From Nitrospinota bacterium (GTDB taxonomy: Bacteria; UBA8248), in the NCBI GenBank assembly GCA_030754595.1, contig JASLZZ010000079.1:9880-73879 (forward strand): a stretch of 64,000 bases of DNA, written 5' to 3'. This document shows positions 1-64,000 of the stretch, one piece after another (positions within the stretch are counted from its first letter, which is position 1; each line of letters opens with the position of its first letter). The position numbers were made by a program, and so were the translations under genes. The notes below the pieces were generated by a model, which made no database searches, had not been told where the DNA came from, and saw only the letters and a list, made by a program, of their open reading frames with translations.

Positions 1-415
1 GCCTTGTCACAACCCCGACGGTAAGAATTCCGGTCTCTTTCGCGATTCGGGCCAAAACGGGTGCAGCCCCCGTTCCGGTTCCCCCACCCATACCGGCCGT
101 AACAAATAGCATGTCCAGCCCATCGATAAACTGGGAAAGTTTTTCGGTATCCTCAAGCGCCGCCTTTCGTCCGATGTCGGGATTTCCACCTGCACCAAGA
201 CCGCCGGTTAATTCATGACCGAGTTGGATTTTTCCCGATGCGAGAGACTTTTCCATCACCTGCGCGTCTGTATTTGCCACGACAAAATTCACGTCGTCCA
301 TACCGGATGCAATCATTGTGTTAACGGCGTTTCCTCCTCCTCCTCCTACGCCGATAACACATAGTTTTGCGCGGCATTCCTTGGCCTGCTCTAGTTCAAA
401 CATCAGATCGCTCAT
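1..415 (-). CDS. ftsZ: Cell division protein FtsZ (5' part, truncated by window edge)
   Basis: Hand translation from ATG 415 gives [35 protein letters not shown]...[16 protein letters not shown] upstream; follows ftsA. Missing from the ORF track because it has no stop in the window. Confidence 0.97.
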
Positions 416-463
416 CGTTTTCTCCTATTCGTTTCATCACCCTATTTTCAATCCAATCCCGAA

Positions 464-1708
464 CTACTTGAATATGCTCGAAATGATCGTGCGAAATTTA
501 TCCTTTGCCCCGCGGAAAGGCTCATTCTTCGCGCCCGGAACGAACCAGCCGCTTTTATTTCTTCCGGGCATTTGCATCCCATACATAACCAGCCCAACAC
601 CCGTTGAATACATGGGACCATTGACCATATCGACAAGTCCTCCGATCCCTCCCGGGGAACCGAGCCTAACCGGTAGCTGCAGCATCTTTTCCGCCAATTC
701 CTCTGTTCCTTGCATGATGCTCGCCCCACCTGTAAGGACGACCCCCGCGGGGAGAAGGTCCTCGTGGCCGCTTTTTTGAATTTCCCGTCGAATCAGCGTG
801 AGAATTTCTTCCATGCGTGGTTCGATAATCTCGGCAAGCATTTGGCGGCTGAGCACCCGCGGCGGCCTCCCCCCCACACTGGGAACTTCGATTTCCTCTT
901 CGTAGTCCAAAATTGACGAAAGGGCACAACCGAATTCTTGTTTAATACGCTCCGCCTGATGATCCGGGGTTCGAAGACCAATCGCGATATCCCGCGTCAC
1001 ATGATTTCCGCCGATGGGGACGACCGCTGAATATTTTATTGCGCCGCTGCTGATCACGGCGACATCGGATGTCCCACTTCCGATATCCACTACCGCGACA
1101 CCCAGATCGCGCTCATCCTCGGTAAGCGCCGCTACCGATGATGCCAACGGCTGCAAGACGAGTTTTTCCACCGTAAGGCCGGCCCGTTCAACGCTCCGGG
1201 TGATGTTTTGAATTGCAGGAATGGCCCCGGTCACTACATGGACTTTGCACTCGAGCCGCACACCCGCCATTCCGATGGGCTCGGTGATTTCCTCCTGATC
1301 GTCAACGATATACTCTTGCGGAAGAACATGAAGGATTTCATGATCCGCGGCCAAGGTTACAGCCCGCCCTTGTTCGACAACGCGGTCGACATCGGCTTCC
1401 GTCACCACTTTGTTCCTGATGGCAACGATTCCATTGCTGTTGAAGCTGCGAATATGCCCTCCCGCCACTCCAACATAAGCGGTGCGAATGGGAACGCCGC
1501 TTATGAACTCAGCCTCCTCAACAGCCGAACGAATTGACTCCACCGTTTGATCGATATTGACCACGGCTCCGCGGTTAAGGCCTTTCGAAGGATGCTTCCC
1601 CAACCCGACAATTTCAAGAGAACCGCCCTCCGCAACCTCTGCCACGATGACGCAGATCTTCGACGTGCCAATGTCGAGGCCCACCAGCACATCAGATCGT
1701 TTCATCAT
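464..1708 (-). CDS. ftsA: Cell division protein FtsA
   Basis: VGLDIGTSKI, VVDIGSGT and GVVLTGG actin-like motifs; lies between ftsQ and ftsZ. Confidence 0.98.
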   Translation of the reverse strand: MMKRSDVLVGLDIGTSKICVIVAEVAEGGSLEIVGLGKHPSKGLNRGAVVNIDQTVESIRSAVEEAEFISGVPIRTAYVGVAGGHIRSFNSNGIVAIRNKVVTEADVDRVVEQGRAVTLAADHEILHVLPQEYIVDDQEEITEPIGMAGVRLECKVHVVTGAIPAIQNITRSVERAGLTVEKLVLQPLASSVAALTEDERDLGVAVVDIGSGTSDVAVISSGAIKYSAVVPIGGNHVTRDIAIGLRTPDHQAERIKQEFGCALSSILDYEEEIEVPSVGGRPPRVLSRQMLAEIIEPRMEEILTLIRREIQKSGHEDLLPAGVVLTGGASIMQGTEELAEKMLQLPVRLGSPGGIGGLVDMVNGPMYSTGVGLVMYGMQMPGRNKSGWFVPGAKNEPFRGAKDKFRTIISSIFK

Positions 1709-2616
1709 CCTTCCAACCCTCCATTTTTATTTGCCGACCGAACAATAATCCGGCCTGGAAAAGTGAGGTCCAAAAGCATGGGCGCACCAGAGGGAATTTT
1801 CCCTTTGAAAATTCGCATGGCCACTGCATGAAACCGAGCGGCTTGGGCCTCTAGTTTTTCTCCACCCACCAGCAATTCAGCTTTTCCCTCCATTATCCTA
1901 ATTCTAAGGCGGCCGTTTTTAGCCGGGCTGATATTCAAGCACTTCTCCCGATTAAAAGAAGCGCCTGAATAAAGTGAGGCCGCAATCACTGCGGTACTAA
2001 AACTCGAATTTTCGATGCGGTCCCCCGGCCGGGCTCTTTTTTCGGAGAATCCTTCCAAGACGGGCAGACAACCAGCGGTTTTGGGGGGAAGCGAACCGAG
2101 AATTACTCCTTCCAGGTCAACCGCAACACCGGTTTCGTTATTAACAAGAGCAATCGGTTTGCGTTCTTCAATTTCTATTCGAAGCGTATTGGGAGGAGAC
2201 TTCCGTACACTCGATCGCCGAACCCAGGGATTTGAATCTATCCGGCGGCGAATCTTTTCCAAGTCGAACTCGAAGATATTTTTCCCGGACTTCAGTCCGG
2301 CAAGCTGGACAATGGCTTTGGGTGCCAATATTTGATGCCCCACAACCTTCACCTCGCCGAGCACGAATCGGGGGCTTGTCATCATCCAACGGACGGCATG
2401 CGCGCCCAGTAAAAGAACCTCGCCAAAAACCAGAACTCCGATAGCAGGCCAAAGCCAATTACGCATAGCGATAGACAGGGGTCTTTTCCGGGAATAATGT
2501 TTTTTCCGGCCACGAGAATATTTTTCAGCTTTAGCGGTCAATCTACCCATACCCGCTTTCCCTCTATCCCCAACTTTCCTGTTGGATGAGACCGACCCGG
2601 ATACAGAGGGAATCAT
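1705..2616 (-). CDS. ftsQ: Cell division protein FtsQ/DivIB
   Basis: Basic N-terminus, one TM segment, POTRA-like NPWVRRSSVRKSPPNTLRIEIEERKPIA; dcw position. Start uncertain. Confidence 0.9.
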   Translation of the reverse strand: MIPSVSGSVSSNRKVGDRGKAGMGRLTAKAEKYSRGRKKHYSRKRPLSIAMRNWLWPAIGVLVFGEVLLLGAHAVRWMMTSPRFVLGEVKVVGHQILAPKAIVQLAGLKSGKNIFEFDLEKIRRRIDSNPWVRRSSVRKSPPNTLRIEIEERKPIALVNNETGVAVDLEGVILGSLPPKTAGCLPVLEGFSEKRARPGDRIENSSFSTAVIAASLYSGASFNREKCLNISPAKNGRLRIRIMEGKAELLVGGEKLEAQAARFHAVAMRIFKGKIPSGAPMLLDLTFPGRIIVRSANKNGGLEG

Positions 2617-3566
2617 ATGGCCTCATCTCCAATTACCTTGAGTTCCAACTTGAGATCGGTGTGGATTTTCCTTTCAACTTCCGCCCGAATCTCATCAATC
2701 AAAGAAAGCACATCCGCCGCCTTCGCTCCTCCGCGATTCACGATAAAATTTCCATGGACTTTGCTCACCTCGGCGCCTCCGATTCGGCGTCCTTTGAGTC
2801 CGGCGGATTCGATGAGCCGTCCCGCAAAATCGCCAGCAGGATTCCGAAAAATCGAACCGGCGCAGGGCATTCCCCAGGGCTGGCGCTCCCGGCGCGCCTT
2901 GGCATCGATTTGCAGAAGGGTGCGTAGTTTTTCCGAATCCTCCCTGGCCACACTGAAACAAACGCCAGCAACAATTCCAGGCTCGGGGAAAAGAGCGTTT
3001 CGGTAACTAAACCGAATTTCTCCGGCCGAAAGTCTCTCCACCCCGCCTCGTGAAAACCGAATCCAGCGGATTCTTTCAACTGAATCCCCGATGAATTCTT
3101 TTCCGGTCCCCGCGTTCATGGCCAACGCACCGCCCACAGTGCCGGGGACCCCCGACAGGCACTCCAAACCTCCCCACCCACCGACAGCGGCAAAGCGGAC
3201 GAGTGCGGGAATCTTCACCCCCGCTCCAGACTCGATTTGGGTAATATCCCCGGGTTCGTCCCGCAGTTTTATTTGGCGAAATCCCCTCGAGAGAGAAATC
3301 ACGACCCCGCGCACTCCTCCGTCGCGTACCAGGGTATTCGCCCCTCCACCGAGCACAGTCGAGCCCAGCCCCTCCGAGCGGCACCTTTCGACTAGTTCCT
3401 CGAGCTCGCTCTCGTCCCTGGGCAGCGCGAGAACATCGGCCGGGCCTCCCACCTGAAAAGTGGTATAGGCCGATAACGGTTCACCGAACCGTAGCTCACA
3501 CCCCAATCCGTCGAGTCTCTCCTTCAGATCGGATGTCACCGCTCCCTCCATAAGGATTGCGCTCAC
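2613..3566 (-). CDS. murB: UDP-N-acetylmuramate dehydrogenase
   Basis: YTTFQVGGPA, VPGTVGGALAMNAG, AGSIFRNP and HGNFIVN motifs. Confidence 0.97.
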   Translation of the reverse strand: MSAILMEGAVTSDLKERLDGLGCELRFGEPLSAYTTFQVGGPADVLALPRDESELEELVERCRSEGLGSTVLGGGANTLVRDGGVRGVVISLSRGFRQIKLRDEPGDITQIESGAGVKIPALVRFAAVGGWGGLECLSGVPGTVGGALAMNAGTGKEFIGDSVERIRWIRFSRGGVERLSAGEIRFSYRNALFPEPGIVAGVCFSVAREDSEKLRTLLQIDAKARRERQPWGMPCAGSIFRNPAGDFAGRLIESAGLKGRRIGGAEVSKVHGNFIVNRGGAKAADVLSLIDEIRAEVERKIHTDLKLELKVIGDEAI

Positions 3567-4993
3567 CCAGCGTCCTCCGCCCGGTTTACGCTTCCTTCAA
3601 GCAAATCAAATAATTCGTGCCCTACTTTCCAAATATCTCCAGCCCCTAAAGTGAGGACCAGGTCTCCCGGCTTAATCACCGAGCGGAGGCGACGAACACC
3701 ATCCACAAAGTCGCTCACTTCCTCGCAAAACTTATGTCCGTGAGCACGAACCCCTTCGGCGATATTCCTCGAATCGACGCCCTCGATTGCCTCTTCTCCC
3801 GCGGCGTAAATCGGCGCCAGAAAAAGAGCGTCCGAGTCGTAGAACGCGGTATGAAAGAGTTCCCCGAGCTGCTCGGTGCGCGAGTAGCGGTGAGGTTGAA
3901 AAATGACGACGATTCGCCTATTGGGCCACGCCTCCCGAGTGGCGCGGAGCGTCACCCGAACCTCCTGAGGGTGGTGCCCGTAATCGTCCATGAAGATCAC
4001 CCCGCCGGCCTCTCCCACATGCTCGAAACGACGGCCAATGCCCGCGAACTCATGGAGACCCTGTTGAATCGCATCGAACGAAACGTCGAGTTCGCTCGCC
4101 ACCGCAACGGCGGCCAGCGCATTTTCCGCGTTGTGGCGGCCGGGAATAGCGAGCTGTATTTCTCCTATTTCCCGTCCGTGGTGCCGCACGGTGAAAACCG
4201 CCCCCCCATTTTCATAGCGGTAATTTTCCCCGACATAGTCGGCCTGACCTCCAAACCCGTAGGTGTAGAACCTCTTTCCCACCCGGGGAATAATTTCCTG
4301 GATGGTCGGATGATCCAGACAGAGAACAGAAAACCCGTAAAACGGGACTTTATTGATAAACTCGAGGAACGCGCCCTTGAGCGATTCGAAGTCGCCGTAG
4401 AAATCCAGGTGCTCAAGGTCAATGTTCGTTACCACCGCTATCGAGGGAAGCAAATTCAGAAACGTCCCGTCGCTCTCGTCCGCCTCGGCAACAAGATATT
4501 CTCCCGTACCGAGCCTCGCGTTGGCTCCGAAAGCGTTGATCCGTCCCCCGACCACCACCGTCGGGTCGAGATTTGCCGCCGCGAGGACGGACGCCACCAA
4601 CGAGGTCGTTGTCGTTTTTCCGTGTGTCCCGGCGACCGCAACGCTGTATTTCATCCGCATCAACTCAGTCAACATTTCCGCCCTGCGAATTACGGGAATC
4701 TTTCTATTGAGCGCCTCGGTCACTTCCGGGTTATCGCCCGTCACCGCCGAGCTATAGACAACGACATCGACCCCTTCGACATTTGTCGGGTAATGCCCCA
4801 CCATCACCCGAGCGCCAAGACCCTTAAGCCGGAAAATCACCTCGCTTTGCGCCAGGTCCGAACCGCTCACCTCGTAGCCGAGATTAATGAGCACTTCGGC
4901 GATTCCGCACATCCCGGTCCCACCGATTCCGACAAAGTGAATTCGCCTCGAATGCCGGAGCATCGGATGCGACTGAGAACCCAGCTTGATCAT
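3563..4993 (-). CDS. murC: UDP-N-acetylmuramate--L-alanine ligase
   Basis: IHFVGIGGTGM, AGTHGKTTT, EADESD, DDYGHHP and FQPHRYSRT. Start set at ATG 4993, downstream of the murG stop. Confidence 0.97.
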   Translation of the reverse strand: MIKLGSQSHPMLRHSRRIHFVGIGGTGMCGIAEVLINLGYEVSGSDLAQSEVIFRLKGLGARVMVGHYPTNVEGVDVVVYSSAVTGDNPEVTEALNRKIPVIRRAEMLTELMRMKYSVAVAGTHGKTTTTSLVASVLAAANLDPTVVVGGRINAFGANARLGTGEYLVAEADESDGTFLNLLPSIAVVTNIDLEHLDFYGDFESLKGAFLEFINKVPFYGFSVLCLDHPTIQEIIPRVGKRFYTYGFGGQADYVGENYRYENGGAVFTVRHHGREIGEIQLAIPGRHNAENALAAVAVASELDVSFDAIQQGLHEFAGIGRRFEHVGEAGGVIFMDDYGHHPQEVRVTLRATREAWPNRRIVVIFQPHRYSRTEQLGELFHTAFYDSDALFLAPIYAAGEEAIEGVDSRNIAEGVRAHGHKFCEEVSDFVDGVRRLRSVIKPGDLVLTLGAGDIWKVGHELFDLLEGSVNRAEDAG

Positions 4994-5007
4994 TTTTTCA
5001 ACTCTCC

Positions 5008-6102
5008 TTAAGCCGCCCGGGCCGTTTCCCGGCACAGGGTGGCGACATCATTCGCTGCATTCCTGTGAGCGGGCATCCAGGCCTTTTTCGACATTTCAAT
5101 CAGACAGCCCCGATCGGCGTTCATCTCCCGGAGAAACTCCGCCAACGACTTTCCGGTCAAATCCCGCTGAAGAACCATCCGGGCCGCGCCCTTGTCGACT
5201 AGCTGACGCGCGTTCGCCTCTTGATGTCCATGCGTGGCGATTGGAAGCGGAACCAGGAAGGATGGCAAACCCATCGCCGTTACCTCTCCCACCGTCATCG
5301 CCCCGGATCGGGCCACCACCAGATGCGCCCACCGGTACCGCTCGGCCATGTCGTAAAGGAACGGAACCACCTCACCTTTAACGCTTGCTCCTTGATACGC
5401 CTCACGAATTCGCTCGAGATCGCCCTCTCCCGTTTGATGGACAAATTCGATGTCGCCCGCTATCTCCTCAAGATGACCCAACGCCTCGGCCACGGCGGTG
5501 TTTATCGCCTTGGCACCCTGGGAGCCTCCGAACACGAGAACCCTGAGCGGTCCCTCCCAAAAAGAGTCTTGCCGGGGGGCCGCCATTGTAATTTCCTCCC
5601 GAAGTGGCATCCCCGTTTCGACGACCTTCTCTTGCGAGAAATATTTCGTCGCGACCGGGAGACAGGTGGCCACCTTTTCGGCGAACCCCGAGAGGAAACG
5701 ATTAGCTGCTCCAGGCATCACATTCTGCTCGAGGAGAACGATAGGCCGTCTCCTCAACCAGGAGGCCATCACGGTGGGCGCACTGGCGTAACCGCCCACG
5801 CCCAGAACGATGTTCGGCCTGAAGCGGCCGATGATGCCCATCGACTGAATAACCCCCCGGGTCATCATGAATACGGCCTTCACTTTCTGATAAAAAGAGC
5901 GTCCCACGAGTCCCTCCGCCGGTATCGTTTCAAGCGGCAACTTCTCCACGGGCAGTACGCGGGCTTCAATCCCCCTGCTCGTACCCACGAACAGAACACG
6001 GTATTCGGGACTCTGCGCCAGCCAGGCCCGGGCAACGGCGATTCCCGGATAAAGATGACCGCCCGTTCCGCCGCCCGCGATCAACAATCGCATCTCGCTC
6101 AT
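5008..6102 (-). CDS. murG: Lipid II GlcNAc transferase MurG
   Basis: GGGTGGHLYP, GGSQGA, RSGAMTVGE and HQEANA. ATG 6102 overlaps the ftsW stop (ATGA). Confidence 0.97.
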   Translation of the reverse strand: MSEMRLLIAGGGTGGHLYPGIAVARAWLAQSPEYRVLFVGTSRGIEARVLPVEKLPLETIPAEGLVGRSFYQKVKAVFMMTRGVIQSMGIIGRFRPNIVLGVGGYASAPTVMASWLRRRPIVLLEQNVMPGAANRFLSGFAEKVATCLPVATKYFSQEKVVETGMPLREEITMAAPRQDSFWEGPLRVLVFGGSQGAKAINTAVAEALGHLEEIAGDIEFVHQTGEGDLERIREAYQGASVKGEVVPFLYDMAERYRWAHLVVARSGAMTVGEVTAMGLPSFLVPLPIATHGHQEANARQLVDKGAARMVLQRDLTGKSLAEFLREMNADRGCLIEMSKKAWMPAHRNAANDVATLCRETARAA

Positions 6103-7274
6103 CCCCCTTTGCCGGAGGGCCAACCGAATAGGAGCTCCGGCCCTTTTGCAGCGTCCTTGCGAGGCTCCTGCTTCGGCTCAGACACCGTTTCCCTGGCCGC
6201 CACGGACAGCAGAAGGCCGAGAGAAGCAAGCGTCATAACGAGCGAGCTTCCGCCCAGACTGACCAAAGGAAGGGGAACCCCCGTCGTGGGAACCAGCCCC
6301 ACCGCAACAGCCATGTTGAGTAGACCCTGAATGACGATAACCAGCGTCACCCCAGCGGAAAGGAGCCCCGAGAATGAGTCCGGGCATCGCGCCGCCACAC
6401 CAAGCCCCCGGTAGAGAATGACCGCGAATACGGCGGCAACGGCTAATCCGCCGATAAGCCCGAGTTCCTCCCCCACGACCGCGTAAATGAAATCCGTGTG
6501 AGGCTCGGGCAGATAAAATAGTTTTTGCTTTCCTTCGCCAAGCCCCGTTCCCGAAATTCCCCCCCGGGCCATGGCCAGGAGAGATTGAACGAGTTGATAG
6601 CCGGCGTTTTGAGCGGATGAAAAGGGATCCAGGAATGCTAGGATCCGTTGTTTTCGCCAGGGAACGGTAAAAATCATCCCGTAGAGAACCGGCGAAACCA
6701 ATACGGCGCAGCTCCCAAGGTGCCACCACCTCGCGCCCGCCATGAAGAGCAACATTCCGACGACGGTGGCGATCAAAATCGCCGTCCCCAGATCGGGCTG
6801 AGCAAGGACCAACACGAGCACCAGACCCGTGAACACCACCGGCGGAAGAAAACCGAATTTTAAATTTCCGATGCGCTCCCCCTTGACGGCAAGAAAATGC
6901 GCCAGAAAAAAAACAAGTCCGAACTTAGCGAATTCAGTCGGCTGAAAAGTTACCGGCCCCATCGCTATCCACCGCCGGGCCCCCCCCGCTTCTTTTCCGA
7001 GACCGGGAACAAATACTATCAGCAGCCCTACAACCGAGAGCACAAAGACGGGGAACGCCAGCCACCTGAGTCTTCGAACGTCCATCCTTGCAAAAAGGAG
7101 CATCAGACCCACCCCGATTCCCGCCCACATGACGTGGCGCTTCACGAAATGGTATTGATCCCCGTGACGATCCAGGCCAAGAATATTGGTCGTGCTGTAG
7201 ATCATGACGATCCCGAAAGCCATGAGGCCAACGGCACAGGAAAAAATGACAAGGTCGATTCCGCTCCGGTTCAT
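6099..7274 (-). CDS. ftsW: Peptidoglycan polymerase FtsW (SEDS family)
   Basis: GARRWI, FQPTEFAK, QPDLGT, LPEPHTDFI and GGSS; multi-TM. Confidence 0.97.
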   Translation of the reverse strand: MNRSGIDLVIFSCAVGLMAFGIVMIYSTTNILGLDRHGDQYHFVKRHVMWAGIGVGLMLLFARMDVRRLRWLAFPVFVLSVVGLLIVFVPGLGKEAGGARRWIAMGPVTFQPTEFAKFGLVFFLAHFLAVKGERIGNLKFGFLPPVVFTGLVLVLVLAQPDLGTAILIATVVGMLLFMAGARWWHLGSCAVLVSPVLYGMIFTVPWRKQRILAFLDPFSSAQNAGYQLVQSLLAMARGGISGTGLGEGKQKLFYLPEPHTDFIYAVVGEELGLIGGLAVAAVFAVILYRGLGVAARCPDSFSGLLSAGVTLVIVIQGLLNMAVAVGLVPTTGVPLPLVSLGGSSLVMTLASLGLLLSVAARETVSEPKQEPRKDAAKGPELLFGWPSGKGG

Positions 7275-8668
7275 GATTCCACCTCTCCTGAAACGGCCTT
7301 GGCGAACTCGCGAAATACATCGCCGCGATGTTCGAAATCCCTAAACTGATCGAAACTCGAGCACGCAGGAGAGAGCAGAACGGTTTCGCCCGTCCGGACT
7401 TCCACGGCGGCCCGACGCACCGCTTCGCCCAGCGTGCCGGAGCGTTCCACGGGGACCGCGCTTTCAAAAAAAGCGGCGAACCGATCGGCCGCCTCCCCTA
7501 TCAGGAACATTTTCCGCACTCGCTCCCGCATGGGTCCCAGAAGGGGTGAGAGATCACCTCCTTTGTCCGTCCCACCCGCGATGAGCAAAACACCGCCCTC
7601 GACACTCATCAGGCTCATCGTCGTCGCACCGACGTTTGTTCCCTTCGAGTCGTTTATCCACGTCACACCGCCGGACCTCGAAACGATCTCCATCCGATGC
7701 GGCAACCCCTCGAACTTCCGGGCTAGGCGGACCATATCCTCGACACCCACTCCCAAAAACCGCGCGGCTGCGCAGGCCGCGAGGAAATTTTCAAGGTTGT
7801 GAACTCCCGGGACCGAAAGGTCATCGACCGCGCACACTCGCTCCGGCTCTCCGCCCATGAGGATGTAGATTTCTCCCTTTTCGGCCCAGGCGCCCTGCCG
7901 GTGGGCCGCTTTCCGGCTGAATGAAAACGCTTGCTGGATCCCCCAGCCGAGATAACGGGCAGTGAGGGGATCGTCTCCGTTCACCACCTTGGCGTCTTCC
8001 GGGCCCTGGTTTGAAAATAGGCGGGCCTTCAGCGCCGCGTACTCGCCCAGATCGGAATGGCGATCGAGATGGTCGGGAGTGATGTTCGTCATGACCGCCA
8101 CTCGGGGCCGCAGCGTAGGCGACCATTCGAGTTGGAAACTGCTCACCTCGCACACAAATATATCGGCCTGGTCTCCTTCCTCTTCGACCATTTCGGTCAT
8201 CGGCCTGCCGATGTTTCCTCCAGCGGGAGCCTTGATGCCCGCTTCATTCAGAATGCCGCTCAGCATGGCGGTCGTTGTCGTCTTCCCGTTCGTACCCGTG
8301 ACAGCGGCGATGGGAGCCGAGGTCAACCGGGAGGCAAGTTCGATCTCCGTGATCACCTCGGCTCCTCCTTCGAGCGCGGCGGCGATAAATGGATCCGTCG
8401 CCGGAATACCCGGGCTCACGACGAGGAGGTCGCACCCGCGAAACGTCTCCTCGCTGTGGCCACCCAATTCGAGAGCGACTCCCGGAGGAAGCTCCTCGGC
8501 CAAACCGATGGGCTCATTCATATCGGTCGCCACCACCTTCGCCCCCCTTCTTGCCAGGGCCGCCGCCGCCGCCCGCCCCGTCCGGGCCATTCCCATGACA
8601 ACGGCGCGGCGGGATGGAATTTCCTCGGCCCATATTCGAGACCCCTGAGCAAGCACGGCGCTAGTCAT
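7271..8668 (-). CDS. murD: UDP-MurNAc-L-Ala--D-glutamate ligase
   Basis: SPGIP, TGTNGKTTT, EVSSFQL, NDSKGTN and SPACSSFDQF. ATG 8668 overlaps the mraY stop; the longer track ORF runs into mraY. Confidence 0.97.
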   Translation of the reverse strand: MTSAVLAQGSRIWAEEIPSRRAVVMGMARTGRAAAAALARRGAKVVATDMNEPIGLAEELPPGVALELGGHSEETFRGCDLLVVSPGIPATDPFIAAALEGGAEVITEIELASRLTSAPIAAVTGTNGKTTTTAMLSGILNEAGIKAPAGGNIGRPMTEMVEEEGDQADIFVCEVSSFQLEWSPTLRPRVAVMTNITPDHLDRHSDLGEYAALKARLFSNQGPEDAKVVNGDDPLTARYLGWGIQQAFSFSRKAAHRQGAWAEKGEIYILMGGEPERVCAVDDLSVPGVHNLENFLAACAAARFLGVGVEDMVRLARKFEGLPHRMEIVSRSGGVTWINDSKGTNVGATTMSLMSVEGGVLLIAGGTDKGGDLSPLLGPMRERVRKMFLIGEAADRFAAFFESAVPVERSGTLGEAVRRAAVEVRTGETVLLSPACSSFDQFRDFEHRGDVFREFAKAVSGEVES

Positions 8669-9750
8669 CTTAATTTCAGCGTGCTCAAGCTCAGCAGCGC
8701 CAAAACTACCGCGACTATCCAGAAACGCACGATCACCTTCGGCTCGGACCACCCCTTCTCCTCGAAGTGGTGATGAAGCGGTGCCATGCGGAAAACTCGT
8801 TGGCCCGTGGTCTTGAAGGAGGTCACTTGGACAATGACCGAAAGCGCTTCGAGAACGAACAATCCGCCCACCAGAAAGAGCAGAATTTCCTGCTTGATGG
8901 ATAGGGCGATGGCGGCCAGCGCCGCGCCCAGGGGCAAGGCGCCCACATCGCCCATGAAAATCTGCGCCGGGTAGGCGTTGAACCACAAAAACCCCAACCC
9001 CGCGCCGAACAGCGCACCACACACGATGGCGAGCTCGCCCACTCCGCGAACCGGCAGTACGAGCAAATAACGGGAGATCACCGCATGCCCCGCGACATAG
9101 CTAAAAACGAGATAAGCCCCGGCCGCCACGATAAAGGGACCGATAGCCAGGCCGTCGAGCCCGTCGGTGAGGTTGACGGCATTGCTCGTGGCCACGATCA
9201 CAAGAGCCGCATAGGGCACATACCAGAAGCCGATATCGGGCTGAAGGTTCTTGAAAAAGGGAAACATCACCACGGACGGAAACGAAGGCTCGACCCCACC
9301 GCTGTAAAGCGCATAACCCGCGATAAGACCGATGAGGCCTTGAATCACGAACTTGCGCAGGGGAGTGACCCCCTTTTTATCCTTGAGAATGACCTTGCGA
9401 TAATCGTCCGCGAAACCGAGACAACCGAATGCGGCCAGGACGAATAAAACCAACCAGACGAAACGGTTGCTGAGATCATTCCAAAGAAAAACACACAAGA
9501 TAGAACTGAAGAGAATCAACAACCCGCCCATCGTAGGGGTTCCGGCCTTGGAAAAATGGCTTTGAGGGCCGTCGTCCCGTATCTCCTCTCCGATCTGGCG
9601 CCGCTTGAGTATCCGGATCAGGACCGGTCCGAGCACAAGGCATAAAACCATGCCGAACATGACAGACACCGCCGCCCGAAAGGTGATGAATCTAAAGACG
9701 CTGAAGGCCGAAACCCATTCGCTTAGATAGACCGTGAATTCATAGAGCAT
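8665..9750 (-). CDS. mraY: Phospho-MurNAc-pentapeptide transferase
   Basis: KAGTPTMGG, DDY, SNAVNLTDGLDGLA, FMGDVG and MAPLHHHFE. ATG 9750 overlaps the murF stop. Confidence 0.98.
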   Translation of the reverse strand: MLYEFTVYLSEWVSAFSVFRFITFRAAVSVMFGMVLCLVLGPVLIRILKRRQIGEEIRDDGPQSHFSKAGTPTMGGLLILFSSILCVFLWNDLSNRFVWLVLFVLAAFGCLGFADDYRKVILKDKKGVTPLRKFVIQGLIGLIAGYALYSGGVEPSFPSVVMFPFFKNLQPDIGFWYVPYAALVIVATSNAVNLTDGLDGLAIGPFIVAAGAYLVFSYVAGHAVISRYLLVLPVRGVGELAIVCGALFGAGLGFLWFNAYPAQIFMGDVGALPLGAALAAIALSIKQEILLFLVGGLFVLEALSVIVQVTSFKTTGQRVFRMAPLHHHFEEKGWSEPKVIVRFWIVAVVLALLSLSTLKLR

Positions 9751-11156
9751 CAGCCCCTCAACGCCTCCACCGCGCGCTCCATCGCCATCGAACGCGAGCC
9801 CTTGATCAGCACCCAATCGCCGGGCATCGCCCGCTCCGCCACCCAGGCGGCGGCCTCCTCGGGAGAAGAAAAAACCTCCGCCCGATCAATCGCCATCCCC
9901 GCCCGGTGGGCCTCGTTAGCGGCCAGCCGCATCGCCGGACCGACAGTGGCCAGAAAATCGATATCCGCGCCGGCGGCCGCACGGCCAACCTCCGCGTGAG
10001 CGAACTCCTCGAAAGCTCCCAGCTCTCTCATGTCGCCCAAAACCGCGAAGGCCCGGCCAGCCCCCTTGAGTTCGCACACCGTTTCGATCGCCATTCGGAC
10101 TGAAGTTGGGTTCGCGTTATAGGCGTCGTTCAGAAGGAAAATCCCTCCAGCAAGATCCTCGACGCCTAGCCGCATGGCCGGGGGAGCCGCCTCCTCCAGG
10201 CCGCGGACGATTTCTTCAAGTGGGCTTCCAAGCTCCGATGCCGCGGCCGCGGCCGCCAGTGCGTTCAGGGCGTTGTGGCGTCCAACCACTGGCAGACGGA
10301 CTTCCTCCTCACCGCCACCGATTCGGATTCGAAAAGAGACCTCCCCGCGTTCCGACATCTGAACGTTCGCCGCACAGAGATCGTTTTTCGCCTCGAAACC
10401 AAATGTAAGAACGCGGCCCCCTTGCGCCCTAAACCGGTCGGCCAGAACGGCACACTGAGTATCTTCACCAGGCAGGACGGCCACGCCACCCGTTCCCATT
10501 TCCTCGAGAAGCTCTCCCTTCGCATCGCGGACGGCCTCAATCGAACCGAGCCCCTCGAGATGAACCGGCGCCACCGATGTAATCACGGCGACAGTGGGCG
10601 TCGCGATTTCCGCCAGGCGGCGAATCTCCCCCGGACGGTTCATGCCCATTTCGAAAACCGCCCGTTCATGCTCCGGACCCAGCCCGAGCACCTGGAGCGG
10701 CAAACCGATGAAATTGTTCAGATTCCCCTCCGATTTCAGCGTTTCAGCCCCCTCAGCCAGGATCGCGCCGATCATTTCCTTGGCCGTGGTTTTTCCATTG
10801 CTACCGGTCACCGCTACAACGGGCAGTTCAAACCGCCCCCTGTGGTACCGGGCAAGATCGCCCAACGCCCCGAGGGTGTCCTCCACTTCCACGATAAAGC
10901 CGCCCTCCGGCTCCTCCCGCGAGCGCCCTCGCCCGGCGAGGCACCCCGCGGCCCCGCTCTCGAAAGCGGTCTTGATGAAATCGTGGCCGTCGAAATTCGG
11001 CCCAGAGATCGGAACGAAAAGTTCACCCGTTTGCAGGGAACGCGAGTCCGTGCTCACCCCTGATGCCTTCATTTCGCCCTCGCCCCGCACCAAGCTCCCC
11101 GAAACCGCCTCTTCGACTTCAATTGCGCTAAATCCCGCCGCCATATACGCCAGCAT
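9750..11156 (-). CDS. murF: UDP-MurNAc-tripeptide--D-Ala-D-Ala ligase
   Basis: STDSR, TGSNGKTT, NDAYNANP, GDMRELG and KGSR. Start 11156 or 11144. Confidence 0.96.
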   Translation of the reverse strand: MLAYMAAGFSAIEVEEAVSGSLVRGEGEMKASGVSTDSRSLQTGELFVPISGPNFDGHDFIKTAFESGAAGCLAGRGRSREEPEGGFIVEVEDTLGALGDLARYHRGRFELPVVAVTGSNGKTTAKEMIGAILAEGAETLKSEGNLNNFIGLPLQVLGLGPEHERAVFEMGMNRPGEIRRLAEIATPTVAVITSVAPVHLEGLGSIEAVRDAKGELLEEMGTGGVAVLPGEDTQCAVLADRFRAQGGRVLTFGFEAKNDLCAANVQMSERGEVSFRIRIGGGEEEVRLPVVGRHNALNALAAAAAASELGSPLEEIVRGLEEAAPPAMRLGVEDLAGGIFLLNDAYNANPTSVRMAIETVCELKGAGRAFAVLGDMRELGAFEEFAHAEVGRAAAGADIDFLATVGPAMRLAANEAHRAGMAIDRAEVFSSPEEAAAWVAERAMPGDWVLIKGSRSMAMERAVEALRG

Positions 11157-12664
11157 CACTGCCCATACCCCAAAAGACGCAACGCTCCACGCGCCACTTC
11201 GCAATCGTCAAACGGCAATTGCCGGTCTCCGATTTCCTGATAGGTTTCGTGTCCTTTTCCGGCGATTACCACGGTGTCGTCACAGCGGGCTTCGGCAACG
11301 ATGCTCTGAATCGCCTCGCGCCGATCCACTATGGTGCACGAGCGCTCCCTTCCCCTCTCAACGAGGTCGGCGCCCGCTTCCGTCTCGCGAAGAATGGCCT
11401 CTGGGTCTTCCGTCCGTGGGTTGTCGGAGGTCATGAACACCCGATCGCTCGCCCGGAGCGCCGCCGCCGCCATCAACGGCCGTTTTCTCCGATCACGGTC
11501 GCCGCCACAGCCCATCAACGTTAAAAGGCGGCCTTTCGTCACCGGCCGAGCAACCTCCAGCGCCCGCGCAAGGGCATCCTCGGTGTGGGCATAATCGACG
11601 ACCACGAGAAAAGGTTGCCCCACGTCCACTTTCTCGAAACGGCCCGGCACATTTTCCAGCGTGCGCACCCCCTCGGCGATCTCTCCGGGAGCAAGCCCCA
11701 ACGCCATACAAGCCGCGGAAGCAGCGAGGATGTTGCTCGCATTGTGGTGTCCGATGAGCGAAGATTCGATCTTCTCCCGCCCCCCGGGATAAGTCAGTTC
11801 GAAATCCATCCCCCCGGCGGTGACGGAAAGCCCCTCGGCTCCCACATCCGCCTCGCCGGAGAAGCCGTAGCTTCTGACATCTCCAACAGCCTCGGACGCA
11901 ATTACTTTTCCGAACGGGTCGTCCGTATTCAAAACCGAAACTTCAGGGGCCATTTCCGTGAACAAACGCAACTTGGCCTGAAAATAGCTTTCCATGTCCC
12001 CGTGAAAATCGAGATGATCCTGCGTCAGGTTGGTGAACACCGCGACCTTGAACGAGCATCCCAGAACACGCTTAAGCTCCAGGGCATGGCTCGAAACCTC
12101 CATCACGGCATGCCCTGCCCCCGCCTTGAGCATCTTGGCCAGATAATACTGAAGGTCGGGGGCCTCGGAGGTCGTCCTGGGATTAGCGATAATCTCGCTC
12201 CCCACGCGGTAATGAATAGTCCCCATCAAACCGGTGACACGGCTCGACGCCCGCAAAATGGCGTCAATCAAAAACGCTGTCGTCGTTTTTCCGTTCGTCC
12301 CGGTCACTCCGGCAAGAGCCAAGTCCCCGGAGGGATGCCCATAGAAAGCATCTGCAAGCAGAGCCATCGCTTCCCGGCAGGAGGGAACCAAGAGGAAGGG
12401 AACATCCTTGGGGATATCATCCACCAACCGTTCCAGGACGAGAGCGACGGCGCCCGACGCAACCGCGGTGGCGGCGAAATCATGCCCGTCCGCCTCGAAG
12501 CCCGGCACCGCGACGAAAAGATCTCCCGGGCCGGCGCGGCGGGAGTCGAATGCCACTCCGCTAACCTCCGCGCCCCCATCGCCCTCGATTCGCGCTCCCG
12601 GGATCGCCTGGGCCAACTCAAAGAGGAAAGCTCTTCGGTTTTCTGTCATCACATTCACGCTCAA
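11156..12664 (-). CDS. murE: UDP-MurNAc-dipeptide--meso-DAP ligase
   Basis: TGTNGKTT, MEVSSHAL, VDYAHT, SDNPR (DAP-type) and AGKGHE. Confidence 0.97.
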   Translation of the reverse strand: MSVNVMTENRRAFLFELAQAIPGARIEGDGGAEVSGVAFDSRRAGPGDLFVAVPGFEADGHDFAATAVASGAVALVLERLVDDIPKDVPFLLVPSCREAMALLADAFYGHPSGDLALAGVTGTNGKTTTAFLIDAILRASSRVTGLMGTIHYRVGSEIIANPRTTSEAPDLQYYLAKMLKAGAGHAVMEVSSHALELKRVLGCSFKVAVFTNLTQDHLDFHGDMESYFQAKLRLFTEMAPEVSVLNTDDPFGKVIASEAVGDVRSYGFSGEADVGAEGLSVTAGGMDFELTYPGGREKIESSLIGHHNASNILAASAACMALGLAPGEIAEGVRTLENVPGRFEKVDVGQPFLVVVDYAHTEDALARALEVARPVTKGRLLTLMGCGGDRDRRKRPLMAAAALRASDRVFMTSDNPRTEDPEAILRETEAGADLVERGRERSCTIVDRREAIQSIVAEARCDDTVVIAGKGHETYQEIGDRQLPFDDCEVARGALRLLGYGQ

Positions 12665-14508
12665 CGCACCCGCTCCGGTTGCCTCGGATAAACCGGTCGG
12701 TCGTGAAGCACATCCCGGACCCTCTCCACCATGCGAAATGCTCTTTCACCAAACGAGACCTTCTCGGCCCGCGCCTGGCGGCCCGAGGGCAATATTTCGT
12801 CACGCAGGGTTACGACCCGGGCGCCCTCGGGCGGCACCCTGAGATAGCGCATTGTCTGCCACGCGATTCGCTTCCAAGCCGGCGCGGCGATAGTCGATCC
12901 CCATGCCGCACCCCTGATCTTTCCTTCATCAAAGACGACGAGGAGAGCGATACGGGGGTCTTTATAAGGAATGAAACCTGCGAAAGATGTGATGAATTTT
13001 GTCTTGCTGTAGCCCCTGATGCCCGGTTCCGCCTTTTGCGCGGTTCCCGTTTTTCCGGCAGCGCCGTAGCCGGGAACCTCCGCGGACACTCCCGTCCCGT
13101 GAGTGACCACCTTTCTGAGAATCCCGCCGAGCTTTTTCGCATGGGAGGCGGAAATTACCCGCTTTGGCCGCGAGGCCCCGATCCGCCTCCGGAAAAAACC
13201 GATTTTTTCAACGGCCTCGACAATCCGGGGCCGATTCATGAGACCGCCATTCGCCACCGCCGCCACGGCCATCACCATTTGAAGCGGCGTCACGCCGACT
13301 TCCTGCCCGATGGAGATCGAGGCGAGCGATGTGCTCGACCAACGTTTCACCGGCCGGAGTATCCCTTTTGACTCTCCTGGAAAATCAATCCCGCTCTTTG
13401 AACCGAAGCCGAACCGGCGGGCCATCCGGTGGATCCGCGACGCTCCCACGTCCATGGCCATCTTGTAGGTGCCGATGTTCGAGGAGTTCACGATCACTCC
13501 CTCGGCCGTCAACCATCCGTATTTTTTGTGATCCCGGAGGACAAGGTGACTTCTCCCGATCGGAAATCTACCGTTCTCCGCAAAATAGCTCCTGCTCAGT
13601 TTTCCGCCCGAATCCAAGTAGGCGGCCGCCGTAATAATCTTGAATGTCGAACCCGGCTCGTAGATGTTTTGGACGGCATCTTGCTTCCAGCGCTCGGGTT
13701 TGTAGCTACCGTAGGTATTGGGGTTGTAGCCCGGAACGGTGGCCATCGAAAGAATTCGGCCGGTGGCCGGTTCCACCATCACGCCGATAGCCCGCCGCGC
13801 GCCCGAGCGTTCGAGTTGGAGCGTCAACTCTTTTTCGACGATGTACTGGATTACTTCGTCCACCGTCAGACGAATGTCCGCGCCGGGATCGGATTGGGCG
13901 ACAACGGTGGCCTCGGGATGGATCGAGCGTCCTCTTGCGTCCCTCTCGATTCGGATCCGGCCGGGCCTCCCCTTCATATCCGCGTCGCGGGCCAACTCGA
14001 CCCCGGCCAGCCCGTTTTCGTCAACACCAACGAACCCGAGCAGGGAGGAAGCCATTTCTCTTTTCGGATAAAACCGGCGGCTTTCGGTGACGAATCCCAG
14101 CCCCGGCTCCTTGAGAGCGGCCACCTGGTCCTTTTGTTCGGGGGTCAGTTTCCGCTTCAACCAGACATAACTGCCGCGCCGCCTCAACTTTTTATTGAGT
14201 TTCGCCGGAGGAAGGCCCAGGATTTTAGACAGCCTCCGGGACACCATCACGGGATTTTTCACCTCCCTTGGATTCGCATAGAGAGAAAACGCATCCATGC
14301 TTACCGCAAGGGGGCGTCCCCTATCGTCGAGGATATCCCCGCGCTTGGCGCGGACCCGGAGTGTGCGGCGAAGCTGCCGATCGGCATAGGCGGCGAGGCG
14401 ACCCCGGTCCCGAATTTGAATAACGAGAAGCTTAACGACAAGCGCACCGAATCCGAGGCCGACGAGGACACCGCATGCAATCAGGCGTACGGAGAAACCC
14501 TTCTTCAT
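12661..14508 (-). CDS. ftsI: Class B penicillin-binding protein FtsI/PBP3
   Basis: N-terminal TM, RGDILD, EPGSTFK (SxxK), SSN and KTGTAQK. Confidence 0.96.
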   Translation of the reverse strand: MKKGFSVRLIACGVLVGLGFGALVVKLLVIQIRDRGRLAAYADRQLRRTLRVRAKRGDILDDRGRPLAVSMDAFSLYANPREVKNPVMVSRRLSKILGLPPAKLNKKLRRRGSYVWLKRKLTPEQKDQVAALKEPGLGFVTESRRFYPKREMASSLLGFVGVDENGLAGVELARDADMKGRPGRIRIERDARGRSIHPEATVVAQSDPGADIRLTVDEVIQYIVEKELTLQLERSGARRAIGVMVEPATGRILSMATVPGYNPNTYGSYKPERWKQDAVQNIYEPGSTFKIITAAAYLDSGGKLSRSYFAENGRFPIGRSHLVLRDHKKYGWLTAEGVIVNSSNIGTYKMAMDVGASRIHRMARRFGFGSKSGIDFPGESKGILRPVKRWSSTSLASISIGQEVGVTPLQMVMAVAAVANGGLMNRPRIVEAVEKIGFFRRRIGASRPKRVISASHAKKLGGILRKVVTHGTGVSAEVPGYGAAGKTGTAQKAEPGIRGYSKTKFITSFAGFIPYKDPRIALLVVFDEGKIRGAAWGSTIAAPAWKRIAWQTMRYLRVPPEGARVVTLRDEILPSGRQARAEKVSFGERAFRMVERVRDVLHDRPVYPRQPERVR

Positions 14509-14561
14509 GGCCCGCTTCCTGGTCCGGGCGGAGGTGGATCACAATAAAAATATAAAAAGTA

Positions 14562-14900
14562 TTAAGGATGCCGGGTCGGGACCATCACATACACCACCTG
14601 GTCCTTATCCGGGAAAACCATCCCCAGCTTGTTCCGGGCAATTGCCTCGATGCGATCAAGCTGGCGAAGTGCCGCCGCCTCGACTCTGAGAACCCTGCGT
14701 TCCTGAGACAAGGCGTTGCGCTCTGCCGTTAAGCGAGCGGCTTCGTATCCAATTCTCACCATCTCCAGATGCGGCCACGCCAAGGCCAAGGCGCTGACCG
14801 CCAAGGCGCCGATGCAAAAAGCGGCCCTGGAAACGGGTATTTCAAACTTCCACCGCAGCCTCGAGCGAACGCGGCCTTTCGGCCCAAACCCGCTCGCCAT
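14562..14900 (-). CDS. ftsL: Cell division protein FtsL
   Basis: Single TM, coiled coil, C-terminal RIEAIARNKLGM..P; lies between rsmH and ftsI. Confidence 0.9.
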   Translation of the reverse strand: MASGFGPKGRVRSRLRWKFEIPVSRAAFCIGALAVSALALAWPHLEMVRIGYEAARLTAERNALSQERRVLRVEAAALRQLDRIEAIARNKLGMVFPDKDQVVYVMVPTRHP

Positions 14901-15824
14901 TTAGGCGCTTTCGAGTTTCTCCGCCGCCCTGAGCCTGGCGCTCCGGGATCGGGGGTTCGAGGCGACCTCGTCTCTTCCGGGACGAATGACTTTTCTGGTC
15001 AAAATATCGATAGACGCGGGCCTATCACCGTCTCTGGCGATCTCTCGAAAAACATTTTTCACAATCCGATCCTCGAGCGAATGAAAACTAATGACGGCGA
15101 TTCGGCCACCGGGGCGGAGGAGGTCCACCGCATTGCGCAGCGCGCCTTCGAGCGTTTCCATCTCGCGGTTGAGTGCAATGCGAAGCGCCTGGAAGGTGCG
15201 CGTCGCCGGATGGATACGCCACCTCCCGCGCTTTCCGCCGCCGCTCCCTGCGACGACGGAAACTACCACAGCGGCAAGCTCATCGCAGCGCTCCAGTGGC
15301 TTGCGCGCGCGGGCCCGCCCGATCGCCCGCGCGATAGCGCGAGATTTGCGCTCTTCACCAAATTCATAAATGAGGTTGGCAAGTTCTTTTTCGGGAAGTC
15401 CGTTCACCAAATCGGCCGCCGTCGGGCCGCCGGTTTGATCCATTCTCATGTCGAGGCTGTCGGCCGAGTCGATCCTAAACCCCCGGCCCGGAGTGTCGAG
15501 CTGGATCGAGGACAGGCCCAGGTCAAACAAGACAGCGTCCACCGCCTCGTACCCTTCCTCGGCGACAATTCGCTTGATTTCGGAATGGTGGGCATGGTGG
15601 AGTCTGGCGCTGGGGCCGAAGGAGGCCAAGCGCCGCCTCGCCTCATTTACCGCGTCTACGTCCCGGTCACAGCCGATCAGCACACCCGATGGCTGAGTCG
15701 CCTCCAGAACCGCAAAACTGTGCCCTCCTCCGCCCAAGGTAGTATCCAAGGACACAGCTCCTGGAGCTGGTGACAGGAAGTCAAGGACTTCCCGAACCAT
15801 GACCGGAACGTGAGACGCGGTCAT
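14901..15824 (-). CDS. rsmH: 16S rRNA m4C1402 methyltransferase
   Basis: HVPVM, DTTLGGGGHS, DLGLSS, LDMRMD, TRTFQALRI and ISFHSLEDR. Start uncertain. Confidence 0.97.
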   Translation of the reverse strand: MTASHVPVMVREVLDFLSPAPGAVSLDTTLGGGGHSFAVLEATQPSGVLIGCDRDVDAVNEARRRLASFGPSARLHHAHHSEIKRIVAEEGYEAVDAVLFDLGLSSIQLDTPGRGFRIDSADSLDMRMDQTGGPTAADLVNGLPEKELANLIYEFGEERKSRAIARAIGRARARKPLERCDELAAVVVSVVAGSGGGKRGRWRIHPATRTFQALRIALNREMETLEGALRNAVDLLRPGGRIAVISFHSLEDRIVKNVFREIARDGDRPASIDILTRKVIRPGRDEVASNPRSRSARLRAAEKLESA

Positions 15825-15948
15825 TTTCTTCTCAAAGAAGGAGGGCCGCCCGAGCAGGCGGTCTCCCTCCGAATATTGGACTTTCAAGGTGGTCGTCACA
15901 AAAGCCCCCCCTTTTGAAGCTTTGCGCCGAAATGCCTTGGACCGGGAT

Positions 15949-16398
15949 TTAAAACTCCAGCTCTATCGGGCCCTCGCCCTCGCCGGTGGTTTCAAGCTCC
16001 GGAGGCTCCTCCCGCATCATCTGCTCCCAGCGCTCCCGGCCCCAAATCTCGAACTTGCTCTCAAGGCCGACGATGATGGCCTCTTTTTCGATTCCCGCCG
16101 CTTCCCTCAAGCGGGCGGGCATCAAGATTCTCCCCTGCTTGTCGATTTCGACGGGAACCGCCTTCCCGTACATCTGCCTCACGTAGCGGCGGACACTCTC
16201 CCGGTGTGTGGGCAAATCGCGAAACCGCTCGCTAAATCTTCTCTGCCACTCCTCCTGGGGATAGGCGAAGATGCACCCGTCCATATCCAAAAGAATGAGC
16301 CGATCCCCAAACTTGGCATTCAGAAATTCCCTGAACCGGGCGGGGATACTGACGCGTCCCTTCGCGTCTATTGAAACTACATGGGAGCTAATTAGCAT
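15949..16398 (-). CDS. mraZ: Division/cell-wall transcriptional regulator MraZ
   Basis: Two DxKGR-type repeats (IDAKGRVSIP, IDKQGRILMP) and FEIW; first gene of the dcw cluster. Confidence 0.97.
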   Translation of the reverse strand: MLISSHVVSIDAKGRVSIPARFREFLNAKFGDRLILLDMDGCIFAYPQEEWQRRFSERFRDLPTHRESVRRYVRQMYGKAVPVEIDKQGRILMPARLREAAGIEKEAIIVGLESKFEIWGRERWEQMMREEPPELETTGEGEGPIELEF

Positions 16399-16409
16399 CG
16401 CTTTGCTTC

Positions 16410-16434
16410 CCCACCATCTCCCACTTTTTCCCAC
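16410..16434 (-). promoter_or_regulatory. MraZ-binding direct repeats (3 x GTGGG, 10-bp period)
   Basis: CCCAC on + at 16410, 16420 and 16430, immediately upstream of mraZ. Matches the known TGGGN 10-bp-period MraZ operator. Confidence 0.85.
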
Positions 16435-16445
16435 CAATGAGTTCA

Positions 16446-16474
16446 CATATAAACCCTTGACAAGGGAGTGTCAA
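16446..16474 (-). promoter_or_regulatory. Putative dcw promoter
   Basis: Perfect TTGACA at 16474-16469, 17 bp, then TATATG (imperfect -10); just upstream of the MraZ repeats. Confidence 0.6.
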
Positions 16475-16763
16475 CATGAAATTTACGGAATTCAAGGAAA
16501 ATCAAAGATTTTCAAGAATTATTTAGGGGTGGAACAGATTGTATCGGGGAGGTCACATATAACGAATAAAAAGCGATTACTACAAGCTATATCGTTAAAA
16601 TTCCAAAAAACGATGAAAAAACACCATATATTGTATAGGTGGTAAAAAGTGGGGAATTACTTTCACTAGAAGGTGAGGAAAAATTATTGGAAAAAAAATT
16701 TAAAATTCAAGCCGCTTGGCGATGATCTCTCATTTTGGCCCTCCATCGAGCGCGGTTATAGAG

Positions 16764-17504
16764 TTAGCCCCACCAAGCCGAAGCAATCAGCAGCGCCACC
16801 ACTTCAACAATTTCTCCGGCCGCCGCGTGGACATCCCCGCGACATTCCCGGCCCTCGGTGGCACGCCTCAGCCCTATCACAACTACTCCCGCCCCTAGCG
16901 CGACCACGGCCCCCCCGATGAACCCGAATACCAGGCACACCGCAAAAGACCAGACTAAGGCTGCATGCGCCTCGTTAGCCGTGGCCTCGGCCGTGAGTTC
17001 CGCGGCTCCTTCCGGCGGTTCGCCCGTCCCGGGAATCTGGACCAGCAAATAAGCCATCGCCGCCCGGCCGAGGGTGGGGGCGAGAATCAGGGCGGACCAT
17101 CTACCCCTGGCAGGCAGGGAAAGAAGGACGGAGAATTTGAGGAGGAGGATTCCCATAATGGCGGCCCCGCCCGGGGTAGTAGCCGGGGAGTCCCCACCGC
17201 CGTACAGGCCATCGGTGAGCGCACCTAACGCCCGGATCTGAACTCTTCCCGAAAGAAAAATCAAACCGGCGACGAGAATAGCGTCCCGGACGGCCAAATG
17301 AAAAATAACGCTCAATGCCCAATCGCCCGCAACCAGAACGAGGCCCATCATCAAGCCCACGAGAGGGAACCGCCTGAGCGCCGAGCGCGCCTCGCCGGGG
17401 CCATACTCCTCCGGCGGAGAGGGCCAGGGAATGATTGTGAGAAATCGGTTGGCCAGGGCAAAGGCCTTCACGGTGAGAACTCCCATGAAGTCGAACGGGC
17501 GCAC
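16764..17504 (-). CDS. cobS: CobS (cobalamin synthase)-family membrane protein, degenerate
   Basis: RFLTIIP, FPLVGL, TDGLYGG and GDV motifs with multi-TM layout; the central HxDGxxD motif is not conserved. Confidence 0.72.
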   Translation of the reverse strand: MRPFDFMGVLTVKAFALANRFLTIIPWPSPPEEYGPGEARSALRRFPLVGLMMGLVLVAGDWALSVIFHLAVRDAILVAGLIFLSGRVQIRALGALTDGLYGGGDSPATTPGGAAIMGILLLKFSVLLSLPARGRWSALILAPTLGRAAMAYLLVQIPGTGEPPEGAAELTAEATANEAHAALVWSFAVCLVFGFIGGAVVALGAGVVVIGLRRATEGRECRGDVHAAAGEIVEVVALLIASAWWG

Positions 17505-17587
17505 AATTCCGGGCGAGGGCGCTGAGCGGGCTCCCTCCGAGGGGGGCTGTCAGGCCGATCTTACCAAATCCCTTCGGCGAGCGGGGG

Positions 17588-18400
17588 CTAGAAGGAGTGT
17601 TCCTCGTCAGGGAATATGCCGTCCCGGACTTCCTGGCAGAAACGCTCCATCGCCTCTAACGCGTTCTCCCCGAGATCGGAGTAGATTTTGACGAACTTGG
17701 GCGTGAAATCCCGAAAAAGGTTCAACATGTCCTGGGTGACAAGCACCTGTCCGTCACAGTCGGGCCCTGCGCCGATGCCGATGGTGGGGATATCGATCTC
17801 CCGGGTAATCCGCTCTCCCAGTTCGGAGGGAATGCCCTCGAGCACCAGGCTGAACCCACCTCCCTCCTGGACAGCCACCGCGTCACGAAGCACCTGTTCC
17901 GCCTCGGCCTCTTTTTTACCCTGGACCCTGAAACCTCCGAATTGGTGAACGCTCTGGGGAGTGAGCCCTACATGGCCCATGACCGGAATCTGGCACTCGA
18001 CCAGCGCCCGGATATCGTCCCTCACCCGGACCCCGCCCTCGAGCTTCACAGCCTCGGCCCCACCCTCGCGGATGAGCCGGCCTGCGTTGAGAATCGTTTC
18101 GCTGCGGGTTACCCCAAAGGAGAGAAATGGCATGTCCGACACCAGCAGGGCATTGGGCTTGGCCCGGCTCACCGCCTTGGTGTGGTGGACCATGTCGTCC
18201 ATGGTGACATGAGTTGTGTCCGGATAACCCAGAATCACCATACCCAGGCTGTCTCCAACCAGGATGACATCCACCCCGGCCCCGTCGACGAGCTTCGCGG
18301 TCGGATAATCGTAAGCCGTCAAGGAGGTGATTTTGGTTTTGCCCTTGCGGGCGCGGATGGTTTTGGTGGTGATCTTACGGCGTGTGGAGACGGTGCTCAT
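17588..18400 (-). CDS. panB: 3-methyl-2-oxobutanoate hydroxymethyltransferase
   Basis: LTAYDY, LVGDSLGM, VKLEGG, GHVGLTPQS and IGIGAG. Confidence 0.98.
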   Translation of the reverse strand: MSTVSTRRKITTKTIRARKGKTKITSLTAYDYPTAKLVDGAGVDVILVGDSLGMVILGYPDTTHVTMDDMVHHTKAVSRAKPNALLVSDMPFLSFGVTRSETILNAGRLIREGGAEAVKLEGGVRVRDDIRALVECQIPVMGHVGLTPQSVHQFGGFRVQGKKEAEAEQVLRDAVAVQEGGGFSLVLEGIPSELGERITREIDIPTIGIGAGPDCDGQVLVTQDMLNLFRDFTPKFVKIYSDLGENALEAMERFCQEVRDGIFPDEEHSF

Positions 18401-18503
18401 GGTCGCTCCCTCCTTGAAGGTGAACGCCTAGGTATTTGAATTTGCGGGCCGAACAACAACTCCCCCCGTCCGAGGCCCCGCGGGCTCCCGGCGGCGAGTA
18501 ATA

Positions 18504-18532
18504 AGGTTAGATTTCAGAGGCCATCCTGTCAA
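18504..18532 (-). promoter_or_regulatory. Putative sigma70 promoter of panB
   Basis: TTGACA-N17-TAACCT, about 100 nt upstream of the panB start. Confidence 0.6.
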
Positions 18533-18572
18533 CAAAGGCTGGAGGGCCTTTCAACAAAACCCGAGGTGTATT

Positions 18573-19442
18573 TCATACCCCTACCCCCCCCAGGCCCCGC
18601 CAGATGAGAAGCCCGCCGACGACGATGAATATCAGCGACAAAAACGCCTTCATCTTTTCGCCATCCATCCGGCTGTTGATGTAGGGGGAAATCTGCCCGC
18701 CGCAAGCCACCGCGGGAATCGTCATGAAAAGGATGTTCCAGTGCACGTTCAGCTCCCCCGACGAGAAAACATAGGCATGCACCAGGGTGGCCATGAACGC
18801 GGTGAAAAAAACGATCATGATCCCGGTGCCCACGGCCACACGGACGGGAAGTTTGTTACGGAGTATGAGCGTCGTCGTCGTCAGCTCCCCGATTCCAATT
18901 CCCGTCAGGCCAACGAGGATGCCTCCGAGGCTCGACCATGACACGCCGATGAGACCGTGCTCGTAGGTGTACAAATAGCTCCGGCCCAACGAATCTATCC
19001 GGGTCGGCGGGCCCTCGCCCTCCACCGCCGCCTCATGAAACCCTCCCGCGAGATAGGAATAGAGCATTAGCGCCGAGAGGATGATCATCAGGCCGCCGAG
19101 AAATCCGAGAATCAGGTGAGAGGGAACCCGGTGCGCCAGGAGACCAAACCCCATTCCCACTGGGACCGAAACCGGAAGAACCTTCCCGACGATAGAGAGG
19201 TCCACCAGCCGTCGCCTGAGGTAGCCGATCATCGCGCTACCGAAGCCAAACAACTCGATGGACAAGGCCAGGAAAATAGCCTCTATCGGGACAATCTGAA
19301 CACCCGCGACAAGCGGAAAAACCAGAATGAAGATCGGGGTGAAAAAAACCGCCCCCTCGACGCTCGAACTGGTTGCTATCAGGCAGATGCAAAACGCGAC
19401 CGGGAGCATCCACCAAAACTCGAAAATATATTCGAACACCAA
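18573..19442 (-). CDS. Sulfite exporter TauE/SafE (TSUP) family membrane protein
   Basis: About 8 TM segments with an internal repeat (VEGAVFFTP / GLTGIGIGE) and P.RVAVGT. Confidence 0.8.
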   Translation of the reverse strand: MVFEYIFEFWWMLPVAFCICLIATSSSVEGAVFFTPIFILVFPLVAGVQIVPIEAIFLALSIELFGFGSAMIGYLRRRLVDLSIVGKVLPVSVPVGMGFGLLAHRVPSHLILGFLGGLMIILSALMLYSYLAGGFHEAAVEGEGPPTRIDSLGRSYLYTYEHGLIGVSWSSLGGILVGLTGIGIGELTTTTLILRNKLPVRVAVGTGIMIVFFTAFMATLVHAYVFSSGELNVHWNILFMTIPAVACGGQISPYINSRMDGEKMKAFLSLIFIVVGGLLIWRGLGGVGV

Positions 19443-19443
19443 A

Positions 19444-20346
19444 TTATCTCGCCTCTTTCACGGAACCGGGATTCACCTCTCCGCGCGCCAGGGCTTCGGC
19501 CATCCTGATTCCCTCGATGGCCTCGCGGACATCGTGTGTCCGGATGATATCCACTCCACCCAGTACGGCGAAGGCCTCGGCGACTTTCGAGCCAATCATG
19601 CGCTCTCTCGCCTCCGCGACGCCCGTCGCCTCGCCAATAAAGCGTTTTCTCGACACCCCGGCGACCAGGGGACGCCCCAGATGGTGAAACGGCGAAAGGT
19701 CCCGAAGTATTTCAAGATTATGGTCCCAGCTTTTTCCGAAGCCGATTCCCGGATCGATCCAAACGCTGTCCACACCGTCCCGTTCGGCCATTGACGCCCT
19801 CTCACCGAGGAAGGCAGCCACCTCGCGGACAACATCCTCGTATTCGGGGACCTCCTGCATTGTGCGCGGCTCGCCCTGCATGTGCATCACTATCGCCGCC
19901 GCGCCCGACCCGGCCGCCGCCCGCCTCATCTCCGGATCCCCGAATCCGCCGATGTCGTTCACGATATGCACCCCGGCCCGAAGCGCCTCAAGCGCCACCA
20001 CCGCTTTTCGCGTATCGATCGAGACCAGGGGGCCCGCGCTCATGTCCACACGCTCCAGGATCGGCATCACACGGCGAAGCTCTTCGGTCTCGTCCACCTC
20101 CCCCGAACCGGGGCGCGTACTCTCGCCGCCGATGTCAATGATGTCGGCCCCCTCCTCGGTCATCCGGGCGATCATCTCGAGCGCCATGGCGGGTTCGATA
20201 AAACGACCGCCGTCCGAAAAGCTGTCCGGGGTTGCGTTGATGACACCCATCACCCGGGTGCGGGAGAAATCCAACCTCCTTCCCCGGCAGAGGGCCTCGG
20301 GGGGGATTTTTTTCTCGGCCGGCTCAAAGGACAGAATTTTTTTCAT
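19444..20346 (-). CDS. folP: Dihydropteroate synthase
   Basis: MGVINATPDSFSDGG, DIGGESTRPG, DPGIGFGK, SRKRF and RTHDV. Confidence 0.98.
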   Translation of the reverse strand: MKKILSFEPAEKKIPPEALCRGRRLDFSRTRVMGVINATPDSFSDGGRFIEPAMALEMIARMTEEGADIIDIGGESTRPGSGEVDETEELRRVMPILERVDMSAGPLVSIDTRKAVVALEALRAGVHIVNDIGGFGDPEMRRAAAGSGAAAIVMHMQGEPRTMQEVPEYEDVVREVAAFLGERASMAERDGVDSVWIDPGIGFGKSWDHNLEILRDLSPFHHLGRPLVAGVSRKRFIGEATGVAEARERMIGSKVAEAFAVLGGVDIIRTHDVREAIEGIRMAEALARGEVNPGSVKEAR

Positions 20347-21776
20347 CGGCCCATCTCCGGCGGAAACGGATGTCCCGCCTCCACGATTCGCTCCTCGCTC
20401 ACCCAGCGCTTGCGAAACTCCCCGGCCAGGAAAAACGAGCCGGCCACGACAACGAGATCACCCTCGCCCGCCTCCGATAGCGCCGCCTCGAAGGCCCGCC
20501 AAGGATCGATGAACTCTCGAATGTCCACAGCGCCGAATTGACGCAGGGCCCGTGCGAATTTTTGGGGCGATAGTCCCGAGCGCGGAGCGCTTCCGGGAGG
20601 GGTGGTCACGAAAAACCTATCCACTGGCCCGGCCAGTTCCTCGGCCAAACCCTCGTAGTTCTTATCCCCTACCGCTCCGAGAACGAAAAAGCGGCGATCC
20701 GCCGGAACGGCGCCGAGCGCCCCCATCAACGCGCGCATCTTATCGCGGTTATGGGCGCCATCGAGGATTACTAGCGGCTCGCCGGGCATCCGTTCAATCC
20801 GGCAGGGAAGACGAGCCTCCAAAAGACCCGACCGAATATCCGCCTCCCCGAGACCCAGCAGGCGGCAGGCCCCCGCCGCCACCGCTGCGTTCGCGGCCTG
20901 GTGGGCTCCGCTCATCCCGACACGGACATCCTTCCACCGCTCACCGCCGCTGAAGCGGAAATCCAGGCGGATTCCCGCCCCCTCGAATACCAATCCCGCC
21001 ACTTCGGGAGGATGATGAAGAATCGCCGAACGCTCGCGGGCGGTTTTCTCGACCTCGGCCCTGGCTCCCCGCGGAAGAGCGGCGGAGACGACGCGGCCTC
21101 TCGGCGTGATGATCCCCGCCTTGTCGCGAGCGATCTGCTCGATGGTATCGCCGAGCAAATCGGTGTGATCGATGCCGATCGAAGTGAGGACATCGAGGGC
21201 CGCCGGCGCCACCAAACAGGTGGCATCGAAGGTACCGCCCAGCCCGGCCTCAAGGACGACGGTGTCGCAACCCTCCTCCTCGGCCGCGAGAAGCAGGAGC
21301 GCAAGAGCGCTCTCGAAATAAGAAGGCGGCCCGATTGGCTCGCGGGCCATCGCCGCCGCCGCTTCGGCGATTCGGGACGCGGCCCGGCCCGCCGTCCGGG
21401 CACCGCACAATCCGCCCCGAATCCAAAATCGCTCGGCCAGCGAAGTCACATGCGGCGAAAAAAACGCGGCTGTGGATCGCCCGGCCGCGTGAAGCGATTC
21501 GGCGATCATGAGAGCGGTCGAGCCCTTCCCGCTCGTTCCCGCCACATGAACGATGGAGCGATCTTGAAAGGAGATATCGAGCCACTCGATAAGCCGTTGC
21601 ATCCGGCTCAGGCCGGGTCCCTCGACGCGGATGCAGCGCGCATTGACCCGGGGCCGCCAGCTTTTTTTGGGAAGCGCCGCCAGCGCGTTCAGGAAAATTT
21701 CGATTCGCCGGTAACTCTCCGCCGAAGAGGTCTCTTCCTGATCGAAGAATATCGTCGATAGCTCGGAGGGCCGCAT
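20343..21776 (-). CDS. folC: Dihydrofolate/folylpolyglutamate synthase
   Basis: [40 protein letters not shown] and AGSFFL. ATG 21776 follows the purH stop. Confidence 0.92.
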
Positions 21777-21777
21777 C

Positions 21778-23328
21778 TCAGTGGCGGAAATGCCGTCTGC
21801 CGGTGAAAACCATGGCGATGCCGTGTTCGGCGGCGGCTTCGATAACTTCATCGTCGCGCTTCGAGCCTCCCGGCTGAGCGATGGCCTTGACGCCGCGCTT
21901 GGCGGCCTCGTCCACCCCGTCCCGGAACGGGAAGAAGGCGTCCGATCCAAGGGCGCAACCCTCGAGCGGAAGCACGGCGTGGTCCGCCGCGATCCGTGAG
22001 GAGTCCACGCGGCTCATCTGGCCCGCGCCGATTCCGACGGTTCCGCCCTGATCCGCAAGGACGATTGCGTTGCTCTTTACGTGGCGCGAAACGGTCCAGG
22101 CGATGTGAAGGGCCTTTTCTTCGTCCGCCGTCGGTCCGCGCGGGGTGACCACCTTCCAGTCAAATTCCTCGGCCGACATGTGGTCGGGCTCCTGGACGAG
22201 AACACCGCCGGGGACGGCGCGAAAGTCGAGGCCCGCTCTCTTCTGGGAGGCAAGACCGGGCAGCCTGAGGATGCGCAGGTTTTTTTTCTTACGGAATATC
22301 GCGAGCGCGCCCTCGTCGAACTCGGGCGCGATGACCGCCTCGACAAACAACTCGCGCATGGCTTCGGCCGCCGGCGCATCCACCCGGCAGTTGTAGCCAA
22401 TAATGCTACCGAAGGCGGAGACTGGATCGCAGGCCAGCCCGCGCTTATAGGCGTCGGCGGGGGTGTCCGCGATTCCAACGCCGCAAGGGTTCGTGTGCTT
22501 GAGGATGGCGCAGGCGGTACCGCCGAGGTCGGCGATCAGTTCGGCGGCGCCGGCCAGATCGAGAATGTTATTGTAGGAAAGCTCTTTTCCGCCCAGCACC
22601 TCGGCGTCCGCGATGGAGAGGCCACCCGCCGCGTCGGCACGATAGAAGGCCGCCTGCTGATGCGGGTTTTCGCCGTAGCGGAGGACCTGAATGCGCTCGA
22701 ACTCAAGCGGCAAGCTTTCCGGAAAGGAATCGCCGCCGGCATCTTGATCGAGGTCGGCGAGGTAGGCATTGATCGCCGCGTCGTAGCGCGAAACGTACCC
22801 AAAAGCCTTTTGCGCGAGGCGCCGCCTGAGGTCGACGGCAACTTCCTGTCCCTTTGAAATTTGCGCGATTACGGCCGGGTAGTCATCCGGATCGACGAGG
22901 ACGGTGACGCGCCCATGGTTTTTCGCCGACGACCGGACCATCGTCGGCCCTCCGATGTCGATTTGCTCGACCGCCTCGGCCGGCGTGACGCCGGGGCGAG
23001 CGACGGTCTCACGGAAGGGATAAAAATTCACGGCAACGAGATCGATCGCCTCGATGCCGTTGGCTTTCATCTCATCGGCCTGATCGGGAAGACGGGCGAG
23101 GATACCGCCCAAAACCTTGGGATGGAGGGTTTTCACCCGTCCGCCCAGAATTTCGGGCTGGCCGGTGTAGGCCGATACGTCCGTGATCGGTATCCCCTCG
23201 GCGCGGAGGGTCTTGCCCGTTCCGCCGGTTGAGAGAATCTCCCATCCCGCCTCGCTGAGAGACTTGCCCAGCTCTGCGGCCCCCCGCTTATCGCTGACAC
23301 TGATGACCGCTCTTTTGGTTCCACTCAT
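21778..23328 (-). CDS. purH: Bifunctional AICAR transformylase/IMP cyclohydrolase
   Basis: [33 protein letters not shown] and RHFRH. Confidence 0.98.
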
Positions 23329-23331
23329 TCC

Positions 23332-24588
23332 CTAGTTGTCCTCCCGCCACACTTCGTACCCTTCGGCGAGAAGCTTTTGAATCAGAGATTCGAGATGCTC
23401 GCGGCCACGGAGTTCCAGGTAGAGCGTGGAGACCGTATGATTGATGGGCACCGCCGTCGACATTCTATCGTGCTCGATATGAATGATATTCACTCTTTCG
23501 TCCGCCACAATTTTCGATAGGTTCATCAGCGAGCCCGGCACATCGTGCAGTACGACCTGAATCCGCGCATAGCGGTTCTGAAGCGCGAGGCCCTTTCCGA
23601 TGATTCTCGAAAGCAGGTTCACGTCCAGGTTTCCGCCGCTGACGAGAGCGACGACCTTCCCGTTCACACGGACGCGCCGATCGAGCAGGGCGGCCAGCGG
23701 GGCCGCGCCCGCCGCCTCGGCCAGCATCCGCTCGCGTTCGAGGAGGCTCAAAATCGCCCGCGCCATGTGATCGTCGTCGACGGTGACGACCTGATCCACG
23801 AGTTCCTTGATCAGCGGAAAACACAACTCTCCCACCTGCTTGACGGCGATACCGTCCGCGATGGTCTTGATGTCCTGTGTGTTGACGATTTTCCCTGCCT
23901 TGAGGGACCGGGCCAACGAGGCCGCGCCCGAGGCCACTACCCCGATAACGCGGACATCGGGGCGCCGCTTTTTCACCACCGCCGCGAGACCGGCGATCAG
24001 CCCGCCGCCCCCGACGGAGACGATGATGGTCCCGGCCTCGGGAACCTCGTCCAGGATCTCCAGGCCGACGGTGCCCTGGCCCGCGATGACATCGGGGTGA
24101 TCGAAGGGGGGGATCATTGCCAGCCCCCGGTCGGACTCGATTTCCTTCGCCCGCTCGTAGGAATCGTCGAAGGTGGGGCCGTGGAGTTCGACCTCGGCGC
24201 CCAGCGCCCGCACCGCGTCGAGTTTGGTGTTGGGCGTGGACTCGGGCATGACGATCAGCGCCTTGATGTCCATCCGCCGGGCGGCTGAGGCGACGCCCTG
24301 GGCATGATTCCCGGCCGAGGCCGCGACGACGCCCCACCGGCGCTGCTGGGTGTTGAGCTTGCTGAGAGCATAACCCGCCCCGCGAACCTTGAACGAGCCC
24401 GTGCGCTGGAAATTCTCGGGCTTGAGGTAGATCTCGACGCCGAGTTGCTCGGAAAAATGATCGCTCAGGCGAGCCGGCGTCGGACGCAAGTGGGGGGCGA
24501 GAACCTCGGCGGCGGCTTCCGCCTCGGAGGCAACTTTATCCGCATCGAGCGGGCCCTGGTCTTCAGGGGTTGAATTCGCCAATTCCAT
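23332..24588 (-). CDS. ilvA: Threonine ammonia-lyase with C-terminal ACT domain
   Basis: KPENFQRTGSFKVRGA (PLP lysine), ASAGNHAQG, GGGGL, SGGN and an ACT-like tail. Confidence 0.93.
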   Translation of the reverse strand: MELANSTPEDQGPLDADKVASEAEAAAEVLAPHLRPTPARLSDHFSEQLGVEIYLKPENFQRTGSFKVRGAGYALSKLNTQQRRWGVVAASAGNHAQGVASAARRMDIKALIVMPESTPNTKLDAVRALGAEVELHGPTFDDSYERAKEIESDRGLAMIPPFDHPDVIAGQGTVGLEILDEVPEAGTIIVSVGGGGLIAGLAAVVKKRRPDVRVIGVVASGAASLARSLKAGKIVNTQDIKTIADGIAVKQVGELCFPLIKELVDQVVTVDDDHMARAILSLLERERMLAEAAGAAPLAALLDRRVRVNGKVVALVSGGNLDVNLLSRIIGKGLALQNRYARIQVVLHDVPGSLMNLSKIVADERVNIIHIEHDRMSTAVPINHTVSTLYLELRGREHLESLIQKLLAEGYEVWREDN

Positions 24589-24620
24589 CCGTCACGCCTC
24601 GATCCGGGCAATAGGCCCGG

Positions 24621-25409
24621 TTATACGCCCTTGAACTCGGGCTGGCGCTTTTCTATGAAGGCGTGAACGCCCTCCTGGAAATCCTTGCTGTTGAATCCCT
24701 CATGCCGGAGCATGTCGGCCCGCGTGACGCCCTCGACACCCAGCGAGCCCGACTCGATAAGATTGATCATCTCCTTGGAGTTTTTGACCGAGATCGGCGC
24801 GTTGACCACAATCTTCCGGGCCACATCGCTTACGTAGGCGTCCAGCTCATTCTTGGGAATGACCCGGTTCACGAATCCCATCTCGCAGGCCTCGTGCGCG
24901 GAGTAGCGCCGAGCCGTCATCAATATTTCTTTGGTGTTCGCGGGGCCGATCAGGCGGATTATCCGCCGCGTGAGTATCTCAGGATATACCACACCGATCC
25001 GGGCCGCGGGAATGGCGAACACGCCGTCCTCGGCCGCGTAGCGGAGATCACACATCGCCAGGAGTCCGAAGGCGCCACCCATCGCGAAGCCATGGACGAG
25101 AGCGATGACAGGCAACTCGACCCGGTAGATTCGCCGCCATGCGTCCTCGACTATGCCGCTGTGGTGCTTCCACTCCTCGGGGGTCTCCATCTCGCGGAAC
25201 TCGCGAATATCCTGGCCCGAGGCGAATGCCTCTTCTCCCGCCCCTCGGAGGATAACGACGCGGACCTCGCCGCCGTCCCGGAATTCCTCGAGGATTTCGG
25301 GCAGGCGCGCCCACATCGCCCGCGTCAGGGCGTTTCGCTGCGAAGGCCGGTTAATCGTAACCGTCGCGATTCCATCTTGAATATCGACCAGGAACGTATC
25401 GCCGCTCAT
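24621..25409 (-). CDS. Enoyl-CoA hydratase/isomerase (crotonase superfamily)
   Basis: INRP..RNAL, AFASGQDI, PVIALVHGFAMGG and EGVHAFIEKRQP. Confidence 0.92.
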   Translation of the reverse strand: MSGDTFLVDIQDGIATVTINRPSQRNALTRAMWARLPEILEEFRDGGEVRVVILRGAGEEAFASGQDIREFREMETPEEWKHHSGIVEDAWRRIYRVELPVIALVHGFAMGGAFGLLAMCDLRYAAEDGVFAIPAARIGVVYPEILTRRIIRLIGPANTKEILMTARRYSAHEACEMGFVNRVIPKNELDAYVSDVARKIVVNAPISVKNSKEMINLIESGSLGVEGVTRADMLRHEGFNSKDFQEGVHAFIEKRQPEFKGV

Positions 25410-25522
25410 CTAAAACTCTCCTGCTGCATATAAAATCCGGTTCAGGAAAGGAGCCCAACAGAGGAGGAATCATACCGCATTCCGCCCAAAGAGGGTCCCG
25501 CCGGAGAGCCTACATTTCGGAG

Positions 25523-25900
25523 TGAACCGGAGCGAGCCTGTAAGCCGGGTTCTGTTACCCGCCCGGGGGCGGGTCCGCGACCATCCATCTGGGACGAAGG
25601 TTGCCCTCCGCCTCATGCAGCCGACCCGGAGACATCGGGCGGGCCGCCCTCGAGCGTCTCCTTACTTGGCCTTGCTCCGGGTGGGGTTTACCAAGCCGGT
25701 CCGGTCACCCGGACCGCTGGTGCGCTCTTACCGCACCTTTTCACCCTTGCTCCGAACCGAGGTCCGGGGCGGTCTGTTTTCTGTGGCACTTTCCCTGGGG
25801 TCGCCCCCGGTGGACGTTATCCACCACCCTGCCCTGCGGAGCCCGGACTTTCCTCCCGCGGCGCAAGTCCGCGCGCGGCCGCGCAGCCCGCTCCGGTTCA
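25523..25900 (-). ncRNA. rnpB: RNase P RNA (type A)
   Basis: Minus strand reads GAGGAAAGTCCGGGCTCC...AGTGCCACAGAAA...AAGGGTGAAAAGGTGCGGTAAGAGCGCACC...ACAGAACCCGGCTTA. The ends TGAACCGGAGCG / CGCTCCGGTTCA pair as P1. Confidence 0.97.
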
Positions 25901-25925
25901 TTATAAAATGTACTCCAAATCAGGG

Positions 25926-26348
25926 CTAAACGCCCGCCCGCTCGTCAATGGCCCGGTTCGCCGCTTCATCGGCGGCGGCGTTCCCGCCCCGCCGCACATG
26001 GCGGACCTCGACGCTCTCGAAAGCGCCGGCGATCTCCTTGGCCTCATCGAAGAGGGGCCTGAGGGTCTTGTTCTTCACCCGGTATTCGCCGTTCCACTGC
26101 TTCGCCAGGAGCTCAGAGTCGGTCACGATCTCCACGGTCCCTGCCCCGATCTCCTTGGCCCTCTTCAAGCCGAGGAGCAAGCCTCGGTATTCGGCGACAT
26201 TGTTCGTCGCCTCGCCAAGATATTGAAGCACCTCGGCCACGCAAGCACCTGATCCGTCGTACAGCACCGCCGCCGCACCGGCGGGTCCGGGGTTGCCCCT
26301 CGCGGCGCCGTCGGTATGTATCAGGAGATGTTCAGCTTGAGAGTTCAA
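25926..26348 (-). CDS. rnhA: Ribonuclease HI family protein
   Basis: TDGAARGNPGPAG, TNNVAEY, TDSEL and N..AD..AN. Confidence 0.93.
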   Translation of the reverse strand: MNSQAEHLLIHTDGAARGNPGPAGAAAVLYDGSGACVAEVLQYLGEATNNVAEYRGLLLGLKRAKEIGAGTVEIVTDSELLAKQWNGEYRVKNKTLRPLFDEAKEIAGAFESVEVRHVRRGGNAAADEAANRAIDERAGV

Positions 26349-27094
26349 GCAGTTTCATCGGTCGGAACTACCGTGCCCACCGCCTCGGCCTCTTTGTAGT
26401 AGATGATCCGGCCGCAATTCGAGCACGAGGAAATTTCGTCCTTGGAGTCGCGGATTTCGAAAAACCGCTGTATCGTCTCGTCCATGCGGCAGCCCTGGCA
26501 GGTCCGGTCGATGATCGCAGCGACGGCCAAACCACCCATGTTCTTGTGAACCATGTTATAGCGAGCCTGCCAGTCAGAGGATATCTCGTCCCAAGTGCGC
26601 TGGCGCTCTCGCTGGTGTTTCTCGAGTTCGTGCTCAATCCCGGCCTGATGGTCTTCATGTTTTTTAATAACCATCCCGGCGGTGTTATTGGCGGATTCCA
26701 GCCCCTTTTTCGTTTCGGCCACTTTCTCCCGAAGAGGCTCCACCGACTCCATGCACTCGAGAACCTGATCCTCGAACTCTGCAATCTTTCCTTGAAAGGA
26801 TTCGATTTCTTGGGTCAGCGCCCGGTACTCCTCGTTGGTCTTGACGAGTGGCTGTTTCCCGCGTGACTCGCGCAGCTTCTCATCGGCCATCTGGATTTCG
26901 CCCTCGGTGTCGCGCTGGCGCTTTTGCATGGCCTCGACCGCGGTCTGGGTCGTTTCGAGATCTTCCTCGTATTCCTTGAGGTATTTTTTCTCCGCCTCGA
27001 TTTGGGCGGGTATTTTCGAGAGTTCATTCTTGAGACGTGAGATCTGATTGTCAATCGATTGAAGGCGAACCAAAGCCTGCAACTCGGCCAGCAC
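26345..27094 (-). CDS. Coiled-coil protein with C4-type zinc ribbon (DUF164-like)
   Basis: LVRLQSID start, long coiled coil, CQGC...CSNCGRIIY. GTG 27094 has an AAGGAG RBS. Confidence 0.9.
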   Translation of the reverse strand: MLAELQALVRLQSIDNQISRLKNELSKIPAQIEAEKKYLKEYEEDLETTQTAVEAMQKRQRDTEGEIQMADEKLRESRGKQPLVKTNEEYRALTQEIESFQGKIAEFEDQVLECMESVEPLREKVAETKKGLESANNTAGMVIKKHEDHQAGIEHELEKHQRERQRTWDEISSDWQARYNMVHKNMGGLAVAAIIDRTCQGCRMDETIQRFFEIRDSKDEISSCSNCGRIIYYKEAEAVGTVVPTDETA

Positions 27095-27135
27095 CGCAAA
27101 CTCCTTCTTTGGGTTCCGCGTACCGCTCAACTGAA

Positions 27136-27211
27136 TGGTGGGCCCACCAGGATTCGAACCTGGGACCAGCCGGTTATGAGCCGGCGGCTCTGACCGCTGA
27201 GCTATGGGCCC
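27136..27211 (-). tRNA. tRNA with CAT anticodon, probably tRNA-Ile2 (lysidine)
   Basis: GGGCCCATAGCTCAGCGGTCAGAGCCGCCGGCTCATAACCGGCTGGTCCCAGGTTCGAATCCTGGTGGGCCCACCA. Ile2 identity is inferred from the GGGCCC acceptor stem and the position after rpoD. Confidence 0.93.
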
Positions 27212-27380
27212 CAGAATACGCTAGCCACAGGGCAAGGCGGAGCGACCTTCCCGCCCACGTTCAGCCCAAATCCGGCGACCAAGAACCCCGTTTATATCTC
27301 CTTCCCCGGCTTCAATGTCAAATGCCGGCGTATCCAGGCTCCCCGGCCGCCCGCCCCCGGCCAAGTGCTCGGCCTTCGCC

Positions 27381-29288
<1,908 letters not shown>

Positions 29289-29356
29289 TTTCCGCTCCTT
29301 TGCTCGTTTGCCGAGGGGGAATTCTCCTAAAGCAATTATTTAATCCTTGAAACGCA

Positions 29357-31243
29357 TCAGTGCTCGGACGAGGTTTTTTGCCGCTCGCGCAGGAGTGCGT
29401 TTTTCTCCTCCAGTAGCCGCCGCACCGCCGGGGAGTCATTCCCCTCGCTGCGGCTCACGTCTTCAATTTCCTTGATTAGTTTTTCCTCGCGTCTGCGGCG
29501 GACTTTCTCCTGAATCCGCGCCATGCAGTCGGAAAACTCGCCTTCCAAATCATCGGCCGGCGTTTCACCGGCGGCCAGATCCAGAACCAGTGCACGAGCC
29601 GATGGGTCCGTCAGCCGTTCGGCCAGCCCCGCGGGGTGAATGTCCTCTCCTCCCGCCTCGATAATCGCGGCTACGATCTCGCGGACCGCGGGATCGGCGA
29701 AAATCGAAGGATCGACCTCCGCGCCGCCTGCCAGATCGGGGCGAACCAACAGCATTCGCACGGCATCCACCTCAAGCCGGGGCCGATCCACACTTCTGCC
29801 AAGCAGGTCCGCCGCAGGTTCAACGCGGCAGGTGGGCTCTCTCGCCTCCTCGGCGAGCATCCGCCTCACGCTCTCGGCCAGCGCCGGGTAGGGAATCCCC
29901 AGCCGATCCTCAAGTAGCGAGAAATACTGGTCTCGAACACTCTGATGACTCGCGCCCAGCACCGGCATGAGATTCTGGACAGCTGAGAGTTTTTCCGACT
30001 GATCCGCCCCCGGAGCCACGCCTTCGATGGCCTTGCGCACCGTATGCTCAAGCAGCCCCTCGGCCTCGCCGAGCAGGCGGCGGACGGAATCGGCGCCGCC
30101 CGCCTTGAGCACATCATCCACATCCTGGCCCCTGGGAAGATCCATCACCTTCAGGCGAATGGCGCCCAGCCCTCTACGATCAATATAGTTCTCACGCAAA
30201 ACTTCACCAGCCACGAGTTGATCCGGCGCGCCAGCCAGGCCCAGTATTCTTCCCGCCATGCCTCCGGCGCGCTCCGAAGCCGCCTGGCCCGCCTGATCGG
30301 AATCGAACACGAATATTAACTCCTCGGCGTGAGCGCGGAGCGTCCGAAGGTGTTCGGCCGTGAGTGCCGTGCCGAGGGGCGCGACGGCGTTTTGAATCCC
30401 GCTCTGCCAGAGAGCGATAACGTCGAAATAACCCTCGGTGACGACCGTCCGCTTCTCCGAGCGAATGGTCTCGCGCCCCTGAGAAAATCCGTAGAGCACC
30501 CGCCCCTTCCTGAACGCCGGCGTGTCGGGCGAGTTAATGTACTTGGCGGTCGCGTGACGGGCGTCGCTGTCCGGAAGAGAGCGGCCCCCGAAACCGACGA
30601 TGGCGCCATCCGCTCCCAGAATCGGGAACATCACCCGATCACGGAAACGGTCATAAAACCCCGAGCCGTCCTCGCGTTGGATAGCGAGCCCAGCCTCCAC
30701 CATGTCCTGAGGCGAGTAACCCTTCTGGCGGGCCGCCTGGCAAAGCGCGTCCCATCGGGCCGGGGCGTAGCCAATCCGGAAGGCCTCCACGGCATCGGCC
30801 GAGATATCCCTCCTTTTAATATAGGACAGCGCCCGGCTCCCTTCCCCGCCACGGAGGGAGACCCAATAGTAGCGGGCCGCGAAGAGATTCACCTCGTGAA
30901 TCTTCTCCCGAACGCTGGGGGGCGACGTCTCGCCGTCCTCGGTCTCGTAGCGGGAAAGATCCACCCCCTGGCGGTTCGCCAGATTCTGGAGCGCCTCACG
31001 GAAATTCAGACCTTCGTGTTGCATGAGAAACTTGATCGCATCGCCCCCGACCCCGCAGCCGAAGCACTTGAAGATGCCCATACGGGGATTCACGTTGAAC
31101 GAGGGTGTTTTCTCATCGTGGAATGGGCAGAGCGCCTTGAACGTGCTCCCGGCTTTGCGCAGGGGGATGTACTCGCCGATCACGTCCTCAATCGGCGACC
31201 CCTCGCGAAGCTGGTTCACCACGTCATCGGGTACACGGCCCAT
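29357..31243 (-). CDS. dnaG: DNA primase
   Basis: CPFHDEKTPS...CFGC zinc finger, DRFRDRVMFPI, KYINSP, EGYFDV and FDSDQAG. Confidence 0.98.
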   Translation of the reverse strand: MGRVPDDVVNQLREGSPIEDVIGEYIPLRKAGSTFKALCPFHDEKTPSFNVNPRMGIFKCFGCGVGGDAIKFLMQHEGLNFREALQNLANRQGVDLSRYETEDGETSPPSVREKIHEVNLFAARYYWVSLRGGEGSRALSYIKRRDISADAVEAFRIGYAPARWDALCQAARQKGYSPQDMVEAGLAIQREDGSGFYDRFRDRVMFPILGADGAIVGFGGRSLPDSDARHATAKYINSPDTPAFRKGRVLYGFSQGRETIRSEKRTVVTEGYFDVIALWQSGIQNAVAPLGTALTAEHLRTLRAHAEELIFVFDSDQAGQAASERAGGMAGRILGLAGAPDQLVAGEVLRENYIDRRGLGAIRLKVMDLPRGQDVDDVLKAGGADSVRRLLGEAEGLLEHTVRKAIEGVAPGADQSEKLSAVQNLMPVLGASHQSVRDQYFSLLEDRLGIPYPALAESVRRMLAEEAREPTCRVEPAADLLGRSVDRPRLEVDAVRMLLVRPDLAGGAEVDPSIFADPAVREIVAAIIEAGGEDIHPAGLAERLTDPSARALVLDLAAGETPADDLEGEFSDCMARIQEKVRRRREEKLIKEIEDVSRSEGNDSPAVRRLLEEKNALLRERQKTSSEH

Positions 31244-33618
31244 CAGGACGCCCCCTCATCCGAGTTGGGGCGCGGCGTCATTTCCACCATCGTCACGCCC
31301 CAACCGCCCTCTTCGGGACGGGCCCAGCCGTAGCTGGCCACTAAAAAACTCTCCTCGAGCAGTGTCGTGATAGCGCCCGAGAGCGCCCCCTCTCCCTTGC
31401 CATGAACGATCCTCAGGCTCCTCACCCCCAGGACGGCGGCATCGTCGAGATACTTATCGACTTTCTCGAGCGCCTCCTCCACCCGCATTCCTCGGACGTG
31501 GAGCTCGGGAGAAAAATCCCTCGACGGCGCACTCGACTCGTGGGTGATCACCACGCGGGGGGCCTCTTGAGACGCGGGAGCGTCCACAACCTCAACGGCG
31601 GACATCGCCAACCGCAAGGATTTGCCTACGACTTCCACCGAGATCATCTCTCCCCCATGGAGGGAGCGAACGATCCCGGAGGTTCCCGTCGCCCGAAGGC
31701 GCACCGTATCGCCCAGCCGGATGAAGGGAAGAGGGGCCTTTTCCACGGTCTCCTCCCGCACGGGCAGGGCCTTATCCATCCGCTCCCTGAGGCCACTGAT
31801 CTTCTCGCGTGCGATCTTCTTGGCGGATTCGAGGTCTCCCTCGGAGCGGATATCGGCCAACAAGCCGTCCGCCTCCCAGCGAAGCTCCTTGAGAAAGGCT
31901 TCGGTCTCCCTCCGCTGGCGGGCCTCAAGTTTTCTTCGGGAGTTCCTGAACCCAAAACGCTCGGACCTGAATTGCCGCCAGCGCGAGGTGAGTTTCTTTT
32001 CCTTTTCATCAAGTTCGGATTCCTGATCCGAGAGGCGGGCCATGATTCTATCCACCTGGACGAGCCCGCCGCTCAGGAGTTCCCTCGCCCGCTCGAGTAT
32101 CCGCGAGGGAAGCCCCAGCCTTTCGGCCACGGCCATCGCGTTGCTGGGACCCGCCGCCCCCAGCCGGATCCGGTAAGTGGGCGAGAGGTCGCCGGGATCG
32201 AACTCGACCGAGGCGTTCATCGCCTCATCGGTCTCATAGGCGTAGTGCTTGAGCGCGTCGTGATGGGTGCTCACGAGGGCAAGCGCACCGCTCCGGGCAA
32301 GGTGCTCGAGTACGGCGACTCCGATAGCGGATCCCTCGGCGGGGTCGGTTCCCGAGCCCAGTTCGTCGAGAAGAAGCAGGCTTCCCTCGCCCGCCTCGGC
32401 GACGGCTACCGCGATGCGCGTCATGTGGCCCGAGAAAGTGCTTAGATTCTGCTCCAGATTCTGCTCGTCGCCGATGTCCGCGAACAGCGAGCGTACCAGC
32501 GGAAGCTCGCTCGCCGGAGAGGCCGGAATTTGAACGCCAATCTGGTTGAGCGCGATCGACAGGCCCACCGTCTTTAGCGCGACGGTTTTTCCGCCCGTAT
32601 TCGGCCCGGTGATGATTAATTGCCGGACAGGGCCGCCGAATGAAATGTCGATTGGGACCACATCGCCGGGGAGCATCCCCCCCGCACCAGCGGCCAAAAG
32701 TGGATGGCGCGCCTCGCGGAGGACGACCCTGCCCTTCTCGTTCAGCGACGCCCTCTCGCCCCGCCAACTCCGGCCCAGTCCCGACTTCGCCTGGATGAGA
32801 TCGAGGTCCACCAGCCTGCGGGTTAAATCGGCGAGCGGCTCACGGCCCTCGGCCGCCTCGGCGGAAAGCTCGCGGAGGATTCGGTTCAATTCCTCGCGCT
32901 CGGCCTCCCGCGCCTCGGTCAGCGCATTGTTCAGCGGCACGGCCGTGAGGGGCTCGACAAAGAGCGTCTCTCCGCTCGCGGAGCGATCCTGAATCACGCC
33001 CTCGAACCAGCGCCTGAAGTTAGTTTTCGCCGGAATAACGTAGCGATCCCGCCGCTGGACAATGAGGATCTCCTGAATCGCACTCTCGTGGGCCGACATG
33101 ACCCGCTCAAGGGCCCGCCGAATCTCCCCGCGGAGGGAGCGAATCCGTGAGCGGGCCGAGCGCAGCGCAGGGCTCGCATCGTCCCGGACCTCGCCATGCT
33201 CGTTCAGCGTCTTGCGGATACGGGAGGCAAGGGGACGCAGGAGGTCGGCCCCGGACATCTTCACCGAGAGGCGGAGTAGCACATCGCGCTGGCCCTCGAG
33301 GTATTTAGAAACATCCGCGGCGGTGGAGAGCAGCGAGAGAATCTCCAACAGCCAGAGCGGCTCGAGCACCCCGCCCCTGGCGCGAATTTCCTCGAACCAG
33401 GGCGCCGGATCCTCGAAGGCGGCCAGGGGAATCCGCTCCCCGCTTTCGGCAAGCCCAGAGGCTTCGCCGGTCTCATCCAGCAGGCGGCGAACCTCCCATG
33501 CCTCGTCAGCCGGTCTCAGGCCGAGGGCCGCCCGCCGAGCGGGCGCGGAGATACACCTTTCGGCGATTAGCCCGAGAGTACCCGGATACTCGATTGCCTG
33601 AAGGGTTCGGTCATCCAT
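31243..33618 (-). CDS. mutS2: MutS2 (ATPase with Smr domain)
   Basis: ITGPNTGGKT, DIGDEQ...LSTFSGHM, LLDELGSGTDP and a C-terminal Smr domain (IVHGKG). Start set at MDDRTL. Confidence 0.95.
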   Translation of the reverse strand: MDDRTLQAIEYPGTLGLIAERCISAPARRAALGLRPADEAWEVRRLLDETGEASGLAESGERIPLAAFEDPAPWFEEIRARGGVLEPLWLLEILSLLSTAADVSKYLEGQRDVLLRLSVKMSGADLLRPLASRIRKTLNEHGEVRDDASPALRSARSRIRSLRGEIRRALERVMSAHESAIQEILIVQRRDRYVIPAKTNFRRWFEGVIQDRSASGETLFVEPLTAVPLNNALTEAREAEREELNRILRELSAEAAEGREPLADLTRRLVDLDLIQAKSGLGRSWRGERASLNEKGRVVLREARHPLLAAGAGGMLPGDVVPIDISFGGPVRQLIITGPNTGGKTVALKTVGLSIALNQIGVQIPASPASELPLVRSLFADIGDEQNLEQNLSTFSGHMTRIAVAVAEAGEGSLLLLDELGSGTDPAEGSAIGVAVLEHLARSGALALVSTHHDALKHYAYETDEAMNASVEFDPGDLSPTYRIRLGAAGPSNAMAVAERLGLPSRILERARELLSGGLVQVDRIMARLSDQESELDEKEKKLTSRWRQFRSERFGFRNSRRKLEARQRRETEAFLKELRWEADGLLADIRSEGDLESAKKIAREKISGLRERMDKALPVREETVEKAPLPFIRLGDTVRLRATGTSGIVRSLHGGEMISVEVVGKSLRLAMSAVEVVDAPASQEAPRVVITHESSAPSRDFSPELHVRGMRVEEALEKVDKYLDDAAVLGVRSLRIVHGKGEGALSGAITTLLEESFLVASYGWARPEEGGWGVTMVEMTPRPNSDEGAS

Positions 33619-33660
33619 CAGGTGCGGTCTCTTTAAAGATGCAGGTGAAAGCGGACCCCC

Positions 33661-33762
33661 GGCTCTGTGGCCGGGAAATGGCGGAGCGGCCATCGAAACT
33701 TCTAGCGGCTCGGGTGAATCACCCCCGGAGGGGGGGACTCCGAACGTCCGGGCAACAGAGCC
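33661..33762. repeat. Imperfect ~25-bp inverted repeat enclosing ~50 nt (hairpin RNA or MITE-like)
   Basis: Left arm GGCTCTGTgGCCgGGA..CGGAG against reverse-complemented right arm GGCTCTGTtGCCcGGA..CGGAG. Confidence 0.55.
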
Positions 33763-33915
33763 CGGTGCGGACCACGATACCCGGCGCGGGCAGAGCCCTC
33801 ATTCGGGATTCAGGTACAAAACAAAGGGACAGCTTCCGCCATCCCTTCTCCTTTAACTTCAACTACTTAAAAGAAATCACCTATACCGGGCCGGCCCGCT
33901 GAAAACACGGAGTGG

Positions 33916-33944
33916 AATATAGGAACCGACCCGGTATTTGTCAA
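33916..33944 (-). promoter_or_regulatory. Near-consensus sigma70 promoter upstream of mutS2-dnaG-rpoD
   Basis: TTGACA-N17-TATATT. Confidence 0.75.
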
Positions 33945-33995
33945 GAAATAGCGAAATACCAACGAAAGTCCAGGAAAGACCGAAAACCCACGCGT

Positions 33996-34763
33996 CTAGC
34001 GGCTTTCGGGCCGCCCCCCCCTGCCGAACCGCCGCGCCAGTTCGGCGAACACCTCGCCCGGCGGAACATCCTTCGTGGCCAGCGCCACCAGCGAATGAAA
34101 CCATAGGTCCGCCGTCTCGGCGACGATCTTCTCGCGGGTCTCCTCCCGGATGGCCCGCGCCACCTCCCCGGCCTCCTCCTCGACCTTCTCGAGGATGCGC
34201 CCCTCGCCCCGCTCGAAGAGCCGGGCCACATAGCTCCCCCCGGTCTCCCCCGCGTCGCGGCGGCTCAGGATGAGCCGGTAGACCAACTCCAGCAGATTGT
34301 GATCGAAGGTGAATTCCCCCGCCGGTGAGCTTCCGCTCGGGGGGCCGCCGCCCGGAGCGCTTTCGCCGCCCGGGGGGATATCCCGGGTCGAAGCGCCGCC
34401 GGATACCTCCAACTCGTTGAAAAAACACGACATTCGCCCAGTATGGCATACTGGCCCATCCGGCCGCACAGAGAAGAGCAGGGCGTCCCCGTCGCAATCG
34501 AGGCTCGCCGATACGAGCCTGAGAAAATTCCCTGAGGTCTCGCCCTTGTGCCAGAGTTCCCGGCGCGAGCGCGACCAGAAGTGAACCGTCTTTTTCTCGA
34601 GGGTGAGGCGCAGCGACTCCTCGTTCACCCAGGCGAGCATGAGGACCTGGCCCGTCCCCGCGTCCTGACAGACGGCGGCGGCCAGCCCGCTCTCGTTCCA
34701 GTTCACATCGGGGGGATTTACTCCCGCAGGTTTTTCTTCGTTCACAACCTGACCTCCATTCAC
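33996..34763 (-). CDS. hisIE: Bifunctional PR-AMP cyclohydrolase / PR-ATP pyrophosphatase
   Basis: [27 protein letters not shown], then KVEEEAGE and ETADLWFH. Alternative in-frame GTG at 34745. Confidence 0.95.
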
Positions 34764-35530
34764 AACCTGACTTCCACTCCCCGCTCCTTTAAGTAAAGTT
34801 TCGCCTCCTCGACCGTGTACTCGCCGAAGTGAAAGATCGAGGCAGCCAGCGCCGCCTCGGCTCCGGCCACGGCGAGTCCGTCGTAAAGATGCCCCAAACC
34901 CCCCACCCCGCCCGAGGCGATCACCGGCACCGGCACATTATCCGACACCGCGCGTGTGAGAACGAGATCGTAGCCGTCCCGCGTGCCGTCGCGGTCCATG
35001 CTCGTGAGCAATATCTCTCCCGCCCCGAGGCGGGCCGCCTCGGCGGTCCAGGCCACCGCGTCTTTTCCGGTGGGCTTCGAGCCCCCGTGCGTGAACGCCT
35101 CCCAGCGCAGGGGCTCGCCATCGCCCGAGACCCGCTTGGCGTCCACCGCGCAGACGATCGTCGAACTGCCGAAACGCTCGGCGCTCCGCTTCACCAAGCC
35201 GGGGTCCCTGAGGGCGGCGCTGTTCATGCTCACCTTGTCGGCCCCGGCGCGGAGGAGGTCCCGCACATCGTCCTCGTGACCGACGCCCCCGCCCACCGTG
35301 AGGGGGACGAACACCCGCTCGGCCGTCCGCGAGACGACATCGAGCAGGGTCTTCCGCGCTTCCTTAGAGGCCGTGATGTCGAGAAAGCATATCTCGTCCG
35401 CCCCCATCGCGTCGTAGGCCGCGGCGCACTCGACCGGGTCGCCCGCGTCGCGGAGGCCCTCGAAATTAATCCCCTTGACGACGCGGCCCTCCTTCACGTC
35501 GAGGCAGGGGATGATCCGCTTCGCCAGCAT
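34760..35530 (-). CDS. hisF: IGP synthase cyclase subunit
   Basis: [32 protein letters not shown] and ASIFH. Confidence 0.98.
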
Positions 35531-35609
35531 TAAAGAGCCTCCAGCCCCGCCTTGAGGGAGAGCTTATCGGAATCATCCATCATCGCCCGCGCCAGCGGCT
35601 TGGCCAGCA

Positions 35610-36329
35610 TCACACCCGCTCCAGCGCGGCCTTGAGATCGAAGGTGCCCTCGTAGAGCGCGCGCCCGACGACCGCCCCGGCGACGCCCGCCTCCGCCAGC
35701 GGCAGTAGCCTGTCGACATCCTCCATCCGGCTGAAACCCCCGGCGGCGATGACCGGAACCTCCACCGCCCGCGCCAGCGCCTCGGTCGCCTCGGGGTTGA
35801 ACCCCTCGAGCATGCCGTCCCTCGATATGTCGGTGAAGACGATTCCGGCGAGCGGCCGGCCCCGGAAGCGGGCGGCCAGTTCCTCCGGCGAGACGCCCTC
35901 GCCCTCCATCCAGCCCGATGTGCGCACCTCGCCGTCCCGCGCGTCGATTCCGAGGAGAATTTTCCACGGATTCTCCCCGGCGGCCCGATCAAGAAACTCC
36001 GGGTTCTTGAGGGCGCTCGTCCCCAAGATGACGAAACCCGCCCCGGCCTCCAGGACAGCGCGGAGCGAGTCCATCGACCGCACCCCGCCGCCGAACTGGA
36101 CGGGGACGCCGGCCCTGGCCGCCACCTCGGCCAAAACTTCCAGATGTTGGGGGCTTCCCTCGAAGGCGCCGTCGAGGTCGATCAGGTGGAGCCGCTTCGC
36201 GCCCAGGTTCACCCAGTGGAGCGCCGAGGCCACCGGGTCTGCCCCGTAGACGATCTCGCGCTCTTTTTGCCCCTGAATCAGGCGAACGCACTTGCCGCCC
36301 TTGAGGTCCACCGCTGGAATGATGAGCAA
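35610..36329 (-). CDS. hisA: ProFAR isomerase
   Basis: IIPAVDLKGGKCVRL.QG, LIDLDGA, QFGGGVR and TDISRDG. TTG 36329 has a GGAGG RBS. Confidence 0.96.
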   Translation of the reverse strand: MLIIPAVDLKGGKCVRLIQGQKEREIVYGADPVASALHWVNLGAKRLHLIDLDGAFEGSPQHLEVLAEVAARAGVPVQFGGGVRSMDSLRAVLEAGAGFVILGTSALKNPEFLDRAAGENPWKILLGIDARDGEVRTSGWMEGEGVSPEELAARFRGRPLAGIVFTDISRDGMLEGFNPEATEALARAVEVPVIAAGGFSRMEDVDRLLPLAEAGVAGAVVGRALYEGTFDLKAALERV

Positions 36330-36331
36330 AA

Positions 36332-36826
36332 TCAGTGCCCTCCACGCGCCGGAAGATATCCCCCCGGCGAAAGCGTTAGAGATGGATAAACCCATTCGGG
36401 TGGGATTGCAAGGTGAGATTGAGAATGAGAGGGAGAGGACCTTCCGGGCGGCCCCTCGGCCCGGAGGGCGGCCGCGCCCGGAGAGAAAATTCGGCGCCCG
36501 GAGGGAAGATTCGGCCCGGGCGGAACGCTTATTTTTTGCCGGAGCCGGTTTCGGGGGGGGGGGTTCATCCACAAATCGCCGGCGCTGCCCATCATCATCC
36601 CCATGCCGAGGGGCATACCCATCCCCGGCGGGGACATCATGAACATCATCATCCCCGAGGGGCTTTGTCCCCCATAAACGCCCTCGGTCGTGAACGACAC
36701 CACCGCCGGGACCACATAAGAAGAGGTCAGCAGCATCCGCCGCACGAACTCCCGCCTCGTCTGGGCTTCCTGTTCTGGAGCCGGCTCCGTGGAATCGTTC
36801 CCGTCCCGCCCGTCCATCTCGCTCAT
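36332..36826 (-). CDS. Small hypothetical protein: Tat-like/double-Gly leader plus Met-rich segment; C-terminus depends on a C11 tract
   Basis: GGAG RBS; TRREFVRR motif, hydrophobic LLTSSYVVPAVVSF, EGVYGG, then GMMMFMMSPPGMGMPLGMGMMMG. Confidence 0.7.
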   Translation of the reverse strand: MSEMDGRDGNDSTEPAPEQEAQTRREFVRRMLLTSSYVVPAVVSFTTEGVYGGQSPSGMMMFMMSPPGMGMPLGMGMMMGSAGDLWMNPPPRNRLRQKISVPPGPNLPSGRRIFSPGAAALRAEGPPGRSSPSHSQSHLAIPPEWVYPSLTLSPGGYLPARGGH

Positions 36827-37082
36827 TTCAAATACTCCGTAACCAAAATAGCGGCCCGCTCATTTGTCGGCTTAAACGTAAACGGGGGGAATTGCAAATG
36901 GGAGGGGGAGCCCGAAAAGTTGTCAGTGAGCGAGGGTGAAGCACGACGCTAAGGAACTGCTTGGACGGGTAGGCACGTAGATTCTTCGCTATCGCTCAGA
37001 ATGACAGACAAACCGCTTCAAACCAGAAAGGGGGGATGCCTTCAGGAAGGAGCGGTGCTCCCAGTTCGAGCTTTTACCCTTC

Positions 37083-37730
37083 CTACCCGCAAACCCCGGC
37101 GAAGCGCTTCAATATCTCAAGTCCCCTTCCCCCGCTTTTTTCGGGGTGGAACTGGGTGGCGAAAAGGTTGTCGCGGCGGACGGAGGCGATGAAGGGGACG
37201 CCGTAGGCGCAGGTGGCGGCGATGAAGGGGCGGCAGGGCTCGCTCACCTCGGCGTAGTAGGAGTGGACGAAGTAAAAGTGCTGGCCCTCGGTGGCGGGGT
37301 CCAGGACGGGGGATTCGTTTTCGAGGTGGATGCCGTTCCAGCCCATGTGGGGGACGCGGATGTCTCTTGATGCGCCGGGCTCGCGCGCGCCGGCGGGAAA
37401 TTTAAGGATGCGCCCCGGCAGGATGCCCAGCCCCGGCGTCCGGCCGAACTCCTCGCTCGCCTCGAAGAGGACCTGAAGGCCGAGGCAGATCCCCAGATAG
37501 GGTACCCCGCGCGCGACGGCCTCCTTGAGCGGGCCGGCCAAGCCGGCAGCGTTCAGGGCGCCCATGCACTCGGGAAAACCGCCGACGCCGGGGAGGATGA
37601 TCCCGGCCGCGTTTTCAAGGTCGGCCGGGTCGCCCGAGAGCCGGGAGGCGGCGCCGATGCTGGCGAGTCCGTTGGCGACGCTCCGCACGTTGCCCATGCC
37701 GTAATCGACGACGACGATGGAGGGGGCCAT
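37083..37730 (-). CDS. hisH: IGP synthase glutaminase subunit
   Basis: VVDYGMGN, LPGVG, GICLG.Q, VPHMGWN, YFVHSY and QFHPEKS. Confidence 0.97.
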   Translation of the reverse strand: MAPSIVVVDYGMGNVRSVANGLASIGAASRLSGDPADLENAAGIILPGVGGFPECMGALNAAGLAGPLKEAVARGVPYLGICLGLQVLFEASEEFGRTPGLGILPGRILKFPAGAREPGASRDIRVPHMGWNGIHLENESPVLDPATEGQHFYFVHSYYAEVSEPCRPFIAATCAYGVPFIASVRRDNLFATQFHPEKSGGRGLEILKRFAGVCG

Positions 37731-37918
37731 CGGTGTCTCCAAATAAATTCCTTGCAGGAAACAATCTGTGAAAAAATTTAAATCAAAGAAGAATCATGCC
37801 GCCGGGCCGCCGGGATTCATGCCGCCTCGCAAGGGCCGTGACACCCCCCGGAGCGGGCTGTCACCCCCCGGAGGATTAGGTCATGCAACCCCGCAGGCAT
37901 CACCCGGCCCGGGACGGG

Positions 37919-38521
37919 CTAGAGGACGCCCTTCGTGCTGGGCACGCCCGTCTCGCGCAGATCGAGGGCGGCGGCGGCGCGGAGCGCGCGCGCGAAGACC
38001 TTGAAGACGGCCTCGACCATGTGGTGGCTGTTCTCGCCGTAGCGGACCTCTATGTGGAGGTCGATGCCCGCCTGGGTCGCCAGCGACCAGAAAAACTCGC
38101 GCACCAGCGCGGTGTCGAACTCGCCGATCCGGGCCTCCGGGAAGCGGCCGCGAAAGACCAGATTCCCGCGCCCGCCGGCGTCGAGGGCGACGGAGACGAG
38201 GGCGTCCATCATCGGGAGGCTCAGGCTCGCATAGCGGGTGATTCCGGCGCGGTCGCCGAGCGCCTTGGCGAGCGTCTGGCCAAGCAGGATGCCCACATCC
38301 TCGGCGGTGTGGTGGCCGTCCACGTCGATGTCGCCCTTCCCGCACACACTCAGATCAATCAGTCCGTGCCGGGCGATCTGGCTGAGCATGTGGTCGAAAA
38401 AACCGAGGCCGGTTTTCACCGAGGCCTTTCCCTTGCCGTCGAGATCGACGGATATCGTGAAATCGGTTTCCTTGGTCTTCCGGCTCGCCTGGGCCTTGCG
38501 GCCCGTTTTTTTAGCCGCCAC
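37919..38521 (-). CDS. hisB: Imidazoleglycerol-phosphate dehydratase
   Basis: [29 protein letters not shown] and PSTKG. GTG start with GAGGAGG RBS. Confidence 0.98.
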
Positions 38522-38664
38522 GGCGGGACCTCCTCAAAACAATTTATTTCAACAGGTTACGGGTGATAACGTACGGGCGCCACGGGCCCCGCGAAAATCG
38601 CGCGCCATTATGTTCGATTAGGGGGCGTTGCGCCAGAGGAGAAACGAACCGGGGGAAACTTTGG

Positions 38665-39966
38665 CTACTGTTCACCTCCGGCGCGCATGCGAAGGGCGCG
38701 GGCGTGGGCGGGAAACCCCTCGAGCTCGGCCAGGCGGGCGGCGGGACCCGCGAGCCGCGCCGCGGCCCCGGAATCGAGCTCCACCTCGCTCGACCATTTG
38801 AGAAAATCGAGCACCCCGAGCGGGGAGGCGAACCGCGCCGCTTTACCCGTCGGGAGGATGTGGTTCGGCCCGGCGATATAGTCGCCAAACGGCGCGCCGC
38901 TCCAGGGGCCCAGGAGAATCGCACCGGCGGAGCGCACCCGGGCGGCGAACTCCCCGGGCCGCTCGATCATCAGTTCGAGATGCTCGGGAGCGAGCCGCTC
39001 GGCCACCTCGAGCGCCTCATCGCACGATGAGACCTCGACGATGGCGCCCTGGCCCTTGAGGGCTTTCTCGATGACCTCGCGCCGGTGGGCGCTTTCCACC
39101 TGTCTGGCAACACTCTCGTCCACCGCGCCGGCGGCCTCGCCGCCGATGGCGACGGCGGCCGCCATCGCGGAGGGATCGTGCTCGGCCTGGGCAATAAGGT
39201 CGGCCGCCGCCCACTCCGCGTGGGCGGGGCTGTCGAGAATCACGACTACCTCGCTCGGGCCCGCGTCCTTGTCCACGTCGGCCACGTCACGAACAAGGCG
39301 CTTCGCGGCGGCGACGAAAATGTTCCCCGGCCCGACGATCTTGTCCACCTTTCCGATCGATTCGGTCCCATAGGCCATCGCCGCTATCGCCTGGGCGCCG
39401 CCCACCCTGAAGACGCGATCCACCCCGGCCAGGGCGGCGGCGGCGAGGACGACGGACGCGATCTCCCCATCTTCCCCGGCCGGCGGGGAGCACATGACGA
39501 TCTCCTCCACCCCGGCCACCCGGGCGGGGACCGCGCTCATGAGTACGCTCGATGGGTAGGCCCCCCGCCCCCCCGGGATGTAGAAGCCCACCCGCCTGAG
39601 CGGAATCGGGCGCAGCGCGAACCGCTCGCCGGGCGCGGGCCGAGTCTCGGTTTTTTGGGGGAGGCAGGCCTCGTGAAAATCGCGAATTCGCCCGGCGGCA
39701 AGCTCAAGCGCTTCCCGCGCCTCGGCCGGGAGCGCGCCCAAGGCCTCCTTCAAAGTCGCCTCGGGGACGGGGATCCGGTCAGGGCTTATGACTACGTCGT
39801 CGAAAGTTTTTGTGTACTGAACGAGCGCAAGATCGCCGTGGTTGCGAACGCCATCGAGGATAGGGGCGACCTTCTCCTCGGCCCCCATGAAAATCGTCTC
39901 GCCCGCGAAGGGGAGCGCTTCCAGCGAGGCGGCGGCATCCGCATCCCCCCAACGAATCCGCCTCAT
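38665..39966 (-). CDS. hisD: Histidinol dehydrogenase
   Basis: YIPGG, GGAQAIAA, GPGN, AGPSE, QAEHD, APEHL and GPNHILPT. Confidence 0.97.
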   Translation of the reverse strand: MRRIRWGDADAAASLEALPFAGETIFMGAEEKVAPILDGVRNHGDLALVQYTKTFDDVVISPDRIPVPEATLKEALGALPAEAREALELAAGRIRDFHEACLPQKTETRPAPGERFALRPIPLRRVGFYIPGGRGAYPSSVLMSAVPARVAGVEEIVMCSPPAGEDGEIASVVLAAAALAGVDRVFRVGGAQAIAAMAYGTESIGKVDKIVGPGNIFVAAAKRLVRDVADVDKDAGPSEVVVILDSPAHAEWAAADLIAQAEHDPSAMAAAVAIGGEAAGAVDESVARQVESAHRREVIEKALKGQGAIVEVSSCDEALEVAERLAPEHLELMIERPGEFAARVRSAGAILLGPWSGAPFGDYIAGPNHILPTGKAARFASPLGVLDFLKWSSEVELDSGAAARLAGPAARLAELEGFPAHARALRMRAGGEQ

Positions 39967-40640
39967 TTCCGCGTCCCCTTTCCGGATTTGCACACTTTTT
40001 TCATCGAGGAGATGAACTCGCTCACGCGGCCGTGCTTGGTTTTCAGGCTGGCGCGGTTAACAATGAGACGGGCGGTGGCGCTGAAAATCTCCCGGATCGG
40101 AGTCAGCCCGTTCGCCAGGAGGGTACCGCCCGAATCCACCAGGTCCACGACGGCGTCCGCCACCCCGGTCGCCGGGGCAATCTCGACGTTTCCATAGAGA
40201 TAGATCGTCTGGGCCTGGAGACCATGGTCCTCGAAATAGCGGGCCGCAATCACGGGGAATTTCGTCGCGATGCGAAGATTCACCTTTCGAGACAAATCCT
40301 CCCAACTCACCCCATCCGGGGCGGCCACCATGAGGCGGCAGGGCGCGAAGCGCAGATCGAGCGGTTCGTAGACCCCGCTTCTCTGCTCGAGGAGAACATC
40401 CTTGCCGATGATGCCGAGGTCCGCCGCCCCGCGCTCGACGTAGGTGGGCACGTCGTAATTCCGCAGAATCAGCACCCGCGCCCCCGTTTTCCGGTCGTCG
40501 TGGATGAGGGAGCGGGATTTGTCCGATATCGCCTTCGACAGCAAACCGGCCTCGAGGAGACGCTCCATCGCCGTGGTGAATATCCGGCCCTTTGGCAACG
40601 CAATCGTCAGACCGTTTTTCCCGTTTTCGGTATCGCTCAT
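39963..40640 (-). CDS. hisG: ATP phosphoribosyltransferase, short form
   Basis: IALPKGRI, DVPTYV..GAADLGI.GKD and DLVDSG.TL..NGL. 225 aa with no C-terminal regulatory domain. Confidence 0.96.
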   Translation of the reverse strand: MSDTENGKNGLTIALPKGRIFTTAMERLLEAGLLSKAISDKSRSLIHDDRKTGARVLILRNYDVPTYVERGAADLGIIGKDVLLEQRSGVYEPLDLRFAPCRLMVAAPDGVSWEDLSRKVNLRIATKFPVIAARYFEDHGLQAQTIYLYGNVEIAPATGVADAVVDLVDSGGTLLANGLTPIREIFSATARLIVNRASLKTKHGRVSEFISSMKKVCKSGKGTRK

Positions 40641-41893
40641 TCGCTCACCCGTTCGATTTCCGCGCCCAGGGTTCTCAGGCGCTCCTCAATCCGCTCGTAG
40701 CCGCGGTCGATATGGTAAACTCGGCGGACTATCGTATCACCTTTTGCGGCCAGCCCCGCGAGGACGAGAGATGCGCTCGCCCGCAGGTCCGTCGCCATGA
40801 CATGAGCCCCGGCAAGAGACTCGACACCCTCGACATGCGCCGTGCGGCCGTCGGTGGCGATGTTCGCCCCCATCCGGACGAGCTCGGCCGCGTGCATGAA
40901 GCGGTTCTCGAAAATGGTCTCCGAGATGGCGCACGATCCTCGCGCCAGCGTCATCAGCGTCATGAACTGGGCCTGAAGATCGGTCGGAAACCCCGGATAG
41001 GCGGCGGTCTTGATGCTCACGGGTTGGAGGGGACCGTTCGCGAGAACGCGCACCCAATCGTTTCCCTCGGTGACGTCGAGACCCGCCTCGCGGAGCCGGA
41101 GCGTCAGCGAGCGCACGTGCTCGGGGATGCAGCGGTGGATCGTCACGTCTCCGCCCGTGATGGCCCCCGCGATCATGAAGGTTCCTGTTTCGATGCGGTC
41201 CGGAGGGACGCCGACCTCATAGCCGCCGAGCCGATCAACCCCCTCGATCTCGATGATCGGTGTCCCGGCGCCCGTCACCCGCCCGCCCATCTGATTCAGC
41301 AGATCAGCGAGGATGGACACCTCGGGCTCCTGGGCGGCGTTTTCGAGCACCGTCGTCCCCTCGGCGAGCGCTGCCGCCATCATCAGGTTCTTGGTCCCCG
41401 TCACGGTCACCATATCGAAGGAAACGCGAACGCCCTTTAGCCGCCCGGCTCGTGCGTCGATATACCCGTCCTTGATCGAAATTTCCGCCCCCATGGCCTC
41501 GAGGCCCTTGAGGTGCTGATCGATGGGGCGCGCGCCGATGGCGCATCCCCCCGGCAGGGAAACCTGCGCCCTGCCGAAGCGGGTGAGCAAAGGCCCGAGC
41601 ACCATGACCGAGGCGCGCATCGTCCTCACCAGGTCGTAGGGCGCGGTTCCGGTGCGGACCTCCGAGGTGTCGATGGCGATCCGCCGGGGTGCGGGCCGCT
41701 CGATTCGAAGGCCGAACTCGGCGAGGAGTTTAAGAAAGGTTTCCGTGTCGCGGAGGTTGGGCACCCGGCTCAACCGGCAGGGCCCGTCCGCGAGAAGGGA
41801 GGCCGCCAGAATCGGGAGTGTGGCGTTCTTCGAGCCAGCCGCCTCGACGCCGCCGCGAAGGGCCTTTCCCCCGTGAATCAGGAATTGATCCAC
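40637..41893 (-). CDS. murA: UDP-GlcNAc 1-carboxyvinyltransferase
   Basis: GSKNA, MRAS, LPGGCAIGARPID.H, PDRIE, FPTDLQ and DLRA. Confidence 0.98.
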   Translation of the reverse strand: MDQFLIHGGKALRGGVEAAGSKNATLPILAASLLADGPCRLSRVPNLRDTETFLKLLAEFGLRIERPAPRRIAIDTSEVRTGTAPYDLVRTMRASVMVLGPLLTRFGRAQVSLPGGCAIGARPIDQHLKGLEAMGAEISIKDGYIDARAGRLKGVRVSFDMVTVTGTKNLMMAAALAEGTTVLENAAQEPEVSILADLLNQMGGRVTGAGTPIIEIEGVDRLGGYEVGVPPDRIETGTFMIAGAITGGDVTIHRCIPEHVRSLTLRLREAGLDVTEGNDWVRVLANGPLQPVSIKTAAYPGFPTDLQAQFMTLMTLARGSCAISETIFENRFMHAAELVRMGANIATDGRTAHVEGVESLAGAHVMATDLRASASLVLAGLAAKGDTIVRRVYHIDRGYERIEERLRTLGAEIERVSE

Positions 41894-41896
41894 TGT

Positions 41897-42787
41897 CTAC
41901 ACCGTTTCCGATTCGATGACGCGATCCCGCCCGGCAAGATCCCGGCGGACCATCGGCTCTCCATACGCGCGGGTGAGGCGCACCTCGGCCACGCACCAGG
42001 ATATCTGCGCGGGATCCATCTCCATGAGGAGGATCCCCCCTCTTTTCAACCGGGCCGGGGCCTCGTGAACAATCCGGCGAAGGAACCGCATCCCGTCCGG
42101 CCCGCCGTCGAGGGCCTCGCGGGGCTCGTAGCGCGCCACCTCGGGCATCAGACCTCCGATTTCGGATGAGACAATGTAGGGGGGATTGGAAACCACGGCG
42201 TCGAATGACTCGTCCCCCGGGATTTTTTCGAACAAGTCGGAGCAGACGGGCTCGAAGCGGTCTTCCACTCCGTTTCGCAGCGCGTTCCGGACCGCCAGTT
42301 CCAGGGCCGGACCGCTCGAGTCCACCGCCACCACGCGAGCGCCGGGAAGCTCCTTCGCCAGAGCCACGCCGATGGCGCCGCTGCCCGTCCCCAGATCGAG
42401 GATGCGCGGTGCGGCCGCCCCGCTCAGAAGCGCAGCGGCGCGTTCAACAAGGAGTTCGGTCTCGGGCCGGGGAATGAGGCCGGAGGGCTCCGCCCCGAAG
42501 GGGAGCGACCAGAACTCCCGCTCGCCGAGGATGTAGGCCAGCGGTTCCCGCCTCACGCGCCTTGAGGCCGCTTCCGAGAGCCGGGCCTTCGCCTCGGGGG
42601 GCAAGGCTTCCTCCCCCCGCGACGCGAGATAGGAGCGATCACAATCCAGCGCCCAGCAAAGTAGCGCGGCGGCATCGCTGGCCGCGCCCTCGATCCCCGC
42701 CTGGCCCAAGCGGCGCCTCAGGTGCTCGGATTCGGCGCCCACGGAGCCCTCGGGCCACCGGGATTTCTTTAGCGTCAAAGGATTCAT
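41897..42787 (-). CDS. prmC: Release factor glutamine methyltransferase
   Basis: EPLAYILG, LIPRPETE, DLGTGSG and SNPPY; follows prfA. Confidence 0.96.
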   Translation of the reverse strand: MNPLTLKKSRWPEGSVGAESEHLRRRLGQAGIEGAASDAAALLCWALDCDRSYLASRGEEALPPEAKARLSEAASRRVRREPLAYILGEREFWSLPFGAEPSGLIPRPETELLVERAAALLSGAAAPRILDLGTGSGAIGVALAKELPGARVVAVDSSGPALELAVRNALRNGVEDRFEPVCSDLFEKIPGDESFDAVVSNPPYIVSSEIGGLMPEVARYEPREALDGGPDGMRFLRRIVHEAPARLKRGGILLMEMDPAQISWCVAEVRLTRAYGEPMVRRDLAGRDRVIESETV

Positions 42788-43875
42788 TCGGCTTTTTCCT
42801 CCGGAGCGTCCTCCTCGAACTCCGCCAGCCGCTCGGCCTCGCGGGTCTCGATTACGCGCCGCACCATCTCGCCGATATCGCCTTCGAGAAAGCTGTCGAG
42901 ACTGTGCTGGGTGAATCCGATGCGGTGATCGGTCACCCGATCCTGGGGGAAATTATAGGTCCTGATCCGATCGCTCCTGTCGCCCGAGCCTATCTGGCTC
43001 TTGCGCTCGGCGGAGCGCGCCTCGTTTAGCTTGCGCGTTTCAAAGTCAAGCAAGTGCGACAAGAGAATCTTCATCGCCTTGGCCTTGTTCTTATGCTGGC
43101 TCTTCTCGTCCTGGCAGGTGACGACAAGGCCGGTGGGCTGATGGGTGATCCGGACGGCCGAGTCCGTGGTGTTCACGCTCTGGCCGCCGGGCCCCGATGA
43201 GCGGTAGACATCGATTCTGATATCGGTCTCGGGAACCTTCAGCTCAACTTCGTCGGCTTCGGGCAAGATGGCGACCGTCGCCGCCGAAGTGTGGATTCGC
43301 CCCTGGCTCTCGGTGACGGGGACCCGCTGAACGCGGTGGGTGCCGCTCTCGAATTTGAGTTGACTGTAGGCGCCCGCGCCCTTGATCAGGGCCACGACTT
43401 CCTTCATCCCCCCCAGGTTGTTTTCATTCCGGCTCAACTCCTCGACGGTCCAACTACGGTTTTCCGCATAGCGGGCATACATCCGGTACAGGTCGCCCGC
43501 GAAAAGCGCCGCCTCGTCTCCACCGGTGCCGGCGCGTATCTCGATGATGACGTTCTTTTCGTCATTGGGATCCCTGGGAAGCATCTGGCGGCGGAGGCGG
43601 AGTTCGATTTCCTCGAGCCGGGGCTCGTACATTTCAATCTCTTCTTTCGCCAGGTTGCCGATTTCGGTGTCGGAATCGTTCAGAAGAAGGCGCGCCTCGG
43701 CGAGTGTCTCGGTGCAGGAGCGCCACTCGTCGTAAATTTCGACGATCCGCGTGATCTCTTTATGCTCGCGGGCCGTTTGCTCGAATTTCTTGCGGTCTTT
43801 TATCAGGTTCGGATCGGAGAGGCGCTCCTCGAGAACCTTGTGTTTCTCGATAATCTGATCGAGTTTCTCAAACAT
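42784..43875 (-). CDS. prfA: Peptide chain release factor 1
   Basis: EIRAGTGGDEA, QRVPVTE (PxT) and GGQ. Confidence 0.98.
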   Translation of the reverse strand: MFEKLDQIIEKHKVLEERLSDPNLIKDRKKFEQTAREHKEITRIVEIYDEWRSCTETLAEARLLLNDSDTEIGNLAKEEIEMYEPRLEEIELRLRRQMLPRDPNDEKNVIIEIRAGTGGDEAALFAGDLYRMYARYAENRSWTVEELSRNENNLGGMKEVVALIKGAGAYSQLKFESGTHRVQRVPVTESQGRIHTSAATVAILPEADEVELKVPETDIRIDVYRSSGPGGQSVNTTDSAVRITHQPTGLVVTCQDEKSQHKNKAKAMKILLSHLLDFETRKLNEARSAERKSQIGSGDRSDRIRTYNFPQDRVTDHRIGFTQHSLDSFLEGDIGEMVRRVIETREAERLAEFEEDAPEEKAE

Positions 43876-43969
43876 GGCGCTGAGGCTCCGTCCCCGCCGG
43901 GAGCGGGCTAGACGCCGGCGCGGGAGGCTGGGAACGCTCCGGAATCGGCCTCAAATCGAAAGGGGAAAC

Positions 43970-44590
43970 TTAGGACTGCTCGGTTGACTCGGAAGCCGCC
44001 TCCGCTGCGGGGGCATAGGTATCCCCGGCAGGCGCTTCACCCCCTCCCACGCTCGATTCGGCCTCGGCCGCGGGCGTTTCAACCTTGGCCGCGGGCGTTT
44101 CAACCTTGGCCGCGGGCGCTTCAACCTTGGCCGCGGGCGCTTCAACCTTGGCCGCGGACGCTTCAACCTTGGCCGCGGACGCTTCAGTCTCACTGGCGGC
44201 GGGGGCAGCCGCCTCCTCGGCGTCTTGGGCTGCCTTGAGGGCGGCTTGCTCCTCACGGCGGCGAATCCGGGCTTCCTCGCGCGCCGTCTTCTCGTCCGCG
44301 GCCTTTGTCTTCTCGCGCTCCTCGACCGCGGCGATTTCGGCCTGCCGCGCCTCCTGCTTACGCTTCCGTTTTGAGACGCGGATTTCCTTGCCCTGGAACT
44401 TTTTGACGAATTTCTCGACGCGCCCCTCGGTGTCGATAATACGGGACTGCTTGCCGGTATAGAAAGGATGGCAATTGGAACACACCTCGATGCGGATATT
44501 CTCCACGGTCGAATGAGTCTTGAATTCGGTTTGGCATCCGCTGCAGGTGACTGTCGTCTCATGCAATTCGGGATGAATTTCCGTTCTCAT
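43970..44590 (-). CDS. rpmE: Ribosomal protein L31 (Zn-binding type) with long C-terminal extension
   Basis: MRTEIHP...CSGC...[10 protein letters not shown]...GRVEKF with AAGGAG RBS; lies between rho and prfA; 206 aa. Confidence 0.93.
44066..44186. repeat. 21-bp tandem repeat, about 5.8 copies, within rpmE
   Basis: Units of GGCCGCGG(G/A)CG(T/C)TTCAACCTT, encoding KVE(A/T)(S/P)AA. Confidence 0.95.
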
Positions 44591-44744
44591 CGATTCTCGC
44601 TCCTTCCGCCGGGGGCGGCGTGATCGGACCCTCCGGCCCCCGCTCCCGAAAACTTCCAACAAATCCCCCCGGGACAATCCACAGAGGGCGAAACCGATAT
44701 CGCCGTGCGGACGCCCTGGGACGCCTCATGGCGAGGAAGGCGTT

Positions 44745-44773
44745 TTTATACCGAAACTCCCTATCGTTGTCCA
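44745..44773 (-). promoter_or_regulatory. Putative rpmE promoter
   Basis: TGGACA-N17-TATAAA. Confidence 0.55.
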
Positions 44774-44902
44774 CCACCAGGAAAGGGACCGAACTCCGGC
44801 CCTTCCAAGGGGGAAAAACGGAAATTCGCGGCGTAACGGCCGACCGGAGCCCCGCCTAACGCGACCACTTCCCCCCCCCCTTCAACAGAGCAAGGAGAGA
44901 GC

Positions 44903-46192
44903 CTAGCTGTTCAACGAGAGCAGGAAGCCCTCGTTGGTATCCGTCTCGTTGACCTTCTGGATGAGGAGTTCCATCGAGTCCACGCTGCCCAGGGGCTGCA
45001 GAACCTTCCGGAGCACCCACACCCGATTGAGGTCGGCCTCGGACATGAGGAGTTCCTCTTTCCGGGTGCCCGACTTGCTGATGTCGATCGAGGGGAAAAC
45101 TCGCTTATCGGAAAGCTTGCGGTCGAGGTGGACCTCCATGTTGCCTGTGCCCTTGAATTCCTCGAAAATCACGTCGTCCATCCTGCTGCCGGTTTCGACC
45201 AGCGCGGTGGCGAGTATGGTGAGGCTGCCGCCCTCCTCGAGGTTCCGCGCCGCCCCGAAGAACCGCTTCGGGCGCTGGAGGGCGTTCGAGTCCACGCCGC
45301 CGGAGAGCACTTTTCCGCTTGGGGAGATAATGGTGTTGTGCGCCCGCGCCAGGCGGGTGATGGAGTCGAGAAGGATTACAACGTCCTTTTTATGTTCGAC
45401 GAGCCGCTTGGCTTTCTCGAGGACCATGTCCGCGACCTGTACGTGCCGGGTTGCGGGCTCGTCGAAGGTCGAGCTGACCACTTCACCCCGGACCGAGCGC
45501 TCCATGTCGGTGACCTCCTCGGGCCGCTCGTCGATCAGCAATACGATGAGATGAGTGTCGGGAAAGTTGGTGGCGATGCTTTTGGCGATTGCCTGAAGGA
45601 GCATCGTCTTACCCGTTCGAGGGGCGGCGACGATGAGGCCGCGCTGACCGAAACCGATGGGCGTCATCAGGTCGAGTACGCGGATGCTGGCGTCCTTGGT
45701 GCCGTTGCTGGTGATTTCGAGATTAATGCGCCGGTCGGGGTATAAAGGCGTCAGGTTGTCGAAGAGGACCTTGTCCTTACTTGCCTCGGGCGGCTCGAAG
45801 TTTACTTGCTCCACTTTCAGGAGGGCAAAGTAGCGCTCCCCTTCCTTTGGCTGCCGGATTTGGCCGCTGACCGTATCGCCGGTGCGCAGATCGAAACGCC
45901 GGATCTGGCTGGGCGAGACATAGATATCGTCGGGACCGGGCAAATAGTTGTAAGCCGTCGAACGCAAAAAACCGAAGCCGTCGGGCAAGATTTCGATCAC
46001 GCCCTCCCCGTAGATTACGCCGTCACGATCTTTTCCGGATTGAGCCTCGATGATCTTGTAGATCAGATCCTGCTTGCGGAGTCCGCTAACGCCCTCCACT
46101 TTGAGTTCCTTGAGGATCTCATTCAGCTCGGTAATGGTCTTCCTCTTCAGTTCTGCAAGATTCAGCTCTCGCTCCTTGGAGGCAACTGGCAT
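44903..46192 (-). CDS. rho: Transcription termination factor Rho
   Basis: [37 protein letters not shown] and [11 protein letters not shown]. Start set at ATG 46192. Confidence 0.98.
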
Positions 46193-46639
46193 TCCTTCCT
46201 TCTCCTTACTTGGTGGGCAAGTCGTCGCCACCCAGGGCCTAGAACAGTGCCGCGACAGGCACCGTCACCGCCAAGCCCGTTGCAGGGAGGCAAACACGTG
46301 CAGCCTCTGGTGACGAATAAACATAAAAGTCAAATACTTCACAGGTGAAATTCGTGTGGTTATCGGACGGCATTGAGTGGTTCCAATTTTTCTTCTTTTC
46401 TACAAACCCAAGTAACCGAGAGGGTATTTAGAATCCAGGGATGTGAAAAAATCCTTGAGCCAGAAATTCGAGCAGTAGATTCGCCAAAAACCATCGGTGA
46501 GGCACTCAATCCAGAGCGGCGTCTCAAGCTTATTTGCCGCTTGGCCCCTATTCGAATCAATGAAAACCGATAATTGGTTTGAAGCGCCGGAACTGCGGGC
46601 GATAAGCTGATTGGGGATACAACAACCAAACCAACTATA

Positions 46640-46668
46640 AATGTAGGGGGCCAGGAAAACTTTGTCAA
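46640..46668 (-). promoter_or_regulatory. Putative rho promoter
   Basis: TTGACA-N17-TACATT just after the coaE stop. Confidence 0.7.
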
Positions 46669-46681
46669 TCCATCTTTTTCT

Positions 46682-47296
46682 TTATTTCTTGGCCCTTTCC
46701 TTGAGCCACCTAACCAGACTTTCCGCTTCGGCCGCCAAATCCGGCAGGCTTCCGCTGTTATCCACCACCCGATCCGCCAGCTTCACCTTCTCGGAAAGGG
46801 GCATTTGAGCTTCGATTCGAGCGCGGGCGGCCGCCTCCTCCACGCCCGCGCGCTCCATGAAACGCTCTATTTGCTGAGCTTCTCCGCAATTCACCACAAC
46901 GACGAGATCAAATCGCTTCGACCCGCCAGACTCGATCATCAGCGCCGCCTCGACGACAGCCACCGGCGATTCGCCGGCCTCTTCGATGCGATTTAGCCAT
47001 CGATCCTGCTCGGCCATGATGCGCGGGTGGAGAATTTTTTCGAGAGCTTTTCTTTTCGCGTCATCGGCGAAAACGATTTGGCCAACGCGTTTTCGGTCGA
47101 GGCCCCCGTCCGGAGCTACAACTTCGGCTCCGAGAGCGCGGGCGATTTCGGGGAGCACCTCCGAGCCGGGAGCGACAAGAACGCGCGCGATGGTATCGGA
47201 GTCGATGACGGGTATGCCTCTTTCGGAGAGCAATTTGGCGAGAGAACTTTTGCCGCTGGCGATTCCGCCCGTGAGGCCAACGCGAAGCAAGCTCAT
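46682..47296 (-). CDS. coaE: Dephospho-CoA kinase
   Basis: VGLTGGIASGKS, LDRK, LE.ILHP and RI.AQMP. Start 47296 or 47317. Confidence 0.96.
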   Translation of the reverse strand: MSLLRVGLTGGIASGKSSLAKLLSERGIPVIDSDTIARVLVAPGSEVLPEIARALGAEVVAPDGGLDRKRVGQIVFADDAKRKALEKILHPRIMAEQDRWLNRIEEAGESPVAVVEAALMIESGGSKRFDLVVVVNCGEAQQIERFMERAGVEEAAARARIEAQMPLSEKVKLADRVVDNSGSLPDLAAEAESLVRWLKERAKK

Positions 47297-47335
47297 CTTC
47301 CGCCGTGCAACGAGCATCTCACTTCGGCGGACCCG

Positions 47336-47611
47336 CTAAACACCCCGGCGAGTGGCCTCCTGCTCGTAATGCTTGACGTAGAGAATTTCCCACTCCCGGG
47401 TTCCTTCGATGAGACGGCTCGAGTAGCTGCTGAGAACCCTGCGGACCTCTTCATCGATATCATCGTCGATTGTCAACTCGTTCGTGATTGCCCGGACGAT
47501 GTTGATCCGAACATCGGTGGTCTCGCCGAGGAAGAAAACGTCCTCGGAGTCCTCCAAATCCTTGACGATGAGATTCGAGAGGTGGTTGATCTTCTCGCGG
47601 TTGATGCGCAT
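47336..47611 (-). CDS. DUF507-like protein
   Basis: MRINREKINHLS...IDEEVRRVL; 91 aa; weakly paralogous to its neighbour. Confidence 0.7.
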   Translation of the reverse strand: MRINREKINHLSNLIVKDLEDSEDVFFLGETTDVRINIVRAITNELTIDDDIDEEVRRVLSSYSSRLIEGTREWEILYVKHYEQEATRRGV

Positions 47612-47656
47612 CGCAGCGCCCTTCCTTTCCGTAATAACGCTCGCGCAGCCGGACGA

Positions 47657-47938
47657 CTAAAGGACCAGGTTCCGTTCACGGGCGAGCTTGGTCTTCACCA
47701 TCGTGAACATCCGGCTGTAATCGACGTTGTCCTTGTCCATTTCGTCCTGATGATCGCGGAGAATATCCTTCACCTCATCGTTCAACCGGTCCTCGACCAG
47801 AAGATCCTCCTCAATGAGGTTGACTATCCGGGTGCGAAGCGCCTCCTCGTCCGTATTAATTTCGATGATTTCCCGCCTGAGCAGACGATCTACAATTTTC
47901 ACGGAAATTCGCTCGATCATCTCTTTCCGCAAACGCAT
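47657..47938 (-). CDS. DUF507-like protein
   Basis: MRLRKEMI...EDRLNDEVKDIL...DYSRMF.MVK.KLARERNLVL, the pattern I recall for DUF507. Confidence 0.78.
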   Translation of the reverse strand: MRLRKEMIERISVKIVDRLLRREIIEINTDEEALRTRIVNLIEEDLLVEDRLNDEVKDILRDHQDEMDKDNVDYSRMFTMVKTKLARERNLVL

Positions 47939-48105
47939 TTCCCAACCTCCCGGCCGTAGGAGCGGCCCGAAATCCGAGCATTTGACCATCGGACAGGCAG
48001 GAGCCGGCGCCCATCAGGCGCCGGCACATCCAGCCCAATCACCATGACAATACCCCATCTCGGCGGCCATTTGCACCCCCCCGCCAGTCAGTCCCGACGG
48101 TGGCG

Positions 48106-48972
48106 CTAGAGCGCCGCCTTCGCCCTTCGCCGAAGGCCCAGATAATTTCGTACGGGCTGGCGGAACTGGCCAATTCGCTCGGGCCCCGGCCGCGCGCCGT
48201 GACAATCGGACCCTCCCATGGGAATCAAACCATAGCGCTCGGCCAGCGCAAGGTAATGACGCCGCGCTTCCTCGTCCTGGGAGGGATGCTCCACTTCTAT
48301 GCCCGCCAAGCCGGCCGAAACCAGCTCCGGGATAATCTCATCCGATTCGCTCAGGTTCGGGTGGGCAAGAGTCGCGGCGCCGCCCGCCCCGGCGATTAGC
48401 CTCACCGCCTCGTCCGGCGCGATCATCGCGAGCTCCACATAGGCGGGACCACCCTCCCCGAGATATTTTCCAAAAACCTCCTCACGATTCGAAACGAGAT
48501 TTTTCCGGACCATATAGGCCGAAAGATGTCCCCGCCCGATGCTCGAGGCCCGGCCGTACTCCCGCAGGAAATCCTCCTTGTCGATCGGGACGCTCAAAGC
48601 CCGTAGCCGCTCGAGCATCTCCCCCATCCGGGTCCGCCGGCTCTCCATATACATTTTCATTTGAGTTCCCAACTCCGGATCCTCCGGCCGGATGAAATGA
48701 CCCAGGACGTGGACAAGGTGTCCGCCGTGAACCGAGGAGAGTTCGATGCCGTTCACGAATTCGAGGCCGAGGCGTTTCGCCTCACTACGGGCCTCGCCAA
48801 GACCGGCAACGGTGTCGTGGTCCGTCAGGGAGACGACGCTGAGCCCGGCCGATTTCGCACGCTCCATGACGCGCCGGGGCGGGTACTCGCCGTCCGAGGC
48901 GCTTGAGTGGAGATGCAGGTCAACCACGAGGGAATCCTCGGGAATATCGAAAACCTGTTGACCGGAGGCCAT
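48106..48972 (-). CDS. PHP-domain metallo-phosphoesterase (YciV/TrpH-like)
   Basis: DLHLHSSASDG, LTDHDT, GIELS, HVLG, LAHP and GGSDCHG. Confidence 0.92.
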   Translation of the reverse strand: MASGQQVFDIPEDSLVVDLHLHSSASDGEYPPRRVMERAKSAGLSVVSLTDHDTVAGLGEARSEAKRLGLEFVNGIELSSVHGGHLVHVLGHFIRPEDPELGTQMKMYMESRRTRMGEMLERLRALSVPIDKEDFLREYGRASSIGRGHLSAYMVRKNLVSNREEVFGKYLGEGGPAYVELAMIAPDEAVRLIAGAGGAATLAHPNLSESDEIIPELVSAGLAGIEVEHPSQDEEARRHYLALAERYGLIPMGGSDCHGARPGPERIGQFRQPVRNYLGLRRRAKAAL

Positions 48973-49051
48973 CGGACCAAGCTCCTCCCTTCGCCTACGC
49001 GGCGGGAAGATACGGATTCGGCGGTTACCGTAGACGGATGGATATTATTAT

Positions 49052-49126
49052 TGGAGCGGGTGATGGGATTCGAACCCACGACGTCCAGCTTGGGAAGCTG
49101 GCACTCTACCACTGAGTTACACCCGC
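49052..49126 (-). tRNA. tRNA-Gly (CCC)
   Basis: GCGGGTGTAACTCAGTGGTAGAGTGCCAGCTTCCCAAGCTGGACGTCGTGGGTTCGAATCCCATCACCCGCTCCA. Confidence 0.97.
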
Positions 49127-49137
49127 CTATGGCCCAG

Positions 49138-49167
49138 ACGATATGACCCTCCGGCGCGGGGTGTCAA
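49138..49167 (-). promoter_or_regulatory. Putative tRNA-Gly promoter
   Basis: TTGACA-N18-TATCGT, overlapping the upstream gene's stop codon. Confidence 0.55.
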
Positions 49168-50048
49168 GGCGCGGGACCGGTCTCGCGGCCCATCGTCCAG
49201 GCGGAATCGGCGTACCGCCGCCGCTCGGCCTTCCGGGCGCGCTCCGCCTCCTCGCCGGTCAGGGGCTCGTCAAGAAAAGAACCGAAGGTCTCCTCCATCC
49301 CGCCGCGCAGGGCGAGTGCGGCCTCCCGGTAGCTCACTTCCCGGCCCAACACTTCGCACAGACCGGCGGCGTGGTCGGCCTGGGAGGTCTCCCGGACCTG
49401 GGAGGTCTCCCGGGCCTGGCTTTCTCCCGAGGAGCGGTCCCTGAGGAGCGATGCCAGGCGATCCTCGGGCGAGTCGAGGAGAATGCTCCCGTGCTGAAGG
49501 ATGGCCCTCCCCTCCCGGCATTGAGCGCTGCCGGCCACCTTCCGCCCGCCGATGGATATCTCCCAGACCGAGGTGGTGGCAAAACAAGAAGGCTGAGAAG
49601 CGTAGGCCCCTCCGCTGGGCGGTGCGAACTCGGCGGAGATCCCTAGCCGCCCGAGCCCCGCCGCGAGGCCCTCGCTGATCCGGCGGTAGCTTTCTTCGAT
49701 CGTATCGCCGAGAAGAGCCTCGGAGCCGACGACCGAATAGGTGATCTCCCGGTCATGCAGCACCGCCCGTCCCCCGGTGAGTCTCCGGCATAGGTCGATC
49801 CCCTCCTTCGAGAGTCGCTCGATGAAAACGTCCCGCCTGGCGGATTGGTTTCGGCCGAGGGTCAGCGCCGCCGGTGACCAGGCATAGAGTCGAAACGTGA
49901 AAGGGGCCTCGCCGGGCGGGCCGCCCGAGGCCAAGTGGGAGCGGCAATTATCCAGAAGGACTTCATCGACAGCCATGTTCCAAGCGCCGCGCGCTGGTCC
50001 ACAGTCGAGAAATCGGCCGGATTTTAATTTCGCCTGAGGGAAATTCAT
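49164..50048 (-). CDS. Lipoate-protein ligase family protein (LipM-like octanoyltransferase)
   Basis: NMAVDE, FRLYAW..LTLG, RRLTGGRAVLH, CF, KVAGSAQ and LQHGSI; directly after gcvP. Confidence 0.88.
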   Translation of the reverse strand: MNFPQAKLKSGRFLDCGPARGAWNMAVDEVLLDNCRSHLASGGPPGEAPFTFRLYAWSPAALTLGRNQSARRDVFIERLSKEGIDLCRRLTGGRAVLHDREITYSVVGSEALLGDTIEESYRRISEGLAAGLGRLGISAEFAPPSGGAYASQPSCFATTSVWEISIGGRKVAGSAQCREGRAILQHGSILLDSPEDRLASLLRDRSSGESQARETSQVRETSQADHAAGLCEVLGREVSYREAALALRGGMEETFGSFLDEPLTGEEAERARKAERRRYADSAWTMGRETGPAP

Positions 50049-50071
50049 CCAGGGGGCTCCAGGACCGCCCG

Positions 50072-52957
50072 CTAGGCGTAGCTCTCCAGCGGCTGACAGG
50101 AGCAGATCAGGTTCTTGTCCCCATAAGGGTTATCGATTCGCTTGACGGGGGGCCAATATTTATTCCGGGCGACCCAAGGAAGCGGGAAGACGCCTTTTTC
50201 CCTGGAATAGGGGTGGGTCCAGTCCTCCCGGGCGATATCGCCCATCGTGTGAGGTGCATTTTTCAGGACGTTGTCTTCCCTTCCGGCCCGCCCCTGTTCG
50301 ATTTCGCGGATCTCCTCGCGGATGGCGAGCATCGCGTCGCAAAACCGATCCAACTCCTCCTTGGATTCGCTCTCGGTGGGCTCGATCATGAGCGTCCCCG
50401 CCACCGGAAACGACATGGTCGGCGCGTGGAATCCGAAGTCCATGAGCCGTTTGGCCACATCCTCGGCGGAAACGCCGGTTCCCTCCTTGAAGGGCCTGAG
50501 ATCGATGATGCACTCGTGGGCCACCATCCCGTTCCGGCCCGTGTAGAGCACCTCGTAGTGGGCCTGGAGGCGGCGGGTGATGTAGTTGGCGCTGAGGATC
50601 GCCACCTGGGTCGCCTCGATGAGTCCCTTGGCCCCCATCATCGAAATATAGCACCACGAAATCGGGAGCACGCCGGCGTTTCCCCAGGGAGCGGCCGAGA
50701 CGGCGCTAACGCCGGTCTCGGGGCCCGCGCCGGGGACGACCGAGTGGGCCGGCAGGAAGGGCGCGAGTTGACTCGCCACGCAGATCGGGCCCGCGCCGGG
50801 GCCGCCTCCGCCGTGCGGGATCGAGAAGGTTTTATGCAGGTTAATGTGGATAACGTCGGGGCCGAACTCGCCCGGCCGGCAGATGCCCACCAGGGCGTTG
50901 AGGTTGGCCCCGTCCATGTAAACCTGCCCGCCGCTCTCGTGGATAACGCCGCAGATCTCCGAGACAGCCTCCTCGAAGACGCCGTGGGTCGAGGGGTAGG
51001 TGATCATCAGCGAGGCGAGGTTGGCGGAGTGCTCGGCGGCCTTCGCCCCCAGATTGGCGAGATCGACGTTGCCGTCCTTGTCGCAGGCGACGACGACGAC
51101 CTTCCAGCCGAGCATCGAGGCGCTTGCCGGATTCGTTCCGTGGGCCGAACTGGGGATCAGGCAGATGTTCCGGTGTCCCTCGCCCCGGCTCTCGTGATAC
51201 TTGCGAATCGTGAGCAGGCCCGTGTACTCGCCCTGGGCGCCCGAGTTGGGCTGGAGCGAGACGCCCGCGAAGCCGCTGATGTCGGCGAGCATCCCCTTGA
51301 GCTCGTCCATCATCAGGCGGTATCCCTCGGTTTGACCTTGGGGGGCGAAGGGATGGATGCCGGCGAACTCGGGCCAGCTGACCGGGATCATCTCGGTCGT
51401 GGCGTTGAGCTTCATCGTGCACGAGCCGAGCGGAATCATCGATCGCGTCAGGGCGATGTCTTTTTCCTGAAGCCGGAATAGATAGCGAAGCATTTCGTGC
51501 TCGGGATGATAGGCACTGAACACGGGGTGGGTGAGATACTCCGAGGTCCGCCGGAGGGAGGGCGGTATGCACTCCCCGGCCTCGGCGTCCATTTCGCCGA
51601 TTCCGAACTCAACCCCCGCGCCGTCCGCGAAAATCCCCCACAGCGCCTCGACCTCCTCGCGCCGGGTGGTCTCGTCGAGGGAAATTCCCACGCGCTCCTC
51701 GTCCACGGGCCGGAGGTTGATCAGCCGCTCCTCGGCCCGCTTGATGACGCCGGCGGCCCCGCCCGGCGCCTTTACCGTGATAGTGTCGAAGAAGGCGCCG
51801 GTCTCGACCTCGCAGCCGAGCCGCTCGAACCCGCAGGCCAGCGCCGCCGTCAGGCGATGGACGCGCTCGCCGATTCGCTTGAGCCCCACCGGACCGTGGT
51901 AGACGGCATACATGCCCGCCATGACGGCGAGGAGGACCTGGGAGGTGCAGATATTGCTCGTCGCCCGCTCCCGGCGGATGTGCTGTTCACGCGTCTGGAG
52001 GGCGAGCCGGAGGGAGGGGGCCCCGGCGGCGTCCACCGAGACTCCCACCAATCGGCCAGGCATCGAACGCTTGTAGCTCTCCCTCGTCGCCAAGTAGGCG
52101 GCGTGCGGCCCGCCCAGGCCCATGGGCACCCCGAATCGCTGAGTGTTGCCGACAACGACATCCGCACCGAACTCGCCGGGCGGCTTGAGAAGGGTCAGGC
52201 TGAGCAGGTCGGCGGCAACGATGACGAGCGCGCCCTTCCGGTGGGCTTCTTCGATGAGCGCGGCGTAGTCGTGGACCTCGCCCGAGGAAGCCGGGTACTG
52301 GAGCATCAAGGCGAAGGGATCGCCATCGAAAGGATCATCGAGATGGCTGCCCGCCACGATCTCGATGCCCATCGGCGCGGCTCGGGTGCCCATCACCTCG
52401 ATCGTCTGCGGGTGGCAATCGCGGGAGACGAAAAGCCTCGAGCCATCGAGCTTGCTGATCGAATAGCACATCGCCATCGCCTCGGCGGCGGCGGTCGCTT
52501 CGTCGAGCAGGGAGGCGTTCGTCATCTCCATCCCGGTGAGGTCCATCACCATGGTCTGAAAGTTGAGGAGGGCTTCGAGCCGGCCCTGGGATATCTCGGG
52601 CTGATAGGGGGTGTAGGCCGTGTACCAGCCGGGATTCTCGAGAATATTGCGAAGGATGACCGCGGGGGTGTGACAGTCCGAAAAGCCCATGCCGATCATC
52701 GATCGGAGCACCCGGTTCCTTGAGGCGATATTCTTCAGCCGGGCCAGGACCTCTTGCTCCGATCGGCTATCGCCGATGCCGAGCGGCGAGCGCGAAACGA
52801 TGGCGGCCGGCACCGTCCGTTCGATGAGTTCATCGAGCGACGAGAGGTCCAACGTCCCGAGCATCTCCCCGATCTCGGTCTCGTCCGGGCCGATGTGCCT
52901 TCGGATGAATTCTTCACTGTTTTCCAGCTCTTCGAGTGCGGCGCGCGGTTCAGCCAT
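50072..52957 (-). CDS. gcvP: Glycine dehydrogenase (single-chain P protein)
   Basis: [33 protein letters not shown] and [17 protein letters not shown]. Confidence 0.98.
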
Positions 52958-53116
52958 GATTCACCGTCCTTAACTGGGCATGACGAATTTTATCGCGGTT
53001 ATCCAAGGCCGGGCGAAACGGGCGAGAGGGAAGCCCCGTGCAACGCGGTGCGGCCGCCGGATTGTGACCCGGGTCCTGTGACCCAGGGCCCGCCGCTTTT
53101 CCGTGCTGCGCCTGAA

Positions 53117-53506
53117 TCAAGCGCTTTCTTCTTCGACGAACACCTTGTACTCGTCGGCTTCGAGCAGCCCGTCCAGCTCCGAGGTGTCGCTCATCTCGAT
53201 CCGAAGCATCCAGGCGTCCTCGAACGGATCGCTGTTGACGAGTTCGGGTGCGTCGTTGAGCTCCTCGTTCACTTCGGTCACCGTGCCGGTTACCGGGGCG
53301 TAAAGATCCGAAACCGCCTTCACCGATTCGACGACGCCGAAGGTGTTGTTCGCCTCCACCTCGACCCCGACTTCAGGAAGCTCGACATAGACCACATCGC
53401 CCAGTTCGGACTGCGCGAAATCGGTGATCCCGACGATCGCGACGCTTCCCACCACCTTCACCCACTCATGCTCGCGGGAATATTTGAGCCCTAGAGGATA
53501 TTCCAT
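53117..53506 (-). CDS. gcvH: Glycine cleavage H protein
   Basis: [15 protein letters not shown] and VESVKA (lipoyl lysine). Confidence 0.98.
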
Positions 53507-53605
53507 TTTCTCCGCTACCTCCCAAGATAAATGACGGATAGTTTCATGCCCAAGGTTTTTCGGCTCCTGCCATGCAGGCCGGCCCGGACCGTTTCGAGGC
53601 CGGCC

Positions 53606-54721
53606 CTACTTTTTCCGGTAAAAAGGCGTTTTGACGACTCTCGCCGCTAGGCGCTTGCCCCGGATGTCCACCTCGACCTCGCTTCCCACCCCTGCATGGG
53701 AAATGGGAACGTAGCCGATGCCGATGGCTTTGCCAAGCGAGGGGCCCATTGTTCCACTTGTCACGGCGCCGGCCAGCTCCCCGTCCGCTAGAATCGGCGC
53801 CCCGTGCCTCGGGATGCCCCGGTCCAGCATCTCAATCCCGACGAGTTTCCGGGACGGCCCCTCCTCCTTTATCCGGAGTAGGCTCTCGCGCCCGACGAAA
53901 TCTCCCGCCTTGAACTTCACCACCCAGCCAAGACCCGCCTCGAGCGGATTCGTCGTCTCATCGATATCGTTTCCGTAGAGGGCGAATTTCATCTCGGTCC
54001 TGAGGGTGTCCCTCGCCCCGAGGCCGCAGGGGAGCATCCCGAGGCCCGCCCCGGCCGTGAGAAGCGCCTCCCAGACATGGGGGGCATCCTCCTCCGCGAG
54101 GTAGAGCTCGAAGCCGTCCTCGCCCGTGTACCCCGTGCGCGAAACGAGCATATTCCGCCCGGCGACCTCGCGCTCCGCCACGGCGTAATAGGCGATGGCC
54201 TCCAGGTCACCGCCGCCGGGAATCAGGCCGGCGAGGATTTCCGCCGCCGCCGGGCCCTGGGGGGCGATAAGCGCCATCTCATCGCTCAGGTTCCTGAACT
54301 CGCAGTCCGCCCCTTTGTGGGCGGCCATCCACTCCCAGTCTTTTTCGATGTTCGCCGCGTTCACGACGGCCATGAACCGCTCCGCTCCGAGGCGGTAGAC
54401 GGTAAGGTCGTCCACGATGCCGCCCCCCTCGCGGCACATTGCCGAATAGAGGACCTTTCCGACCTCGAGTTTTTTGACGCTGTTCGTCAGGAGCCCGTCG
54501 AGAAAATCCGCCGCGCCCGGCCCCTCGGCCTCGAACTCGCCCATATGGCTGATATCGAACAGCCCCGCCGCCCCGCGGACGGCATTGTGCTCTTCGATGA
54601 CCCCTGTGTACTGGACGGGCATCTCGTAGCCCGCGAAGGGGACCACCCTCGCCCCCAGGCGGACATGGGAATCGTAGAGCGGTGTCCGCAGGAGGGTTTC
54701 CCCGGCCTCCGACATTGCCAC
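53606..54721 (-). CDS. gcvT: Glycine cleavage T protein
   Basis: RTPLY, FAGYEMP, FDISHMG, SRTGYTGEDGFE and GLGARDTLR. Confidence 0.98.
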   Translation of the reverse strand: MAMSEAGETLLRTPLYDSHVRLGARVVPFAGYEMPVQYTGVIEEHNAVRGAAGLFDISHMGEFEAEGPGAADFLDGLLTNSVKKLEVGKVLYSAMCREGGGIVDDLTVYRLGAERFMAVVNAANIEKDWEWMAAHKGADCEFRNLSDEMALIAPQGPAAAEILAGLIPGGGDLEAIAYYAVAEREVAGRNMLVSRTGYTGEDGFELYLAEEDAPHVWEALLTAGAGLGMLPCGLGARDTLRTEMKFALYGNDIDETTNPLEAGLGWVVKFKAGDFVGRESLLRIKEEGPSRKLVGIEMLDRGIPRHGAPILADGELAGAVTSGTMGPSLGKAIGIGYVPISHAGVGSEVEVDIRGKRLAARVVKTPFYRKK

Positions 54722-54928
54722 CTCGATCGGGTTGAAGGAAACGAAACGAGCGTGTGAGTCCGAGGCTTACCGTTTCCAGCGGCGAATTTCAAGAACAAAA
54801 TGCGCCGCGGGAACGGGGCCTGGTAGCGGGCGGGTCGGATATCTTCAAATCTATTCATTTCAATGACTTATTAATCAAAAACGACACCGCTATCGAACTT
54901 TAACCTGCTGGCGAGGCGGGGCCGCCCG

Positions 54929-55989
54929 CTAGCCAAACGCGCGGATTCCCGTTTCGTATCCCGCGATGATCAGCTTTTGAATCTGGCTGGTCCCCTCGTA
55001 GATGGTCGCCACGCGGGCATCGCCCATGTAGCGCTCGACCGGGAACTCGTTGCTGTAGCCCATGCCCCCGTGAACCTGTATCGCGTCGTTGGCGCACCGG
55101 AGCGCCGTCTCGCTCGCGAAATATTTCGCGATCGAGGTTTCCTTGGTGTTGGGCGCTCCCGCGTTCTTGAGCTCGCCCGCCCGGTAGACCAAGAGGCGCG
55201 AGGCGTCGATATCCACCACCATGCGGGCGATCACTTCCTGGACGAGTTGATGGGCCGCGATGGGTTTGCCGAAGGTGCGGCGCTCATCGCCACCTTGAAC
55301 CCGTCGCCCACCTCGCCCAGCAGAGCCTCGTCCGGAACCTCGACCCCGTCGAGATAAAGCTCGGCCGTGTTCGAGCTCCTGAGACCGAGTTTTCCCCCCG
55401 TATTTTTCGAGGTGAATCCCGGGGTATCGGTCTCGATCAGAAAAGCCGCCATCCGCCGGGGGTTTTCCCGATCGGTTTGTGCGATGACGAGGGCGAGCCG
55501 GGCGAGGCCGCCGTTGCTGATCCAGATTTTCCGCCCGTCGAGCCGCCACCCCCCGTTGGTTTTTTCCGCGAAGCTCCGGATATGCTGGGCGTCCGAGCCG
55601 ACGTCGGGCTCGGTCAGCCCCAGACAGCCGAGCCACTCGGCCGAGCAGAGCCGGGGGAGGTATTTTCTTTTCTGCTCGCCAGAGCCCCATTTCAGGATTG
55701 TCGAGGACACGAGGGACATCTGAACGGAAAGAACGGTCCGCACGGAGCTGCAGGCCTTGCTGATTTCCTCCATCAGCACGGCGTAGGAGATGTAGTCCAT
55801 ACCCGCGCCGCCGTACGCCTCGGGGATCACCCCGCCGAAAAACCCGAGCGCGCCCGTCTCCTCGACAATCCCGGCGGGAAACCGCCCGTCGATATCGTTT
55901 TGCCGGGCGACGGGGGCGATCCGGGTGGCGGCGAATTCGGCGGCCGTCTCCTTGAGGAGCCGCTGGGCTTCGTTGAGTTCGAAATCCAC
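54929..55989 (-). pseudogene. Acyl-CoA dehydrogenase with an internal frameshifting deletion
   Basis: The N-terminal part (PEAYGG, GLTEPDVGSD, KIWISNG, KLGLR, GFKVAMS) and the C-terminal part (ERRTFGKPI, QVHGGMGY, IYEGTSQI) are in different frames, and the intervening helix is absent. Confidence 0.88.
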
Positions 55990-55995
55990 GGAGGG

Positions 55996-56853
55996 TCAGT
56001 CCTCGTAGCTGTAAAAACCGCGCCCGCTTTTCCGCCCCAGGTGGCCGGCGCGCGCCATTTTCTTCAAAAGAAAATTCGGGCGGTAGCGCTGGTCGCCGAG
56101 CTCGCGGTAGAGGGTCTCGGTCTTGGCGAGGTGGATGTCCACCCCGATGAGGTCGATCAGCTCGAGCGGTCCCATCGGGAAACCGCAGCCCATCTTCATC
56201 GCCGCGTCGATGTCCTCGGCCGAGGCGAGCCCCTGGGCGAAAACCTCGACGGCCTCGTTGAGCGATCCGGCCAGCACGCGGCTGCCGATTCCGGCGGGGC
56301 TGTCGAAGCGGGCCTGGACGGGCTGCTTGCCCAGCGTCCGCGCCAGTTCGCTCACGGCATCGACCGTCTCCGGCGCCGTCCCGATGCCGGGCATGATCTC
56401 GACCAGCTTCATGACGACCGGGGGATTGAAGAAGTGCATTCCGACCACCTTATCCGGCCGGGAGGTGGCCGCCGCCATCTCGCTGATGGACAGCGAGGTG
56501 GTGTTGGAGGCGAAGATCGTCCGGTCCGGAGCGGCCTCATCGAGCGCAGTCAAAGTCTGCTTCTTGACCTCCATGTCCTCGAAGATCGCCTCGACCACGA
56601 TGTCCGCCCCGGAGGCGGCGGCGTGGCCGGTTCCCGCCGTGATGCGGCCGATTATCCCGTTCTTGTCGGCGTCGCTCATTTTCCCCTGTTCGACCCGCCG
56701 GGCCATCCGATTCTCGAGCCCGGCCACGGCGTCTGAAGCGATCTCCTCGCTCCGGTCGGTCAGGGTGACCGGGATGCCGCTCTGGGCGAAAAGCTGGGCG
56801 ATGCCCGCGCCCATCGCTCCCGCGCCGACCACCAGCGCCTTTTTGAATTCCAT
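55996..56853 (-). CDS. 3-hydroxyacyl-CoA (3-hydroxybutyryl-CoA-like) dehydrogenase
   Basis: GAGAMGAG, EAIFED..K, ASNTTS, GMHFFNP, PMGP and LGRKSGRGFY. Confidence 0.93.
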   Translation of the reverse strand: MEFKKALVVGAGAMGAGIAQLFAQSGIPVTLTDRSEEIASDAVAGLENRMARRVEQGKMSDADKNGIIGRITAGTGHAAASGADIVVEAIFEDMEVKKQTLTALDEAAPDRTIFASNTTSLSISEMAAATSRPDKVVGMHFFNPPVVMKLVEIMPGIGTAPETVDAVSELARTLGKQPVQARFDSPAGIGSRVLAGSLNEAVEVFAQGLASAEDIDAAMKMGCGFPMGPLELIDLIGVDIHLAKTETLYRELGDQRYRPNFLLKKMARAGHLGRKSGRGFYSYED

Positions 56854-56926
56854 CTCTTGGGTTCCCCTCTTTCGAGCCACCGGAATCGGATAAGCCGCCG
56901 GCCTTGGTTTAGCCGCCGGATTTAAG

Positions 56927-58114
56927 TTAGGCGGCGATGCGCTGGACGACGACGGCGACGCCCTGGCCGCCTCCGATGCAGGCGCTCACCACGCCGAACT
57001 CCCCGCCCCGCTGCTCGAGGGCGCTCAGGCAGGTGGCCAAGAGCTTTCCGCCGGTCGCGCCTACGGGATGCCCGAGCGCGATGGCGCCGCCGTGGACGTT
57101 GAGTTTTTCCCGGTCCCAGCCGAGCTCGCGCTCGCAGGCGATGACCTGAACGGCGAAGGCCTCGTTCACCTCTATCAGGTCCATGTCCCCGAGGGCGAGG
57201 CCCGCGCGCTCCAGCGCCCCGGGAATCGCCGTCACCGGTCCCAGCCCCATGAACCGGGGCTCGACGCCCGTCGAGGCATAGCCCTTGAGCACGGCGATGG
57301 GCTTCGCCCCTAGCTCGTCCGCCCTCTCGCGGGAGGCGAGGACGAGGGCCGAGCCGGCGTCCGCCTGGGTGCAGGCGTTTCCGGCGGTGACCGAGCCGTG
57401 GTCGTTGAACACGGGCTTGAGCTTGCCGAGTTTTTCTATCGAAAGCCCCCCGCGCGGGGTCTCGTCGGCGCCGAACGAATTGACCTCGCCCTTACGCCCC
57501 TTGAGTTCGACCGGGACGATCTCGGCGGCGAATTTTCCGCCGGCAATCGCGGCGGCGGATTTTTCCTGACTCTCAAGGGCGTAGGCGTCCTGCTCCTCGC
57601 GCCCGATGTTGTAGCGCTCGGCGAGGTTCTCGGCCGTGTTCCCCATCAACTCGCCCGCCAGCGGGCACATGTAGCCGTCCTTGTAGATGAGGTCGAGAAA
57701 TTCGGCGTGACCGAAGCGGTTGCCCCAGCGGGCGCCCGGCTGGACGTAGGGGACGTTCGTGGTGCTCTCTGCCCCACCGGCGAGGACGATATCGGCGTCG
57801 CCCGCCCGGATGGCCTGGGCGCCCAGCGCGGCCGCCTTGAGACTCGAACCGCAGCGCTTGTTAATGGTGTAGGCGGGAACCTCCACGGGCAGCCCCGCGC
57901 CCACCGAGATCAGCCGCGCCGAATTCGGACCCACGGCCGCCTGCCAGCCGTTGCCGATGACGGTTTCGTCGAAATGCTCGGGCGCGACGCCCGAGCGGCG
58001 GACGGCCCCCCTCGCCGCGTGGACGCCGAGGTCCACCACGCTCATATTTTTAAGCGACCCGCCGAAGGCGCCGCCCGCGGTGCGCACGCTGCTCAGGATT
58101 ACGACTTCTCTCAT
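56927..58114 (-). CDS. Acetyl-CoA C-acyltransferase (thiolase)
   Basis: [21 protein letters not shown] and CIGGGQG. Confidence 0.96.
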
Positions 58115-58300
58115 GCGAATGGGCTCCTGTCATGGTTCCGGAGATGCCGAAAATTTTCGTTCGAATTCGGGAATCCGGGGTTCCGATTGGGCCCTCGGGG
58201 CGCGTCCCGCAGGCCAAGGGTTTTATGGCATACCGGCCCGGGAGCGGCAAGACGACAGAGGGGGAAATCAAGAGAGCGGCGGCCCGGAAAGCCCGCCTCG

Positions 58301-59266
58301 CTAAGCGTTTTCGGCGAGGACGCGGAGGTCCTCCAGGGCATCGAGGAAATCGCGGGGCGGTTCGGCCTCCAGGGCGCAGGGCGCACCTCCCACCGGGTGG
58401 TCGAACTCGAGCCGGTAGGCGTGGAGGGCCTGGCGGCCGATCAGTGTCTCGGCCTCTTTTTTCCGGAGGCGCTTCCCCCGGCTCGGCAGCCTCCCCCGCC
58501 CGTAGACCGGATCACCCAGAACGGGAAACCCGATGTGGTTGAGATGGACCCTGATCTGGTGGGTCCGGCCCGTCTCGAGGCGCACCTCGAGCAGCGCCGC
58601 CTTCTTCAGGATCTCGCGCACGCTGAAGTGGGTGACCGCCTCCCTCCCCCCCCGGATGACGGCCATCGCCGTGCGGTGGGTGGGGTGGCGCCCGATGGGG
58701 GCGTCGATGGACCCGTTGCCGTTCGGCGGCACGCCCCGGACGAGGGCCAGATAGCGGCGGCTGATCCGCCGGGCCTTGAGGGCCTCCGAGAGGCGGCGGT
58801 GGACGATGTCCGCCTTGGCGACGATAAGGAGGCCCGAAGTGTCCTTGTCGAGGCGATGGACGATGCCGGGCCGCTCGACGCCGCCGATTCCCGAGAGTTG
58901 GCCCCGGCAATGATGGAGGAGAGCGGCGACGAGAGTGCCCTCGCGGTTCCCGGCTCCGGGGTGGACCACCATGCCCGGCGGCTTGTTAACGACGAGGAGG
59001 TGCTCGTCCTCGAAGCGTACGTCGAGCGGAATATCCTCGGGGGCGAGGCGGTGGGGCTCGGGGGGCGGGACATGGACATCGATACGTGCTCCGGGCGGAA
59101 CCTTGCCGCTCGCCTTTAGGGCAGCCGCTCCATTGACAAGAACACACCCCCCCCGAATCAGCTCCTGAAGCCGCGCCCTTGAGAGGGCGGGAAACTCGCC
59201 GGCCAGATAAGCGTCCAGGCGCGGGGCCCCCCTGCCGCAATCGAGCCTGAATTTCTCCGCGGCCAT
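58301..59266 (-). CDS. rluD: RluA-family pseudouridine synthase (RluD-like)
   Basis: S4 domain, NKPPGMVVHP, HRLDKDTSG, TGRTHQIRVH and QALHA. Confidence 0.93.
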   Translation of the reverse strand: MAAEKFRLDCGRGAPRLDAYLAGEFPALSRARLQELIRGGCVLVNGAAALKASGKVPPGARIDVHVPPPEPHRLAPEDIPLDVRFEDEHLLVVNKPPGMVVHPGAGNREGTLVAALLHHCRGQLSGIGGVERPGIVHRLDKDTSGLLIVAKADIVHRRLSEALKARRISRRYLALVRGVPPNGNGSIDAPIGRHPTHRTAMAVIRGGREAVTHFSVREILKKAALLEVRLETGRTHQIRVHLNHIGFPVLGDPVYGRGRLPSRGKRLRKKEAETLIGRQALHAYRLEFDHPVGGAPCALEAEPPRDFLDALEDLRVLAENA

Positions 59267-59271
59267 GCGCC

Positions 59272-59820
59272 CTAGAGTTTGACCAGCGAGGCGATCACGC
59301 GGGTGCGCCGGTGGACCGAGCATTGCACCCGGGACCCCTCGGCGACGATATCGTGATAACCCTTCCCGGCGAGAAACCAGCCCTCGGCCAATTCGAGGCC
59401 TGTGCCATAGGCAATCGGGCGGTGGTCGTCTCCGCGCACGATGCGCAGGTGGAATTTATCCTCGAGGAATACCAGGCGGTTCAAATAGAGCGAGGCGCTT
59501 TTTCCCGAAATCTTGCCCTGAATCGAGACGGGTTTGCCGAGCAGGTCCAGGAGCGCGCGGACGCCCCGGAAGATCGCCACCGCAAGCGCCGCCACCGCAA
59601 GCGCCGCCACCGCCGCCGCGAGGACGTACTCCCGCCGGGCGACCCCCGTCCAGAACCCCGATAAAAACACCTGAGCGATGGCCGCCGCGCTCAGGCCCGC
59701 GGCCACGCCCCAGAAAGCGACGGCGTTCCTCAGATAGTGGGCCGCGTATCCTCTCGCCGTAACCACGGGCGGATCGATGGGACTTTGGCCCTGGGATCGG
59801 TTCCGGGAAATGTTGAACAC
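59272..59820 (-). CDS. Hypothetical two-TM membrane protein
   Basis: Fills the lspA-rluD gap in the same orientation; two hydrophobic segments then a beta-rich tail. Start uncertain (GTG 59820). Confidence 0.65.
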   Translation of the reverse strand: MFNISRNRSQGQSPIDPPVVTARGYAAHYLRNAVAFWGVAAGLSAAAIAQVFLSGFWTGVARREYVLAAAVAALAVAALAVAIFRGVRALLDLLGKPVSIQGKISGKSASLYLNRLVFLEDKFHLRIVRGDDHRPIAYGTGLELAEGWFLAGKGYHDIVAEGSRVQCSVHRRTRVIASLVKL

Positions 59821-59824
59821 CTGA

Positions 59825-60394
59825 TTATTCGCTCCCGCGCCCCTCGGCCGGTTCCTCGCCGGGGACGGCTCCGCCGGGGCCTCCAGCCGCAGGCTCGTCA
59901 TCTTCCGGCTCGCCCGAGGGATTCACGAATATATCCACCGCGAGCAGCGCCACCCCCACGCTGATGCACGAGTCGGCCACATTAAACGCCGGCCAGTAAA
60001 AGTCGCCGTAGTAGAAAAGAATGAAGTCTATCACCTCGCCACGGACCACCCGGTCGACGAGGTTCCCCAACCCCCCGCCGAAGATCAGGACCAGGCCGAA
60101 GTGGCCCCAACGGGTCGCGGGCGGGCTATAGCGGTGGAGATAGAAGACGAAGACCAGGGCGGCGAGAGTGGCCACGATGAAAAAGGTCCGGCCCCAGAAG
60201 GGGGGAAACCAGGCGAACAGGCTGAACGCCCCTCCCCGGTTCCGGTAATAGGTGAGACTCAGGAACCCGGGGACGATCGGCTGGCTTTCGTTGAGAAAAA
60301 GACTCGCCACGACGGCGTACTTGGTGATTTGATCGACAAGCACGAGCAGGGCCGAAACGGAGAGGAACGTGGCGAGTGGGGGACGGCGGCTCAC
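59825..60394 (-). CDS. lspA: Lipoprotein signal peptidase
   Basis: DQITK, NRGGAFS, GNLVDR, VIDF and FNVAD. GTG 60394 overlaps the ileS stop. Confidence 0.96.
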
Positions 60395-63243
60395 GGATTC
60401 TTTTCGGCCACGATCCGGGCGCAGCGGGCGGAGAGGTCCGGATAGCGGGGGTTCGAGCCAACGTCCTCCGAGATTTTCCAGGACATGGCGCATTTTTGGC
60501 CCACCGCCTCGCTCACCTCGACGGCCAGCCCCTCGACCTCCTCGCTTCGGAATGCGCCGTTAGCGGGCTCATCGCCCTCCCCGGCCAGCTTCGCTCCCGA
60601 GACGATGAAGACATCTTCCATCTCGCTCTCGAGCGGGGAGAGGTTGCCCGTTAAGTCGGCGGGGGCGAAAACCCTCACCTCGAAGTTGAGGGAGCTCCCC
60701 TTGCCCTTGCCCTCCTGCGCCTGGCGGGTCGCCTCGAGCGCCCTGAGGACCTCGCCCCTGACGCGCAGGAGGGGCTCCCATTTTTCCTCGAGCGCCGGGT
60801 CGCGGCGGGCGGCGTCCACCTCCGGCATGGGCGCGAGGTGGACGCTCTCACCGTGCGCCATCGGCGTGCGGCGGTAGGCCTCCTCGGCCGTGAAGGAGAG
60901 GATGGGCGCCATCAGGCGGAGGAGCGCGTCGAGAATCTCGTGCATCGTCGTCATCCCCGCCAGGCGGTCCCGATCGCCGGGCAGGGCGATGTAGATCCTG
61001 TCCTTGAGCACATCGAGATAGAAGGCCGACAGGTCGACGGCGCAGAAATTATTCAGCGCGTGGTAGACGAGGTGAAAATCGTAATCTCCGTAGGCCGCCC
61101 AGATCCGCTCGATGAGCCGGTCGAGGCGGCTGACGATGAGGCGGTCGATCTCGGGCCGATCCCCCAAGGGAACCGAGTCGCCCGCGGGGTCGAAATCCTC
61201 ATAGTCGTGAAGGTTGCCGAGCAGGAAGCGGCAGGTGTTCCTGATCCGCCGGTAGGCCTCGGCCAGCCGGGTGAGGATTTCCTGGGAGATGCGGATGTCC
61301 TCCCGGTAATTTTCCCCGGCCACCCAGAGCCGCAGCACCTCGGCCCCGTACTTTTTGATCACGTCCTCGGGAGACATCGCGTTGCCCAGACTCTTGCTCA
61401 TCTTCTTGCCCCGGCCGTCCACGACGTAGCCGTGGGTGAGAACTTCCCTGTAGGGCGCCCGGCCGCGCACCCCGACCGCCACCAGGAGCGAGCTGTGGAA
61501 CCAGCCGCGGTGCTGATCGCTTCCCTCGAGGTACATGTCCGCCGGCCAGGTGAGATCGGGGTTTTTCTCCATGACGGCGGCCTGGCTCACCCCCGAGTCG
61601 AACCAGACGTCGAGGATATCCGTCTCTTTCTTGAACGAATCGCCGCCGCACGAGGGGCACACGAACCCGGCGGGCAGAAGCTCCCCGGCCTCTTTTTCGA
61701 ACCAGATATCCGCCCCGTGGTCCTCCATCTGATCGGCGACGTGGTCGGCCACCTTCGCGTCCAAGACGACATGGGCGCAGCCCTCGCAGTGAAACGCAAC
61801 GATGGGCACCCCCCAGGAGCGCTGGCGCGAGATGCACCAGTCCGGCCGGTTCTCGATCATTCCGTGGATGCGCTCCTCGCCCCAGCGGGGGATCCAGCTC
61901 ACCTTGCGAATCTCGTCGAGAGATTTCTGACGGAGACCGCCGTGTTCCATCGAGATGAACCACTGCGGGGTGGCCCGGAAAATAGTGGGCCGGTGGCTCC
62001 GCCAATCGTGCGGGTAGGGATGCGGATAATCCTCGACGGCGAAGAGGCGGCCGCTCGACCGGAGGAGCTCGATGATTTCGGGGTCGGCGTCGAAAACGAA
62101 TTGACCCGCGAAGTGCTCGATGTCCCGGGTGAACTTTCCGTCGTCGTCAACCGGGCTATAGACCTCCAGGCCGTACTCGAGGCCGGTTTCGTAGTCCTCC
62201 CGGCCGTGGCCCGGGGCGGTATGGACAACGCCGGTTCCCTGCTCGAGGGTGACGTAGCGGGCGGTGACGACGAGGGAATCGCGGTCGATCCAGGCGTGGC
62301 GCGCCTTGAGCCCATCGAGCGCACCGCCCGAGAACGTGGCGATTTTCTCGAACGAGGACGCCTCGGCTCCGGCAAGCTCCGCCAGGCGCGGCAGAAAATA
62401 CTCGTGAAAGATCAGAACCTCGTCTCCCCGCCGGAAGAGGCTGTAATCAAACCCCTCGTTGAACGCGAGCGCCAGGTTCGCCGGAAGCGTCCAGGGCGTG
62501 GTCGTCCAGATCAGGACGGATGGATTCCCCCCCGAGAGGAGCCCCTTGAGCCCGGGAACCTTCTCCTCCCACTCGGCCGCCTGATCCTCCGCGATGGGAA
62601 AGCGGACGTAGATGCTCTGGGTGGTGACGTCTTCGTATTCGACCTCGGCCTCGGCCAGCGCGGTCCGCAGACCCGGCGCCCAGTGAACGGGCTTGAGCCC
62701 GAGGTAGACGCCGCCGTTTTCCATGAAGCGGGCCAGTTGGCGGACGGTGTTCGCCTCGTAGTCGTAGCTCATGGTGAGGTAGGGACGCTCCCAATCGCCG
62801 AGGACGCCGAGGCGCTTGAACTCCTCGCGCTGGATGTCGATGAATTTCTCGGCATACTCGCGGCACATCCGCCGCTTCTCGACCGCATCGATCTCGAATC
62901 GGCGTTTGCCGAGCTCCTTGTCCACCTGATGCTCGATGGGCAGGCCGTGGCAGTCCCAGCCGGGAACGTAGACCGCGTTGAAACCCGACATCTGCTTCGC
63001 CTTGACGATGATGTCCTTGAGTATCTTGTTGAGGACGGTCCCCATGTGGATATGCCCGTTCGCATAGGGCGGCCCGTCGTGGAGGACGTATTTTTCCCTG
63101 TCCGCCGCCGCCTCGCGGAGCTTTTCGTAGAGACCCGCCTCACTCCACGAAGCGAGCATCTCGGGCTCGCGCACAGGGAGATTTCCCTTCATCGGGAAAG
63201 CGGTCTTCGGCAGGTTGAGTAGCTTCTTATAGTCGTTGCTCAT
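60391..63243 (-). CDS. ileS: Isoleucine--tRNA ligase
   Basis: [47 protein letters not shown] and KMSKS. Confidence 0.98.
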
Positions 63244-63253
63244 CTGGTTTCCA

Positions 63254-64000
63254 TTACCCCCGGCGCGCGGAGACAGGAGACCCCGCCGGCACCGGCATCC
63301 CGCCGAGGCCGGCGGCTTCGCGAACCGATTTTATCGTCGTCTGGGCTTCGGCCCGCGCCCGCGCGCCACCCTCGGACAGGACGGATTCCACGTATCCGGG
63401 ATCGCCCTCGAGCCGCCGCCGCTCCTCGCGGTAGGGGCCGAAGGTCTCGTTGATTTTTTCGAGGAGCATTATTTTTGCGTCTCCGTAGCCGAATCCGCCG
63501 GCGCGGTATTTTTCGGCGAGCTCTTCCTGTTCGGCTTCCGTGGAAAAAAGCTTGTAGAGGGAAAACACATTGCACCCCTCGGGGTCCTTGGGCTCTTCGA
63601 GCGGGGTGGAGTCGGTGACGATGGACATGACCCGCTTCCGGAGCGGCTTGCCCTCCTGAAAAATTTCAATGGCGTTGTTATAGCTCTTGCTCATCTTCTG
63701 CCCGTCGATGCCGGGCACCTTGGCCCCGGCGTCGAGGCGGGGCTTGGGCAAGGGAAACACCTCGCCGTAGGTGTTGTTGAACGATTGGGCCATGTCTCGC
63801 GTCATCTCGATGTGCTGTATCTGATCCTCCCCGACGGGGACGATGTGGGAGCGATAGATAAGGATATCCGCCGCCATGAGCATCGGGTAGTAGTAGAGGC
63901 CGACCGAGGCGGCGATCCCCCGCTGGACCTTGTCCTTGTAAGAGGTGGCGCGGTCAAGGAGCCCCTTGGCCGTCACGGCGGAGAGCACCCAAGCCAGCTC
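63254..64000 (-). CDS. trpS: Tryptophan--tRNA ligase (3' part, truncated by window edge)
   Basis: [33 protein letters not shown] and GYGDAK. Confidence 0.97.

Follow-up and report, generated by a model that had tools for sequence, protein, structure and literature searches.

A short open reading frame between hisH and hisA points to an unannotated family of small proteins with a twin-arginine-type leader motif and variable, often methionine-rich tails

A gene for a small methionine-rich peptide occupies the same place within the his operon of two related bacteria. It belongs with a set of proteins from Nitrospinota and Tectomicrobia in which a conserved leader bearing a twin-arginine (Tat)-type motif precedes a variable tail, and its product is predicted to be largely disordered. 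The best reading of its role, which we put somewhat short of an even chance, is a Tat-exported, disordered, Met-rich peptide that would bind Cu(I); this function is one that we infer, and the metal binding is speculative.

Results

Genomic context

The gene was found in a 64-kb stretch of DNA (the window) from a Nitrospinota-like bacterium. As called automatically, the open reading frame (ORF) comprises 164 codons (36332..36826, reverse strand, as are all features below unless stated). It lies between hisH upstream (37083..37742; TIGR01855, E 9e-60) and hisA downstream (35610..36329; TIGR00007, E 1.3e-72), the probable TTG start of hisA at 36329 being placed by alignment with a related metagenome-assembled genome (MAG), L001. 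The gap between hisH and hisA measures 753 bp, in agreement with the figure of about 750 bp in an earlier note on this DNA. Gene order in L001 is identical, running hisD-hisB-hisH, a gene for 94 aa, then hisA-hisF-hisIE. The GGAG ribosome-binding site previously ascribed to the gene is present 8 nt upstream of the ATG (36835..36838) and is kept in L001. Further upstream, one of two copies of a direct repeat of 25 nt (36873..36897; TTGCAAT...TTTA in coding-strand sense) is a candidate promoter of the peptide gene and is conserved in L001. The second copy, 76% identical, lies upstream of hisA (36387..36411) and is a candidate hisA promoter or insertion scar.

A sigma-70 consensus scan returned no promoters, and three terminator-like sites did not stand above shuffled sequences. 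Rfam gave no matches at E<=1 between 35500 and 38000, and neither the region after the stop nor the conserved upstream element folded better than shuffles did (z = +0.65, +0.34, -0.76). We therefore claim neither a terminator nor a structured RNA at the locus. The peptide gene has its own ribosome-binding site and a promoter-like box and, since its place between hisH and hisA is kept in the lineage, its expression is probably joined to, or runs alongside, that of housekeeping genes. The ORFs of the window are otherwise housekeeping only (dcw cluster, rpoD, dnaG, mutS2, his, prfA, rho, gcv and others). As first reported, the 45 other ORFs include no maturation enzyme and no dedicated transporter; no copper gene was found among them either, and no Tat or other partner genes are present in the 64 kb.

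Reading frame

Codons 1-91 in the ATG frame (Met1-Pro91; 36554..36826) form the conserved coding part and align with homologues of 80-98 aa. The ORF then runs into the window's longest homopolymer, 11 bases (36553..36563) that read as C in the coding sense and as G on the forward strand, where it quits the frame kept by all shorter homologues; L001 has no such run at this site and is one base shorter. The shifted frame continues with the codons ETGSGKK and a stop (36529..36552, stop at 36529-36531), matching the ends of homologues (ETGPGKK or ETDPGKQ). Because the shifted frame gives this ending, the conserved product is, judging from the alignment, about 98 aa long and the 164-codon ORF is a frameshift read-through; by the same comparison the frame is broken here by one extra base in the 11-C run.

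The read-through extension (residues 92-164; 36332..36552), which ends 2 nt before the hisA start, is probably not conserved coding sequence. It has no counterpart in L001, where the stretch does not align, and among homologues it is common only to the near-identical P0001. By our own estimate, 73 stop-free codons arise by chance at this G+C content with a probability of about 0.2. The length of 164 aa and the 3′ end at 36332 given earlier are thus those of the read-through, the conserved end being at 36529. A second gene in the window, for an acyl-CoA dehydrogenase, is also broken. The copy of the peptide gene here may thus be in decay, or there may be flaws in the assembly. In MAGs it is routine for small exported peptides to go unnoticed or to be called wrongly; here the automatic call is 164 aa and the conserved product about 98 aa.

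Homologues and selection

Five close homologues were found. A profile search of 1.84 billion representatives gave ten matches, and a wider profile gathered 52 proteins of 58-120 aa from Nitrospinota and Tectomicrobia MAGs. The gene is genuine, and these 52 proteins form one unannotated family in Nitrospinota and bacteria of the Tectomicrobia type. Several of the distant homologues sit on long contigs (P0039, 355,954 nt; P0024, 349,163; P0006, 235,424; P0013, 231,613). Among the Nitrospinota are important nitrite oxidisers of the sea, some of them from oxygen-deficient waters. Three apparent relatives were set aside: L002 is a 42-codon antisense ORF with only the RR motif region in common, a chance match; P0007 is a long repeat protein; and P0010 is a long NHL-repeat protein in which a repeated S-G-D-L-W-V matched the G-D-L-W region. 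Pfam and NCBIfam hold no family for the window protein, and the sole Pfam line, Flavi_NS4A (E 0.034), was rejected as a match that low complexity produced by chance. Searched against PDB sequences, the family profile found nothing at E<=1. Longer (fused) forms were absent among 7,999 scored candidates, which counts as weak evidence.

For the peptide gene against L001, dN/dS is 0.32 over 86 codons, compared with 0.09-0.22 for the four his genes, and residues 18-58 show eight synonymous differences and no replacement. Homologues and purifying selection, on which the earlier note had staked its case, are therefore both found. The idea of a regulatory leader peptide, or an attenuator, for hisA was rejected, since it is the protein motifs that are under selection across the 52 homologues.

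In an alignment of 51 sequences, Arg24, Phe27 and Pro40 are invariant, 90% or more of the sequences share Thr23, Arg25 and Tyr37, and leader position 28 is also near-invariant or invariant. The tail has one near-invariant column (Pro66). Mean column identity over the alignment is 23%. The conserved leader and variable core that had been anticipated among homologues, a pattern of RiPP precursors, were thus recovered by the profile search. Tails fall into unrelated classes, namely Met-rich, Lys/Ser-rich, His-rich and PEP-CTERM, with His-rich tails in place of Met in three weakly matching members (P0046-P0048).

Leader and export signal

The acidic N-terminus, hydrophobic stretch and T-R-R-E-F-V Tat-consensus motif described previously are all present in the translation. 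The motif reads T-R-R-E-F-V-R (residues 23-29; 36740..36760), in line with the S/T-R-R-x-F-L-K consensus of the n/h boundary in Tat signals, and is followed by a 17-residue uncharged, h-region-like stretch (residues 31-47; 36686..36736; mean Kyte-Doolittle hydropathy 1.38) that contains Y-x-x-P-x-x-x-x-F. Family-wide, R-[RL]-[EQ]-F-[IV] occurs in 52/52 proteins (one with R-L), preceded by S/T in 48/52. The seven-residue pattern is found once in the 106,416 six-frame residues of the window, against 0.29 expected, which is weak alone, and is kept in all homologues. A Tat h-region is moderately hydrophobic and about 12-20 residues long, as is the stretch here; across the family the uncharged stretch after the motif spans 12-38 residues. 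Several members have a stretch of 12 residues with Lys on either side, which could not cross a membrane. Moreover, [YF]xxPxxxx[FLY] occurs in 52/52, and the leader is thus conserved beyond the needs of a signal peptide.

Curated Tat-signal models were searched, and none of the family reaches their cut-offs. The window protein has no match to TIGR01409 or Pfam TAT_signal; 4/51 members match TIGR01409 at E<=1 (best 0.024), and among eight members scanned singly the best score is 14.5 bits (P0012) against a cut-off of 16.7. A likeness was seen to TIGR02811 ('formate dehydrogenase region TAT target'), which describes proteins of <100 aa with a Tat-type N-terminus; it covers the signal only. Its N-terminal part is matched by 17/51 members at E<=1 (best 1.9e-4), and the two matches shown align to profile positions 2-39 of 66. 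However, every member scores far short of the 48.45-bit cut-off, the window protein is not matched and there are no formate dehydrogenase genes in the window.

A strict A-x-A lies within 16 residues after the h-region in 21/52 proteins, and the subgroup of the window protein has only V-Y-G or S-F-T type sites and no A-x-A. Export is implied for one member by its PEP-CTERM sorting domain (E 7e-6 and 3e-6). Of the named ESM Atlas clusters, the closest are small subunits (scores 0.82-0.85, leads only); one has a Tat signal in its automatic name and the other two are presumably Tat-exported. The tail alone gave no usable ESM Atlas match. From these features we infer export, cleavage and the Tat route for the peptide. 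A lipoprotein reading was rejected since there is no Cys.

The VYGG sequence is present as described, but the double-glycine leader once proposed from it does not hold. G-G occurs at that column only in the window protein, P0002, P0003, P0004 and P0032; P0005 and P0006 have G-Q and the others differ, with A-x-A-type or other small-residue sites. A gene for a C39-peptidase ABC transporter was found neither among the 45 other ORFs of the window nor in L001. Hence of the three features expected in homologues, RRxF is kept throughout, whereas G-G is confined to a subgroup and a Met-rich tail to 36/52.

If the peptide is exported in this way, it would provide a naturally occurring example of a very small cargo that is unfolded and follows a textbook Tat motif, with a bearing on the folding proofreading of Tat. 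A family with conserved leaders and variable tails would also offer a tractable test of whether Tat-type leaders double as recognition sequences.

The methionine-rich tail

The 11 Met in residues 59-79 (36590..36652) that first drew attention were confirmed. No other ORF approaches this density of 11/21: of the 557 remaining six-frame ORFs in the window with 60 aa or more, none exceeds 5/21. The predicted mature part of about 46 residues has 12 Met and four charged residues; the peptide has no His, and residues 1-91 have no Cys. AlphaFold2, run with 51 sequences, gave a mean pLDDT of 58 and a sole helix at residues 24-34, in the leader. The peptide is accordingly predicted to be mostly unstructured, in line with the original suggestion.

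Met richness stands for the window protein and for most of the family, with at least four tail Met in 36/52, but it is not a trait of the whole family. The other 16/52 have 0-3 tail Met, so Met is not the whole story. An aromatic motif near the C-terminus, G-D-L-W (residues 83-86; 36569..36580), is conserved in close homologues, with G83, D84 and W86 invariant among five close sequences, and 31/51 members have a Trp within their last 15 residues. A Met tract together with a near-end aromatic motif recurs in three divergent subgroups. Direct repeats of 13 nt bound the Met core 54 nt apart (36590-36602 and 36644-36656), and homologue P0004 has an in-frame deletion of 18 residues that matches this spacing.

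Discussion

In the reading that we prefer, the precursor would have four parts. A polar, acidic N-terminus is followed by a Tat-type signal, in which T-R-R-E-F-V-R precedes a short region of moderate hydrophobicity. Next, near residues 45-53, comes a probable site for signal peptidase, and then a disordered part of about 45 residues, for the most part Met, Gly, Pro and Ser, which closes with G-D-L-W and a few further residues that include Lys. It would cross the inner membrane by Tat or, failing that, by Sec, and lose its signal. Once free in the periplasm, the thioether-rich peptide could serve as a buffer or as a chaperone that binds Cu(I), or other soft metals, transiently and hands them over, and the conserved Trp may assist, as in Met/Trp Cu(I) sites. 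The 12 Met of the mature part speak for metal binding, as do the His-rich tails that P0046-P0048 have instead.

Similar Cu(I)-recruiting Met clusters are known from Ctr1-type transporters as 'Mets' motifs. The small proteins SilE and PcoE rely on both His and Met and are encoded in sil/pco resistance operons, whereas the peptide here has neither His nor Cys and the window has no resistance genes. The likeness to SilE and PcoE lies in their description as small, disordered periplasmic proteins proposed to bind soft metals (PMC5008109). CueO, described as a Tat substrate, recruits Cu(I) through a Met-rich domain, where partly disordered clusters (MxM, MM, MxxM) are reported to do so transiently (PMC11494321); however, the CueO tract is an insert in a large enzyme, while here the tract is approximately the whole mature product. 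Tat itself is reported to tolerate unstructured hydrophilic cargo of up to 100-120 residues (PMC6708511).

Several points count against this reading. Hydrophobic runs, M-M-M-F-M-M for example, might impede the passage of an unfolded chain through Tat. The curated Tat models stay below their cut-offs, the subgroup of the window protein has no A-x-A, the leader is conserved beyond signal-peptide needs, and the allele here is frameshifted. Two further counterpoints concern Cu(I) itself, namely that no copper genes occur in the 64 kb and that tails with 0-3 Met make up 16/52 of the family.

A possible alternative, to which we give a rather low probability, is that the peptide is a sacrificial oxidant sink, its Met residues scavenging hypochlorite and other reactive chlorine or oxygen species in the periplasm and being re-reduced by a periplasmic methionine sulfoxide reductase, as in the MrpX-YedY system. 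MrpX of Azospira suillum is described as a small, signal-bearing periplasmic peptide with 20% Met and no enzymatic domain, which is oxidised by hypochlorite and whose function resides in its Met side chains (PMC4436054). The predicted mature part reaches this MrpX-type level of about 20% Met. Nitrospinae are reported to be among the phyla likeliest to carry chlorite dismutase (PMC9751292), so chlorine oxyanion chemistry would be relevant to them. However, MrpX is given as 44% charged and as encoded in a yedYZ-mrpX operon under SigF/NrsF (PMC4436054), whereas, in a comparison by description rather than by sequence, the peptide here is Gly/Pro/Ser-rich with few charges (4/46 in the mature part), sits in the his operon and has a Tat-consensus leader. 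Furthermore, the window holds no msrP/yedY, msrQ or sigF-nrsF genes, the two share no NCBIfam or Pfam family, and 16/52 homologues are without a Met tract. Whether as Cu(I) buffer or as oxidant scavenger, the peptide would be a minimal, gene-cheap element of trace-metal or oxidative-stress physiology in these bacteria.

A RiPP precursor matured in trans is unlikely. The conserved leader of 30-35 residues, including Y-x-x-P-x-(I/V), would then be the recognition sequence for a modifying enzyme encoded elsewhere and the tail the core, and the RR might or might not route the product via Tat. The near-invariant leader with tails of unrelated classes is as this reading would have it, as is Y-x-x-P in 52/52, which resembles the Y-x-x-P-x-L recognition motif of lasso-peptide leaders. 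Two pairs of homologues are candidate tandem paralogues, their longest contigs being equal in size (P0012/P0015, 3707; P0049/P0055, 1471). Against this, no genes for an RRE, radical-SAM enzyme, MNIO, cyclase, protease or transporter occur in the 64 kb or in about 9 kb of L001, and no curated RiPP-precursor model is among the 25 families listed, of 27, that any of the 51 members matched at E<=1. Nor is there a Cys, a conserved pattern of Ser/Thr in the tail or an acidic residue placed for a lasso ring. In the searchable literature no natural RiPP with a twin-arginine leader was found, the matches being apparently engineered or heterologous lanthipeptide systems. RiPPs with signal peptides do exist in the bufferins, described as short precursors that carry an export signal at the N-terminus, are bound for the periplasm and take part in copper homeostasis (PMC11626156). 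Bufferins, however, are reported to have Sec signals, conserved Cys that become thiooxazoles, MNIO/DUF2063 genes next to their own and a fold that can be predicted (PMC11626156), whereas here there is no Cys, no predicted fold and no such neighbour, MNIO (DUF692) included, in the window. The window protein and the family had no match to DUF2282 (bufferin).

An improbable variant would combine the Tat and RiPP readings in a cassette system. The Tat-type leader of 30-35 residues, with T-R-R-E-F-I-R/K and then Y-x-x-P-x-x-x-x-F conserved far past the demands of targeting, would be read by a partner of its own whose gene lies elsewhere, be it a chaperone that binds leaders or a RiPP recognition element, and hypervariable Met-, His- or Lys/Ser-rich cargoes would be loaded or modified in the cytoplasm before Tat export. 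Were this so, the Met-rich members would be a disposable peptide that leaves the cell with Cu(I), or the first natural Tat-routed class of RiPP-like products.

It is more doubtful still that function resides in the conserved N-terminal module itself, as a small membrane-associated or chaperone- or translocon-binding protein, with the tail a spacer or tuning element and Met secondary. Selection is indeed concentrated on residues 18-58, without replacements against L001, and the invariant or nearly invariant columns Arg24, Phe27, Pro40, Thr23, Arg25 and Tyr37 all lie there. Tail length, moreover, varies by repeat slippage even in close relatives, P0004 being without 18 residues. However, the uncharged stretch is 12-17 residues long in many members and contains Pro, which makes a poor membrane span, and the recurrence of Met tract and aromatic motif in three divergent subgroups argues for selection on the tail too.

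Finally, a chance ORF or a dead gene without function in this organism is very improbable, for although the allele is frameshifted at a homopolymer, another gene in the window is broken and high G+C makes long spurious ORFs common, the gene has 52 homologues, synteny and purifying selection against L001 and a conserved ribosome-binding site, and the frameshift costs only the last seven conserved residues.

A small gene within the his operon

On the minus strand of the window the his genes are ordered hisG, hisD, hisB, hisH, gap, hisA, hisF, hisIE; hisH, hisA, hisF and hisIE matched NCBIfam models above curated cut-offs, while hisG, hisD and hisB were assigned by eye from translations. As the earlier note had described, the gap, measured here at 753 bp between the end of hisH (37083) and the most likely start of hisA (TTG at 36329), holds an ORF of 164 codons (36332..36826, minus strand). 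Its GGAG ribosome-binding site lies 8 nt 5′ of the ATG and is also conserved in L001, a related metagenome-assembled locus. The residues quoted from this ORF are present, including 11 Met in residues 59-79, a density to be set against a maximum of 5 Met per 21 residues in the other 557 six-frame ORFs (≥60 aa) of the window. A seven-residue Tat-type pattern occurs once, against 0.29 expected in 106,416 six-frame residues; alone this is of little weight, and it is conservation that gives the pattern its weight.

The peptide gene is a real gene. In L001 (MAG contig JAVEPB010000229.1) the order is hisD-hisB-hisH-[94-codon gene]-hisA-hisF-hisIE, the same as in the window. Comparison of the two loci gave a dN/dS of 0.32 for the peptide gene (86 aligned codons) and 0.09-0.22 for four his genes, and residues 18-58 differ by 8 nucleotides and no amino acids.

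The remaining ORFs scanned in the window (n = 45) are housekeeping genes, among them the dcw cluster, rpoD, dnaG, folate and purine genes, a murA-like gene, prmC, prfA, rpmE, rho, coaE, the glycine cleavage system, beta-oxidation genes, lspA and ileS. Among these 45 there were no copper, Tat, methionine sulfoxide reductase, RiPP-maturation or ABC-peptidase genes, in agreement with the statement that the window carries no maturation enzyme or dedicated transporter.

Gene boundaries

The 164-codon ORF is over-long. Close homologues (80-98 aa) reach their C-terminus soon after G-D-L-W, with ...P-P-E-T-G-P-G-K-K. The coding strand carries a run of 11 C (36553-36563, minus strand), the longest homopolymer of the 64 kb, and shifting the frame by one base past this run gives ETGSGKK followed by a stop at 36529-36531. 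In the DNA alignment with L001 the window is longer by one base at the run, and the 100 bp beyond that stop do not align. The homologue ends, the shifted-frame stop and the L001 alignment together indicate that residues 92-164 are read-through of the 3′ end of the gene and intergenic DNA, so the extent first proposed does not hold. The read-through ends 2 nt short of the hisA start; by our own estimate the chance of 73 stop-free codons at the local G+C is about 0.2, and therefore no meaning is attached to this. A database protein with 99% identity to the window protein (P0001) also has the 164-aa form. The frame change, which touches only the last seven conserved residues, may be an assembly error, a real frameshift or tract-length slippage.

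At least one other gene in the window is broken, an acyl-CoA dehydrogenase (54929-55995, minus strand) with domains split across frames. Its N-terminal and middle domains lie in ORF 55231..55995 (minus strand). A different frame (54929..~55288) carries the C-terminal domain, from profile position 39 of 150 onward, so that about 38 residues are absent in addition to the frame change; either an internal deletion or a faulty assembly would explain the break. A run of 10 C on the plus strand (44871-44880) is the second-longest homopolymer; it falls between the stop-to-stop ORFs holding rho (from 44903) and rpmE (to 44725) and may be intergenic.

A family with a conserved leader and a variable tail

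A profile built from 5 close sequences gave 10 matches at E≤1e-3 (1.84 billion representative proteins scored), and a second, from 12 sequences, retrieved 52 of 4,819 candidate proteins at E≤0.01. These 52 are 58-164 aa long, or 58-120 aa without P0001. Members that carry a name in their source are each a 'hypothetical protein' of Nitrospinota, Candidatus Tectomicrobia or an unclassified 'bacterium'; no Pfam or NCBIfam model is matched above its cut-off by any member. The counts below cover 51 database proteins plus the window protein, leaving out P0001 as the window twin, the 30-aa fragment P0009, and two long repeat proteins rejected as relatives, P0007 and P0010. In the weakest nine members (P0047-P0055, E>1e-5) the match is confined to the leader, and these may perhaps be mere similar signals. 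The same longest contig size is listed for P0012 and P0015 (3707 nt), and likewise for P0049 and P0055 (1471 nt); each pair could represent paralogues in tandem on a single contig.

Members begin with a variable, polar N-terminus, in most of them ~10-25 residues long and reaching ~47 in the longest. It is followed in 52/52 by R-[RL]-[EQ]-F-[IV] (R-L in one), preceded by S/T in 48/52 and usually followed by R/K, and then, again in all 52, by an uncharged stretch with [YF]-x-x-P-x-x-x-x-[FLY]. Tails are hypervariable. Those rich in Met show recurring M-M-S-P and ends such as G-N-M-W-K or G-M-L-W-S; low-Met tails include Lys/Ser-rich ones, three His-rich ones and one with a PEP-CTERM sorting domain (E = 3e-6 in Pfam, 7e-6 in NCBIfam). 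Trp occurs within the last 15 residues in 31/51. The expectation of a conserved leader with a variable core was thus upheld, but a Met-rich tail is not a general trait, with at least 4 Met in 36/52 and 0-3 in 16/52. A search for longer fused forms of the family found none, which is weak evidence.

Full-text searches of the open-access literature returned no description of the family. Small exported Met-rich peptides are a known kind; judged from sequence, what is unusual here is the apparent Tat-consensus leader, together with the leader-conserved, tail-variable pattern.

Export signal

The conserved motif fits the whole Tat consensus, beyond RR alone, and in several members the uncharged stretch is below membrane-span length (12 residues, Lys-flanked). 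A-x-A sites, common in the family, were counted as support for export, and their absence from the window subgroup against it; the PEP-CTERM-bearing member needs export for its anchor. TIGR02811, which describes small Tat targets, was matched below threshold in its N-terminal part by 17/51 members, and TIGR01409 by 4/51. Of the three closest named ESM-Atlas clusters, all small subunits, one has an automatically assigned name that mentions a Tat signal and the other two are Tat-exported; their scores (0.82-0.85) fall short of the 0.9 taken as the threshold for more than a lead. However, no member reaches the cut-off of curated Tat-signal models, and the window protein has no match to them at all. 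The alternative suggestion of a double-glycine leader found no support: V-Y-G-G is seen in the window subgroup, at the place where 21/52 members have a strict A-x-A within 16 residues.

The mature peptide and its possible role

AlphaFold2, run with a 51-sequence alignment, gave a mean pLDDT of 58 and a pTM of 0.18, with a helix at residues 24-34, within the leader, as the sole secondary structure; the peptide is thus predicted to be mostly unstructured, as had been supposed. The predicted mature part of ~46 residues holds 12 Met, 10 Gly, 7 Pro, 5 Ser and 4 charged residues, and no Cys or His. Its M-M-M-F-M-M run could hamper the predicted Tat transport. The Met-rich core is bounded by a perfect 13-nt direct repeat (36590-36602 and 36644-36656, minus strand; 54 nt apart), and an 80-aa homologue (P0004) lacks, in-frame, exactly the 18 residues that the repeats span. 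This deletion matches the repeat spacing; the Met tract therefore grows and shrinks among close relatives, core length being polymorphic through repeat slippage.

Our tentative reading, somewhat short of an even chance, is that the precursor would be exported by its Tat-type signal and cleaved, leaving a disordered Met-rich peptide that may bind Cu(I) transiently in the periplasm. The metal step is drawn by analogy: in CueO, a Tat substrate, Met-rich tracts recruit Cu(I) (PMC11494321). His-rich tails in a few weak family members were counted toward it. The main rival, an oxidant sink like MrpX, the periplasmic Met-rich peptide of Azospira suillum, is unlikely, though it has that peptide as precedent (PMC4436054) and chlorite dismutase is described as frequent in Nitrospinae (PMC9751292). 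Less probable still is a RiPP precursor matured in trans, for which leader conservation extends well past targeting needs but no modifying enzyme lies nearby in the 64-kb window.

Flanking elements of the operon

A 25-nt direct repeat, TTGCAAT...TTTA on the coding strand, lies at 36387-36411 and 36873-36897 (minus strand; 76% identity, 486 nt apart), one copy upstream of the peptide gene and one upstream of hisA, both conserved in L001. Promoter duplication or a past insertion might account for the two copies; a sigma-70 scan did not call them as promoters. Between hisH and the peptide gene a non-coding block (36900-37030, minus strand) is kept in L001, unlike the sequence right after the hisH stop (~37045-37075). 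The block, present once in the window, includes GTCATTCTGAGCGATAGCGAAGAATC and an imperfect long hairpin (arms 36927-36941 / 36984-36998), with no Rfam match and folding no better than shuffles; we take it to resemble a short intergenic element of many bacteria. Just 3′ of the conserved stop are two tandem 20-nt units (36474-36513, 90% identity), absent in L001, where the spacer is shorter and unrelated. Another low-complexity, length-variable stretch of the operon is the Gly/Pro/Ser-rich linker between the two domains of the HisI-HisE fusion protein (33996-34763, minus strand), which exceeds its L001 counterpart by about a dozen residues when translations are compared by eye.
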